Assembly: GCA_038217285.1 (NCBI GenBank)
Contig: JBBQPO010000004.1
Coordinates: 1 to 55,231 of the forward strand
Reading direction: 5' to 3'
DNA from: Chthonomonadales bacterium
GTDB lineage: Bacteria > Armatimonadota > Chthonomonadetes > Chthonomonadales > Chthonomonadaceae
DNA length: 55,231 nt
Shown here piece after piece: positions 1 through 55,231 of the stretch. How positions within the stretch are numbered: the first letter of the stretch is position 1; each line of letters starts with the position of its first letter. The translations under genes were made by a program, and so were the position numbers. The notes beneath the pieces are model-generated. The model was not told the origin of the DNA. It saw only the letters and a list, made by a program, of their open reading frames with translations, and did no database searches.

Positions 1-238
1 CAGCGACAATGGCCTGGAGGGGACAGCCATAGGCGAGCAAGGTGATCACCCAGGTGAAGATCTGGGGATCGGTCTTGAGGCCGTAGTAAGGCGTTCCTTT
101 CTTGCCGGAAAAAGTCGTCTCGCAGACGTCGCATCGCCATCGGTTTTTGAGGCTGTCGTGTACGTGGAGGTTGTTCTGGTTTTTCTGACCTCTTGACGGA
201 CAGTCGAGATTAGGGCAAAATGTAGGTTGTGGGTGCAT
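1..238 (-). CDS. IS1-family-like transposase, N-terminal part (runs off the window start)
   Basis: Not in the ORF track. Minus-strand translation from ATG at 238 gives MHPQPTFCPNLDCPSRGQKNQNNLHVHDSLKNRWRCDVCETTFSGKKGTPYYGLKTDPQIFTWVITLLAYGCPLQAIVA, i.e. a CPxxxC...CxxC zinc ribbon followed by an HTH entry as in InsA-type transposases. GGAGG SD at 248-244. Confidence 0.8.
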   Translation of the reverse strand, partial: MHPQPTFCPNLDCPSRGQKNQNNLHVHDSLKNRWRCDVCETTFSGKKGTPYYGLKTDPQIFTWVITLLAYGCPLQAIVA

Positions 239-246
239 GGAAACCT

Positions 247-381
247 CCTAATCTTACAACGACGGCTTACAGCAAGCAGTCATTCTGTCGAGATTGGGTA
301 ACTATCCTCGACGGTCTCGAAACAGGCATCAACGGCCACTGTTCGAGATGGGCGTAAGAAACGCGTCGTTGTAAGACTAAG
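247..381 (-). ncRNA. Candidate structured leader RNA of the transposase (multi-stem junction)
   Basis: Perfect 13-bp inverted repeat TCTTACAACGACG (252-264) / CGTCGTTGTAAGA (364-376). It encloses hairpins 265-268/274-277, 287-292/307-312, 315-325/339-348 and 353-355/361-363. Confidence 0.5.
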
Positions 382-387
382 TTCGAT

Positions 388-1152
388 GTGGTAATCAAAC
401 TTACGAAGGACATGCCCCACTTTTCACATTTTCACGGTTTGATGCGGTTCTACCTTTGCATGCGATCCGCGTACAAATTGACAAATCCATGTAGCAGAAA
501 TTCCCTCTACATGCGGATTATCGCGAAAACCACATTGGATTGGGATTTTATCCATCGGAAAGGGGCCCTGCCAAGAGTCTCTGTGTTCGACTTAATCAAA
601 CAGCCTTATCAGGTCAGCCTTATTATGGCACCACTGAGCTATGGAGTGTCACCGCCGATGGATCTAATAGTTCTCGGCACTCTGGTGCACTTGGTAGCCC
701 CACTCGCCGTTTTCGAATTTGGAACCTTTACGGGAATGGCTACCTTGTGCATGGCCATGAATGCTCTGGATGAGACGCATATTTGGACATTAGACCTTCC
801 GCTCGACGTCGGGCAAGAAAGCGATACCGCTGTCATCAATTCCGCATGGCGTGGCTTGCCAGTTGCCGACAGAATCACCCAGATATATGATGACAGCAAG
901 ACTCTGGACACCGCTCCTTATTTCAAGAAAATGAATTTTATTTTTGTCGACGCCAATCATGACTACGAGTTTGTGGTGAACGATACCGCGAAAGCTTTTG
1001 AGATGCTTGCTCCTGGCGGTATGATCGTGTGGCATGACTATACCCGAGCGTTCCCGGGAGTTCAACGATGTCTGGACGACCTAGGTCAGAGCAAGAGTTT
1101 GCATCATGTGGAGGGAACCCAACTCGTTATTTACCGAGAAGGACAATCATGA
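388..1152 (+). CDS. Class I SAM-dependent methyltransferase (Methyltransf_24-like); true start probably downstream of 388
   Basis: FEFGTFTG motif I, WTLDLP, DSK, FIFVDANHDY and LAPGGMIVWHDY motifs. The GTG at 388 lies next to or inside the IS end. Confidence 0.8.
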   Translation: MVIKLTKDMPHFSHFHGLMRFYLCMRSAYKLTNPCSRNSLYMRIIAKTTLDWDFIHRKGALPRVSVFDLIKQPYQVSLIMAPLSYGVSPPMDLIVLGTLVHLVAPLAVFEFGTFTGMATLCMAMNALDETHIWTLDLPLDVGQESDTAVINSAWRGLPVADRITQIYDDSKTLDTAPYFKKMNFIFVDANHDYEFVVNDTAKAFEMLAPGGMIVWHDYTRAFPGVQRCLDDLGQSKSLHHVEGTQLVIYREGQS

Positions 1153-1301
1153 GGATAGTCCTCTATTGAGGTCTCGGTTCGTCCCGAGAATGAAATTAGG
1201 GATTTAGGGTAAAATTGACATGCAGGGTACTCCAAGGTATCGGGGGTTTAGGCCTTTAATATCTATGCAGCAGCGGATCAAGTTTAAGAGGAGCGGTAGT
1301 C

Positions 1302-2420
1302 ATGAAGGTATTGGTCACGGGCGGAGCCGGTTTCATCGGGTCACATTTGGTAGACGCTCTGCTGGAGCGCGGACACACAGTACGCGTACTGGACAGTCTC
1401 GACACCCAGGTGCATGGAGCGACGGAGACGCCGCCTGCCTACCTGAGCAAAGAGATCGAGTTTCAAAAGGGCGATGTGCGGGACCGCGCCGCCGTAGACC
1501 GTGCGCTCGAAGGAATGGAAGTCGTCTACCATCAGGCGGCCGCCGTCGGCGTCGGACAGTCGATGTACGACATCGTGCGCTACATGGACATCAATACCAT
1601 CGGAACCGCCGTCGTGCTGGAAGCCATGGTCGCCCGCCGCGCGCAGTTCAAAAAACTGGTCGTTGCCTCCTCCATGTCTATCTATGGCGAAGGCCGTTAC
1701 AAACGGCCGGGGGGAGAGCTGGTTGCACCCAAGCTTCGGCCGGTTTCTCAGTTTCAGCAAGGCATCTGGGAACTGAAAGACCTGGAAACCGGCGAGTTTC
1801 TGATTCCGCTGCCCACCGATGAAGAGAAGCCCCTGCAGCCCGCCTCGCCCTACGCCACCGGCAAGCGCGATCAGGAAGAGATGTGCATCGCTATCGGCCG
1901 CGCCTACGATATTCCCACCGTGGCCCTGCGCTACTTCAACGTCTACGGCACGCGGCAGTCGCTCTCCAATCCCTATACCGGAATCGCCGCGATCTTCACC
2001 TCGCGCCTGCTAAACGACAATCCGCCGCTCATCTACGAGGATGGACTCCAGAGCCGCGACTTTACCCATGTCAGCGACATCGTGCAGGCCAACCTGCTGG
2101 CGATGGAGACAGACGGCATGAACTACGACTATTTCAATGTGGGGACCGGGCGGCGGCTGAGCGTTCTCGATATCGCCAACGCGCTGATCGCCGGTATGGG
2201 CAAGCGCCTCGAACCCATCGTCGCGAAGAAGTTCCGCGAGGGCGACATTCGCCACTGCTATGGCGATATTAGCAAGATCGCCGCCGTGGCCGGTTACCAG
2301 CCGAAAGTGACGTTCGAACAGGGTATTCCCGCCCTCGTCGAGTGGTGCCGCACCCAGCAAGCGGTCGACAACGTCAACCAGGCCGCCGCCGAACTCGCCT
2401 CGAAGGGTCTTACCAAGTAA
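1302..2420 (+). CDS. NAD-dependent nucleotide-sugar epimerase/dehydratase
   Basis: VLVTGGAGFIGSH Rossmann motif, ASSMSIYGEG, YxxxK (YATGK), LRYFNVYG, RDFTHVSD. GAGGAG SD upstream. Confidence 0.95.
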   Translation: MKVLVTGGAGFIGSHLVDALLERGHTVRVLDSLDTQVHGATETPPAYLSKEIEFQKGDVRDRAAVDRALEGMEVVYHQAAAVGVGQSMYDIVRYMDINTIGTAVVLEAMVARRAQFKKLVVASSMSIYGEGRYKRPGGELVAPKLRPVSQFQQGIWELKDLETGEFLIPLPTDEEKPLQPASPYATGKRDQEEMCIAIGRAYDIPTVALRYFNVYGTRQSLSNPYTGIAAIFTSRLLNDNPPLIYEDGLQSRDFTHVSDIVQANLLAMETDGMNYDYFNVGTGRRLSVLDIANALIAGMGKRLEPIVAKKFREGDIRHCYGDISKIAAVAGYQPKVTFEQGIPALVEWCRTQQAVDNVNQAAAELASKGLTK

Positions 2421-2534
2421 CCATTCTAACGATGCGTCACGGTCTGTGCCACAGGGCCGCTGTTCTCCGAGGACAGCGCCGGAGCCCCTGCAAAGCGGGG
2501 CGAGATCGAGGCAGGGCCTTCAGGAGTACGACAG

Positions 2535-3539
2535 ATGTCCGGGCCGAAACTCAGTATTTCGCTTGTCAATACCAATAACTGCAAACTGCTCGAGGTCTGC
2601 CTGCATTCGCTCTATGACGTGGATCATGGCGTCGAATTCGAGACGATCCTGGTGGACAACGTCTCGACGGATGGCAGCCCGGAGATGGTGCGGGCGGAGT
2701 TTCCGCAGGTCCAACTACTCTGTAACACGGTCCGCATGGGCTTTGCCGCCAACCATAATCAGGCGATCAAGGCCAGTCAGGGCGAGCATGTCTTCGTACT
2801 GAACGAAGATACCGTTGTGCACCCCGGCGCTCTGAAAGCGTTGTGCGACTTCCTGGATGTGCACCCTGATGTCGGGGCAGTGGGGCCGCGGCTCGAAAAC
2901 CCGGACGGCACTCTGCAGAAGAGTTGCTATCGTTTCCCTTCGCCGATGCGCGTGGTGGCCGAGAACCTTCTGCTGGTCGCCGCCTTTCCGAACAGTCCGC
3001 TCTGGGGCGACTACCGGGCGTTCAACCACGATACCCTGCGCTATGTGGAGTTCGTAAGCGGCGCCGCGTTTCTGGTGCGCCGCGAAGTGATCGAGAAGAC
3101 AGGGGTGCTCGACGACGGCTTCTTCATCTATGCGGAAGAGACCGACTGGCAGTTGCGTATGCATAAAGATGGCTGGAAAGTGGCTTTCCTGCCGGATGTG
3201 ACCATAGTCCACTACGGGGGGCAGAGCAGTGTGGCGATCAAAGACCGTCAGTTCTGCGAGTTCCATCGCAGCCAACTGCGCTTCATGCGCAAGCACTACG
3301 GTCCGGCAGCGGAACTGCTCAATCGGGGCGTCATGTGCGTCGGAGCCGTCTTGCGGATGACGATCTGGTCCCTGGTATCCGTCGTAAAACCGTCGAAACG
3401 CGCCGACCTGAAGCCTCAGATCGAACTCTGGGGCCGTATCTTGAAATGGTATCTCTGGATGGGGCCGCACGAAGGCATCCGTGAGTTGGCCCAGCAGCAG
3501 GCGGCCGCACTGCAGGCCGCACTCCCTCCCGCTGCCTGA
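2535..3539 (+). CDS. GT2 glycosyltransferase (WbbL-like)
   Basis: LVDNVSTDGS, GFAANHN, LNEDT, SGAAFLVRR, FFIYAEETDW motifs. Confidence 0.92.
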   Translation: MSGPKLSISLVNTNNCKLLEVCLHSLYDVDHGVEFETILVDNVSTDGSPEMVRAEFPQVQLLCNTVRMGFAANHNQAIKASQGEHVFVLNEDTVVHPGALKALCDFLDVHPDVGAVGPRLENPDGTLQKSCYRFPSPMRVVAENLLLVAAFPNSPLWGDYRAFNHDTLRYVEFVSGAAFLVRREVIEKTGVLDDGFFIYAEETDWQLRMHKDGWKVAFLPDVTIVHYGGQSSVAIKDRQFCEFHRSQLRFMRKHYGPAAELLNRGVMCVGAVLRMTIWSLVSVVKPSKRADLKPQIELWGRILKWYLWMGPHEGIRELAQQQAAALQAALPPAA

Positions 3540-3580
3540 ATCAGAACAGGTCAAAGCTGCGCTGAAGGTAGCACCAAATT

Positions 3581-4951
3581 ATGAAATTTAACGAATTCAA
3601 ACTGACATCCACCTCTATGCTGGTGGTCGCGACATTGATCCTGGGCTGCTTCATGGCACTGGGGGCGGGGCTGACCATGGACGATCCAATGATCGTCTAC
3701 GGAATCATCTATGGCTCCCTGTTCCTGGCGATTGCCTGGCGGTTTCCGGGCCTGGCCCTGGCGGTGACCTTCGCCTCAGCCCCGCTGCAAGAAGACCTCT
3801 CGAACGGATCAGGCCTGTTGCGCTTTTCCATCGCGGAGATCGACCTTGCCCTCTGTTTGGCCGTATTTATCTTCCGCCGCATCACGCAGCAGCGCGGCAT
3901 CAAACTCGGGCCCTATCTCCTGCCCATTATCCTCTATCTTTCCGTCTGTATGGCCTCTTCCCTGGCCGACTGGCACCCGGATACCGTCATGACGGCCATG
4001 CTCCAGATGATTCTCTACTTTGTCTTCGCAACGATCCTCTTCGCGAACTTCGCGGAGAAGCCGGAGCAGTTGCTCTGGGGTTTCAACCTCCTCATCGCGC
4101 TCTGCATCTTCCTCTCTTTATCAGGGCTAATCGCCAATAACTTCTTTATTTATGGCCTGCACAAGAACGGTGTCGGCTCATCGCTTGGCTTTGGCGTGAT
4201 CGTCTGCATCGAGTTATGGATGGCTGCCGAAAAAGGCAAAACTAAGATATTCCTCTTCCTTGCTACCGTCATCATCACGGCAGGCCTTATCTTTACGCTG
4301 TCGCGCGGATCGTGGCTGGGTGCCATATTTGGGACCGCAGTCGTCATTGCCCTGCGCGGAAAATTTCGGTTCTTGCTGCAGGTTATGGTCGTCTTGATCC
4401 CCGTCATCGTTCTCTTCTGGAACCTTCTGCCCCAGGAAAAGAAGGATTATGCCTCCGGCTTTGGGCGCGAACGCGACAATATCGAGGCCCGCTACCAGAC
4501 GATCGATTACGCCCGAACGCAGTTCGAGAAAAGCCCGTTCTATGGCGTCGGGATCGGACTGCGCAAAGAGGTCGATGCGACCAACATCTTCTGGATTACA
4601 CTGGCCGAAACAGGCGTCCCCGGCTTACTGGCTTTTGTGGGCGTACAGTTGGTGACGTTTCTGATGCTCTACAAGACACAGAAGAAACTCAGTCGTAACG
4701 ACAAACTCTACCCCCTTGTCGGGGCGCCTGCAGGCCTGATGGTAAACAAACTCGTGCACGGGATGGTAGACCATTACTACGCCCGCGGGCCGCTCCTGAT
4801 GGTCTGGGCCAGTGTCGGCATGGCGACGATGGTCTACCATATCCTGAGAGACCGCGAGGCTATCCAGATGCGCCAGAGCGCTTTGCGTGCGGAAGAGGCC
4901 TATCGCCTCCGCGTCCTGGAGACGATGAAGATAAGGCAAGCCAGTGGCTAA
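3581..4951 (+). CDS. O-antigen ligase / Wzy_C-family polymerase, multi-pass membrane protein
   Basis: Many hydrophobic helices, TLSRGSWLG, PFYGVGIG and N..W..LAETGVPG motifs; lies within a glycosyltransferase cluster. Confidence 0.85.
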   Translation: MKFNEFKLTSTSMLVVATLILGCFMALGAGLTMDDPMIVYGIIYGSLFLAIAWRFPGLALAVTFASAPLQEDLSNGSGLLRFSIAEIDLALCLAVFIFRRITQQRGIKLGPYLLPIILYLSVCMASSLADWHPDTVMTAMLQMILYFVFATILFANFAEKPEQLLWGFNLLIALCIFLSLSGLIANNFFIYGLHKNGVGSSLGFGVIVCIELWMAAEKGKTKIFLFLATVIITAGLIFTLSRGSWLGAIFGTAVVIALRGKFRFLLQVMVVLIPVIVLFWNLLPQEKKDYASGFGRERDNIEARYQTIDYARTQFEKSPFYGVGIGLRKEVDATNIFWITLAETGVPGLLAFVGVQLVTFLMLYKTQKKLSRNDKLYPLVGAPAGLMVNKLVHGMVDHYYARGPLLMVWASVGMATMVYHILRDREAIQMRQSALRAEEAYRLRVLETMKIRQASG

Positions 4952-5396
4952 AGAGTTTATTATTAGCGAGGGATCGAAACAGTTCGTCAAGTTCTGTCTG
5001 ATCGGCGCTTCGAGCGCGCTGCTCGACGTGTTTATCTCTCGCAGGCTCATCGATGTTTTCGGAATGTACTGGCTTTACGCGAACACGCTGTCGTTTGCTG
5101 TCGCGGTGACCAATGGCTACATATGGAACAGTCTGTGGACCTTTCGCGGACTGGGAGCGGCCAGTAGGCACACGCAGTACCTGAAATTCGTAGCGGTGAA
5201 CACGATGGGCTACGGTCTGAACATCCTGATCATGTCGCTGATGTTTCTGCTGCTGACGGGCCATCTGCACGGCAATCCTCCCCGCCCCATCTGGTACGCC
5301 GCGAAGGGGACCGCCATCATACTGGTGGCGATATGGAATTTCCTGGCGAATAAGCGCTGGACGTTCGCCGAAACCCCGGTGCAGCCGTCGGCTTGA
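4944..5396 (+). CDS. GtrA-family membrane protein
   Basis: QFVKFCLIG start, NSLWTF and WNFLANKRWTF motifs, four TM segments. Confidence 0.9.
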   Translation: MAKEFIISEGSKQFVKFCLIGASSALLDVFISRRLIDVFGMYWLYANTLSFAVAVTNGYIWNSLWTFRGLGAASRHTQYLKFVAVNTMGYGLNILIMSLMFLLLTGHLHGNPPRPIWYAAKGTAIILVAIWNFLANKRWTFAETPVQPSA

Positions 5397-5444
5397 GAGA
5401 GGCCGGAGCAGGACCGTTGCCATAGTCACGACAACAGGGAGAGT

Positions 5445-6569
5445 ATGAGTACTTTACGCGTTGCGCTGTTTACCGATTCCGATCTGTTCGCGGGAACCGA
5501 ACGATATATGCTCGATCTGGGCTGCGCGCTCAGCGATTTAGGGGTGACCGCGATGGTCGCCTGCCCCACGCCCAGCCTCCTGGCGGAACGGGCCAGCGCC
5601 GAGGGCTTGGCCATCATTCCTATTCAAAAGGCTGGTCTGATCAATCGACCGGCGGTAAAGACGTTCGTAGAACTGTTCCAGTCCGGGCAACTCGACATCG
5701 TTCACGCCAACAATGGCCGAACGATGCTGGCGTCGGCGCTGGCGGTGAGGCAGGCAGGCAAAGGCCGCTTCGTGGCGACGCAGCATTTCCTGGACCCGGA
5801 GCATGTCAGCCATACCGGACCAAAGGCGGCGATCTTTCACGCGGCCCACCGCTGGGTGAGCGGTCGCATGGCGCACTGCATCGCGATCTCGGAAGCGGTG
5901 CGGGCCGAACTGCTGAAGCGCGGCGAGGCCCCGGAGCGAAAGGTAACGACGATCCTGAACGGCATCCGCCCCCTCGATCCCCAGAAGCTCTCTCCGCCGG
6001 AGCAGATACGGGCCGAACTCAGGATTGCCCTCGACACGCCCTTGATCGTCTGCGCGGCGCGACTGGAACGCGAAAAGGACGTCAGCTCACTGATCGCCGC
6101 CGTGGCAGAAGTGAAGGTCGCCTTTCCAGACGTTCGATGCGTCGTTGCAGGGCAGGGAGCGCAGCAGGAGATGCTGACGGCTCAGATAAGCCAGGCCGGT
6201 CTTCAGGGGACCGTACAACTGCTGGGCTTTCGTACAGACGCGCAGGCCCTGATTCAGGCAGGCGATATTTTTGTTTTGCCCAGTCTCGCAGAGCCGTTTG
6301 GGCTGGTGATCCTGGAGGCGATGGCCCTGGGGCGGCCGGTCATTGCAACGGATGCCGGCGGACCACCTGAGATCGTCGAGGAGGGGGTGACCGGCCTGCT
6401 GGTTCCCCCCTCCGATCCGCCCGCACTGGCGGCCGCGATCCGACGGCTCTTCGCCGACCGACAGGCCACAGAGACGATGGGGCAGCGCGGACAGGAACGG
6501 TTCCAAGCGCGATTTACCGCAGCCCGTATGGCCCAGGATATGCTGGATCTGTATCGCCGCATCCTCTAA
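5445..6569 (+). CDS. GT4 glycosyltransferase
   Basis: ARLEREK, DIFVLPSLAEPFGLVILEAMALGRPVIAT (EX7E motif). Confidence 0.93.
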   Translation: MSTLRVALFTDSDLFAGTERYMLDLGCALSDLGVTAMVACPTPSLLAERASAEGLAIIPIQKAGLINRPAVKTFVELFQSGQLDIVHANNGRTMLASALAVRQAGKGRFVATQHFLDPEHVSHTGPKAAIFHAAHRWVSGRMAHCIAISEAVRAELLKRGEAPERKVTTILNGIRPLDPQKLSPPEQIRAELRIALDTPLIVCAARLEREKDVSSLIAAVAEVKVAFPDVRCVVAGQGAQQEMLTAQISQAGLQGTVQLLGFRTDAQALIQAGDIFVLPSLAEPFGLVILEAMALGRPVIATDAGGPPEIVEEGVTGLLVPPSDPPALAAAIRRLFADRQATETMGQRGQERFQARFTAARMAQDMLDLYRRIL

Positions 6570-6593
6570 ACAGAAGGAACTCCCCCAATCTCT

Positions 6594-7733
6594 ATGCGCG
6601 TTCTCTTGATCTCACACACCTGCCAGTCTCGCACCGAGGGGCAGCCGAAAGCCGCTCTTCTGGCGCGGTGTCCCGGCATCGAACTAAAGGTGCTGATTCC
6701 GGACCGCTGGATGCACTATGGACAGTGGCGCGCGGCACAGCCTCCCCTGGACAACGCCTTCGACTGCGAAATCGGCAAGGTCCGCTTGCCCTGGGCAGGC
6801 GGTCGTGTCGGGTTTTACATGCACTCCTATCCGGGGTTAGCGACGCTCCTTCGGGATTTTCGGCCCGATATCATCGACCTGTGGGAGGAGCCGTGGGCGC
6901 AGGTCAGCGTACAGGCCTGCCGCCTCCGCAATCGACTGTTGCCCCAAACACGGATCGTTGCGGAGACGGAGCAGAATATCAACAAGAAGCTGCCTCCTCC
7001 GTTCGAGCCGTACCGCAGGTTCACCCTCCAGCAGGCGAATTTCGTCGTCGCACGGAACCAGGAGGCCGTCGAGATCGTGCGCTCGAAAGGTTACCGTGGT
7101 CCGGCGGAAGTGGTGCCGAATGCCGTAGACGCCGAGTTGTTCCGACCGATGGAGAGGGCGGAGTGTCGGCGCGAACTGGGTCTGGCCGGGTTCGTCGCCG
7201 GTTATGTGGGACGTATGGTGGAAGAAAAAGGGCTGATGGAGATGGTGGACGCCCTGGTACACTGTCCCTCCCATTTCCGCCTGCTGTTTGTCGGTTCCGG
7301 GCCGTATCAGGCCGAACTGGAGCGGCGCGTTCGGGAGATAGGCCGGGAAGATCAGGTGACTTTTCTGCCCGCCCGCCTTCTGGAGCAGTTGCCGCAGGTG
7401 ATGAACGCGATCGATGTGCTTGTGCTCCCCTCTCGCACGACCCCGAGTTGGAAAGAGCAGTTCGGGCGGGTGCTCATCGAGGCAAACGCCTGCGGCACTC
7501 CGGTCATCGGGTCCAGTTCGGGCGCTATTCCGGAAGTCATTGGGAAAGCGGGAATCGTCGTGCCCGAACGCAACGCAAAGGCCCTTGCAGATGCGCTGCG
7601 TGACCTGGAGGCGGACCCTGCAGGCCGCGCAGCCATGGGGCTGATCGGACGCCGGCAAGTCGAGGCGAACTATACCTGGCAGCGGGTTGCCGAGCGCATG
7701 AGCGATATCTACCAGCAGGTCATGCACATATGA
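6594..7733 (+). CDS. GT4 glycosyltransferase
   Basis: YVGRMVEEKG, VLPSRTTPSWKEQFGRVLIEANACGTPVIGS. Confidence 0.93.
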   Translation: MRVLLISHTCQSRTEGQPKAALLARCPGIELKVLIPDRWMHYGQWRAAQPPLDNAFDCEIGKVRLPWAGGRVGFYMHSYPGLATLLRDFRPDIIDLWEEPWAQVSVQACRLRNRLLPQTRIVAETEQNINKKLPPPFEPYRRFTLQQANFVVARNQEAVEIVRSKGYRGPAEVVPNAVDAELFRPMERAECRRELGLAGFVAGYVGRMVEEKGLMEMVDALVHCPSHFRLLFVGSGPYQAELERRVREIGREDQVTFLPARLLEQLPQVMNAIDVLVLPSRTTPSWKEQFGRVLIEANACGTPVIGSSSGAIPEVIGKAGIVVPERNAKALADALRDLEADPAGRAAMGLIGRRQVEANYTWQRVAERMSDIYQQVMHI

Positions 7734-8920
7734 AAACGGTTGTCTACTTCGACCATACGGCGCTGATGAGTGGCGGCGAGATCGCCCTGCTGCACCTGCT
7801 TCAGCACCTCGACACCCGGCGCTTTCGCCCCATCGTCGTCCTCAGCGCCGATGGACCCCTCCACGCCAAACTCACCGAAGCCGGCATCGAAACCCATCTG
7901 CTTCTGCTCGAAGAGGGCGTCGCCCAAACCCGCAAAGACAGCCTCGGACTGCGTGCTCTCCTCCAACCCCGTGCCGCCCTCGTCGTCCTGCGCTATGTCT
8001 GCCGTCTCGCCCGCTTCCTCAAAGCCCAAAAGGCCCATCTCCTGCACACCAACTCTCTGAAGTCCGACGTCATCGGAGGGCTTGCCGGACGCATAGTCCG
8101 TGTGCCTGTCCTATGGCATCTGCGCGACCGCATCGCCGCCGACTACCTCCCCGCTCCCGCTGTGACCGGCTTTCGCTGGCTCGCCCGTCTTCTGCCCACC
8201 GTCGTCGTTGCCAACTCGCAGGCCACTCTCCTCACTTTGGAGCCCAGGGCCAGGCGCAGACGGGCACTCGTGCAGGCTGGCCCCCTGCGAACCACGCTCC
8301 AGGTGGTACACGACGGCATTCCAGCCTCCGAAGCGCCCGAGGTTCGGGTGGGTTCCTCTTGCGGACCCCTTATCGGTCTGGTAGGTCGGTTGAGTCCGTG
8401 GAAGGGGCAGCATATCTTTCTTGCGGCGGCGGCGCAGGTGTGTCAGGAGTTTCCTTCGGCCCGCTTTCAGATCATTGGGTCGGCGATGTTCGGGGAAGAG
8501 GCGTATGAGGCGCAGGTACGAGAGCAGTGCCGGACGCTGGGTCTGACCGAGTGTGTGGAGTTCCTGGGCTTTCGCACGGATGTGCCCTCCCTGATCGCGG
8601 ATTTGGATATTCTGGTGCATGCCTCGACCCTTGGGGAGCCGTTCGGTCAGGTGGTGGTGGAGGGAATGGTGGCGGGCAAGCCGGTGGTGGCGACGGATGG
8701 CGGAGGCGTGCCGGAGATCGTGGCGGAGGGAGTGACGGGCTGGCTGGTTCCGATGGGCGAGAGCGCTCCGATGGCGGAGGCGATCGTGCGCTTGCTGCGC
8801 GATCCAGAGGGTGCAGAGCGGATGGGAGCGGCGGGACGACAGCGGGTGCTTGAACACTTCAACATCGAACTCACCGCCCAAGGTGTGCAGGAAGTCTATG
8901 AGCAGATGCTTTCGTGGTAG
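7730..8920 (+). CDS. GT4 glycosyltransferase
   Basis: SGGEIAL, VGRLSPWKGQ, EPFGQVVVEGMVAGKPVVAT. ATGA overlap with the previous gene. Confidence 0.93.
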   Translation: MKTVVYFDHTALMSGGEIALLHLLQHLDTRRFRPIVVLSADGPLHAKLTEAGIETHLLLLEEGVAQTRKDSLGLRALLQPRAALVVLRYVCRLARFLKAQKAHLLHTNSLKSDVIGGLAGRIVRVPVLWHLRDRIAADYLPAPAVTGFRWLARLLPTVVVANSQATLLTLEPRARRRRALVQAGPLRTTLQVVHDGIPASEAPEVRVGSSCGPLIGLVGRLSPWKGQHIFLAAAAQVCQEFPSARFQIIGSAMFGEEAYEAQVREQCRTLGLTECVEFLGFRTDVPSLIADLDILVHASTLGEPFGQVVVEGMVAGKPVVATDGGGVPEIVAEGVTGWLVPMGESAPMAEAIVRLLRDPEGAERMGAAGRQRVLEHFNIELTAQGVQEVYEQMLSW

Positions 8921-8955
8921 GCGTTTGACAAAATTTCCTGATCTCCGCCTTTTCG

Positions 8956-11082
8956 CTACCCGGACGGTAGGGTCTCGAAACCTGCGACGTTGAGGAAACG
9001 GTCGTGGGAGGCCGGATTTTTGTCGGGACGCAGGGTCAGTTTGATCGTGTGCTTGCCGGGAGCCAGGCCTCGATGCTCCCACTGGAACGGCAGATCACGG
9101 CCTGGTCCGTACTGGTCTACGATCGCAACGACCTTGCCGTCTATCCGCACTTCCGCCCGACCGGCGTCGTCGAAGCGGTAGCCCAGCCAGCGTATTCCCA
9201 CGCCCTCGAAGCCATACTCCACCGTCGCCCCCACCCGATTTCCAAAGCGAAACTGTCCGCCCTCTGCCCATCCCGGACTGAACGTCGCGGCGCGATAGGA
9301 GACGCGGTTTTCGGAGGCAGGGTCGAGGTAGAGAAAATAGGGTTCGCCCTCCCGATAGGCCGCGAATGGGCGCAGCAGCACGTTTGGGTCGGCGAGGAGA
9401 CGGTAGGTCAGCGGTTCGGATTCGCTCGGCGCGAAGGTCTGTTCCAGATGCGCGAGGTCTATTTTGCGGGCCGGGTTACCTGTCGGGATACGCGCCGCCA
9501 GAGTCACCGGGCCGTAGAGGACGGCGGCCGGATAGGGCTGCTCTGGATCGAGGCGCTCGGCATGGAGGCGCATCGGCAGATGCAGAGTCAGGCGGTCGCC
9601 CTCTTTCCAGAGACGCGGGACCGCGAACCAGTGGCGGGCGTCGGCGATGAGGAGGAGCGGCTTGCCGTTGAGCTCCGCTGTGGCCCGACCGGCTAGCCAC
9701 CCCGGTGCGCGAAGATGCAGTCCGAAGAGGCTCGGCTTCGGAGCGTGTACCGTGAACTCCACGGTATCGCTGGCCGGAAAGCGGGTCGTCTGTCGCACCG
9801 TCACCTCGGTTCCGCCCGCCTTCCAATGCACCGTTGAGGGCGTGTAGAGGTTGACGTAGAGACCGTCGGCGGCATGGAGATAGATCAGATCGTAATAGTC
9901 GGCTATCGCCATCGGACGCGTTCCCGCGCAGCAGGTCCAGCCCTGGTCGCAGTTGTGTTTCACGGCTCCGGCGGGGTTGTAGTCGGAATAGTAGAGGACG
10001 CGCCCATCCCCGGACATGGGAATGCTCGCGCCGATGCCATTCAGCAGAAGCCGCTCCGTCCAGTCACCGTACCCCGCATCGCCGGTGAGCGAGAGCAGAT
10101 ACTTCGTCATCTTAAACCCGGCCCAACTGCCGCACTGCGTCTCGAAGGTCGCATGCGACGTTTCGAGCATCTGCCGGCGCGCGGCCGCAGGCGTGATCTG
10201 CTCATTGGGGCCATAACCGCCCGTCGCGAAACACTCTTTCGTCTGAAGGAAGTCGTAGGCGTTGCGGAGCGTGTCGAGATAGTGCGATTCGCCTGTCACC
10301 AGGTAGGCCGCGCCGGCCCCTCCCAGCGTGTTCACATGGCTATACGCATGGTAGGCGGTTGGGCCAGGAGCAAAGATGTCGCGTTTCTGGGCGTAGCGGT
10401 TCCAGTACTCGGTATACTCCCACACCTGCGCGAAGTCGCGGTATTTCGCGTCGCTCGTCGCGAGGTAGGCGCGGTACAGGTTTTCGCTGAGAGTATACCA
10501 CTCGGCGGAATCACCGCCATAAGGACGCGTTCGGTCGAGATTTTTGACCGCCCAGTCGGTGATACGGCTCAGGTAGCCAGGCGCTTCGGCGCTATGGCAG
10601 TAGAGGATGGCGTCCACCAAACCACCGACCATCTTATCGTAGATGTAGTGCCGGGCGTTGGGAGCGTTCGAAAAATAGAAATAACCGTCCGTCGCAATGC
10701 ACTTGCCCCACTCGCGCACCAGCGTTTCGACCTTGTCGAGGCAGGCGGGATCGCCCGTGGCGGCGTACATGCGTGCCAGCCCGGAGAGTATCTGCCCGAA
10801 GATATGAAAGGTGTCGGTGGTATACCAGCCGCCGAGGTCCACTCCCGGTGCGGGCAGCCCGGCACGCGCCCGAAAGCCTTTCAGCAGGTCGTCGTTCGGA
10901 ATGTGCAGGTAGTAGTCCCGTGTCTCGTCGAACTGACGTTTCAGGGAGCCGTCTTCCAGAGTCACCCCACGGTAGTCGAAGGGCTCCAAAACCCGTTTGC
11001 CCGGTGTGGGCGGCGCTGCCTGCGCCATCCCCGAAACCAGCATCAGTCCCACCAGGACCAGTATCGAGATTCCGCTTTTCAT
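8956..11082 (-). CDS. Secreted GH127/GH146-like (beta-L-arabinofuranosidase family) glycoside hydrolase with C-terminal beta-sandwich domain
   Basis: Signal peptide (..GMAQA), LGGW, HIFGQILSGLA, HAYSH, FATGGYGPNE, ETQC, WTCCAGT, LYVNLYTPS, YGPVTLA. Confidence 0.85.
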   Translation of the reverse strand: MKSGISILVLVGLMLVSGMAQAAPPTPGKRVLEPFDYRGVTLEDGSLKRQFDETRDYYLHIPNDDLLKGFRARAGLPAPGVDLGGWYTTDTFHIFGQILSGLARMYAATGDPACLDKVETLVREWGKCIATDGYFYFSNAPNARHYIYDKMVGGLVDAILYCHSAEAPGYLSRITDWAVKNLDRTRPYGGDSAEWYTLSENLYRAYLATSDAKYRDFAQVWEYTEYWNRYAQKRDIFAPGPTAYHAYSHVNTLGGAGAAYLVTGESHYLDTLRNAYDFLQTKECFATGGYGPNEQITPAAARRQMLETSHATFETQCGSWAGFKMTKYLLSLTGDAGYGDWTERLLLNGIGASIPMSGDGRVLYYSDYNPAGAVKHNCDQGWTCCAGTRPMAIADYYDLIYLHAADGLYVNLYTPSTVHWKAGGTEVTVRQTTRFPASDTVEFTVHAPKPSLFGLHLRAPGWLAGRATAELNGKPLLLIADARHWFAVPRLWKEGDRLTLHLPMRLHAERLDPEQPYPAAVLYGPVTLAARIPTGNPARKIDLAHLEQTFAPSESEPLTYRLLADPNVLLRPFAAYREGEPYFLYLDPASENRVSYRAATFSPGWAEGGQFRFGNRVGATVEYGFEGVGIRWLGYRFDDAGRAEVRIDGKVVAIVDQYGPGRDLPFQWEHRGLAPGKHTIKLTLRPDKNPASHDRFLNVAGFETLPSG

Positions 11083-11289
11083 TTCGCCTCCTCGCCCGCT
11101 GTTTCCCCTACGATCGCCCTGTTTTTAGTCGATTGCTGCCTGCTTGTTTCGACTTCAGGCGAACATAGGATCGCCGGGGGAACCTAATCTGTGTCATAAT
11201 CGTCTTGCAATGTGCAATCCAGCAAATCGCGAGGAACCCGGAGCCAATCCGTCCGGGCCATCGCAACCCCGCGAGAAGGAGTGACCCCT

Positions 11290-11907
11290 ATGTCCAAGAC
11301 ACCGCAATTAACAGCCCTGCCCCTGACGGCAACTTCCAAAGGCGAGATCAAGCGCCTGCGCCAGAGCGGCTTCATCCCCGTCTCCATTCAGCACCGACGC
11401 CATGAAACCCTGCATCTGCAGGAGGACGAGAAACTGCTGAACGCGTTCATCGTGCAGCACGGCAACTCCGGCGTGGCCGAGATGATCGTCGGGGCCGACA
11501 AGGTCAAGCATACCGTCGTCGTACACGACATTCAACGCGATCCGATCTCCAAGCGCCTGCTGCATGTCACGTTCCAGGACATGGAGAAGGGCGACACCGT
11601 GAAGACCCATGTCTCCCTGGTATTTCGGGGCGAGCCGGAGGCTGTTCGCCTGGGCGATGGCGTTCTGTCCCAGACGCTGTCGCAACTGGAAATCCGGAGC
11701 GATGTGCTGCATCTGGTCGACCATATCATGGTCGATGTCTCGCACATGGAACTCGGCAGTTCCCTGCGCGTCTCCGACCTTCCCAAGCAGGATGGGTATG
11801 AGATTCTGACCCCGGAAGACACCCTGATCGCCTCCGTCTCCGAACCGACCGCAGCCGAAGCAGAAGTCGTCACCGAGCCGACCGGTGTCGATGCGTCTGC
11901 GGCCTAA
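11290..11907 (+). CDS. rplY: Ribosomal protein L25/Ctc family, divergent
   Basis: KRLRQSGFIP, DIQRDPISKRLLHVTF and a Ctc C-terminal domain (I.VDVSHMELGSSLRVSDL). ATG at 11290 with GAAGGAG upstream. Confidence 0.85.
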   Translation: MSKTPQLTALPLTATSKGEIKRLRQSGFIPVSIQHRRHETLHLQEDEKLLNAFIVQHGNSGVAEMIVGADKVKHTVVVHDIQRDPISKRLLHVTFQDMEKGDTVKTHVSLVFRGEPEAVRLGDGVLSQTLSQLEIRSDVLHLVDHIMVDVSHMELGSSLRVSDLPKQDGYEILTPEDTLIASVSEPTAAEAEVVTEPTGVDASAA

Positions 11908-11956
11908 AGCCGTCGAACAAGATTCATCCCACCTTCGTGGACTGACTCGACACCCT

Positions 11957-12016
11957 GCAAACCTCCGAGAGGTAGATGTGAGCTTTCGCGCTCGATCTAC
12001 TTCCAGGAGGTTTTGC
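11957..12016 (+). terminator. Long interrupted hairpin downstream of rplY (terminator or processing structure)
   Basis: GCAAACCTCC (11957-66) / GGAGGTTTTGC (12006-16), AGGTAGAT / ATCTACTT, GAGC / GCTC. Confidence 0.45.
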
Positions 12017-12158
12017 TACGACACGATGCATACAACCTGATCCTGCGGCTGGTTTCTTGAACGTCAGGAACGGGCAGCATTTCCTACGGGCAGGGATTCG
12101 CTTTGGGGACGGTGAACCTTGCGGCAGCAACTTATGGCAAAGGAGCACAACTGCCAAC

Positions 12159-13250
12159 ATGGAACCGTTCAATGGCCTGGGGATGGGCCTGCACAACATC
12201 TCGCGTCTGTCAAAGGCGAAGACGCGCTCCATCAGCGCGGAGAACTTTACGGGCGAAAAGGGCAAGGCCGGAATGGCGACCGAAGGCACAGGCGCGAACG
12301 CCGCCCGTGACCTGGGCCAGGGCTGGAAGGTATCGCCTTCCATCAGCATCGAGCCACGCCAGATCGTCACGCTCGCGGAGATCGAAGGGCCGGGCGCCAT
12401 TCAACACATCTGGAACACCGTCCATCCGACCTGGTGGCGACGGCTAATCATCCGCTTCTACTGGGACGGCGAGGACACCCCTTCCGTGGAGGTTCCTATC
12501 GGCGACCTGTTCTGCAACGGCTGGTGCGAGCGCTGCAACATCGCCAGCCTGCCGGTCGCAGTCAATCCTGCGGGAGGCTTCAACTCCTACTGGGAGATGC
12601 CGTTCCACAAATCGGCGCGCATCACTCTGGAGAACCTGACGGAAGAGAAGTGCAACGGCTACTACTATCAGATCACGTATGCCCTCACCGACGTTCCCGA
12701 GGATGCCGCGTACTTCCATGCGCAGTTCCGCCGCTCCAATCCCCTGCCCTACGCGGAGGTTCACACGCTGCTGGATGGCGTGAAGGGGCAAGGGCATTAC
12801 GTCGGGACCTACCTAGCCTGGCAAGTGAACAGTACGGGCTGGTGGGGTGAAGGAGAAATTAAATTCTTTCTGGATGGCGACGGCGAGTTCCCGACTATCG
12901 CGGGCACCGGCACCGAGGACTATTTCGGCGGAGCCTGGAACTTCGAGCATCCCCAAGGACAGTACGGCGTCTTCTCGACCGCCTATCTCGGCATGCCGCA
13001 GGTCATCATGTCCGGTGAGGCGGGGATGTACCGTTCACAGCAACGCCACGGGATGTACCGCTGGCATATCCCTGATCCTATCCGCTTCGAGGAGGACCTG
13101 CGCGTGACGATCCAGGCGCTCGGCTGGCGCACCGGCGGACGTTACCTGCCACTCCAGGACGACATCGCCTCAACCGCCTTCTGGTATCAGGCCGAGCCAC
13201 ACGCTCCGTTCCCCATTCTCCCAGACCGCGACGGGCTAGAAGTGATTTAG
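12159..13250 (+). CDS. DUF2961 / GH172 glycoside hydrolase
   Basis: RSISAENFTGEKGKAG, GPGAIQHIW, FNSYWEMPF, WWGEGEIKFFLDGD, GTGTEDYFGGAW, YRWHIPDPIRF, DDIASTAFWYQ. Confidence 0.92.
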   Translation: MEPFNGLGMGLHNISRLSKAKTRSISAENFTGEKGKAGMATEGTGANAARDLGQGWKVSPSISIEPRQIVTLAEIEGPGAIQHIWNTVHPTWWRRLIIRFYWDGEDTPSVEVPIGDLFCNGWCERCNIASLPVAVNPAGGFNSYWEMPFHKSARITLENLTEEKCNGYYYQITYALTDVPEDAAYFHAQFRRSNPLPYAEVHTLLDGVKGQGHYVGTYLAWQVNSTGWWGEGEIKFFLDGDGEFPTIAGTGTEDYFGGAWNFEHPQGQYGVFSTAYLGMPQVIMSGEAGMYRSQQRHGMYRWHIPDPIRFEEDLRVTIQALGWRTGGRYLPLQDDIASTAFWYQAEPHAPFPILPDRDGLEVI

Positions 13251-13407
13251 CCCTGCCTTCTCCGCAAAGGAATCGGCTTTCGGGCAGTCTCGTAGAGTCA
13301 GCAAGGTTCTCCTTTCTGGCGGGTTCGTTCACAACGGCCTTTGAAAACTTGAGCCGTGTAACAGGAAACTGTTACGCACAGCTCTTAGGGGGAGGAAGCA
13401 AAGTACC

Positions 13408-13766
13408 ATGATGACTCGCATCACCCAATCGCGTCTGGCGGGAATGATCTGCGTTACTTCTTTCCTTACTTTCGTGGGAGCAAACATACCGCTCCACATG
13501 ACGGTCCCAATCCGTTCGCTTCCTCCCCAGAAAAAACTCAGTTTCATTGAGGCTTGCGCGCACGAACCCTTGGGGACGGTTACATCCCTGATAGATCAAG
13601 GGGCTGATGTCAATCAAATGACGGCAAAAGGCTTCACACCGTTAAGGTTGTAAGTCAACGACATGAAACCGCGCTGTCTATAGCCGAACAAGAACCAAGC
13701 GTATCTTTAGATCCATCCGCTTTAGAGTCACTCGCAGTGTTGAAACAAGCAGCCGCTAAGAAATGA
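13408..13766 (+). pseudogene. Ankyrin-repeat gene remnant (internal deletion with frame change)
   Basis: Frame 1 ends LIDQGADVNQMTAKGFTPLRL* (13653). A shifted frame continues VKVVSQRHETALSIA...LAVLKQAAAKK* (13766), resembling a terminal ankyrin repeat. GGAGG SD upstream. Confidence 0.6.
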
Positions 13767-13902
13767 CTGTCGATCTGACAATCCGTTCAGTCTCATGTTC
13801 ATGCCAACTCCATCAAGGCTGGTTAGAAGGCCACATGCCGCAGCGACAATTTTTCGCCGAGGCATGTCTGCTTCAAGGATACCTGAGCCATAGGAGGCGA
13901 CC

Positions 13903-14226
13903 TTGAAGAAGGTACATTCGAACGAATACTACCACCGCAATGCAGTGTCGTTCGCTGACAGCGGCCTGGCAGCGAAGAATAGTGGTGACGCTGGACGGGC
14001 GATTATCCTGTATGAACATGCCTTAAACTTTGAACTGGATGCCCTGAGCACGCTTCCTGATGAAACGCTGCCTGAACAGATATTGGGGTTCTATCGAAAC
14101 GCGATCTCTTATGCCATAGAATGTGGGCGTACGCGCAAGGCCAAGCGCCTCGTCGAAACCGCGCTGTCCTATCATCCACCTCAAGAGATGGCAGCGACCT
14201 TGGAAGACCTCCTCGCAACGCTCTAA
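13903..14226 (+). CDS. Small helical (TPR-like) hypothetical protein
   Basis: TTG start with GGAGG SD; amphipathic helices (AIILYEHALNFELDAL, KAKRLVETAL). Confidence 0.65.
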   Translation: MKKVHSNEYYHRNAVSFADSGLAAKNSGDAGRAIILYEHALNFELDALSTLPDETLPEQILGFYRNAISYAIECGRTRKAKRLVETALSYHPPQEMAATLEDLLATL

Positions 14227-14383
14227 ACTGCTCCGACGTGTCCCCTCGCCTATTTGCCTGCCTGAAAGATCTCTTTGTAACTCGTTTCTCAATGTGCCGT
14301 ATGTATTTTGCCATACGCCAGTGCCAAACGATAGAGATAAGAAAACAAACGCATTCATCAATGCCAGTCTTGTGGAGGGGATT

Positions 14384-14704
14384 ATGCTGAACGTAACAGT
14401 GCTCCCAGAAACCGAGAGCGATAGGGATGCAATCAGAGAAGTCAAGGAGATGGTGCGTCTTCTTCTTCACGCCGGAAGCGATGTCAACGCTCATAACGAG
14501 GTGCGTATTGGCGATAGTGCCTTGAGGATCGCCGCCGAGCAAGGAGACAGTGAGATGGTCAAACTGTTGCTGGATGCCGGAGCCGACCCTCTCCTCCCTG
14601 GTTGGATGGGATTGACAGCATGGCATAAGGCCCAAGAAAGGCGCAGCCCAGAGGGATTGAAGGTGCGGGAATTGATAGAACGTTCTGTCCGACGCCGGGG
14701 TTAA
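14384..14704 (+). CDS. Short ankyrin-repeat protein (possibly 5'-truncated)
   Basis: MVRLLLHAGSDVNA, GDSALRIAAEQGDSEMVKLLLDAGADP. ATG at 14384 preceded by GGAGGGG. Confidence 0.7.
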   Translation: MLNVTVLPETESDRDAIREVKEMVRLLLHAGSDVNAHNEVRIGDSALRIAAEQGDSEMVKLLLDAGADPLLPGWMGLTAWHKAQERRSPEGLKVRELIERSVRRRG

Positions 14705-14789
14705 TACGCGTTCACTGGCCCGCGTTTACGGGAGTGCCCTTGGCGTCTATAAGAGCAAAGTTGTGGCACTCGCAGGTAGGGAGGGTATT

Positions 14790-15146
14790 GTGACAGGCGT
14801 TGAGTTAAACCTGGTAGTCATTCGTGCTACGGACATTGACCGGGCCGCTGCCTTCTACAGCCTGCTGGGACTGACATTTCAGAAGCACCGTCATGGCAAT
14901 GGCCCCGAACACTACGTTTCCGAGGTAGGAACCACTGTCTTTGAGATATACCCCCTTCAGAAACAGGGCGAGGGCTCGACGGGCATGCGGATCGGCTTCA
15001 GAGTGACCTCTGTGGACGCCGTGGTCGGGGCGCTGGAGAAGATGGGGGCGCATGTCCTCTCACCTCCGAAGAACTCGCAATGGGGCCGTCGGGCAGTCAT
15101 CGAAGACCTGGACGGACACCACGTGGAACTGACGGAGGCACAGTGA
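14790..15146 (+). CDS. VOC / glyoxalase-family protein
   Basis: LNLVVIRATDIDRAAAFYSLLG, FEIYP, WGRRAVIEDLDGHHVEL. GGAGG before GTG at 14790. Confidence 0.88.
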   Translation: MTGVELNLVVIRATDIDRAAAFYSLLGLTFQKHRHGNGPEHYVSEVGTTVFEIYPLQKQGEGSTGMRIGFRVTSVDAVVGALEKMGAHVLSPPKNSQWGRRAVIEDLDGHHVELTEAQ

Positions 15147-15190
15147 GGCTTCCCACCATTTTGTTTGCCTTATTGAATAGGTTGCTCGGC

Positions 15191-18100
15191 CTAGACCACA
15201 TGCCCCCGCTCCGTTAGACAGGTCCGATAGTTTTCCAGCACGGTCTGGTGATCGGGATGCTCCTCCCCGAGAGTGGACGACAGGATACCTATCGCCTCCT
15301 GAAAGAGAAATTCTGCCTCCGCGAAGCGCCTCTGGCCTTGATACAGCACGGCGAGATGATTGAGGCTGGTGGCGATGTCCGGATGACCTTCCGGCAACGC
15401 CTGCCGCCATAGCGCCACCGCCTGCACGAAGAGGGCCTCCGCCTCTGCGGAACGACCCTGATGCGCATACAGCATTGCCAGAAGGTTGAGGCTGGCGGCG
15501 ATCTCGGGATGGATCTCGGGCAGCGTCCTCCTGTTTATCTCCAACGCCTGCTTCAGGAGAGGTTCCGCTTCCGCATAACGCCCCAGTCTCCGGTACAGCG
15601 CCGCCAGATTGTACAGGCCGGCCGCTATATCGGGATGATCGGCGGGCAGCGATTTTTGCCAACTCTCCAGCGCCTGTAAGTAGAGAGGCTCCGCTTCCGC
15701 AATACGCCCCTGTCGCTGATAGAGCAGCGCCAGATTGTTGAGGCCCTGGGCAATATAGGGATGGTCTTCGGGCAGCGTCTTCTGCCGCATCGCCAGCGCC
15801 TGGTTCAGAGCCGATTCCGCATCTGCAAGGCGTCCCAGGCTCTGACACACCACGGCCAGATTGTTCAGGCCCGTGGCGATCTCCGGATGGCCTTCAGGCA
15901 GCGATTTTTGCCATATCTCAACTGCCTCCCTCAAAAGAGGCTCCGCCTCCGTATAGCGCCCCTGATGCCAGTACAACAGCGCCAGATTGTTCAGGCCGCC
16001 CGCTATTTCGGGATGATCGGCGGGCAGCGCCGTCCTGTAGATCTCTACCGCCTGCAGAGCGTGCGGCTCCGCCTCCGCAAAGCGCCCCTGATCCCGATAC
16101 AGTTCCGCCAGACTGTTAAGGCTCGCGGCGATTTCAGGATGGCTGGCGGGCCGCGTCTTCCGCCGTATCGCCAGTGCCTGCAGGTAGTGAGGCTCCGCCT
16201 CCGCAAATCGCCCCTGGCTCTGGTAAAGCTCCGCGAGACTGTTGAGACTGATGGCGATACGAGGGTGGTCTTCGGGCAGAACTTTTCGCAGCATCGCCAG
16301 CGCCCGCACACAGAGAGGTTCGCCCTCGGCGATACGCCCCTGCCGATCCAGGAAGATGCCCATGTGATTGAGCACCATGCTGACCTGTTCTCCCTCTGTA
16401 CCGGCCTGCGCCGCATAGGCGCAGAGGTGCTCCGCATGGGCATAGTAGAGCGCGCCTCTTCCGCCCAGAACATAGTCCTCGGAAGGAAACGAGTGGGCCA
16501 TCGCGTCCAGAATACGTTCATAGGCGCGCTGCTGCGCTTCCGGGGGCTGTTTGTCCCACACCACCGTCTGTACCATCTGATGGACGCTGAAGGCGCGCTC
16601 GGCGCTCAGGATTTTGACCAGTGAGTAGTCGTGCAGGGGTTTCAGGAGTCTGTCGTAGATCCTGCCCCGCTCCTCCTCACTCTCCGCATCGGCAAAATCA
16701 CACGGAAAGGCCGAATAGATAAGCTCGCCGGGGATGGGAGTGGGAGCCAGAAACGCGGAGAATGTCAGTAGTTCGGCGCTTCTGGGGAACCGTTCGGAGA
16801 TCTCCCGAAAGTTCAAATCCCAGGTGGTCCAGACGGTGAGATCTTCCTCGTAATCTCCGGTCCTCGTGTTGTGCGCCAGATACGGTCGGTTCTTCGCGCC
16901 ATATTCCAGATGTTTCCTGCGGCCTAGGCGGTAGGCGGCCAGATAGTCGGCAAAGCGCAGGGCAGGATGCTGTTGAAGGTAGGCTCCTGCCTGCTCCAGC
17001 GCCAGGGAGAGCCCCCCTAACTCTTGCGCGATCTCGCGGACCGTCCGCATCTCTTCTTCGCTCCCCGTTCGCTCTCTCCCGGTGCGATGATAGAGAAAAG
17101 CCAGGATCTCGTCCGGCTGCAGAGGCTCCAGCGGAATGCCGTGGATATCTCCGGGGAATGTCTGGCTGCGGCTGGTAAGGATTACCTGCCCCTGCCGACG
17201 GTCCGGATAGCGTGGCAGAAATTCCCGCACCAGCTCAGGGGTGTCCGCGTTGTCAAGAATCAGCAGCCAGCCGCGATGCCTGGGGTCGGCCAGCCAGCGA
17301 ATGACGGCTGGGACAACGACCTGGATATCTGTTTCGTCTCGGAAAGGGAAGTCCGGCAGCGCCCTGGCAATCGCCGCAAATCCGTTGCGGAGGGCGTCCT
17401 CATCGTCCGCGCGTGTCCAGAAGAAGCGGTTGTAGCGCGGATAGTGAGGATAGGTCTTTTTGTCGAAGCAACGGTAGGCGAACTCGACCGCCGTCTCCGT
17501 TTTGCCCATTCCTCCCAGCGCGGAGAGAGCCTGTATCTGCGGCGTAATTCCTCTTTCCGTCAACCGTGCACAGAGCAGAGCGAAGATCTCTTCCCGCCCT
17601 TCGAAGTAGGGATTGCGCGGATAGGTAAGGTTGCCGGGCAGCTCGCCGGGCGACAGCAGGTCTTCTTCCGGCAAGACCGCAGGAAGCGTCTTCTCCAGCG
17701 CCTCGATCTTCTCCCGCATCTCCGCGCGCAGGCGAGCGACCCAGTGCCAGAGAGGGCGCGGCATCAACTGCTGGCGCTCTATCTCCCGCATCCGATCGAT
17801 CTTCGCCTTCTTAATGCGCGCATTGCCCTCGCGCCGAGCCTCCTCGTTCATCTTCCAGAACTCCTGCATATCGCAGGTGCAGCCCTCCTTCAGCCGCACG
17901 AAATCCGGGGTCGTCTCGACAGGAAAGAGACGCTGCCACGTCTCTCCACCGGGCAGTTTGCCGCTGTAAGTCAACTGGGTCAGCCAGGTTTTGAGCGTGT
18001 TGTCGGGAGAGTCTGGCTGGTTGTCTGCCTGCCAGAAGTAGTCCTTGATCTCCCTGCGCGTCGCCTGCATCTCCGGTCGACAGGCCAGAAAAAACAGAAG

Positions 18101-18256
18101 CTCAAAGGGCCGCCCGTCGGGAGGGGAGGTCAAGACGGCCTTGCCGTGTTCGTCTTGCGAGCCATCTATCTGCCACTGGCAGGTGCCGATGACTCTGAAG
18201 TCGATCTTCCCGATGACATTTTGCAGCGGTTTGGAGGTCCGTGATGGCGTACTCAT
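15191..18256 (-). CDS. STAND NTPase: SARP-like wHTH/BTAD-like N-terminus, NB-ARC, C-terminal TPR array
   Basis: ELLFFLA..TRREIKDYFW..NTLKTWLTQL N-terminus; RNPYFEGRE; Walker A ALGGMGKT; Walker B WLLILDNAD; ILTSR; GGLSLALEQAGAY; nine 42-aa TPRs. Confidence 0.88.
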   Translation of the reverse strand: MSTPSRTSKPLQNVIGKIDFRVIGTCQWQIDGSQDEHGKAVLTSPPDGRPFELLFFLACRPEMQATRREIKDYFWQADNQPDSPDNTLKTWLTQLTYSGKLPGGETWQRLFPVETTPDFVRLKEGCTCDMQEFWKMNEEARREGNARIKKAKIDRMREIERQQLMPRPLWHWVARLRAEMREKIEALEKTLPAVLPEEDLLSPGELPGNLTYPRNPYFEGREEIFALLCARLTERGITPQIQALSALGGMGKTETAVEFAYRCFDKKTYPHYPRYNRFFWTRADDEDALRNGFAAIARALPDFPFRDETDIQVVVPAVIRWLADPRHRGWLLILDNADTPELVREFLPRYPDRRQGQVILTSRSQTFPGDIHGIPLEPLQPDEILAFLYHRTGRERTGSEEEMRTVREIAQELGGLSLALEQAGAYLQQHPALRFADYLAAYRLGRRKHLEYGAKNRPYLAHNTRTGDYEEDLTVWTTWDLNFREISERFPRSAELLTFSAFLAPTPIPGELIYSAFPCDFADAESEEERGRIYDRLLKPLHDYSLVKILSAERAFSVHQMVQTVVWDKQPPEAQQRAYERILDAMAHSFPSEDYVLGGRGALYYAHAEHLCAYAAQAGTEGEQVSMVLNHMGIFLDRQGRIAEGEPLCVRALAMLRKVLPEDHPRIAISLNSLAELYQSQGRFAEAEPHYLQALAIRRKTRPASHPEIAASLNSLAELYRDQGRFAEAEPHALQAVEIYRTALPADHPEIAGGLNNLALLYWHQGRYTEAEPLLREAVEIWQKSLPEGHPEIATGLNNLAVVCQSLGRLADAESALNQALAMRQKTLPEDHPYIAQGLNNLALLYQRQGRIAEAEPLYLQALESWQKSLPADHPDIAAGLYNLAALYRRLGRYAEAEPLLKQALEINRRTLPEIHPEIAASLNLLAMLYAHQGRSAEAEALFVQAVALWRQALPEGHPDIATSLNHLAVLYQGQRRFAEAEFLFQEAIGILSSTLGEEHPDHQTVLENYRTCLTERGHVV
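15251..16384 (-). repeat. Nine tandem 126-bp (42-aa) TPR coding repeats
   Basis: Repeating IAxxLNxLAxLYxxQGRxAEAEPLxxQALxxxxKxLPxDHPx; span 1134 bp = 9 x 126. Confidence 0.9.
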
Positions 18257-18279
18257 AAAAACATTCCTTGCGAAGTCGC

Positions 18280-18347
18280 TTTACCCGGATTTACATCCAT
18301 TTTTGCTAAACTGACGTGTGTTGTATCGAGCGAACGTTTCTTATAAT
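18280..18347 (+). promoter_or_regulatory. Divergent promoter region with TATAAT and phased TTTAC repeats
   Basis: TATAAT at 18342-18347. TTTACCCGGA / TTTACATCCA / TTTTTGCTAA at 10-bp spacing (18280-18309). Confidence 0.45.
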
Positions 18348-18449
18348 TGCTTATGTCGGACGACAATTCCTTCAGGTTTCCGCCAACCTGACACTCTCCG
18401 CGTTTAGAAAACGCGACGCCCTGTCTAATTTCAGTAAGGAGACCCCACT

Positions 18450-21400
18450 ATGACTCCCCATTGGAGACGTCATCTTCCCGAGTCATCGCCGCACATCCCC
18501 GTCGGTATCGTTACCGGAACCCTCATACGCATCTTGCTGGCAGCACTGCTTACCGTCGGCGCAATGGCGTCCGCCTTCGCCCAGGCCCGCCCGCAGATCG
18601 TATGGATGCGAGGCGCCAACGCCGGCGGCGTATCCCAGATCGCTCTCTCCCCGGACGGGCAGAACTTTGCGGTCTGCGGACACGACGGCACCACGAAAAT
18701 CCGCCGCATTTCCGACGGGATGCTTCTGGAGACCCTGGTCGACTATCCTGGCACTCTGCAAAGCCTCCAGACCAGCGCTCCCGCTGTGACCTCGATCGCG
18801 TATACTCCGGACGGAACCAAAATCGTCACCGGCAGCACTGGATCCGTGATTCAACTCTGGGATCTTTCGACCGGCCTCAGTATCCACACCTGGATAGCTC
18901 CTGCGTCCGTGAATTCGGTCGCCGTCTCGCCGGACGGCAAGACGCTTGCCGCCGCCATGACCACCCACGACATCCTCCTGTGGAATCTCGCGGACTTCTC
19001 GTCGGCCGGAACGCTTGGCGGCCATACGAGCAGTGTCAACGCCCTCGCTTTCTCTCCCGACAGCAAGAGACTCGCCTCGGCAAGTAGCGACGGCACAGTC
19101 CGCATCTGGGATGTCGCGACGACAGTGCAGGTCTGGAGCCTGACCGACGGCTCCAGCGTCGGCAGTGTCGCGTTCGCCGCCGATAATGTCACCGTCTGCT
19201 CGGGCGACACCAATGGCGATATCAAAGTCTGGAACACAACCACAGGCGGAGCGGCGCGGCGAACCATAACCGGTGCCTCCGGCGGTTTTGGAAGCCAGTC
19301 CGTCGCCCTCGCCATCTCGCATGACAGCACCCGCGTCACGGCCGGTTTCGCGCAAAGAGATACGAAGCTCCACAGTTGGAACATCAGCACGGGGGTCTCC
19401 GTGGGCGCCCCGGACACCACCTTCCCGATCTACGCGCTGGCCTACTCCTCCGATGGCTCGCAGGTCTACGTTTCAGACAATGCCGATAACGTGAGCGTCT
19501 GGAACGCCTCCGGTCTCACGGCTGCCGGAACCATACCTCCTCCGTTTCCCGGAAGCGTCGGCACCGTGGCGATAAACTCGGCAGGCACGACGCTTGCAAC
19601 CGGCTCCACAGACGGCCTGGTCAAGTTCTGGAATCCCCTGACGGGCGCTCTGACAAAGACGGTGGCGCCCACGTCCGCGACGCAGATAAACACGATCACC
19701 TTTTCGCGGGACGGCGCGCAGCTCGCGATCTCCGGACTTATCCCCGGCTCGTTCGGTAACTCCACCGGGATCGTCTGGATCTATAAACTCTCCGACAGCA
19801 CGTTTCGCCAGATCACCCTCTCCGCCAACTCCCTCGCCTTTAGTGCGGACGGCGCCCTGCTGGCAGCCGCCGTCGGCAATACGATCAACATCTACAACTC
19901 GGCGAATTTTGCGCTGGTTCACACCATTTCCGTCGGTTCGACCGTCGACTCAATCGTCATCTCGCCGGACGGTACGAAACTGGCTTCCGGCAGCGACGAC
20001 GGCAAAACAAGAATCTATGACTTTGCGACCTACAATCTCCTGCAAACCCTCTCCAATCACCCCAACAGAAGTGTGCGGGCCGTCTCCTTCTCGCCCGATA
20101 ACCTCTCTCTCGTCGACGCCTGCGACGACATGACAAGTGTCTTATCGCGCGTCGCCGATGGGATGACGCTTCATACCTTTACCCATACGGCTACGGTCGA
20201 GACGGCGGTCTTCTCGCCGGACGGTAAGCAGGTCACCACGGGCGACATAGATCGCCATCTCAAAATCTGGAACGCTTCCAGCGGATCTCTGCTCTACGAC
20301 TATGTCCTGGAGACCGGATCGATAGCGAGCGGGAACTCCGCTACAGGCGTGACCGATGTCGTCTACGCGCCGGATGGAAAACTTCTCGCCTACGGGCGCA
20401 GCGATGCCACCGTGGCAGTGGCGGCCAATCCGCTCTTTGTTCCCCTCATCACCGGGCTCACGCTGAACCCGACCAGCGTGGTCGGCGGCACCTCCACCAC
20501 CGGGACCGTCACGCTTAACAGCACCACCCTGGCGGGCGGGGCGGTGGTCAGCCTCTCCAGCGACAACCTCGGCGTCGCCTCTCTGCCGTTCGCCACCGTC
20601 ACCGTCCCCCAGGGCTCAGCGACCGCCACCTTCACGGTCAACACCAGCGGAGTGTCGTCTACGAGCGTCGCGAACATCACCGCGAGCCTTAGCGGCTCCT
20701 CGGCGTCGGCGGCGCTGACCGTCACACCGGCGACCCTCAGCGGCCTCACGGTCAGCCCGACCAGCGTACGCGGCGGACAGAACTCCACCGGCACGGTCTC
20801 CTTCACCGGTCCCGCTCCTGCGGGAGGAACGGTCGTCACGCTCGCCAGTAACAACGCCAACGCCTCCGTTCCCGCCTCCGTCAAGGTCGCCGCCGGATCC
20901 AGCAGCGCCACCTTCAGCATTACGACCAGCGTCGTCGGCGTCCAGAATATGGCGACGATCTCGGCAACCTTCGGCACGACCGCGCAGGCGAACCTGACGA
21001 TCACGCCGCCCATCGTCACCGCCCTCTCGACCTCTCCGGCCAACCTCAAGGGCGGCCTGGGCTCTACCGGCACCGTGACCATCAGCGACCCCGCGCCCAG
21101 CGGAGGCATCCTCGTCCTACTCTCCAGCAACAACATCCCCGTCGCGAGCACGGTCGCCTCGGTGACCGTCGCGGCGGGAGCGACCACGGCCACCTTCGCC
21201 ATCACGACCCATACAGTCAGCGCCATCACCGGCGTCACCTTCACCGGCACATTCAATGGCTCCAGCCAGACGACCGTCCTGACCGTCACTCCACCGACCC
21301 TCACCTCCCTGACGCTGAGCCCCGCCAGTGTGAAAGGCAGCAAGACATCGACGGGCACCGTCACCCTCAGCGACCCGGCGCCCAGCGACGGCGTCGTCGT

Positions 21401-22625
21401 CACCCTGGCGAGCGGCAATGCCGCCGTGACCCTGCCGGCCTTGGTGACGGTCGCCTCGGGCAGCGCCACCGCGACCTTCACCGCCAACACCACGCCGGTG
21501 CCTGCCGACACCGACGTCACGCTGACCGCGAGCTTCAACAACCAGAACCAGACCGCCGTGCTGACCGTTCAAGCGCCCTCCCTGGTCTCCTTGGTCCTCA
21601 ACCCGGCCAGCGTTCGGGCGCTCAACTTCTCGTCCGGTACCGTCACGCTGGATGTCCCCGCACCCTCTGCGGGGACCACCGTCTCCCTGAACAGCCAGAA
21701 CACCACTGAGGCGACCGTCCCTGCCTCGGTAAAGGTGTCTGCCGGTCAGACCACGGCGACCTACCCGGTCGCCAGCCGCCGCGTGACGCAGAACACCACC
21801 GTGACGCTCACCGCGACACTATCGGGCATCGTGAAGAGCGCCGACCTGGCGATCACTCCGCACCTGCCATTCGACTTCGACAACGATGGATACAACGATC
21901 TGGTGTTCCAGACCAACAACACCGGCCTGATCGCGGTCTGGTTTATGAATGGCCTTTCGGTCCTGGGCGGCAGTACGGTCGATACGCTGCCGCAAGCGGG
22001 CTGGAAGGTGGTAGGCGTTGGGGACTTCGATCACTCCGGCACCCCGGATCTGGTGCTTCAGAACCAGACGAGCGGGCGCGTGGTGATCTGGTATCTAAAC
22101 GGCACGACGCTGCTGGGCGGAGAAGAGACGTCGTTCCCACCCGGCGCAGACTATAAGGTGGTGGGAGTAGCGGACTTCAACAACGACGGTTGGCCCGACC
22201 TCCTGTTCCAGAACCAGACGAATGGCCAGATCGTGGTCTGGTTTATGAACGGCAGCCAGGTCGTGGGAGGGGCGGTGCTTCCGACCCAACCCTTCGCGGG
22301 GTACAAAGTGGTGGGAGTGGGCGACTTCAACAAGGATGGTCAGCCCGACATCCTGTTCCAGAACGAGGCCAACAATCAGGTGGTGGTCTGGTATATGAAC
22401 GGGATCGCGTTCAGTGGAGGCGGAGCCATCTCCTACTTCCCCCCCTCGGTATGGCAGGTGAAGGGAGTCGCCGACTACAATAACGACGGCTGGCCCGACA
22501 TCGTGTTCCAGAACAGCAGCACCCGTCAGGTGATCACCTGGTTCATGAACGGTCTGACGGTGACGGGGGGCGACCTGATCACCACCCAGCCCCCGTCCCC
22601 CTACCTCCTCGTAGGACCGCACTGA
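18450..22625 (+). CDS. Large secreted protein: WD40 beta-propellers, five Thr/Ser-rich Ig-like repeats, five FG-GAP/VCBS repeats
   Basis: Signal-like ILLAALLTVGAMASAFA; GHTSSVNALAFSPDSKRLASASSDGTVRIWD; LTLxPxSVxGG..STGTVT x5; DFxxDGxPDxxF x5. Confidence 0.9.
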   Translation: MTPHWRRHLPESSPHIPVGIVTGTLIRILLAALLTVGAMASAFAQARPQIVWMRGANAGGVSQIALSPDGQNFAVCGHDGTTKIRRISDGMLLETLVDYPGTLQSLQTSAPAVTSIAYTPDGTKIVTGSTGSVIQLWDLSTGLSIHTWIAPASVNSVAVSPDGKTLAAAMTTHDILLWNLADFSSAGTLGGHTSSVNALAFSPDSKRLASASSDGTVRIWDVATTVQVWSLTDGSSVGSVAFAADNVTVCSGDTNGDIKVWNTTTGGAARRTITGASGGFGSQSVALAISHDSTRVTAGFAQRDTKLHSWNISTGVSVGAPDTTFPIYALAYSSDGSQVYVSDNADNVSVWNASGLTAAGTIPPPFPGSVGTVAINSAGTTLATGSTDGLVKFWNPLTGALTKTVAPTSATQINTITFSRDGAQLAISGLIPGSFGNSTGIVWIYKLSDSTFRQITLSANSLAFSADGALLAAAVGNTINIYNSANFALVHTISVGSTVDSIVISPDGTKLASGSDDGKTRIYDFATYNLLQTLSNHPNRSVRAVSFSPDNLSLVDACDDMTSVLSRVADGMTLHTFTHTATVETAVFSPDGKQVTTGDIDRHLKIWNASSGSLLYDYVLETGSIASGNSATGVTDVVYAPDGKLLAYGRSDATVAVAANPLFVPLITGLTLNPTSVVGGTSTTGTVTLNSTTLAGGAVVSLSSDNLGVASLPFATVTVPQGSATATFTVNTSGVSSTSVANITASLSGSSASAALTVTPATLSGLTVSPTSVRGGQNSTGTVSFTGPAPAGGTVVTLASNNANASVPASVKVAAGSSSATFSITTSVVGVQNMATISATFGTTAQANLTITPPIVTALSTSPANLKGGLGSTGTVTISDPAPSGGILVLLSSNNIPVASTVASVTVAAGATTATFAITTHTVSAITGVTFTGTFNGSSQTTVLTVTPPTLTSLTLSPASVKGSKTSTGTVTLSDPAPSDGVVVTLASGNAAVTLPALVTVASGSATATFTANTTPVPADTDVTLTASFNNQNQTAVLTVQAPSLVSLVLNPASVRALNFSSGTVTLDVPAPSAGTTVSLNSQNTTEATVPASVKVSAGQTTATYPVASRRVTQNTTVTLTATLSGIVKSADLAITPHLPFDFDNDGYNDLVFQTNNTGLIAVWFMNGLSVLGGSTVDTLPQAGWKVVGVGDFDHSGTPDLVLQNQTSGRVVIWYLNGTTLLGGEETSFPPGADYKVVGVADFNNDGWPDLLFQNQTNGQIVVWFMNGSQVVGGAVLPTQPFAGYKVVGVGDFNKDGQPDILFQNEANNQVVVWYMNGIAFSGGGAISYFPPSVWQVKGVADYNNDGWPDIVFQNSSTRQVITWFMNGLTVTGGDLITTQPPSPYLLVGPH

Positions 22626-22643
22626 GGAGCCTCGTGCCGTGCG

Positions 22644-22716
22644 GAGCCGCTCCTATCCAGCCGTACGGCCTGGTGGGAGCGGCTCTCCGCTGCGCCTCCC
22701 ACAAAGTGGAGGCGCA
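22644..22716. repeat. Tandem GC-rich hairpins (REP-like / terminator)
   Basis: GAGCCGCTCC (22644-53) / GGAGCGGCTC (22676-85) with inner palindrome GCCGTACGGC; TGCGCCTCC (22691-99) / GGAGGCGCA (22708-16). Confidence 0.6.
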
Positions 22717-22893
22717 CTGTTTTGGAAGCGCATGCAGTGCCGTTTTGTATCGATCCAATATGTAGATGCTCCTGGATACATTCGTCCCCCTCCTCCTCCT
22801 TTGCACACCTTTTGAACAATCGAATTTTTATTTCGTCTTCAAAGCCAATTAACCGCTTTCCAACGTCTCAAGTTCACTTCAAAAGGATGCGCT

Positions 22894-24957
<2,064 letters not shown>

Positions 24958-25027
24958 ACGCGCGCCTGACACAGCTCACGACTTTTGCATTCGACCGGAA
25001 TCGGTTCTTCAACGAAAAGAGACTATC

Positions 25028-26407
25028 ATGGACATAACACGCCGTTTGTTTCTCAAAAACGGAGGCATCGCGCTCGCCTCTGTCGGTTTCGCGCCCGTGC
25101 TCGGCCCGGCGTTTCTGCGGCAGGCCGCCTTTGGCGCGGAGATCGACGCCCAGAAGCGCAAGAAAACACTCGTCTGCATCTTCCAGCGCGGCGCGGCGGA
25201 CGGCCTGAACATCGTCGTGCCGCACGGCGATCCCGATCTCTATCGTCTGCGTCCCAGCCTCGCGGTTCCCCGGCCTTCCGCCGGAAAGGCCGGCGCCGCG
25301 CTGGATCTGGACGGCTTCTACGGCCTGCATCCCGCACTCGCGCCGTTCCTGCCCATCTACAAGGCCGGGCATCTGGCGGCGGTACACGCCTGCGGCTCAC
25401 CGGACGGCACCCGTTCGCACTTCGACGCGCAGGACTATATGGAGTCCGGCACACCGGGCAGCAAGCGCGTCTCCGACGGCTGGCTGTCGCGCACGGTGCT
25501 GGCCTGCCCGGAAGATCAGGCCAAGCTGGCGGCGGCGAAGGCAGGCAGCCCGTTCCGCGCCGTGGCTCTGGGCGGCGATCATGGCCTGCCGCGGAGCCTG
25601 CAGGGCGATGCGGGCGCGCTCGCCATTCCCGACCTGAAAACATTCGGCGTCGGACTTCCGGATGTGGCCGCCAAGGGCAAGGGGCGACGACAGGCGGCTG
25701 GAGGAGGCGCAGCGATGGACAACGCTGCCGCGGTGGCTGCGGCCCACCGGAACTCGGTCGTGGACGGCTTCGAGACGCTCTACGACAGCACCGTCGGCGA
25801 TGTGCTGCACGGCACTGGTAAGGAGAGCTTTGAGGCGATCGCCATGCTGAAAAAGGCCAATCCTGGAACCTACACGCCCGCCAATGGCGCCGTCTATCCG
25901 AACGGTCGGTTCGGCGATTCGCTGAAGCAGATCGCCCAGCTTATCAAGGCCGATGTGGGCGTGGAGGTGGCGTTCGCCGAAATGGGCGGGTGGGACACCC
26001 ACGTCAACGAAGGGCCGCGCCTGACGCAGCAGTTGCGGGAGTTTGGGCAGGGCGTCGCCGCACTCTATCAAGACCTGGGCGACCGGATGAGCGATGTGGT
26101 GATTCTGACCATGAGCGAGTTCGGACGCACCGCGCGCCAGAACGGCAACAACGGCACCGACCACGGCCACGCCACCTGCTTCTTCGCGCTCGGCGGCGAC
26201 GTGAACGGCGGCAAAGTGCTGGGAAAATGGCCAGGCCTGGCCGACGGTCAGTTGTACGAAAACCGCGATCTGGCGCTGACCACGGACTTCCGCGCCGTGT
26301 TCGGCGAGACAGCGCTGAAGCATCTCGGCGCGCAGGGCCTGCAGCGCGTCTTCCCCGGCTATGCCGGAACGACCGCCGACTTCCGAGGCGTCCTGCGCAC
26401 CGCGTAG
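25028..26407 (+). CDS. DUF1501 family protein, Tat-exported
   Basis: TRRLFLK Tat motif, IFQRGAADGLN, RSHFDAQDYME, GGWDTH, SEFGRT, GTDHGH. Confidence 0.95.
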   Translation: MDITRRLFLKNGGIALASVGFAPVLGPAFLRQAAFGAEIDAQKRKKTLVCIFQRGAADGLNIVVPHGDPDLYRLRPSLAVPRPSAGKAGAALDLDGFYGLHPALAPFLPIYKAGHLAAVHACGSPDGTRSHFDAQDYMESGTPGSKRVSDGWLSRTVLACPEDQAKLAAAKAGSPFRAVALGGDHGLPRSLQGDAGALAIPDLKTFGVGLPDVAAKGKGRRQAAGGGAAMDNAAAVAAAHRNSVVDGFETLYDSTVGDVLHGTGKESFEAIAMLKKANPGTYTPANGAVYPNGRFGDSLKQIAQLIKADVGVEVAFAEMGGWDTHVNEGPRLTQQLREFGQGVAALYQDLGDRMSDVVILTMSEFGRTARQNGNNGTDHGHATCFFALGGDVNGGKVLGKWPGLADGQLYENRDLALTTDFRAVFGETALKHLGAQGLQRVFPGYAGTTADFRGVLRTA

Positions 26408-26422
26408 TCCTTCTCGGCGGAA

Positions 26423-26464
26423 ATCCGGAGACCCTGGCGCCTTACTCTGCTAGGGTCTCCGGAT
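26423..26464. terminator. Hairpin between convergent genes
   Basis: ATCCGGAGACCCTGGC (26423-38) / GCTAGGGTCTCCGGAT (26449-64): 16-bp stem with one G-U pair. Confidence 0.6.
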
Positions 26465-26857
26465 CGGCTGTCGGCAGCCGTAGGTGAGGGAGCGCCAGAG
26501 CCACTCGACAGGGCCGAACCGATAGCGCCTCAGCCACCAGCAGCTCAACGCCAACTGAACAGCGTAGAGCGCCACCCCAACCCCAACCCCGACCGCCGCC
26601 GATCCGATCCGTCCTGCCAGGCCCAGCCCATATCCATAGAAGAGCAGCAGGGCGATGCCTACGTCCACGGCGCGGTCTGCCCCGTTGAGATCGGTATGGA
26701 AGGTCAGGAGGTGCTGCGCAAGCGGGATCCGAAAATCGCTTAATAGGTTGACCAACAGCACCCCCAGCAAAGCCACTCCCCTTAGGATATCGAGCACGAC
26801 GAAACGCTGTGCCTGGGCGACAGGCTGCCAGGCGCGCCCCTCTTCCGGATCTGTCAT
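26450..26857 (-). pseudogene. DUF418/YeiB-family gene with large in-frame internal deletion
   Basis: N-terminal motif RFVVLDILRGVALLGVLLVN joined almost directly to the C-terminal FYGYGLGL...WLRRYRFGPVEWLWRSLTYG; 135 aa versus roughly 400 aa typical for the family. Confidence 0.7.
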
Positions 26858-26944
26858 AGCGTCTCTCCGCTCCCTCCTGCTCTCCTCTCAAGGTGAGGAG
26901 ATACCTTTTGTCAAGAATACCCACAGCGTTAGTCGAGAAATAAC

Positions 26945-26973
26945 TTGACAACGACGGTTTATCTGTATATACT
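26945..26973 (+). promoter_or_regulatory. Sigma70-type promoter of the sugar-catabolism operon
   Basis: TTGACA (26945-50), 17-bp spacer, TATACT (26968-73). Confidence 0.75.
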
Positions 26974-27072
26974 CGATGAAATCAGGTTTGAGGAGAGATA
27001 CACACGGCCTCTGGACACACTGTCGGCAAGTGGCCGAGCCGTATAGCCGGCATACAGCGGAAAGGAAATCCT

Positions 27073-28560
27073 ATGAAACATCTGCACACAGAGGTGCAAG
27101 CGTTTCTCGCCGCACAGCCCAGGCGACTCTTTATCGGCGGCAAGTGGGAAAAAGCAGCGAGTGGGAAGACCCTCGAAGTAAGGGATCCAGGGAATGGCCG
27201 GGTGATCGCGCATCTTGCGGCCGGAGACGCTGCGGACGTTGATCGGGCTGTGAGGGCTGCGCGCGAAGCGTTCCGCAAGAGCGGATGGGCCACGATGCCA
27301 GCCAACGACAGAGCGGTCGTTCTCCACCGATTGGCGGACCTCATCGACAAGCATCGGGAGGTTCTCGCACAGCTCGAATCCCTGGACGTCGGTAAGCCGG
27401 TGGCGCAGGCGCTGACGTTCGATATCCCCAATGTGGCGCAGACTTTGCGTTACTACGCTGACCTCTCTGTCCAGACACGTCGCGCCGAGCCCATCGCAGT
27501 TTCCGGCTTCGACGCGCGCTCCCTGCGTGTACCCTACGGAGTCTGTGCCTTCATCATTCCCTGGAACTTCCCGTTGCTGCTCGTCGGCTGGGGAGTCTCC
27601 CCCGCTCTGGCGGCAGGCAACACCGTCGTCATCAAGCCCCCGGAAGACGCCTCCCTGACCGCCCTCTATTTCTGCGATCTGGCCCAGGAAGCAGGGGTGC
27701 CGGACGGCGTCATCAATGTTGTGACAGGGCTTGGTGAGGAGGCCGGAGCGGCGCTGGCACAGCATACCGACATCAACCGCATGTCGTTTACAGGCTCACC
27801 GGAAGTCGGACGGCTGATCGCCGAGGCGTGCGGGCGCAACCTCGTGCCGGTCAAACTGGAGCTCGGCGGCAAGGGCGCGGCCATCCTGTTCGACGATATC
27901 GATGTCGAGGGGGCAGCGCAGGCTCTGTCCGGGGCTATCACCATGAATTCCGGCCAGGTCTGTTGTACCGCAACGCGCTGGATCGTTCATGAAAAGGTCA
28001 TGGATCGTTTTGTCGACGCCGCCCGGGAGATCCTGTCGCGCACGAAGATAGGACATGGACTGGATCCCACATCGCAGATGGGGCCGGTGATCAGCGAGAA
28101 GCAGCGCCGCCGGGTGTTGGGTTATCTCGAACGCGGGGAGCAGGAGGGCGCGGACGTGCTGTTGCGTGGTGGCGCGGTGGAAGCGACCGGATGTGAGGAC
28201 GGTTACTATGTGAAACCCTCGCTTTTGGGTGGCAGGTCGGATAATATCTGTGCGCGGGACGAGGTTTTCGGCCCGTTCGCCTACGTCATGTCCTTCTCGG
28301 AAGAGGACGAGGGGATCGCCCTGGTCAATCTCTCGAACTACGGCCTGGCGAACAGCGTCTGGTCTGCCGATCTGACCCGCGCCAACCGTGTCGCAGAAGC
28401 GATGGCAGCGGGCAATAGCTGGATCAACGCCCACAACGTCTTCGCGCACGGCATCCCCTACGCAGGCTGCAATCTCAGCGGCATGGGGGGAGGCGTTCTG
28501 GGGCCGGAGACGCTCCTGGACTACCTCCGCCCCCAGTCGATTGTCAGACCCATCCTATGA
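27073..28560 (+). CDS. Aldehyde dehydrogenase
   Basis: IIPWNFP, FTGSPEVG, LELGGK, GQVCC, DEVFGP, YGLANSVWS. Confidence 0.95.
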   Translation: MKHLHTEVQAFLAAQPRRLFIGGKWEKAASGKTLEVRDPGNGRVIAHLAAGDAADVDRAVRAAREAFRKSGWATMPANDRAVVLHRLADLIDKHREVLAQLESLDVGKPVAQALTFDIPNVAQTLRYYADLSVQTRRAEPIAVSGFDARSLRVPYGVCAFIIPWNFPLLLVGWGVSPALAAGNTVVIKPPEDASLTALYFCDLAQEAGVPDGVINVVTGLGEEAGAALAQHTDINRMSFTGSPEVGRLIAEACGRNLVPVKLELGGKGAAILFDDIDVEGAAQALSGAITMNSGQVCCTATRWIVHEKVMDRFVDAAREILSRTKIGHGLDPTSQMGPVISEKQRRRVLGYLERGEQEGADVLLRGGAVEATGCEDGYYVKPSLLGGRSDNICARDEVFGPFAYVMSFSEEDEGIALVNLSNYGLANSVWSADLTRANRVAEAMAAGNSWINAHNVFAHGIPYAGCNLSGMGGGVLGPETLLDYLRPQSIVRPIL

Positions 28561-28673
28561 CAGGAAGACAGAGAGATACGAGCAGGAATGAAGGAAGGCA
28601 GGAAATTCCGGAGGAATAGAGGGGTGGAGTGCCGTAAAGTGGCGACCCTTTACGGAAGGCAGGAGGGGGAAGC

Positions 28674-29738
28674 GTGGTAACAGGGTATTTCCACCGGGTG
28701 GCGGAAGAGACACAGACGCGGTTCTGGATCAACAACCCGACGGGGGAGGAGATGGAGCAGGCGATCGCTGCGGGCGCGATCAGTTGCACGACGAATCCGA
28801 CTTACGGATCTAAGTTGACAAAGAGCGAGCCGGAATACATCTACCCTATCATCGACCGTGTGATGCGGGAGACTGCGGAGACTGCGGAGGCTACCGACAG
28901 GGTCTGTCAGGCGGTCACGGCGCGTCTCCTCGCCCGATTTCTGCCCCTTTACGAGCGGAGCGGCGGCACGGCGGGCTTCGTAACGATCCAGAGCGATCCA
29001 CGCCAGGATGAAAGCGCGCAGGCGATGGTGGATGCGGCATTGCGCTATCGTGCGCTTGGCCCCAACTTCATGGCGAAGATTCCGGTGACGGAGGCGGGCC
29101 TGAAGGCTATGGAGGCGCTGATAGGCGATAATATACCGCTCTGTGCGACGGAGGTTTTTTCAGTCTCGCAGGCTGTTGCGGTTTGCGAGATGTATGCGCG
29201 TATGGCCGGGAAGACCGGCAGGCGTCCTCCGTTTTATGTCACGCATATCACAGGTATCTTCGACGAGTACTTGGATAAGTTTGTCGAGGGGGGGGGCATC
29301 GCCATCTCGCAGGAAACGCTCGCCTGGGCAGGCGCGGCGGTCGCCCGTAGAGAGTACCGATTGCTAAAAGAGCGCGGCTTCCGCGCGACCATGCTGGGTG
29401 GGGGCGCGCGTTCCGCGAGGCATTTTACCGATTTCGTGGGCGGCGCGGTGCATATCACTATCAACTGGAGTACGGCGCGGGAACTGCTGACGGCGAACCG
29501 GCCGGTCGAGGCGCGCATGGATCTGGAGACGCCTCCTGACATCGTACGGGAGTTGCTGGAAAAGCTCCCGGACTTTCGTCTTGCCTGGGACGCGAACGCG
29601 CTGGCGGTGGAGGAGTTTGCGGACTACGGACCGGTGCAGCTTTTCCGAAACAACTTCATTACTGGCTATGAGCATCTCCTGAATGTCATCGCGACACGTC
29701 AGGCGGAAGCCGCCTTTGCCGCCATCGGCAGAGCGTAG
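28674..29738 (+). CDS. Transaldolase-fold (class I aldolase) protein, atypical
   Basis: CTTNPT, NFMAKIPVT (Schiff-base Lys), ATEVFSVSQA, EEFADYGPV. Confidence 0.8.
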   Translation: MVTGYFHRVAEETQTRFWINNPTGEEMEQAIAAGAISCTTNPTYGSKLTKSEPEYIYPIIDRVMRETAETAEATDRVCQAVTARLLARFLPLYERSGGTAGFVTIQSDPRQDESAQAMVDAALRYRALGPNFMAKIPVTEAGLKAMEALIGDNIPLCATEVFSVSQAVAVCEMYARMAGKTGRRPPFYVTHITGIFDEYLDKFVEGGGIAISQETLAWAGAAVARREYRLLKERGFRATMLGGGARSARHFTDFVGGAVHITINWSTARELLTANRPVEARMDLETPPDIVRELLEKLPDFRLAWDANALAVEEFADYGPVQLFRNNFITGYEHLLNVIATRQAEAAFAAIGRA

Positions 29739-29748
29739 GAGCAGAAGC

Positions 29749-30147
29749 ATGTTCAAAGGATTGGATCATATTGCCATACTCGTCGCGGACACCGAGGAGG
29801 CGTTGAAAGTCTATCGCGACCGCCTGGGTCTGCCGGTTTTGTTCAGTGAAGTCGTCAACGACGGTGCGGTGCGCCTGACCCATCTCGATCTGGGAAACAC
29901 GCAACTACAGCTTGTGCAGCCGCTGCTGGAGACACATCCGCTTTATGCCCGGTTACAGCAGCAAGGAGAGGGGCTGCATCACCTCTGTCTGGCTGTCGAG
30001 AATGTGGAGATCGCTATGGCGACGGCCGGGGAGAAAGGGCTAGGGATGGCGCAGGCGCGTCCTCATCAAGCGCCACGGGGCAAGCGCGCCGCCTTTCTCG
30101 ATCCGGCCTTCACGGGCGGCGTGCAGATAGAGATCACGGGCGCGTGA
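29749..30147 (+). CDS. VOC family, methylmalonyl-CoA epimerase-like
   Basis: LDHIAILV, LQLVQP, GEGLHHLCLAVENV, AFLDP..TGGVQIE. Confidence 0.85.
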   Translation: MFKGLDHIAILVADTEEALKVYRDRLGLPVLFSEVVNDGAVRLTHLDLGNTQLQLVQPLLETHPLYARLQQQGEGLHHLCLAVENVEIAMATAGEKGLGMAQARPHQAPRGKRAAFLDPAFTGGVQIEITGA

Positions 30148-30157
30148 GGAGCCGACG

Positions 30158-30937
30158 ATGAAAAATCCCCTGAGGCGGCGCTTGCGGGACAAAGAGACCG
30201 CATATGGCCTGTGGGTCACGGTGGAAAGCCCCTCCATCACGGAGTGCGCGGTCGCTCTCGGACTGGACTGGGTCTGCATCGACATGGAGCACGGCCATCA
30301 GGATTTCAGTGAGGTCATCAACCACCTGCGTGCCGTGCGCGGCTCGGAAACGGCGGCGCTGGTGCGCGTACCTGGGATAGAGATGAGCGCTATCAAGCGC
30401 GCGCTGGATATGGGCGCGCATGGCGTCATCGTTCCCTATGCGCAAAACAGCGCCGAGGTGGAGACGGCCTTTCGTTACGGGCGGTATCCCCCGCGCGGAG
30501 TGCGCGGCGTCAGCGGAGACCGTGCCGTACAGTGGGGACTGGGGGCCACCGACTATCTCTCCTGCGCGGACGAGGAGACGTTGATCATACCCCTGATCGA
30601 GACGCGCGGAGCCGTCGAGGAGATCGACGCGATCCTGGAGACGCCCGGCCTGGAGGCGATCTTTTTCGGCCCGGCTGATATGTCCGCCTCTTATGGATTT
30701 CTGGGAGAGTGGGAAGGGCCTGGAATCGCCGCGCGCATTCTCGACGTGAGAGCTAGAGCCGAGGCGAAAGGGATTGCCGCCGGCGTCATTGCCCGCAGTG
30801 TGGAGGACTCCGTGCAGAGGCGCGATCAAGGATTTGGTATGGTTGGGCTTGGCGCGGACATGTCGCTGCTGATCCGAGCGCTCCGCACCAATATAGCGGC
30901 GCTGGGCTGCGAGGAGAGGTTGACGTTATGGAAGTGA
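30158..30937 (+). CDS. HpcH/HpaI class II aldolase (2-keto-3-deoxy sugar acid aldolase-like)
   Basis: DWVCIDMEHG, ALVRVP, KRALDMGAHGVIVP, YPPRGVRG, LIET, FFGPADMS. Confidence 0.92.
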   Translation: MKNPLRRRLRDKETAYGLWVTVESPSITECAVALGLDWVCIDMEHGHQDFSEVINHLRAVRGSETAALVRVPGIEMSAIKRALDMGAHGVIVPYAQNSAEVETAFRYGRYPPRGVRGVSGDRAVQWGLGATDYLSCADEETLIIPLIETRGAVEEIDAILETPGLEAIFFGPADMSASYGFLGEWEGPGIAARILDVRARAEAKGIAAGVIARSVEDSVQRRDQGFGMVGLGADMSLLIRALRTNIAALGCEERLTLWK

Positions 30938-32004
30938 GGGCAGAAGCCGACAGCAAAGAGCGATTCCATGTCGGTATCACACACGACTTTATGGCGGCAA
31001 ACGGGGAGCTTACCTACCAGGACATTGGTTTGAGGCTGCTGCAGGCTGAGCCGCAGTGCCGATACGCCTTTTTCGCCGAAAATCATAATCCTGTACGGGC
31101 GGAACAGATAGCCGAGATGGATGCCGTCCTCTCTCTCGCGCCGGGCTGGACGGCGGAGACCCTGGCGGGAGGCGCAGAACGCCTGCTTATCGTGGCGCGG
31201 TTCGGCGTGGGCTACGACATGTGCGACGTCGCCGCTTTCACGGCCAACGACGTTCTGCTGACCATCACGCCTGGTGCGACCGACCTCCCTGTCGCGGGAG
31301 GCGTCCTGGGGATGATGCTGGCGCTTACCCGGAGGCTCTTGATAAAAGATCGGCTTGTGCGGGAAGGGCGCTGGCAGGAGCGCGCGCACTATCAGGGCAT
31401 GGAGATCGCCGGGAAGGTTCTCGGCATCGTCGGCTTCGGCGGAGCCGGTCGCCAACTCCGCCGTCTGGTCGCGCCCTTCGGGATGACGGTGCTGGCATAC
31501 GACCCCTTCGTTTCGGACGCCGTTCTGGCGGAGGAGGGGGTGCAGCGCGCCGCAACCCTGCCGGATCTTTTCTCCCGATCCGACTGTATCTCCCTCCACT
31601 GCCTGCTGAACGAGCAGACGAGAGGGCTTATCGATAAAGATCTCTTCCGCCTTATGAAACCCACCGCCTACTTCTTCAATGCGGCGCGGGGGCCGATCGT
31701 GAAGGAGCAGGATCTGATCGAAGCGCTTCAGAGCGGACGGTTGGCTGGAGCCGGACTGGACGTGTTCGAGCAAGAGCCTCCTTCCCCGGACAGTCCGCTC
31801 CTGCAGATGGAGAATGTCATTCTCGCCCCGCACTCCGTCTGCTGGACGGACGAATGTTTTCAGGCTATCGGAGAGTCGGCTGTGCGCTCCATGCTTACGG
31901 TCCTCCAGGGGGGCACGCCATTCGGTCTGTTAAATCCGGAGGTGTTGGAGCAAAAAGGATTCCAGGCGAAGCGGAATGCGCTGAAAGCCCGTCTGCAAGT
32001 CTGA
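30928..32004 (+). CDS. D-isomer-specific 2-hydroxyacid dehydrogenase
   Basis: RFGVGYD, GIVGFGGAG, FNAARG, AGLDVFEQEP, LAPH. Confidence 0.92.
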   Translation: MEVRAEADSKERFHVGITHDFMAANGELTYQDIGLRLLQAEPQCRYAFFAENHNPVRAEQIAEMDAVLSLAPGWTAETLAGGAERLLIVARFGVGYDMCDVAAFTANDVLLTITPGATDLPVAGGVLGMMLALTRRLLIKDRLVREGRWQERAHYQGMEIAGKVLGIVGFGGAGRQLRRLVAPFGMTVLAYDPFVSDAVLAEEGVQRAATLPDLFSRSDCISLHCLLNEQTRGLIDKDLFRLMKPTAYFFNAARGPIVKEQDLIEALQSGRLAGAGLDVFEQEPPSPDSPLLQMENVILAPHSVCWTDECFQAIGESAVRSMLTVLQGGTPFGLLNPEVLEQKGFQAKRNALKARLQV

Positions 32005-32033
32005 GGGAGAGAAGCGAAATGGGGGAGGCGGGA

Positions 32034-32828
32034 ATGTCCGGCAAACGATTACAGGGTCGTGTCGCGCTGGTCTCCGGGGCCGGATCCGGCATCGGGCAGG
32101 GTATCGCCGAGCTGTTTGCGGAAGAAGGGGCGAAGGTCGCGCTGCTGGAGATCGACGAGGCGAAAGGCCGGGAGACGCTCGCGCGTATCCGGGAGGCAGG
32201 CGGCGAGGCGTGGATGCTGCGCGCGGATGTCTCGAACGAAGACGAGGTTCGGCGGGCCGTGGCAGAGACCCTGGAAGCGTACGGCGCGCTGCATCACCTC
32301 GTCAATAACGCCGGGATCGTCCTGGTAAAGCCGCTGGAGGAGTGCAGCGGGGAAGAGTGGGATGCCGTCATGGCCGTCAATCTCAAATCCGTCTTCCTGA
32401 CCGTCAAGCACACCTTCGCCGCTCTGAAACAGGCCGTGGGCGCCACCATCGTGAACATCGGTTCCGTGTCGAGTTTCGTGGGCCAGGGCCAGACGCCCTC
32501 CTATGTCGCCTCGAAGGGCGCAGTCATGATGCTGACGAAGGCGCTTGCGCTGGACTACGCGCGCTACGACATCCGCGTCAACTGCGTCTGTCCCGGCATC
32601 ACCGACACCCCACTGTTCCGCTATCATGTCAGCAAAACGCCCGACCCGGAGGCCACGCTGGCAAGCCGCGCGGCGCGCGTCCCGTTAGGCCGTTTTCTTA
32701 CGCCGCGTGATATTGCCCGAGCGGTCCTCTACCTTTCGACAGAAGACTCTTCGGGAATCACCGGTATCGCCCATGTCGTGGACGGCGGCTATCTGGCGGC
32801 TGCGGAGTGGGATAACCGGCAGATCTAG
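32034..32828 (+). CDS. SDR oxidoreductase
   Basis: SGAGSGIG, NNAG, YVASK, VCPG. GGAGG before ATG at 32034. Confidence 0.92.
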   Translation: MSGKRLQGRVALVSGAGSGIGQGIAELFAEEGAKVALLEIDEAKGRETLARIREAGGEAWMLRADVSNEDEVRRAVAETLEAYGALHHLVNNAGIVLVKPLEECSGEEWDAVMAVNLKSVFLTVKHTFAALKQAVGATIVNIGSVSSFVGQGQTPSYVASKGAVMMLTKALALDYARYDIRVNCVCPGITDTPLFRYHVSKTPDPEATLASRAARVPLGRFLTPRDIARAVLYLSTEDSSGITGIAHVVDGGYLAAAEWDNRQI

Positions 32829-32873
32829 GCAAGGCCGGAAGTGCGGAAGTCATTGCGTTTTCGGAGGCCCGAA

Positions 32874-33716
32874 ATGAATCCTAAACTTGCGTGCGCGGAC
32901 TTCACGTTTCCGCTTCTTCCCCACCGACAGGCTCTGCAGCTCATCGCGATGCTGGGATTCGAGGGCGTGGATATCGGTCTTTTCGAAGAACGATCCCACC
33001 TCTGGCCGTCGCGCGAGTTCGCCGACGCCACTCGTTCGGCGCAGGAGCTGAAGCGTACACTGGACGATATCGGGCTGAAACCGGCGGACATCTTCCTGCA
33101 GATGGCTCCCGACTTTACCTCCTACGCCCTCAATCACCCGGAGGCATCGCGACGGCGAAAGGCCCGGGACTGGTTCCTGTACGCTCTGGAGTACGCGAAC
33201 GCCAGCGGATGCGGGCATATAACGACGCTGCCCGGCGTCCATTTCGAAGAGGAGGCTTTCGGGGATTCGTTTACGCGGTGCGTGAAGGAGTTGAGTTGGC
33301 GGGTCGAACAGGCCCGCAGGCACGAAGTCGTCTTTGGCGTGGAGGCACACGTCGGTTCGCTGGTCCCCACCCCGCCGCAGGTCGAAGATCTGGTACGGGC
33401 CGTCCCCGGCCTCACGCTCACCCTCGACTACACGCACTTCACGCGCGCGGGCCTGCCCGATGCGGACGTGGAGCCGTTGCTGCGTCATGCGAGCCATTTC
33501 CATGTGCGGGGCGCGCGCGAGGGACGCCTGCAGACCGGCTTCGCAGCCAATACCATCGACTATGCGCGAGTCGAGACCGCTATGGATGCGGTCGGGTATA
33601 CGAGCTGGGTCGGAATCGAGTATGTCTGGATCGACTGGGAGCACTGCAACGAATGCGATAACCTCTCCGAGACGATCCTCTATCGTGACTTTTTTCGGGA
33701 GCCGGACCACCGGTAG
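32874..33716 (+). CDS. Sugar phosphate isomerase/epimerase (xylose isomerase-like TIM barrel)
   Basis: GFEGVDI, VEAHVG, TLDYTH, HFHVR, GIEY. GGAGG before ATG at 32874. Confidence 0.85.
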   Translation: MNPKLACADFTFPLLPHRQALQLIAMLGFEGVDIGLFEERSHLWPSREFADATRSAQELKRTLDDIGLKPADIFLQMAPDFTSYALNHPEASRRRKARDWFLYALEYANASGCGHITTLPGVHFEEEAFGDSFTRCVKELSWRVEQARRHEVVFGVEAHVGSLVPTPPQVEDLVRAVPGLTLTLDYTHFTRAGLPDADVEPLLRHASHFHVRGAREGRLQTGFAANTIDYARVETAMDAVGYTSWVGIEYVWIDWEHCNECDNLSETILYRDFFREPDHR

Positions 33717-33740
33717 CCCATATTTGAAAGGAGTGCAGCT

Positions 33741-34061
33741 ATGCAACGCGTAGGTTTCCTACTGAAAGTCAAACAGGAGCTTCTGGAAGAGTACAAGGGG
33801 ACGCACAAGAATGTGTGGCCGGAGATGCAGCAGGCGCTGCGCGACGCCGGATGGACCAACTATACGCTCTTCGCACGGGAGGACGGTACGCTCTTCGGCT
33901 ACGTGGAGACCGAAGACTTTCAGAAATCCCTGGCCGCCATGGACGGGCTGGAGGTCAATACGCGATGGCAGGCCTCGATGGTCCCCTACTTCGAGCAGCT
34001 AGAGGGGCAGCGACCAGACGAGGCGCTGCAGCAGATCGAAGAGATTTTCCACCTGGATTGA
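33741..34061 (+). CDS. rhaM: L-rhamnose mutarotase
   Basis: EEYKGTHKNVWPEM, GWTNYTLF, LFGYVE, RWQASM, EIFHLD. Confidence 0.9.
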   Translation: MQRVGFLLKVKQELLEEYKGTHKNVWPEMQQALRDAGWTNYTLFAREDGTLFGYVETEDFQKSLAAMDGLEVNTRWQASMVPYFEQLEGQRPDEALQQIEEIFHLD

Positions 34062-34248
34062 GAGGGCGAGGGCAGCAGCCATCCCGATTCTGCCGGGGGA
34101 GTCGTTGGAAGCGGCCTCGATTCCCACAGCTTTACCGCAGGCACGAGACCCGGTTGCTTGTCTCGCTCCAGGGGGCAGACACGGGATTCTGCGCTGCCAA
34201 TGCCGCGTCTGGGGTCTACTTTTTCTCTTCCGAGATTGCACAAAACGC

Positions 34249-34277
34249 TTGACAGAGTTGTCGAATTGTGCGAAAAT
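34249..34277 (+). promoter_or_regulatory. Sigma70-type promoter for the GAF gene
   Basis: TTGACA (34249-54), 17-bp spacer, TGcGAAAAT extended -10 (34269-77). Confidence 0.5.
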
Positions 34278-34303
34278 GGGCTAGAGGAGGAGGAAAAGCG
34301 ACT

Positions 34304-36355
34304 ATGACTCACGCGGCCCATCTCCGCGCCGCCGTCCGACGCCTGAATGAGGCGCTTCATGCCGGCATCCCCGCCAGCGATGTGCTGCAAAGCGTCGTCG
34401 AAGAGGCTCGCCGCCTGACCGACGCCGCCAGTGCCGCGCTTTGCCTCCTGACAGAACCCCGCGATATGCTCGATTTCGTGGCGGCCGCCGGGGAGAACGC
34501 CGATGACATCCTCGGCCTGCGTATCCGCGTCGCCGACTCCCTTTCCGAAACCGTCGTCGAGACCGGACAGCCTTTCCTGCTGGATCAGCGCAGTTCCGCC
34601 CCGACAGGCGACCTCTTCTCCGCCGTCGCCCCGACCGAATGGGTCGCCTCCAAAGCCCCGATCCAGAACCTGACCGCCGCTGTCGTCCCGCTCCATGCCG
34701 ACGGCAAGCTGGTCGGTACGCTCTCCGCGCTCAACAAAACCGGGGACGCGGCGAACGGCTCTCCGGTCGAGGCTTTCGGCAGCGATGATCTGGAGACGCT
34801 GGCGTTGCTGGGGGAGTTCGCCACGCTGGCGCGCAAGGTGGAGCGCATCTCGCGTACCGCCCGCGACCAGGGGCGGGAGCTTGACGTCCTCTACGACACG
34901 GCCCGCACTGTCGCCGGCAGCCTCAATGTGCAGCAGGTCATGGACAGCGTTCTTACCGCCCTCTGCTCCCATGTCGAGTATCATGCCGCCGTCCTGTTCC
35001 TGCTCAACGACGAGCGCACCCATCTCTTCATCGCCTCCGAGCGAGGACTGAGCGACGAGGAGCGTGAAATTCAGCTTTCGGTCGAGAGCGGCGAACATGC
35101 CCGTGTCCTTGTCAGTGGGCAGCCGCGCCGTATCAAAGACACCGACGCTTCCGCGGACTTCGTGGACATCACGCTTCGCTCCCGCGCCCTCTCCGCCATG
35201 ATCGCCCCCGTCCGCAGCCGCGACGAGATCCACGGCATCATCGTCGTGACCAGTCTGCAGCGCCGCGCCTACCATAGCGCCGATCTCAAACTTGTCGCCG
35301 CCGTCGCGATGCAGGCTGGGATCGCCATCGAAAACGCCTGGCTCTACGAGGACGCCCAGCGGCAGGCGGAAGAGGCGACCGCCCTCTACGATCTCTCGCA
35401 GCATGTCAACGCCACGCTGCACGAAGACCATGTGCTTAACTTCGTCGCCGACAGTGTTCTGAACCTGCTGAAGGTAGATCGCTTCGCCCTCATGCTCTAC
35501 GACGCCCGCGAGGAGCGCCTGAAGACCAAGCTCTCGCGCAATATGGACGCCGGGGCGTTTCAGGCCATCATGCCGCGCGTCGGGGAGGGCATCGCGGGCT
35601 GGGTGTTCGAGTGGCAGACCCCGCAGGCGGTGGCCGATGTCGCCGCCGACGCCCGCAACCGCACCTCTCCGCTCGATCCGTTCGGCGTCGCCTCCACGCT
35701 CTGTGTGCCCATGCATGTCGGCGAAGAGGTTATCGGCGTGATCCACGCGATGAACAGCAAACGGCGGCTCTTTACGGTCGCCGAGATGGAGCTGCTCTAC
35801 ACCATCGCGAATCAGGCGGCGGTCGCCCTGGTCAACGCGCACCTCTACAAGGAGGCGCGCACCAAATCCCACGAGATGCGCCGCTACTTCCGGCGGGTCG
35901 CGCACGCCATCGGCTCCGCGCTGGAAGAGCAGGATCTGCCGAGGCTGCTCACCGATCTGGCGGTGGAGATCATGCGGGCCGACCGCTGCGCCATCTACCG
36001 GATCGACGGCGAGACGCTCCACCTCCAGGCCGCCAGCGGGTTCCGATCCGCCGTGCCGCCGGACAGCGCCGTGCCGCTCGGACAGGGCCTCTGCGGCCAT
36101 GTGGCCCGGCGCGGCCAGTCGCTGAACCTTCCCGACCTGAACGACGATCCGCGCAGCCAGACCCATCACTGGCTGCAGCGCGACAAACTGACCTCCTACC
36201 TCGGCGTTCCCCTGCGTTCGGCGAGGCGCATCGTGGGCGTCGTCGAGATATATACGCAGGAGCGGCGCGAGTTTAGCCGCGAAGAGATCCAACTACTCTC
36301 CACCTTCGTGCGGCGCGCCCGCGTCGCCGACAAGATCGCCCAGGAATCCGTCTGA
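34304..36355 (+). CDS. Multi-GAF domain protein (about four GAFs), no output domain
   Basis: Repeated GAF signatures: VVPL..LVGTL, IAPV..IHGII..AGIAIENAWLY, CVPM..VIGVI..AAVALVNAHLY, GVPL..IVGVV. Confidence 0.88.
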   Translation: MTHAAHLRAAVRRLNEALHAGIPASDVLQSVVEEARRLTDAASAALCLLTEPRDMLDFVAAAGENADDILGLRIRVADSLSETVVETGQPFLLDQRSSAPTGDLFSAVAPTEWVASKAPIQNLTAAVVPLHADGKLVGTLSALNKTGDAANGSPVEAFGSDDLETLALLGEFATLARKVERISRTARDQGRELDVLYDTARTVAGSLNVQQVMDSVLTALCSHVEYHAAVLFLLNDERTHLFIASERGLSDEEREIQLSVESGEHARVLVSGQPRRIKDTDASADFVDITLRSRALSAMIAPVRSRDEIHGIIVVTSLQRRAYHSADLKLVAAVAMQAGIAIENAWLYEDAQRQAEEATALYDLSQHVNATLHEDHVLNFVADSVLNLLKVDRFALMLYDAREERLKTKLSRNMDAGAFQAIMPRVGEGIAGWVFEWQTPQAVADVAADARNRTSPLDPFGVASTLCVPMHVGEEVIGVIHAMNSKRRLFTVAEMELLYTIANQAAVALVNAHLYKEARTKSHEMRRYFRRVAHAIGSALEEQDLPRLLTDLAVEIMRADRCAIYRIDGETLHLQAASGFRSAVPPDSAVPLGQGLCGHVARRGQSLNLPDLNDDPRSQTHHWLQRDKLTSYLGVPLRSARRIVGVVEIYTQERREFSREEIQLLSTFVRRARVADKIAQESV

Positions 36356-36474
36356 ACGAACATTTCCTCGTCTCGTACCATCAGAGATTATAAAGAGCGA
36401 CCGACCGCCGAAGGTGCGTCGTGTCGCTCGGGTCAGGAATTTTTTGGGACGTGCCTGAGTCGGGTACTTAATAA

Positions 36475-37038
<564 letters not shown>

Positions 37039-37040
37039 GC

Positions 37041-37069
37041 TTGTACTCTCCGACAAAATTCTGTATAAT
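37041..37069 (+). promoter_or_regulatory. Sigma70-type promoter upstream of the Hsp70-like gene
   Basis: TTGTAC (37041-46), 17-bp spacer, TATAAT (37064-69). Confidence 0.65.
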
Positions 37070-37111
37070 GGGTACAGGAATACAAAGCGAGGAGTCTACC
37101 GGGTTCACCTT

Positions 37112-38755
37112 ATGGAGACACACTGGGCCATCGATCTCGGCACAACCAATACACTCATCGCAAAATGGGTCGGAACGCACGCTACCACCGTAGCCCTTGA
37201 AGAGCTGGTAGACTACGAGCCGGCGTGGCGTACCCCGCTCATCCCTTCCGCTATCTATTTTCAGGATGAGGGGCGGGCGATCATCGGGAGGCCCGCGCTC
37301 TCGGCACGGGAGATACTGCACGCGAACGACCTGACCTCGCTGGGGCCGCTGGCGCGCTCTTTCAAGAAGACGCTCGCGCGCGCCAGTCAGCAGCCCGTGG
37401 CGCAGATAGGCTCGCAGACCATCTCCGCCCGGCAGTGCGCCACCGTTTTCATGAAGGAGCTTCTGGACGCGACCGCAGAGTATCAGCGCCAGCGGGCCGA
37501 TCCGAACCGGCCTCGGATGCAGCGGCTCATGGCGGCGCTGCGCTGGTGGCGCAAAGAGGGCCAGGTCACCGATCTGACAATGACCGTGCCGGTGGAGAGT
37601 TACGAGCCTTACCGGGCCGAGCTTTCCAATATCGCGCGCAAGCTCGGCGTCTCGAAGTTTCGTACCCTCGATGAACCCGTCGCCGCCGCGCTCGGCTACG
37701 GCGTCGATCTCACAGAAGAGAAACACCTGCTGGTCGTGGACTTCGGCGGTGGAACGCTCGACCTCGCGGTCGTGCGCACACACTCGCTCGGCGGCAACAC
37801 CGGACGCGACGGCAACCCCGGTCACCACCGGGCGACCCTGCTGGCGGCACGCGGCCTCGTCTACGGCGGCGAGACGGTGGACGAATGGATCGCGGATCTG
37901 GGCGCGGAACGGCTGCGCGCGCATCAGCAGACGCTGCGGCCGCTGCTGCTCTCGCAGGCGGAAGCGATCAAAAAAGATCTCAGCAACAAGGCCTCCATCG
38001 CCGAATCGAGCTACTTTTTGCTGCAGGGCGGCGGTAACATCGAGATCACCCGCGCCGAGTTTCTCAACACGCTGGAAGCGCGTGGCCTCTATGGGACACT
38101 GGAGAAACTGACCGAAGCCACCCTCGACGACTGCGCCCGCGATCTCGATGAGGCCGAGATCGACGCCGTGCTGCTGGTCGGCGGCTCGACTCTGCTGCCG
38201 GGCGTGCGCGAGCTGTTCGAGCGGCTCTTCGGCCCGCAGCGCGTCCACTACTGGGAGCCGTTCGAGGCGGTGGTCAAAGGGGCCGCTATTTTCGGGGCCG
38301 GTTACAGCGTAGATCAGATCGTCCATCACGACTACGCCATTCGTGTCTACAACGACGCCGAGCAGCGGCCGGAGTACGAGCGGCTGATCCGGCGCGGCAC
38401 CGGTTACCCTACCCCGAACCCTTTTCAGACCCGCTACTATGCCGTGACCGAAGGGCAGGCCCTGTTTCGACTGCCCATCTGCGAAGTCGGTTACGGAGGG
38501 CGCACCAGTCTGCCCTGGGCAAAGCGTATGAACGGCAACGAATACTGGCTGCCGAACGGCGCAGAGGAGGGAGAGTGCGTCACGACGTTGAATGAAGGAG
38601 ATGCGTTGAAACTGAGTCCCGCCGGCAGCGGGACGCAGGCCCGACTGCGCATAGACTTCACGATCGACGAAAATCGCTATCTCTGCGCGACGATTCACGA
38701 CCTTCAACTTCAGAAGGACAAGCGCACCGAGGAGCGTGTCGTCATGCTGCGCTGA
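37112..38755 (+). CDS. Atypical Hsp70-family protein (not canonical DnaK)
   Basis: AIDLGTTNT, EPVAAALGYG, VVDFGGGTLD, LLVGGSTLLP; short divergent C-terminus without a helical lid. Confidence 0.9.
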   Translation: METHWAIDLGTTNTLIAKWVGTHATTVALEELVDYEPAWRTPLIPSAIYFQDEGRAIIGRPALSAREILHANDLTSLGPLARSFKKTLARASQQPVAQIGSQTISARQCATVFMKELLDATAEYQRQRADPNRPRMQRLMAALRWWRKEGQVTDLTMTVPVESYEPYRAELSNIARKLGVSKFRTLDEPVAAALGYGVDLTEEKHLLVVDFGGGTLDLAVVRTHSLGGNTGRDGNPGHHRATLLAARGLVYGGETVDEWIADLGAERLRAHQQTLRPLLLSQAEAIKKDLSNKASIAESSYFLLQGGGNIEITRAEFLNTLEARGLYGTLEKLTEATLDDCARDLDEAEIDAVLLVGGSTLLPGVRELFERLFGPQRVHYWEPFEAVVKGAAIFGAGYSVDQIVHHDYAIRVYNDAEQRPEYERLIRRGTGYPTPNPFQTRYYAVTEGQALFRLPICEVGYGGRTSLPWAKRMNGNEYWLPNGAEEGECVTTLNEGDALKLSPAGSGTQARLRIDFTIDENRYLCATIHDLQLQKDKRTEERVVMLR

Positions 38756-38870
38756 AAGACGATCCGTCCGTCTGCGGCGCTTCGCGCAACCCACGTCGTA
38801 GGATCCCCTGCGCTGCATGCAGCGCTCGCGATCTTAACAGACGGTCATCTCGCACAGGGAGTATCAACTC

Positions 38871-39743
38871 ATGTCGGAAGCAAGAGACGCAGGATACGCA
38901 GCCTTGCAGAGCGGTGATTTGAGCGGAGCCATAGCCCACCTGGAGCAGGCTACCGCCGCCGATCCCAACGACTTCCAGACATGCCTCTATCTTGGTGCGG
39001 CGTATGGGCAGGCCGAGCGGCACATGGACGCGGTATCGGTACTGACAAAAGCCGTGCAGCTTCAGCCTGCCAACCCACAGGCCCGGTATAATCTGGCGGT
39101 CGCCCTGGAGAGTGCAGGCTATCGCGAGCAGGCGGTGACGGCGGCGCAGCAGGCGGTTCAACTGCAGCCCGACTACTCCAAAGCACAGGAGATGGTCGCG
39201 CGGCTCACGGGCACACCGACAACGCCGCCTGCCTATGGCCAGCCTGCCGCACCCCAGTATGCTCCACCGCAACAGCCGCCTCCCTATGGGCAGCCTGCCC
39301 CGTATGGACAACCGGCCCAGCCTACGCTCTACGGGCAGCCGCAACAGCCGCAGAACCCTTACAGCCAGCCGCAGCAGCCTTATGGCGTCGAGTCTCGTCC
39401 CGCCTCTTATCAGCCGCAGGGCGCTGCCTCCTACGGCGGACCGCCCAGCGGTATACAGGCCCAGCCCTATGGAGCCGGGCCTATGTTCCAGACAGAGGCT
39501 CCGGCCGCCAATACCGCCCTGATCCTCTCTATCATCGGCTTCTTCTGCTGCGGAATTCTCGCGCCTGTTTCGATAGGTTACGCCATGAAGGCAAAGAAAC
39601 AGGTCGAGCAGAATCCCAATTTGACCGGCGGCGGCAAAGCGACGGCGGCTCTGATTATCGGTATACTGGGAAGCCTGTCCCTGGTGTTAAGCATAGTCTA
39701 TTTCATTGTGGTCATCGGGAAGGTGGCGGCAAGCGGCCACTAG
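38871..39743 (+). CDS. TPR + Pro/Gln/Tyr-rich linker + DUF4190-like membrane domain
   Basis: Three TPRs, YGQP repeats, ALILSIIGFFCCGILAPVSIGYA..G.GKATAALIIGI. Confidence 0.85.
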   Translation: MSEARDAGYAALQSGDLSGAIAHLEQATAADPNDFQTCLYLGAAYGQAERHMDAVSVLTKAVQLQPANPQARYNLAVALESAGYREQAVTAAQQAVQLQPDYSKAQEMVARLTGTPTTPPAYGQPAAPQYAPPQQPPPYGQPAPYGQPAQPTLYGQPQQPQNPYSQPQQPYGVESRPASYQPQGAASYGGPPSGIQAQPYGAGPMFQTEAPAANTALILSIIGFFCCGILAPVSIGYAMKAKKQVEQNPNLTGGGKATAALIIGILGSLSLVLSIVYFIVVIGKVAASGH

Positions 39744-39837
39744 ACGGCGGTAAGAGATTCGGGTGAAAACGCCCCCGGAAATGATACCAGAACCATTTCT
39801 TTCAATAAGGCGTGACAAGAGAGGACAGAAACAAACC

Positions 39838-40809
39838 ATGTCGGCAGAAACAGACGCAGGGCTTCTCGCACTGCAGAGCGGCGATGCCAATGGGGCGATC
39901 GCCCAACTGGAAAAAGCCATCGCCGCCGATCCCAACGACTATCAGGCGCACCAGTACCTTGGCGCAGCCTACGGGCAGACGGGCCGGCAGATGGATGCGG
40001 TCACGACGCTGACGCAGGCCGTCACCCTGCAGCCCTCCAACGCCCAGGCCCGGTACAACCTGGCGATCGCCTACGAAGGCGCAGGCTACCAGGAGCAGGC
40101 GTTGGTGGCGGCGCAACAGGCGCTGCAGCTCCAGCCGGACTATCCCAAAGCGCAGGAAGCAGTCGCGCGCCTCTCGGGCACGCCGACAGCTCCTCCTGCC
40201 TACGGTCAGCCTGCCGCTCCGCAGTATGCTCAGCCCCAACAGCCGACTCCCTCCGGGCAGCCTGCCGCGTATGGGCAACCGGAGCAGCCCGCGCTCTATG
40301 GGCAGCCCCAACAGCCGCAGCACCCTTACGGCCAGCCACAGCAGCCGGCGCCCTATGGCGCTCCGGGTAACTACGGTGTCGCCCCTTATCAGCCCCAGGG
40401 AGCGGCAGCATACGGCGGATCCCCCATGCAAGCCCTCGCCTACAGCGGCGGCATGGACAACACCTCCGGTATGAAAAGCACAGTCCCTCCGGAAGTCGAG
40501 GCACGGGGATGGAACTGGGGCGCTTTCGTTTTCAACTGGATCTGGTGTATGGCGCATGGAATGCCGCTGCTCGGAGTCGGATTGTTGCTCCTGAACTGCA
40601 CGGGGTTGGGCATTGTCGGCTCGATTATCCTCGGAATTCAAGGCAATAAACTCGGCTGGCAGAACCGGCGTTTCGAGAGCGTCGATCATTTCTTCACCGT
40701 GGAGCAGACCTGGGCAAAGTGGGCATTGGGACTTTTCATCTTCTCGATTATCATAGTTGTCCTGGCTGTGCTTTTACCGATCATAACGACCGTCACCCAT
40801 TCGCGATAA
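39838..40809 (+). CDS. TPR + Pro/Gln/Tyr-rich linker + WNWGAF-type (DUF2628-like) membrane domain
   Basis: Paralogous TPR N-terminus; GWNWGAFVFNWIW..GIQGNKLGWQNRRF..QTWAKW. Confidence 0.85.
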   Translation: MSAETDAGLLALQSGDANGAIAQLEKAIAADPNDYQAHQYLGAAYGQTGRQMDAVTTLTQAVTLQPSNAQARYNLAIAYEGAGYQEQALVAAQQALQLQPDYPKAQEAVARLSGTPTAPPAYGQPAAPQYAQPQQPTPSGQPAAYGQPEQPALYGQPQQPQHPYGQPQQPAPYGAPGNYGVAPYQPQGAAAYGGSPMQALAYSGGMDNTSGMKSTVPPEVEARGWNWGAFVFNWIWCMAHGMPLLGVGLLLLNCTGLGIVGSIILGIQGNKLGWQNRRFESVDHFFTVEQTWAKWALGLFIFSIIIVVLAVLLPIITTVTHSR

Positions 40810-40875
40810 CGTCAGCTCTATCCCATCCGGCCCGAAACGTCCGATAGTTTCGGTCGCAGAGAGGTACCATTTTCT

Positions 40876-42525
40876 ATGTCGGCAGAGAGAGACGCAGGGT
40901 TTGCGGCCCTGCAAAACGGTAATGTGGCGGAGGCCATCCCGTATTTAGAGCGGGCCGTCGCCGCAGCGCCCGAGGAGTTTCAGACACTGCTCCATTTAGG
41001 GGCGGCTTACGGGCAGACGGGTCGGCACGCCGATGCCGTCCGAACCGTGATGCAGGCGGTCACACTCCAGCCTTCCAACGCCGCCGCGCGTTATAGCCTG
41101 GCCGTGGCCTATGCCAACGCCGGGCATCAGGAGTATGCCATGACGGCAGCGCAGCAGGCGCTGCAACTGCAGCCGGACGATCCCAGGGCCCAAGAGTTGG
41201 TCGCGCGACTGTCCGGCGCTCCGGCGGCTCCGAACAGCCCGGGGGGCTCCCAATCGTACAGCCAGACGGCCGCTCCGCTCTCTTATGAGCAGGCGGCACC
41301 CCCGAACGCTACGCGACAGCCTGCAGCGCCGACGCCGTATGGTCAGCCTTCGGCCCCTTCCCCGTACGGACAGGCCCAGCCTCCCTCCGCGCCGAACCCG
41401 TCTCCTTACGGCCAGCCGGGACCGACTCCTCCCCCCCTGCAGCCCCAGGCGGGCAGTTATAACCCCGGTCAGACAGCGCCGCCGTCCGGCATGCCCGGCG
41501 CGGCGCCCTATCCGCCGCAGATGGGCGCGGGGAGCAGCTATCAGGGACAGGGCGCTGCTGCCTATGGAGGTTCTCCTGCCGCCACGTACTATACTCCGCC
41601 GCCTCGCCCCGGTGTCGTGCAGATCCCGGACAAGTTCGACATGAAGCAGGCGGTCCGGGACTGGGTTCGGGTCCTCCGGGAGCCGCATGCCTTTTTCCGA
41701 GAGCAGGCGGAGCGCGACGGCTTTAACGCCCCTCTCGCGTTCCTCGTGACTTTCGGCATCGGAGTGGGTATCCTCACCCTCCTCACAGTGATGATCCGAT
41801 TGGTGATCGAGCCTTCCAGCACAGCAAATACGATGGCGCAAATGGGAGTAGGCATCTTCGGCTTCGTCGGCGGCATCACCGGCGCTCTCATGGGCGCGTT
41901 CGTCTGGGGAGGTGTCCTCCACCTGGTCGGTCGCCTGTTCGGCAACCGTCAGCCTTATCAGAAGTCGTTTCGTGTGGCCGCCTATTCCCGCGCACCGCTG
42001 CTGTTCTTCACCGCCTTGACCGCGCTTATCACCCCGTTCCTCATACCGTCTTCCGCATTCACCCCGAGCACGCCGGGGGCGCCGTCGCCATTCGGGCAGA
42101 TGACTCCGGTACAGTTTACCGAGCCGCCGACGACGGGTTTTCCCGGCAGGCGAACCTATAGCACTCCCGGCGGAATGTCGCGGCCGCGCTACGGTGGAAC
42201 GAGTGCACCGAATCCCTTCGACAGTCCAGCTATGAAGAAACTGATGCAAGCCTATATCATCATCGGGCCTATTACATTGGTGGGTATGATCTGGGTCTGG
42301 TGTCTGCAGGCCATCGGGTTGCGGTACGCGCAAAACCTTTCGCCCGGCAGCGCAGCGGGCACGGTTTTTCTCGCGCTTCTGCTGCCCTTCCTGCTGTTGA
42401 TCGCGCTGGGCGTTGTGTTCGGCCTGATCATCGCGGCGGCTATCGGTGCCTCGCACCGCTCGCCCAGCTTTACAGGCGTGCTTTCTCTGATTCGGCCTGG
42501 TCTGGCGGTATGGCGTGGATACTGA
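40876..42525 (+). CDS. TPR + Pro/Gln/Tyr-rich linker + Yip1-like membrane domain
   Basis: Paralogous TPR N-terminus; VLREPHAFF, HLVGRLFG..YQKSFRVAAYS, GLRYAQNLS. Confidence 0.85.
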   Translation: MSAERDAGFAALQNGNVAEAIPYLERAVAAAPEEFQTLLHLGAAYGQTGRHADAVRTVMQAVTLQPSNAAARYSLAVAYANAGHQEYAMTAAQQALQLQPDDPRAQELVARLSGAPAAPNSPGGSQSYSQTAAPLSYEQAAPPNATRQPAAPTPYGQPSAPSPYGQAQPPSAPNPSPYGQPGPTPPPLQPQAGSYNPGQTAPPSGMPGAAPYPPQMGAGSSYQGQGAAAYGGSPAATYYTPPPRPGVVQIPDKFDMKQAVRDWVRVLREPHAFFREQAERDGFNAPLAFLVTFGIGVGILTLLTVMIRLVIEPSSTANTMAQMGVGIFGFVGGITGALMGAFVWGGVLHLVGRLFGNRQPYQKSFRVAAYSRAPLLFFTALTALITPFLIPSSAFTPSTPGAPSPFGQMTPVQFTEPPTTGFPGRRTYSTPGGMSRPRYGGTSAPNPFDSPAMKKLMQAYIIIGPITLVGMIWVWCLQAIGLRYAQNLSPGSAAGTVFLALLLPFLLLIALGVVFGLIIAAAIGASHRSPSFTGVLSLIRPGLAVWRGY

Positions 42526-43924
42526 AACGAGTTTGAAAGAAGGGCCGACCACGCCGCGCCTGCTGCGCTCCGAGCGCTCCATTCATGCTGCCATCGAGAT
42601 CTATGCCCGCTGGCAGGAGGAGCGGGATCGCACGCCTCTGGACAGGGTCGTCGGCGCGGAGTTCCGTTCGCGCCGGTATCTCAACGCGGCCGAACGCCGC
42701 TGGGCTGCCGAAGCCCTCTATGGCAGTGTGCGCTATCTGCGCCGCCAGCGCCGCCTCCTGGAGATCCTGGAGCGGCAGGACAGCCCGGAAACACGCCTGC
42801 GCCTGTGGGCGGAAGCCGATGCCGGTGACGAGACGGTGCTCGCCGCCTTCGCTCGCCTCCCGGACCCACAGACGCCCCGCGACTATCTGCGGATCACCCT
42901 CTCGTTCCCCGACGATATGGCGACGACCCTGGAGACCCTGCTGGGCACGCAGGCCGTCGCCGCCGGCAAGGCTTTCAACGAACAGGCCCCTACGACGCTG
43001 CGCCTGAACCCGCTGCGCGCCGACCGCCAGCGCGTTCGCACCGCGATCCCCGACCTCACGCCGACACAGTTCTCGCCCTGGGGCCTGGAACTGCCGCACC
43101 GCGTCAATATCTACGACCAGCCCGGCTTCCGGGCCGGATGGTACGAGGTACAGGAAGAGGCGAGCCAACTGGCCGCTCTGCTGACGAATGTGCTGCCGGG
43201 CCAGACGGTCGTGGACGTCGGAGCCGGAGCCGGAGGCAAGACGCTGCCGCTGGCCGCCCTGATGGAGAATAAGGGGCGCCTCGTCGCCCTCGACATCGCC
43301 CTCCCACGTCTGGAAGAGCTGCAGGAGCGGGCACACCGCGCCGGGGTCTCGAAGATGGAGATCATCGAGCTGGAAGCCAATGCCGAAGGGGTCTGGCGAC
43401 GCGACGGCGAAGCCCGCAAGGTGTTGCTCGGCCTCAATGGCAGCGCCGACCATGTCCTGCTCGATGCCCCCTGCACCGGCAGCGGCGTGCTGCGGCGCAG
43501 CCCGGATGCGAAATGGCGACTGCACGACCGCCCGGTGCTCGCTCGCCTTCAGCGTACACTGCTGGCCCAGGCGTCGCTGCTGGTCGCCCCCAACGGCTAT
43601 CTGCACTATACCACCTGCTCCTTCGAGCCGGAACAGAACGAACGGATCATCGAGGAGTTCCTGGCGTCGGCGGAAGGCAAGGAGTTCGCGATCGTTCCCG
43701 TCGTCGGACGTCTGATCGCCGCCTGCGGGCGGGCCGAACAGATGGCGAAACAGCCGCCGCGCCGAAATCGGCCTGCCGAGGAAACGACGCCGAAGCCCCC
43801 TGCCCCCACTCCGGAGATGCGACAGCGCTTCGCCGCGCTGACCGATGGCCCCTATCTGCGCACCTGGCCGCACCGCGATGGTCTGGACGCTTTCTTCGGC
43901 GCAACCCTCCAACGCAAAGCATGA
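42515..43924 (+). CDS. RsmB/NOP2-family RNA m5C methyltransferase
   Basis: YEVQEEASQL, VVDVGAGAGGKT, LLDAPCTGSG..RRSPD, YTTCS, DAFF. Confidence 0.9.
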   Translation: MDTETSLKEGPTTPRLLRSERSIHAAIEIYARWQEERDRTPLDRVVGAEFRSRRYLNAAERRWAAEALYGSVRYLRRQRRLLEILERQDSPETRLRLWAEADAGDETVLAAFARLPDPQTPRDYLRITLSFPDDMATTLETLLGTQAVAAGKAFNEQAPTTLRLNPLRADRQRVRTAIPDLTPTQFSPWGLELPHRVNIYDQPGFRAGWYEVQEEASQLAALLTNVLPGQTVVDVGAGAGGKTLPLAALMENKGRLVALDIALPRLEELQERAHRAGVSKMEIIELEANAEGVWRRDGEARKVLLGLNGSADHVLLDAPCTGSGVLRRSPDAKWRLHDRPVLARLQRTLLAQASLLVAPNGYLHYTTCSFEPEQNERIIEEFLASAEGKEFAIVPVVGRLIAACGRAEQMAKQPPRRNRPAEETTPKPPAPTPEMRQRFAALTDGPYLRTWPHRDGLDAFFGATLQRKA

Positions 43925-44661
43925 TCCTTCGCGAACAGGCCGAACAAAACGTACGGGAAGCGCGTATTCTGTATGAGAATGACCAACGGGAAGAGGCGAT
44001 CACACTGCAGCGCCGTGGCGCGCTGCAGTACGCCACGGCCATGCGGGACGAAGAGGAGCCTGCGCCCGAGGCGTGGCGGATTCGCGCTCTGGCCTGCCGC
44101 GACCTGGGCGACTACCTGACGGCGGTCGAAGCCTATTCCGAAGCCGCCACCTACTACCAGGAGGCGACCGACTGCTATACCGCCATAGGCAGCGAAGAGG
44201 GCGAAATCGCGGCGCGCGACTGCGCTGCCAGGGTTCTGTCGGTCGTCGCAGCGCTGCGCGCCCGACCGGAGGAGCGCCTGCATCTTTTAACCGCTCGCTA
44301 TGAGCGGCAGCGACAGCAACTGGCCCTGGAGCCTGCCACAGAAGCATTGCAGGCCGAGTGCTGCGCCCATATCGCCCGAATCTTCCAGCGGCGGGATCGG
44401 CCGGACGAAGCCATCGCGCACTACCTGGAGGCGCTGCGACTCTATGCCCTGACGCCGCAGGACGAGAACGGACTGGCCTGTGCGGAGTGCCATCATCGCC
44501 TTGCCGGCCTTTATGTGGCTGCGCTGGACGAGCCGGAGCAGGCGGCCGGCCACTATGGCGAGGCTATCGCGCTCTATACGGCCTACGAGCCGGTCGTGCA
44601 CGGCGAACAGACGGCGCTCGCCCTGTGCCTGCGTGCGCTGGAAATGCTGAAAGAGCCCTAA
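43921..44661 (+). CDS. TPR-like helical hypothetical protein
   Basis: ATGA overlap with the RsmB-like gene; TPR-like helices (EAATYYQEA, EAIAHYLEAL, AAGHYGEAIALY). Confidence 0.75.
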   Translation: MILREQAEQNVREARILYENDQREEAITLQRRGALQYATAMRDEEEPAPEAWRIRALACRDLGDYLTAVEAYSEAATYYQEATDCYTAIGSEEGEIAARDCAARVLSVVAALRARPEERLHLLTARYERQRQQLALEPATEALQAECCAHIARIFQRRDRPDEAIAHYLEALRLYALTPQDENGLACAECHHRLAGLYVAALDEPEQAAGHYGEAIALYTAYEPVVHGEQTALALCLRALEMLKEP

Positions 44662-44722
44662 ACAGGTTGGCCGCGTCGTCCCCTGGCGTTCTCCTGTCGG
44701 GATGCTGGTTAGAAAGGTCGTT

Positions 44723-45451
44723 ATGTCTGTACCACCCGCGCGTATCTATACGCTGCCGCTTTTTCCGCTGAACCACGTCTTGTTTCCGCAGTTTTTGCTC
44801 CAGCTTCAGGTTTTCGAGGAGCGCTATCTGGCGATGATCGGCGGCTGTATCGAACGCAATGAGCCGTTCGGCGTGGTGCTGATTCGAGAGGGCGACGAGG
44901 TGGGTGCGCCGGCCGTTCCGCACGACATCGGCTGCGTGATGCAGATACAGAAGGTCGAGCATCAGGACGACGGTCGGATGCATCTGATCGCCGCCGCCAG
45001 CGGACGCTTCCGCATTCTGGAGTATATGGAGGCGGATCTGCCCTATCTGCTGGGGCGGGTCGAGGACGTGGCCGATCTGCCGGAATCGCGCGAGGGCCTG
45101 GAAGAGACCGTCACAGAACTCACCACGCTGTTTCGCCGCTATCTCGGCCTGCTGGCGGATCGGGCGCGGACAGTGCAGCCCGAACTCGAACTCCCGACCG
45201 ATCCTTCGCTGTTGTCGTTCTGCGTGGCCTATATCATTCAGGTTCCGCTAATGGTGCATCAGCACATGCTCGAAACCACCGACGCGGGAGCGCGCATCGC
45301 CGAGGAGCTGGAATATCTCCGCGAGCACGTCGCCTCCCTGGAGACGGAACGCGAAGAGCTGGAAGAGGAGTTGCGTCGCGCCACCACCTATCTCCCCCTG
45401 GAGCCCGCCGCCGACCGCTGGAAAGAGTACGGCGTCGAGTCCCGGAACTAG
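44723..45451 (+). CDS. Stand-alone Lon protease N-terminal (substrate-binding) domain protein
   Basis: LPLFPLNHVLFP, VFEERY, FGVVLIREG, DGRM..GRFRI; no AAA+ or protease domain. Confidence 0.9.
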   Translation: MSVPPARIYTLPLFPLNHVLFPQFLLQLQVFEERYLAMIGGCIERNEPFGVVLIREGDEVGAPAVPHDIGCVMQIQKVEHQDDGRMHLIAAASGRFRILEYMEADLPYLLGRVEDVADLPESREGLEETVTELTTLFRRYLGLLADRARTVQPELELPTDPSLLSFCVAYIIQVPLMVHQHMLETTDAGARIAEELEYLREHVASLETEREELEEELRRATTYLPLEPAADRWKEYGVESRN

Positions 45452-45512
45452 ATCCTCCGCTTTAAATGACTATGTGCTGGGTATAGACACGGGTACGAAA
45501 GGAGGGGCAAAC

Positions 45513-45776
45513 ATGGCGCAGGCAACACTGACCCAAGTCCTGAGCGAGATCAAGACGCTGGAAGCGGACGAACTACGGGAAGTGGAACGCACGGTGCGGC
45601 AACTTCTGGCTACTCCGGAAAAAGCAGCGGAGCGGGAGGCGGTGCTTCGTGTATTGCAGGACTCGGGACTGGTGAAAGAGGTCAAAAGGCCGCCCATGGA
45701 CGCGGATCGCGAACGCCCGCTCATTTCGATTCAGGGCAAGCCGCTCTCGGAAACGATCATCGAGGAACGGGTATAG
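45513..45776 (+). CDS. Putative antitoxin (VapB-like)
   Basis: Small gene overlapping the PIN gene by 1 nt; C-terminal GKPLSETIIEER typical of such antitoxins; GGAGG SD. Confidence 0.75.
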   Translation: MAQATLTQVLSEIKTLEADELREVERTVRQLLATPEKAAEREAVLRVLQDSGLVKEVKRPPMDADRERPLISIQGKPLSETIIEERV

Positions 45777-46240
45777 TGGCAATCTACTATCCCGATTCCA
45801 GCGCACTCTGCAAACGCTATGTCGCGGAAGTCGGCTCGGCGTGGTTGAGAGCATTACTTGCGCCAACGACGGGATGCACGGTGGTCATCGGGCGCATGAC
45901 GACCGTGGAAATCATCGCGGCCCTCTCCCGCCGGGAACGCGCAGGTTCGCTCACGTCTGCGGATGCAACACTGGCCCGCGCCGACTTCCGCTCCGACTTG
46001 TCTCACGAGTATCAGGTCGTGGAAATAACCGAGACAATTGCCGATTATGCCATGCAATTGGCAGAGACACACAAACTACGTGGCTACGATGCAGTGCAAC
46101 TTGCAGCGGCATTGAGTGTGAATACGCAGTTGCTTGCCGCCGCACAATCACCGCTCATTTTAATCTCGGCAGACGCGGAATTGAACGCCGCTGCATCTGA
46201 CGAAGGGCTGCACGTCGAAGATCCCAATACGCATCCCTGA
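45776..46240 (+). CDS. vapC: PIN-domain toxin (VapC family)
   Basis: DSSALCKRY..E.GS, VEIIAAL, LRGYDAVQLAAAL, SAD.EL..AA..EGL.V.DP. Confidence 0.9.
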   Translation: MAIYYPDSSALCKRYVAEVGSAWLRALLAPTTGCTVVIGRMTTVEIIAALSRRERAGSLTSADATLARADFRSDLSHEYQVVEITETIADYAMQLAETHKLRGYDAVQLAAALSVNTQLLAAAQSPLILISADAELNAAASDEGLHVEDPNTHP

Positions 46241-46293
46241 CGAAAGGTCGGGCTGGGTGTCCTTGACGAGCGGTCTTCCGGCGGCATCGTAGG

Positions 46294-46788
46294 TCAGGTA
46301 GGCATATCAACTGACCGGCCAGAATGGTGTTCGCCATCAGGATCAGATCGTGGGGTGAGTTGCCACTCTCTGTTATCGTCTACGACAAAGTTCCTTGTGT
46401 CGATGTGATAATCTTCCGGCCCGAAGAGTTCCTCCCACATCCAAACAAAGAAAAGGCGGGAAGGTGTGGGAGGATCAAAGGAGAAATTAGTATCTCCGAC
46501 AACACTGTCAAATAAATCTTGTGTCCCGGCAAGAGGCTTGTCCTGATTTAGATAATATTGAAGACTATTCTTCATGATCTGCTGGCTGGTCTCATCCCAC
46601 CACTTATGGAACCACGGCACGATGAAGGGACGAATGACCGCCTCCTTGACTTCGATGGAATTGTTACCATTCAAGCTTTGGAAATTCAGTTCTGGATACT
46701 CATCCTCTGCGTCTGCGTAACGTCTTATAGCGGACATAAGGTCGTTGAGAAAGCTATTGCTAACGTATGTCAGGTGGTTTGTGTCCAT
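46294..46788 (-). CDS. Hypothetical acidic protein, lower GC
   Basis: 164-aa ORF, AT-richer than its neighbours, rich in aromatic and acidic residues. Confidence 0.65.
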   Translation of the reverse strand: MDTNHLTYVSNSFLNDLMSAIRRYADAEDEYPELNFQSLNGNNSIEVKEAVIRPFIVPWFHKWWDETSQQIMKNSLQYYLNQDKPLAGTQDLFDSVVGDTNFSFDPPTPSRLFFVWMWEELFGPEDYHIDTRNFVVDDNREWQLTPRSDPDGEHHSGRSVDMPT

Positions 46789-46846
46789 AAGAATACTCGA
46801 TGCTTAACGTCAATAGAATGAAAGACTATTCTTTCGACAACAACGT

Positions 46847-47731
46847 TCAGGGGCGTTGGAGTTCATTCCACAACCCGCGATAACAGCGTAGAAAGACGAC
46901 GCCGTCTTCCGGCTTTACGGAGGTGCCGACTTCGCAGAGGGTGAAGCGGTCGTAGTTGGTCTGGTGGAACAGGCTGAACAGTTCGCGATAGGGATAGCTC
47001 TCGTCCCACAGGTCGTTGATATGGCACGACTTGATGTCCGGGCGCAGCAGATCGAAGTAGGTCTTGACGGAGCCGTTCACGATGTCGCCTTTGTTGGAGT
47101 TCCAGCAGGCGCCTACTTTGGGGTGTTTGCAGTCGTCGAGGATCGTGCGGATGTGGGGCGGATGCGAGGTGCCGCCGCCGTGTACTTCCAGCCATATCTC
47201 GGTACCGTGCGCCTCCGCTGCGCCGCCGCACTCCCGTAAGGCGGTCCCGATCTGCGCCAACGTCTTCTCGACGGGAACCCCTTCCGGCAGTCCGTTGGGC
47301 CGCACCTTGACGCCGTGCGCGCCGACATCCTCGGCCAGTTGACACCAGCGCTTGCACTCCTCGACGTTCGTCCGCACGACCGCCGGATCCGTCGCGTGAA
47401 ACTCGCAGGTCGTGCCGAGGCCCCAGAGCGTCAGGCCGGCATCGGCGAAGCGCTGGCGGACCTCCTTGCGTTTGGCGGCGTCCAGCGCGATCTCCACCCC
47501 GTGCGCGTGCTGTGTCCGCAGCTCCACGCCCTCCAGGCCCGCCTTCTTCACATGGTCCACGAGCGTCGGCAGATCCCAGTCTTTGGCAACGTTGTAAGTA
47601 ATGGTTCCGAGTTTCATTTTGCGTGGTTTCTCCTGAAAAGTGGGCGCCGCATCGGCAGGCAGGGCGACTGCCAGGGCCAGCGCCGAGGCTCCGCCCACGA
47701 TCATCTCTCGTCTCGATAAAGGTTGTGACAT
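46847..47731 (-). CDS. Tat-exported sugar phosphate isomerase/epimerase (TIM barrel)
   Basis: SRREMI Tat motif; GLEGVELR, WLEVHG, CHINDL. Confidence 0.85.
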   Translation of the reverse strand: MSQPLSRREMIVGGASALALAVALPADAAPTFQEKPRKMKLGTITYNVAKDWDLPTLVDHVKKAGLEGVELRTQHAHGVEIALDAAKRKEVRQRFADAGLTLWGLGTTCEFHATDPAVVRTNVEECKRWCQLAEDVGAHGVKVRPNGLPEGVPVEKTLAQIGTALRECGGAAEAHGTEIWLEVHGGGTSHPPHIRTILDDCKHPKVGACWNSNKGDIVNGSVKTYFDLLRPDIKSCHINDLWDESYPYRELFSLFHQTNYDRFTLCEVGTSVKPEDGVVFLRCYRGLWNELQRP

Positions 47732-47743
47732 CCTCTTTTTGTC

Positions 47744-49135
47744 CTATTCCGGCAGGGGTTTGCCCTTTGTCTCCGGGGCGAGCCATAGGCCGATAAAACC
47801 GACGCCATAGATACAGGCGATGATACTCGCGGCGATTCGCAGTCCGGCGGTCTCATCGATGGGGCTGGCATATCTTTTGGCGAGGCTGCCGAGCGCGAAC
47901 GGGGCCAGAGCCGCGAAGAACCGGGCGCAGTTGTAACAGAAGCCTATGCCGGTGGCGCGCAGTCGGGTCGGATAGAGCTCTGGAAAGTAGACCGCATAGG
48001 CGGAAAAGGGGGCGAGGGCGCAGAAGCCGAGCGGGAAGGCCAGCAGATAGGCGCTGGGCACATCGTGCAGGAAGTGGAACGTGGCCTGCACCGCCAGGAA
48101 GGCCAGAATGAAGAAGAGGAAGAGAGCCGGTTTGCGGCCGGTCTTCTGGCTCAGGGCGGCATAGGAGAACATGCCGAAGAACGCCCCGATGTTCTGCACG
48201 ATGGAGGCTTTGCTCTTGTAGGCGTTGAGCAGGGTCTTGACGGCCTTGTCGTGTTCAAGGCCATGCAAGGCGGTGATCTCCGGCCACTTCAGGACAACCG
48301 GTTTCAGCGCGGTCTGCACCAGATCGGGCAGGAAGAAGCCGACGCCCCAGAGCCCGCCCACCCCGGCCAGCGCCAGCAAGACCCCTGCGATCGTATTGCG
48401 GCGCAGCACCGGTTCGCGCCAGAGCGAGAGAATGTTGCCGAGCTCCTGCGGCCTGTCCTGGCTGACAGCGGCGTCGCGCGCCTGCTGCCAGCGTTCGGGC
48501 TCTCGCACGGAGCCGCGTATCCAGAGGACGAGGAGGGCCGGAGCCGCCCCGACGGCGTAGGCGATACGCCAACTGGAGGCGCTCAGCACCAGCGTGATCA
48601 GCGCGGCCATGATGTTGCCGATGGCGGAGGAGGCCTGGAGCGTACCGAGCGCCATGGCGCGCGAGCGGGCCGGCCAGACCTCCGCGACAAGCGCCGTCCC
48701 GGCAGCGAACTCACCCCCAACACCCAACGCGGTGAGGAAGCGACACGCGGCGTACTGCCAGAAGGTGTGAACCAGGGCGTTGAGGCCGGTGAAGAGGGCG
48801 TAGATGCAGATGGTGGCGATCATGGTGCGGGTGCGGCCCAGGCGATCGCCGAGGATGCCGAAGATGAAGCCGCCGGTCGCCCAGCCCAGGAGGAAGATCG
48901 CGGTCAGTTGCGCACCCGCCGCCTTGGCGGCGGCGTCCAGGGCGGACGCAGCGTAGTGCGGCTTGAGCAGTTCGGTGACGGAGGACTGCCGCACGAGGTT
49001 GAACAGGTTCTGGTCCATGGTGTCGAACAGCCAGCCCAGCGCAGCCAGCGCCAGCACGACCCAGGCGTATCTCGGCACATCCTGAAACCAGTAGCGTCGC
49101 TCCGTCGCGGCCGCCTCGTCGCTTCCGTTCGTCAT
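47744..49135 (-). CDS. MFS transporter
   Basis: GWLFDTMD, GILGDRLGRTR motif A, GVGGEFAAG, ELYPTRLRATG, PETKGKPL. Confidence 0.93.
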   Translation of the reverse strand: MTNGSDEAAATERRYWFQDVPRYAWVVLALAALGWLFDTMDQNLFNLVRQSSVTELLKPHYAASALDAAAKAAGAQLTAIFLLGWATGGFIFGILGDRLGRTRTMIATICIYALFTGLNALVHTFWQYAACRFLTALGVGGEFAAGTALVAEVWPARSRAMALGTLQASSAIGNIMAALITLVLSASSWRIAYAVGAAPALLVLWIRGSVREPERWQQARDAAVSQDRPQELGNILSLWREPVLRRNTIAGVLLALAGVGGLWGVGFFLPDLVQTALKPVVLKWPEITALHGLEHDKAVKTLLNAYKSKASIVQNIGAFFGMFSYAALSQKTGRKPALFLFFILAFLAVQATFHFLHDVPSAYLLAFPLGFCALAPFSAYAVYFPELYPTRLRATGIGFCYNCARFFAALAPFALGSLAKRYASPIDETAGLRIAASIIACIYGVGFIGLWLAPETKGKPLPE

Positions 49136-49175
49136 GGCTTACTTCGTCCTTCCCCGTCCTGCCTTGTCGAACGGG

Positions 49176-50006
49176 TTATTCGGTTTTTGTGAGGGCTTCT
49201 CCTGCTGCCGGAGGCTGCCGGTTCTTCCCATGCAGATGGGAGGCGATCCCGGCCATGAGGGAGGGGAAGAGCGCGGTGAGGATGAAAATGAAGCGGATCG
49301 GATACCAGGGCTGTACCTCGGCGCGGGGATGCGCCGCCGCCGCACACTGCACGATGCTGTGCGCGACCTTCTCGGAGGTGAGCATCACGCCGGACGGAGC
49401 GTACTGTTCGCCGTGGACGCTCTCGAAAAAACGGGTGCGCACCGAGACCGGCAGCACTTCACTGACGGCCACACCGTAGAGGCTCGCCTCCGTACGCAGC
49501 GCCATCGTGTAGGCATGCACCGCGCCCTTGGTCGCCGAATAGGCGCTCACGGTCGGGCTGCCGAACAACGCCGCCGCCGAAGAGACGTTGATGATGCGAC
49601 CGCCCCCGCGTGACGCCATCGCCGTCAGTACCTGTCGGCAGAGCGCAGCGAGCGCGAAAAAGTTGACCTCGAACAGCAGGCGCATCTGTTCGGGCCGGGT
49701 TTCCATGATCGTCGCGCCCAGTCCAATGCCCGCATTGTTGACCAGCACGTCCAGCGGCCCGCCCTCGGCCTCGATCCGCGCGATCAGCCCCTGTATCTGT
49801 TCCGGCTTCGACAGATCCACCACGTAGGCCGTGGCCCGTCCTCCCGCCTGTCGAATCGACGTGGCGACCGTATTCAGCGCCTCCGCCTGCTCCGACACGA
49901 TGACAACGTCCGCGCCCAGCCGCGCGAACTCTCGGGCCGCCGCCTCTCCGATTCCGGAAGAGGCTCCCGTTATCAGCACTCGCTTATCCTGCAATCGTGT
50001 TGGCAT
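49176..50006 (-). CDS. SDR oxidoreductase
   Basis: TGASSGIG, NNAG, YSATK. Confidence 0.92.
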   Translation of the reverse strand: MPTRLQDKRVLITGASSGIGEAAAREFARLGADVVIVSEQAEALNTVATSIRQAGGRATAYVVDLSKPEQIQGLIARIEAEGGPLDVLVNNAGIGLGATIMETRPEQMRLLFEVNFFALAALCRQVLTAMASRGGGRIINVSSAAALFGSPTVSAYSATKGAVHAYTMALRTEASLYGVAVSEVLPVSVRTRFFESVHGEQYAPSGVMLTSEKVAHSIVQCAAAAHPRAEVQPWYPIRFIFILTALFPSLMAGIASHLHGKNRQPPAAGEALTKTE

Positions 50007-50037
50007 ACGCTACTGTGAAACCTTTTAACGGCACGTT

Positions 50038-50787
50038 CTATCGGATGAGAATGACGGGGGCGGCGACGGTGTGGGCCAGGGGTTCGGGCACCAGGGTCGG
50101 GACGTGGGAGAATCGGTCGATGGCCGTGCTGTAGCCGACATCTTCGCCGAATCCCAGGTCGGCGAGGGTGCGGGCATGGACGCCCTCCATGAGGCCGCGC
50201 AGCAGGTTCGGCTCGGTCTGCCACAGACGTCGGGCGGCGATGGCGGAGTCGGCCTGATCGGGCATCTCCCACGCACCCGCCTGCGCCGTAATCGCCTCGA
50301 CATAGAGCCCGGCCACCGTCGCATCTTCCAGCGTGAACTGGTCGTTTGTGCCTGAGCAGACGATCACCACATCAGAATCGTTCTCCAGGGCCGTTCTCCA
50401 GACCTCCTGCGCGACCGCCATACGATTGGTTGCCGCCCCAAGGTAGACATGGGGCGCGGAGGCGACCATCGCGGCCGCTTTGGTGCCGTTGGTGGTGGAG
50501 AGCACCACGGGACGGTCCGTGAAGTCGATCTGCGCGAACTCGACCGGGGAGTTGCCGTAGTCGAAGTCGGGAACACGGTAACCCTTCGTCTCGCCGCACA
50601 GGACATAGCCGTTGGCGCGCGCAAAGGTACGCGCCGTCTCATGCGAGGACGCCACATAGACACGCGGGCAGCGCTGCTCGAACAGGGTCGCGATGACCGT
50701 CGTCGCCCGCAGCGCATCGATCACCACACAGACCGCCTCCGAGACATCCCCCGCCAGCACCGGCATCAATGCCACTCGAATCTGCAC
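50038..50787 (-). CDS. comB: 2-phosphosulfolactate phosphatase family
   Basis: VVIDALRATT, LCGE, FDYGNSP, STTNGT, FTLED. Confidence 0.9.
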   Translation of the reverse strand: MQIRVALMPVLAGDVSEAVCVVIDALRATTVIATLFEQRCPRVYVASSHETARTFARANGYVLCGETKGYRVPDFDYGNSPVEFAQIDFTDRPVVLSTTNGTKAAAMVASAPHVYLGAATNRMAVAQEVWRTALENDSDVVIVCSGTNDQFTLEDATVAGLYVEAITAQAGAWEMPDQADSAIAARRLWQTEPNLLRGLMEGVHARTLADLGFGEDVGYSTAIDRFSHVPTLVPEPLAHTVAAPVILIR

Positions 50788-50808
50788 CGTTTCACCTGAC
50801 CTTACGTT

Positions 50809-51477
50809 CTAAAGCTGCTGACTCTGCAGGGCTTGCTGCTCTTTTTTGACGCGATCCAACTCCTGCACGAAGAAGGGGGCGTTTTGTGCATCCCAGACCC
50901 AGATGCGAACGGTGCCCACCATCATTCCGCCGCAGACAATGGCGTCCACCATGATACGGGCGGTTCGGGCGGCGGTCGCGCGGCGCTGCTCGTCGGTGAT
51001 CCAGTTGGGCTGCGCCAGCAGGTTCTCGGTCATGTCGGGGAAGACGACGGAGTTGGCGCCAAGGTCGCGCACCGAACTCAAGGCGTTTCCCACAGCACGC
51101 GCGATGAGCGCCGGACTGGTGCGCTTATTCTTATCGAAGATAACAGCGAGCACGGTATGTTTGTAGCGGAAGCGTGCGCCCGAGCCAGCGACAGCAGATC
51201 CGGGCTCCAACGGCGCTACCATGGCAGCCTCGTGCTGCATGGTGTCCGCTCCCATGTCACGGGCCATCTTCGCGACACCGAACACCATTTTCAGATCGGG
51301 CCCGACTGGCACGATGATCGCATCGGCGCGGAGGGCCATCGGCAGCTTGCGTTGGGAGACCCATAGCTCGATGGTCAGATCCTGGAGCGCCACGCGGACG
51401 GTCGGGCGTATGCAGACATGAGGCAGGTGGAACAGGCGGTGCGCGGTGGCGCGGAAGGTCTCAAGCGGCGAAGTCAT
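50809..51477 (-). CDS. Degenerate macrodomain-fold protein
   Basis: ADAIIVP..LKM..GVAK, PGSAVAGSG, KHTVLAV, SVVFP follow the order of macrodomain elements. Confidence 0.65.
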   Translation of the reverse strand: MTSPLETFRATAHRLFHLPHVCIRPTVRVALQDLTIELWVSQRKLPMALRADAIIVPVGPDLKMVFGVAKMARDMGADTMQHEAAMVAPLEPGSAVAGSGARFRYKHTVLAVIFDKNKRTSPALIARAVGNALSSVRDLGANSVVFPDMTENLLAQPNWITDEQRRATAARTARIMVDAIVCGGMMVGTVRIWVWDAQNAPFFVQELDRVKKEQQALQSQQL

Positions 51478-51507
51478 TATGTTAAGCGATTCTCCCTCTG
51501 GCAGAAA

Positions 51508-52878
51508 TCAGGCGAGCGACAGCGGTGTGACGGGCTGCAGATCCGGATTCTCACAGGACCGACGGCCGATCTTGCTCATCGGATACCAGTTCCCTTCGAT
51601 CTTGACCTGCACGATGTCGGCGGTAAAATCGGTATTGGTGCCCTGCTCCGAACAGTTCGACAGCAGCGACGAGCCGACGCCGTAGACATCGGCGGGCACG
51701 TTCATCGCTTCGAACGCTCGAATGCGCTCCGGCGTGAAGCCACCCGTGACCGTGATCTTGACACTGCGACACCAGGCGCTGGCGCGGCTCATCCAGCGCA
51801 GCGGCAGGTTCCAGGCATCAAAGGCGTTGTCGATAGCGGCGCGCATCGCGAACACCAGTCGCGGGTTCACGCCATTGTCCAGCTTCGGGTCGCCGAGCGG
51901 CGGAACGCTGCGGTCGCGCATGGTCATGCCGGTATCCGGGCGCACACCGAACAGCACGAACTTCTGCGCCTCCTCCGCCTTGCCCGCATCCACGAGGGCG
52001 CGATAGCGCGTGAACATCTTCTCCATGACGGCCAGCGAAGTGCCGACGCAGTCGTTTTCGAAGTCCACCAACGCGATGCGCGGAATGGCGGGCGGCAGGA
52101 TCGATGCGAAGGCCATCATGGTCTCGGCGGTATCGCCCAGGAAACAGGCGATCGCGGCATGAGCCACGGTTCCTCCTCCTCCTCCGCCCCACCAGTCGCC
52201 CTGCTCGTCGGTGGAAACCAGGGAGGTGGCATTGTAGCCGTAACGGGCGTTGTGGGCCTGCACCGCGATATGGTAAGCGTAGCCGTCGGCGGCCTGAAGC
52301 TCGTGCGCATCGAAGCGCGCCGGAAAGAACAACACATCTTTGCCCTGCGCCGCCTCCAGCGTCCGGTAGACATTGGTCGCGACCCGGCTGCCCCGCGTCA
52401 GCGCGCCGAGCGTGGGCGTTTCGAGCATCGCGAAGTCCCGATAGCGGCCCCGGACTTTCAGGACGGGCGAGACCTGCCGGGCATCGCCCCCGTAGGCCGC
52501 CATGGCACCATCATGAACGGCCAACATCTCGGTCTGCCCGGCGGTGTCCACCCAGGCGCCGTCGGCGTCAAAAAAGCCGGTGCAGGTCTGGAGCATCGCC
52601 AGTGCCTTATCGACGCCGACCACGACGGCGAACGGCTTACGGCGCGTAAACCACTGCATCTCCACTTCGATCGCGCCGATGTCCAGATTGGCAAGGTCGA
52701 GATTCAGGTCGCTCAGATCCGGCGACGTCCCCCCGAACCGATAGCCCTGTTGCGCTAGATCGGCCAGCACGGAGACGATGTTATGAAAATATTTGTCGGA
52801 GTACCAGCCACGCCGCATCCGGTCTATATCGAGTTTAAACGTGCTGATCGGCAGCCGTTTGCCATCAAAAACACTCAT
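51508..52878 (-). CDS. pncB: Nicotinate phosphoribosyltransferase
   Basis: YSDKYF, FPARFD, GTVAHA, LVDFENDC, VRPDT, VTGGF, YGVGSSL, DFTADIV. Confidence 0.85.
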   Translation of the reverse strand: MSVFDGKRLPISTFKLDIDRMRRGWYSDKYFHNIVSVLADLAQQGYRFGGTSPDLSDLNLDLANLDIGAIEVEMQWFTRRKPFAVVVGVDKALAMLQTCTGFFDADGAWVDTAGQTEMLAVHDGAMAAYGGDARQVSPVLKVRGRYRDFAMLETPTLGALTRGSRVATNVYRTLEAAQGKDVLFFPARFDAHELQAADGYAYHIAVQAHNARYGYNATSLVSTDEQGDWWGGGGGGTVAHAAIACFLGDTAETMMAFASILPPAIPRIALVDFENDCVGTSLAVMEKMFTRYRALVDAGKAEEAQKFVLFGVRPDTGMTMRDRSVPPLGDPKLDNGVNPRLVFAMRAAIDNAFDAWNLPLRWMSRASAWCRSVKITVTGGFTPERIRAFEAMNVPADVYGVGSSLLSNCSEQGTNTDFTADIVQVKIEGNWYPMSKIGRRSCENPDLQPVTPLSLA

Positions 52879-52943
52879 CGCCAGCCCTTCGCCATACGGA
52901 AAACGCAAGGCAGGGTGAGCCTCTGCACGCGTCTCTGCCAGAA

Positions 52944-52952
52944 ATTATAGCA
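52944..52952 (-). promoter_or_regulatory. Extended -10 promoter upstream of pncB
   Basis: Minus strand reads TGCTATAAT. Confidence 0.55.
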
Positions 52953-53008
52953 CATCGGAAATTTTTCGCGCTGTCGTGCCCCTGCCCGTCCGCTTGCGCG
53001 GGACGAAC

Positions 53009-53629
53009 TCAGAACGTCCCGAAGAGGCGGTCACCGAAATCGCCGAGGCCGGGCATAATGTATTTACGGGTATTGAGTTCGCGGTCGAGGGAGGCGGTCA
53101 CGATGTGCAGGGCAGGGAAGTCGGCCTGGAGGCGTTGAACGCCTTCGGGCGCGGCGACGACGCAGAGCAGGATCACACGCGCCGCACCTGCTTTGTAGAG
53201 TTCGTTGGCGGCCCAGGAGGCCGAGCCGCCGGTCGCCAGCATTGGGTCGAGCAGCAGTGCGGTCCGGCCCTGCAACGGCGGCAGCTTGGCGTAGTAGGAG
53301 GTAGCGATGGCGGTCTTCTCGTCGCGCTCCAAACCCAGATACCCGACATTGGCGGCGGGCAGGAGCTCTAGAACCGCGTCCAGCATGCCGAGGCCAGCGC
53401 GCAGAATGGGAACGGCGACGATACCTTCGGCCAGCGCCGCGCCCGGCGTCTCTTCGAGCGGGGTGCGTACCGTTACCGGCGTGATCGGCAGTTCGCGGGT
53501 CGCCTCAACGAGCAGGATCTGCGTCAGGGCGCGAGTCAATGGGCGGAACTGCTCCGGCGCGGTCGTTTCATCGCGGAGGCGGGTGAGTATCTGCGCGGCA
53601 AGCGCATGTTGCAGGACGGTCAGCGGCAT
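53009..53629 (-). CDS. upp: Uracil phosphoribosyltransferase
   Basis: VPILRAGLGM, LLDPMLATGGS, YIMPGLGDFGDRLFGT. AGGAG SD. Confidence 0.96.
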   Translation of the reverse strand: MPLTVLQHALAAQILTRLRDETTAPEQFRPLTRALTQILLVEATRELPITPVTVRTPLEETPGAALAEGIVAVPILRAGLGMLDAVLELLPAANVGYLGLERDEKTAIATSYYAKLPPLQGRTALLLDPMLATGGSASWAANELYKAGAARVILLCVVAAPEGVQRLQADFPALHIVTASLDRELNTRKYIMPGLGDFGDRLFGTF

Positions 53630-53688
53630 GAGTCTCTCCTCCGGTCTATAAGGAAGCCCTTCGGGCACCCCAAATCCTTCACTTCTGC

Positions 53689-54420
53689 CTAATCTTCGGA
53701 TTTCAGCAGGGTGGCGCGCTCCGGGGCGGGTGGGTCGGTTGGATGCCCATTGGTGGTGAGCAGATCCGCGATCGCGATCATGATGGCGTCCGCAATCCCC
53801 TGGCGGGAGGTATCGGGAGGAAAGACCATCGGTTTGCCGAAGACCATGGTGAGCGGAACGCACCGCAGCCTTTTGGCACCCCGCGGCAGCATCTCGAAGG
53901 TGCCGATGAGGGCCGTCGGCACGACGGGAACGCCGCTCTTCTGCACCATCAGGCCGACGCCTGGCTGTCCCGGATTGAGCAGGCCATCGTGCGTACGCGT
54001 TCCTTCGGGGAAGAGGCCGACCGCATCTCCCTGCGCCAGCAGTTCCAGGGTGCGTTTGAACACAGAACGATCCACCATGCCCCGGCGAATCGGGATCGAC
54101 CCCATCGAGTGGATACAGTAGGCCAGCGCCCTGTTCCGAAACAGGTCGCTTTTGGCGATTCCCCACAGATGCCGATAGCCATAGAGGCCCGCCCAGCCGA
54201 GCACGGGGTCGAGGTTGCTGGCGTGGTTTCCAGCGAGCAGCACACCTCCGGTGCGCGGCACATTTTCGATTCCCACGATTTTGAGACGGGCATAGAAGTG
54301 GAAGAACAGCCGCGCCAGAAGGCCGATCACCGCGCGGGTGAGGCGCCGGTCGAGGCGATAGATGTCTGGCGGCGCGGCTTCGGGCGCTCTGGTCTCCGTG
54401 GTGGGGTGGGCCTCAGCCAT
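53689..54420 (-). CDS. plsC: 1-acyl-sn-glycerol-3-phosphate acyltransferase
   Basis: NHASNLD (HX4D), FPEGTRT, VPVVP; overlaps the cmk stop. Confidence 0.9.
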   Translation of the reverse strand: MAEAHPTTETRAPEAAPPDIYRLDRRLTRAVIGLLARLFFHFYARLKIVGIENVPRTGGVLLAGNHASNLDPVLGWAGLYGYRHLWGIAKSDLFRNRALAYCIHSMGSIPIRRGMVDRSVFKRTLELLAQGDAVGLFPEGTRTHDGLLNPGQPGVGLMVQKSGVPVVPTALIGTFEMLPRGAKRLRCVPLTMVFGKPMVFPPDTSRQGIADAIMIAIADLLTTNGHPTDPPAPERATLLKSED

Positions 54421-55105
54421 GCGGATTCTCCGCGCGCGCGCCGTGCAGGGCCAGGATGCGGGCGACGACTTCGGGGATGGTGAGGCCGTCGGTAGAGAGC
54501 GCAATGGCGTCCGGGGCGGCGGCAAGGGGCGAGTCCATGCGATGCGTGTCACGGGTATCGCGGGCGATCTGATCGGCGAGGGTCTGCGCATAGTCGGCCT
54601 CGAACCCGCGCGCGCGCAACTCCGCCACACGTCGGCGGGCGCGCTCCTCCGGGCTGGCGGTCAAAAATACTTTCAGGTGGGCATCGGGGAAAACGACGGT
54701 GCCGATGTCACGACCTTCCAGCACCACGCCGCGCTCGGCGGTCGTGCCCATGCGCCGCTGCTGCTCCACCACGATCCGCCGCACGGCGGGAAAGGCGGAG
54801 ATGCGAGAGGTCAGGTCCGAGACTTCCGGGGTGCGAATGGCGGCGGTAACGTCGTCGTCATCGGCGAAGACCTGCTGCTGACCGTCCAGGGTCAGCGGTG
54901 TGAAGCGAATGGCGAGACGGCGCGCGACCTCTGCCATCGCCTCTTCCCGCGTGTGGTCGGCCTCTATGCGCAGCGCCTTCCATGCGACCGCGCGGTACAT
55001 CGCGCCGGTGTCCAGATAGGTGTAGCCCAATGCAGCGGCCACCTGCCTGGCGACCGTACTTTTGCCTGCTCCGGCAGGCCCATCGATGGCGATGATAAGA
55101 GTCAC
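54413..55105 (-). CDS. cmk: Cytidylate kinase
   Basis: IAIDGPAGAGKST, LDTGAMYRA, EGRDIGTVVFPDA, RARRR. Confidence 0.96.
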   Translation of the reverse strand: MTLIIAIDGPAGAGKSTVARQVAAALGYTYLDTGAMYRAVAWKALRIEADHTREEAMAEVARRLAIRFTPLTLDGQQQVFADDDDVTAAIRTPEVSDLTSRISAFPAVRRIVVEQQRRMGTTAERGVVLEGRDIGTVVFPDAHLKVFLTASPEERARRRVAELRARGFEADYAQTLADQIARDTRDTHRMDSPLAAAPDAIALSTDGLTIPEVVARILALHGARAENPHG

Positions 55106-55173
55106 GATGACGATTTCTCTGTCCCCTTCCGGTGGAACCTGTTCGTCATCGCAGCCCGCATTTCCTGCCGAAA

Positions 55174-55192
55174 TCCTACTCACCGAGTAGGA
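55174..55192. terminator. Short hairpin upstream of cmk
   Basis: TCCTACTC (55174-81) / GAGTAGGA (55185-92). Confidence 0.35.
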
Positions 55193-55231
55193 GTCTTACT
55201 CGTGTTCAGCCCTGCTGTTGTGGGCAGGCAG

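Follow-up and report, generated by a model that had tools for sequence, protein, structure and literature searches.

The window, the whole stretch of 55,231 nucleotides that was analysed, contains a gene encoding an Hsp70 without an alpha lid, followed on the same strand by three paralogous genes whose products share a TPR head and a linker and end in three different membrane anchors. Our preferred reading, to which we give slightly less than an even chance, is that these TPR proteins are membrane-tethered adaptors of the lid-less Hsp70. Non-canonical bacterial Hsp70s are poorly understood, and the locus bears on the targeting and regulation of an Hsp70 that has neither a lid nor a dedicated J-protein. 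The four open reading frames (Hsp70 and three TPR genes) of the first-pass annotation were all found at the same coordinates, and the features of the locus are the following:

37041..37069, + strand: promoter-like site, TTGTAC at 37041-37046, a 17-nt spacer and TATAAT at 37064-37069 (read from the sequence).
37112..38755, + strand: lid-less Hsp70 of 547 aa, NBD at about 1-397 and SBD-beta at about 400-547 (Pfam, alignment A2, AF2 and Foldseek).
38871..39743, + strand: TPR-A, 290 aa, head with cap helix at 1-113, linker at 120-207 and DUF4190 helical anchor at 211-288 (Pfam, alignment, AF2 and hydropathy).
39838..40809, + strand: TPR-B, 323 aa, head, linker and WNWGAF-type (DUF2628-like) anchor with two hydrophobic segments (Pfam, alignment and hydropathy).
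40420..40430, + strand: approximate anchor-swap breakpoint of gene B, just 3' of the conserved linker motif GAAAYGG.
40876..42525, + strand: TPR-C, 549 aa, head, longer linker and Yip1 anchor with five hydrophobic segments (Pfam and hydropathy).
42515..43924, + strand: RsmB/F-like 16S rRNA m5C methyltransferase in the same syntenic block (Pfam and NCBIfam).
43930-44661, + strand: soluble TPR protein (Pfam and synteny).
44702-45451, + strand: stand-alone LON substrate-binding-domain protein (Pfam and synteny).

The gene at 37112-38755 scores 95.5 bits with the Pfam HSP70 family (PF00012), whose cut-off is 20.6, and the match covers only residues 7-397, stopping at profile position 374 of 599. 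The phosphate-1, phosphate-2 and adenosine motifs of the ATPase (DLGTTNT, VVDFGGGTLD and LVGGSTLLPG) are intact and conserved within the Hsp70 family (alignment A2). The AF2 model (pLDDT 87.6 overall) contains the NBD and, at 399-545, the strands of SBD-beta (pLDDT about 86-95), and its best Foldseek matches are full-length DnaK and BiP (E about 1e-30, TM about 0.7). The chain stops at residue 547, just past the final beta strand, and is therefore lid-less: both AF2 and Pfam show that the alpha lid (SBD-alpha) and the C-terminal tail are absent, which bears out the first-pass description of this protein. Its C-terminus reads ...ERVVMLR, a VVxLR beta-strand that is conserved family-wide in the alignment, with no acidic tail. 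In NCBIfam the HscA and DnaK models match only far under their cut-offs and no HscC-type model matched. The gene is single-copy, is present in 54 of 61 related genomes and is apparently inherited vertically, judging from the Hsp70 tree, which keeps the Chthonomonadaceae and their sister family apart, as vertical descent predicts. Seven J-domain matches were found in the genome, none of them on the contig carrying the lid-less Hsp70 (C4), whereas each of the other three Hsp70 paralogues has a co-oriented J-domain gene no more than about 1.3 kb away; the absence of an adjacent J-domain gene separates this Hsp70 from the canonical DnaK/HscA system.

The three TPR genes encode a common 115-aa head, the other two heads being 71% and 62% identical to that of TPR-A (tblastn), and a P/Q/Y/G-rich linker after each head, as had been claimed from the sequence. 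Only three close copies of the head are present in the 6.2-Mb genome, and the next match is 35% identical (tblastn). The head matches TPR families in Pfam and is formed by three TPRs plus a capping helix, with seven helices at residues 3-113 (pLDDT above 93 in AF2), and the linkers, of 82-248 aa, are disordered and of aggregation-prone composition, with disorder modelled by AF2 at 120-207 of TPR-A. The most likely start of gene B is ATG 39838, because MSAETDAG is encoded there as in the paralogues and GAGAGGA lies upstream; GTG 39763 was considered and is less likely. Hydropathy shows no signal peptide in the TPR proteins, and its absence suggests that the heads are cytoplasmic; for the DUF4190 anchor the positive-inside rule gives no clear orientation.

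The anchor of TPR-A matches Pfam DUF4190 (36.3 bits, cut-off 35), that of TPR-C matches Yip1 (76.6 bits, cut-off 28.6, 2.7e-21) and the WNWGAF anchor of TPR-B is without a Pfam match, an Atlas language-model look-up giving DUF2628 at 0.89 as a lead only. The swapped tails proposed in the first-pass annotation, DUF4190-like, WNWGAF-type and Yip1-like, are those found on TPR-A, TPR-B and TPR-C, respectively, and the modularity extends to the 89 proteins of the head family (at least 58% identity; Chthonomonadaceae wherever named): 32 bear a Yip1 anchor, 23 a DUF4190 anchor, three an RDD anchor and 31 an anchor without a Pfam match. Anchor swapping among these genes is real. Orthologous heads bear different anchors in close relatives, the head of gene B being joined to DUF4190 in relatives of the same genus (89-92% identical), and the anchor label switches at least 21 times on the head tree. 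The breakpoint in gene B, placed by aligning its DNA to the orthologue in the same-genus genome G002 (anchor DUF4190), makes this a clear natural case of domain shuffling between tandem paralogues. The anchors match the bacterial membrane domains DUF4190, RDD and Yip1 by Pfam, and DUF2628 as a lead, and serve here as alternative tails on one soluble head family; the locus would offer a first functional handle on these domains.

According to the preferred reading, the locus would be the Chthonomonadaceae-specific version of a two-part module, a lid-less Hsp70 plus one to four tandem alpha-solenoid paralogues downstream, in which the solenoid slot is filled elsewhere by a HEAT protein or a HEAT fusion and here by three-TPR heads on disordered linkers of 90-170 aa with interchangeable C-terminal anchors. 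The heads would face the cytoplasm at the membrane and act on Hsp70 as its adaptors or regulators, in the place that a J-domain co-chaperone holds for the other Hsp70s of the genome, and the choice of membrane site or complex for the ATPase would fall to the anchor. The analysis establishes the order of the genes, the protein folds, the modules, the shuffling of anchors and the linkage of Hsp70 to solenoid genes across phyla; that the head binds Hsp70 physically and faces the cytoplasm is inferred, as is whatever client or physiological role the pair may have. The first-pass annotation had proposed a receptor family recruiting one common partner, possibly this Hsp70; the modularity is strongly supported, and the putative link to Hsp70 is supported by context, through the adjacency in the family and the HEAT partners and fusions in the same slot. 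A comparable known arrangement is that of Escherichia coli HscC (Hsc62), an atypical Hsp70 with a reduced C-terminal region whose gene adjoins that of the membrane-anchored J-protein DjlC. Both systems show an atypical Hsp70 with a neighbouring membrane-anchored cofactor, but the one proposed here carries TPRs in its head instead of a J domain.

The host of the locus is a soil bacterium belonging to the family Chthonomonadaceae. Of the 33 genomes of this family that could be assessed, 25 (17 of 22 genera; the window genome, excluded from this count, adds one more) encode a TPR head 17-553 nt 3' of Hsp70 and in the same orientation, with gaps that go down to 16-36 nt. In the window the TPR genes are co-oriented with Hsp70, the gaps ahead of them are 115, 94 and 66 nt, and a scan found no terminator-like site between these genes. 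The promoter claimed to be a good one upstream of Hsp70 shows a perfect -10 and a weak -35 (three of six positions), and is absent from the calls of a consensus scan. Adjacency, co-orientation, short gaps and lack of terminator-like sites support the adaptor reading, as does the fact that no TPR-head gene was seen in one well-assembled genome without the Hsp70. The reading is weakened because the Hsp70 occurs without TPR genes: adjacency is absent in eight of the 33 family genomes, four of which show no TPR-head match (including 99% and 96% complete ones), and in all 19 genomes of the sister family, where a convergent gene comes next after Hsp70 in most of the 11 loci inspected. The conservation of the neighbourhood, proposed as a check, is found in most of the family genomes and not in its sister.

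Inherited synteny alone is a serious rival, which we regard as plausible though on balance improbable. The TPR-anchor genes would then be an independent, fast-shuffling membrane family with no functional tie to Hsp70, which entered the interval from hsp70 to rsmB once, in the ancestor of the Chthonomonadaceae, and then duplicated in place, and such a single insertion may explain the adjacency in the family. The gene order cupin, hsp70, none to three TPR genes, rsmB, TPR243 and LonN recurs as a backbone across genera, rsmB follows hsp70 directly in G024, and the synteny of RsmB with Hsp70 is about equal to that of the TPR genes. The survey of related genomes also shows that the TPR heads are younger than Hsp70 and less widespread, and that TPR-head genes are sited away from Hsp70 in G008, G023, G026, G030 and others. 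Against synteny alone stand the co-orientation, the short gaps and the absence of terminator-like sites, the missing J-domain gene, unlike in the three paralogues, and the tandem solenoid genes that, in five or more phyla, occupy the same slot after relatives of this Hsp70, together with fusions.

At E<=1e-30 the lid-less Hsp70 family numbers 142 representatives. In Gemmatimonadota, Acidobacteriota, Planctomycetota, Chloroflexota and other Armatimonadota, relatives of this Hsp70 that also lack the lid have one to four HEAT-repeat genes in tandem 6-23 nt after them, and HEAT_2 was found in 13 of the 15 tightly linked downstream genes tested, 11 of them above the Pfam cut-off. An HMM built from those partners shows the partner adjoining Hsp70 in 24 of 80 loci, in tandem arrays of two to four copies (as in L060, L080, L065 and L133); in Armatimonadota families other than this one it matches in five of 16 loci, and it matches in none of the Chthonomonadales loci (L001-L043). 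The 19 long relatives tested include 13 in which Hsp70 is fused to HEAT and two in which it is fused to WD40; no Hsp70-TPR fusion was found. A hydrophobic segment at or near the N-terminus is present in five of 13 modelled HEAT partners and in some of the tandem copies (hydropathy), and on the Hsp70 tree the Armatimonadota clade falls within a starred clade, with two HEAT-linked clades. The HEAT genes and fusions in the same slot, some with hydrophobic N-termini, and the HEAT-linked clades, together with the lack of a J-domain gene here, support the adaptor reading.

The locus and the Hsp70-HEAT pairs share homologous Hsp70s (NBD plus SBD-beta, about 520-550 aa, with 28-47% identity along the entire chain), the same gene order with co-oriented tandem paralogous solenoid genes downstream and, in some cases, membrane tethering. 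The locus differs in having a TPR partner, a long disordered linker and an interchangeable anchor that is C-terminal, that of the HEAT proteins being N-terminal. The TPR proteins are not homologous to the HEAT partners, whose N-terminal domain also has no counterpart here; searched with the partner profile, the genome itself shows HEAT-repeat matches of a generic kind alone, at profile positions 209-402. Since TPR and HEAT are non-homologous and the conserved N-domain is missing here, the argument from other phyla is an analogy, and the adaptor reading is weakened by this non-homology, by the lack of an Hsp70-TPR fusion and by the ambiguous orientation of the DUF4190 anchor. The lid-less Hsp70-HEAT module has no name in Pfam, NCBIfam or PADLOC, and no description of the TPR or HEAT module was found in open-access papers and preprints. 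The pairing of Hsp70 and alpha-solenoid is apparently a widespread undescribed module, concrete and testable across at least six phyla. It is less likely than not, though worth stating, that a many-phyla membrane-associated chaperone system exists in which a lid-less Hsp70 takes its specificity from interchangeable tethered solenoid arrays, mostly HEAT and in Chthonomonadaceae TPR, and not from J-proteins. If so, the TPR form would have arisen independently in bacteria as an equivalent of the receptors at organelle membranes on which eukaryotic Hsp70 docks, and recombination at the conserved linker motif would shuffle anchors and re-target the ATPase to other membrane sites.

The TPR-anchor proteins may instead be substrates that need Hsp70 for solubility or membrane insertion, which we judge quite improbable. 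The length, low complexity, disorder and composition of the linkers are in line with this, as is the retention of SBD-beta by Hsp70, and the tail-type C-terminal anchors would suggest post-translational insertion. However, a dedicated order-wide Hsp70 for family-specific clients is unlikely because the Hsp70 is present where such clients are absent, and the HEAT partners elsewhere do not have such linkers.

A role in defence, raised in the first-pass annotation, is very improbable in the form of an anti-phage or conflict system built on an Hsp70-like ATPase, in the manner of CoCoNuT CnuD or of the GTPase-centred systems. It is suggested by the tandem, shuffling paralogues, which resemble diversifying systems, by a weak PADLOC match (PDC-M61B, 2.4e-4) and by CnuD of the CoCoNuT systems, described (PMC11090510) as an Hsp70-like NBD/SBD with HEAT-like repeats and degenerate Walker A-like motifs, encoded beside McrBC-like GTPases (McrB-like and McrC/DUF2357 homologues) and HEPN RNases. 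The likeness lies in an Hsp70-like NBD plus SBD joined to an alpha-solenoid; unlike the motifs described for CnuD, those here are intact. McrB, McrC and HEPN genes are missing from the vicinity, and among 47 ORFs flanking 13 Hsp70-HEAT loci not one carries these families. PADLOC-DB 2.0 otherwise gives only a generic TPR model (4e-3 or weaker), the Hsp70 is single-copy with a tree that agrees with vertical descent, the G+C is unremarkable and the neighbours are housekeeping genes.

Equally improbable is docking of the eukaryotic type, the analogy first drawn with Hop and Tom70, in which the head would be a carboxylate-clamp domain binding the Hsp70 C-terminal tail (Hop, CHIP, Tom70): three TPRs plus a capping helix is the size of a clamp domain and SGTA is among the solved-structure matches of the head (1.4e-8), but the best of these are consensus TPR, OGT, PEX5 and MamA, the Hsp70 family ends in the VVxLR strand with no EEVD-type tail, and the clamp positions on the concave face, which we take from Hop TPR1 to be K/N/N/K/R, are R/T, Y/L/F, Y/H, Q and N in the head, only N74 being conserved at >=90% in 78 heads; the sequence largely refutes this reading. 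Eukaryotic receptors and co-chaperones (Hop, CHIP, Tom70 and Sec72) share the three-TPR module, are partly membrane-anchored and have Hsp70 as partner, as is proposed here, but the proposed link would be independent in origin.

The neighbours in the window are GAF, cupin, RsmB, TPR and LonN genes. The methyltransferase gene begins within the last 11 nt of TPR-C, so that the two overlap, and the soluble TPR and LON-domain genes behind it (43930..45451) are co-oriented and syntenic across several genera.

The first-pass annotation had described a lid-less Hsp70 behind a good promoter, followed by three TPR-membrane paralogues with swapped C-terminal domains, and this description is right as a whole, promoter strength excepted. 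The four co-oriented ORFs were confirmed where it had placed them.

Promoter, Hsp70 gene and TPR genes of the window
37041-37069, + strand: promoter-like site read from the sequence (TTGTAC, 17-nt spacer, TATAAT)
37112-38755, + strand: lid-less Hsp70, 547 aa
38871-39743, + strand: TPR-A, 290 aa, DUF4190 anchor
39838-40809, + strand: TPR-B, 323 aa counted from ATG, WNWGAF-type anchor
40876-42525, + strand: TPR-C, 549 aa, Yip1 anchor

The Pfam HSP70 match is confined to residues 7-397 of the Hsp70 (profile positions 4-374 of 599), and the NCBIfam HscA and DnaK models match with scores far under their cut-offs. The AF2 model (mean pLDDT 87.6, input alignment of 38 rows) predicts an ATPase domain (NBD) and a beta-sandwich at residues 399-545, where the chain stops; Foldseek pairs this model best with ATP-state structures of full-length DnaK and BiP (E ~1e-30, TM ~0.7). 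The phosphate and adenosine motifs are kept in the family (alignment A2), which ends in VVxLR. From the Pfam extent, the model, the Foldseek matches and the conserved motifs, the lid-less Hsp70 label is correct. The NBD shows a helical insertion, QRQRADPNRPRMQRLMAALRWWRKEG, at 37460-37550 of the window (residues ~117-146), modelled at lower confidence; it is gap-free only with the closest A2 rows, named or inferred to be of Armatimonadota type, and a few other rows have shorter insertions at this site. The -35 element TTGTAC agrees with the consensus at three of six positions and the site is not listed by a consensus promoter scan, so a good promoter is not borne out. The same scan found no terminator-like sites on the + strand between the four genes. 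Upstream, a small cupin / lyxose-isomerase-like gene (36478-37038) is located downstream of a 695-aa four-GAF protein (34268-36355) without a recognised output domain.

The three TPR proteins contain a common 115-aa N-terminal head; tblastn identity with head A is 71% and 62% for the other two, and 35% for the next-best match in their own 6.2-Mb genome. The sequences most like the head are consensus TPR, OGT, PEX5 and MamA. A P/Q/Y/G-rich linker comes after the head in all three. The TPR-A model predicts seven helices at residues 3-113, as three TPRs and a cap (pLDDT >93), disorder at 120-207 and a helical anchor at 211-288; the shared TPR head and the Pro/Gln/Tyr linker recognised at first reading thus both stand. 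As for the three membrane domains, Pfam recognises DUF4190 (36.3 bits, cut-off 35) and Yip1 (76.6 bits); the WNWGAF-type domain of TPR-B is present but has no Pfam match, and a language-model look-up (0.89) gives a lead to a putative DUF2628-like domain. None of the three proteins shows a signal-peptide-like segment (within residues 1-60, hydropathy over 19 aa peaks at <=0.61). A K/R-rich stretch precedes the first Yip1 helix, which favours cytoplasmic heads in the Yip1 form; the inter-helix loop of DUF4190 is K-rich (4 K/R), so in this form the positive-inside signal is ambiguous or contrary to a cytoplasmic head.

The head family is sharply bounded: 89 proteins show at least 58% identity, and the following matches at most 48%. 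According to precomputed Pfam lists, the C-termini catalogued on these 89 heads are Yip1 in 32, DUF4190 in 23, RDD in three and none of these in 31, of which 13 form the WNWGAF-type cluster and two are fragments. This separate 13-member cluster is the only part used of a BLAST single-linkage anchor clustering, which was otherwise set aside for fusing Yip1, DUF4190 and RDD into one component. Three genomes of the same genus (G001, G002 and G004) show the layout Hsp70, headA:DUF4190, headB:DUF4190, headC:Yip1 and RsmB, with an additional DUF4190 copy upstream in G004. Gene B of the window has the orthologous head, 89-92% identical to those of the same genus, yet on a WNWGAF anchor. In a DNA alignment with G002, head and linker match as far as GAAAYGG, and similarity stops at ~40420-40430. 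Since GAA.YGG is limited to close relatives, it is treated as a recombination junction, and was rejected as a deep functional linker motif or conserved ligand site. The head tree (FastTree, 78 rows) left out 12 of 90 rows, in which the pattern locating the head start failed, and many of its forks are unresolved because it was built on 116 columns. All 16 rows of A-type heads have DUF4190 and all 11 rows of C-type heads have Yip1. In the B-type clade, whose branches are short, the 15 rows divide into seven with WNWGAF, five with DUF4190 and three with Yip1 anchors. The anchor label needs 21 changes on this tree against a minimum of four. With these changes and the gene B head on WNWGAF rather than DUF4190, the C-terminal domains are swapped in the literal sense. 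At locus L124 (G025:C2, 1806-4272), the heads of the adjoining DUF4190-type and Yip1-type paralogues P0348 and P0372 differ hardly at all (tree support 100; branch lengths, 0 and 0.08), which suggests that the head was duplicated recently or underwent gene conversion.

Those close homologues of the Hsp70 that bear a name are listed as Chthonomonadaceae or Armatimonadota bacterium. The gene is single-copy and was found at E<=1e-30 in 54 of 61 related genomes, the window's own included: 34/36 in the same family, 19/22 in the sister family and 0/2 in a third. An even sample of the phylum gives a patchy distribution, with 41 positives among 201 genomes (E<=1e-60). The TPR head is present in 39/61 genomes at E<=1e-15. 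The Hsp70 and head search coordinates were compared, leaving out G012, where a contig end cuts the Hsp70 gene: for 25 of the 33 assessable same-family genomes (17/22 genera), the head starts 17-553 nt 3' of a co-oriented Hsp70. Heads lie only away from Hsp70 in G008, G023, G026 and G030, and no TPR-head match was found in G015 (99% complete), G024 (96%), G033 (87%) and G035 (89%). The neighbourhood is conserved within the family but not in the sister family, where adjacency is 0/19; there, the next sizeable ORF 3' of Hsp70 is convergent in most of 11 loci inspected at ORF level, and encodes ~760-785 aa in five. At L125 in the single-contig, otherwise complete 3.4-Mb genome G007, the first ~39 Hsp70 residues (606-719) are in another frame than the rest (722-2236), pointing to a possible frameshift or misassembly.

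A backbone of cupin, hsp70, zero to three TPR genes, rsmB, TPR243 and LonN recurs. In the window, TPR-C and the RsmB/F-like methyltransferase gene overlap by 11 nt, and this gene is followed by two others syntenic with rsmB in several genera.

Genes after the RsmB/F-like gene
43930-44661: soluble TPR protein
44702-45451: stand-alone LON substrate-binding-domain protein, 249 aa, 119 bits

Further on (45474-46240), a 100-aa ORF and the adjoining 154-aa PIN-domain ORF (PIN 1.1e-6) form what looks like a VapBC-type toxin-antitoxin pair.

We tentatively propose, at slightly less than an even chance, that the TPR-anchor proteins are candidate lineage-specific membrane-tethered adaptors or regulators of the lid-less Hsp70; they would represent a TPR form of a wider Hsp70-solenoid module. 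The main rival, inherited synteny without function, is somewhat less likely but serious: given the recurring backbone, and rsmB directly after hsp70 in G024, the linkage within the family could stem from a single ancestral event. A co-fold of the full-length Hsp70 (A2) with the TPR-A head 1-120 (alignment A3), run without controls, scored 0.00 where the mark is 0.32; this result speaks neither for nor against. The initial Hop/Tom70 analogy fails in two defining features: the eukaryotic TPR clamp needs an acidic Hsp70 tail, which the window Hsp70 lacks, and the five clamp positions, which we take to be those of Hop TPR1, read R/T, Y/L/F, Y/H, Q and N in the head. Among bacteria, the pairing that comes closest, as an atypical Hsp70 that has a membrane cofactor, is E. 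coli HscC with the membrane J-protein DjlC; in contrast, the TPR locus has no J domain. The genome itself has seven J-domain matches, none of them on the window's contig, and its other three Hsp70 paralogues each show a co-oriented J-domain gene no more than ~1.3 kb away, in place of which the lid-less Hsp70 has TPR genes.

Other Hsp70 paralogues with J-domain genes in the window's genome
contig C84, 10784-12173
contig C35, 3-1720
contig C16, 3811-8517

On C16, a 730-aa HEAT-repeat ORF is convergent to the Hsp70 paralogue. The suggested defence role is unlikely and was not borne out. According to Kaur et al. (2020; PMC7159879), HSP70 occurs in GTPase-centred conflict systems, alongside partners that are fused to DnaJ or TPR; the Hsp70-TPR locus of the window has no such GTPase.

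A scan of 1.84 billion representative proteins gave a lid-less Hsp70 family of 142 proteins (E<=1e-30), most of 500-570 aa and aligned full-length, including the beta substrate-binding domain. Among 19 longer relatives tested, 13 have C-terminal HEAT, two WD40 and four nothing extra; no fusion above 958 aa scored, weak evidence by the search's own rating. At many of 80 loci taken from named genomes, a 365-485-aa gene starts 6-23 nt after the Hsp70 gene. HEAT_2 was found in 13 of 15 such genes tested (above cut-off in 11); the other two encode a TPR protein (Chthonomonas calidirosea MAG) and a cytochrome b/c fusion (Fimbriimonadia). By an HMM built from the 13 HEAT partners, a partner adjoins Hsp70 in 24/80 loci, in 22 of them as a co-oriented downstream gene or as a fusion, and none is matched in the Chthonomonadales loci L001-L043. 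A hydrophobic segment lies at or near the N-terminus in 5/13 modelled partners and in some tandem copies. Tandem partners number four in L060, three in L080 and L065, and two in L052, L063 and L102; other Armatimonadota families have HEAT partners in 5/16 loci, with up to three in tandem.

Tandem HEAT arrays (3-4 genes) after a lid-less Hsp70
L060, 3781-9675
L080, 1665-5661
L065, 6610-10939
L133, 2836-6806

These four arrays belong to Acidobacteriota, Planctomycetota and another Armatimonadota family; their HEAT genes are paralogous, many of the proteins share an N-domain motif of the ExGDxxFD type, and some start hydrophobic.

A quick IQ-TREE of the Hsp70 was built from 102 rows and rooted at the midpoint, with no outgroup. 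Its Armatimonadota clade (17 rows, support 100) shares a clade of 42 rows (support 98) with two HEAT-linked clades, and a third HEAT-linked clade (Chloroflexota) is on the other side of the root. Compatible with this is a history in which Chthonomonadales lost an ancestral HEAT partner and TPR genes took the slot afterwards in one family, an order that we infer. Against NCBIfam and PADLOC, the HEAT partners matched no family besides generic HEAT models. The 47 flanking ORFs of 13 Hsp70-HEAT loci are varied housekeeping genes and include no McrB, McrC or HEPN families, so these modules are not the CoCoNuT CnuD context of the excerpts of PMC11090510. The broader Hsp70-solenoid module seems undescribed in the open-access full-text literature, and excerpts of PMC8265645 and PMC4319316 contain nothing on lid-less Hsp70 forms. 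HEAT partners are absent from the 45-row cyanobacterial clade, and from the cyanobacterial loci L064, L066 and L098 (heterocystous and others). These three loci, all that were tested, show a UvdE UV-endonuclease gene just upstream of Hsp70 on the same strand.
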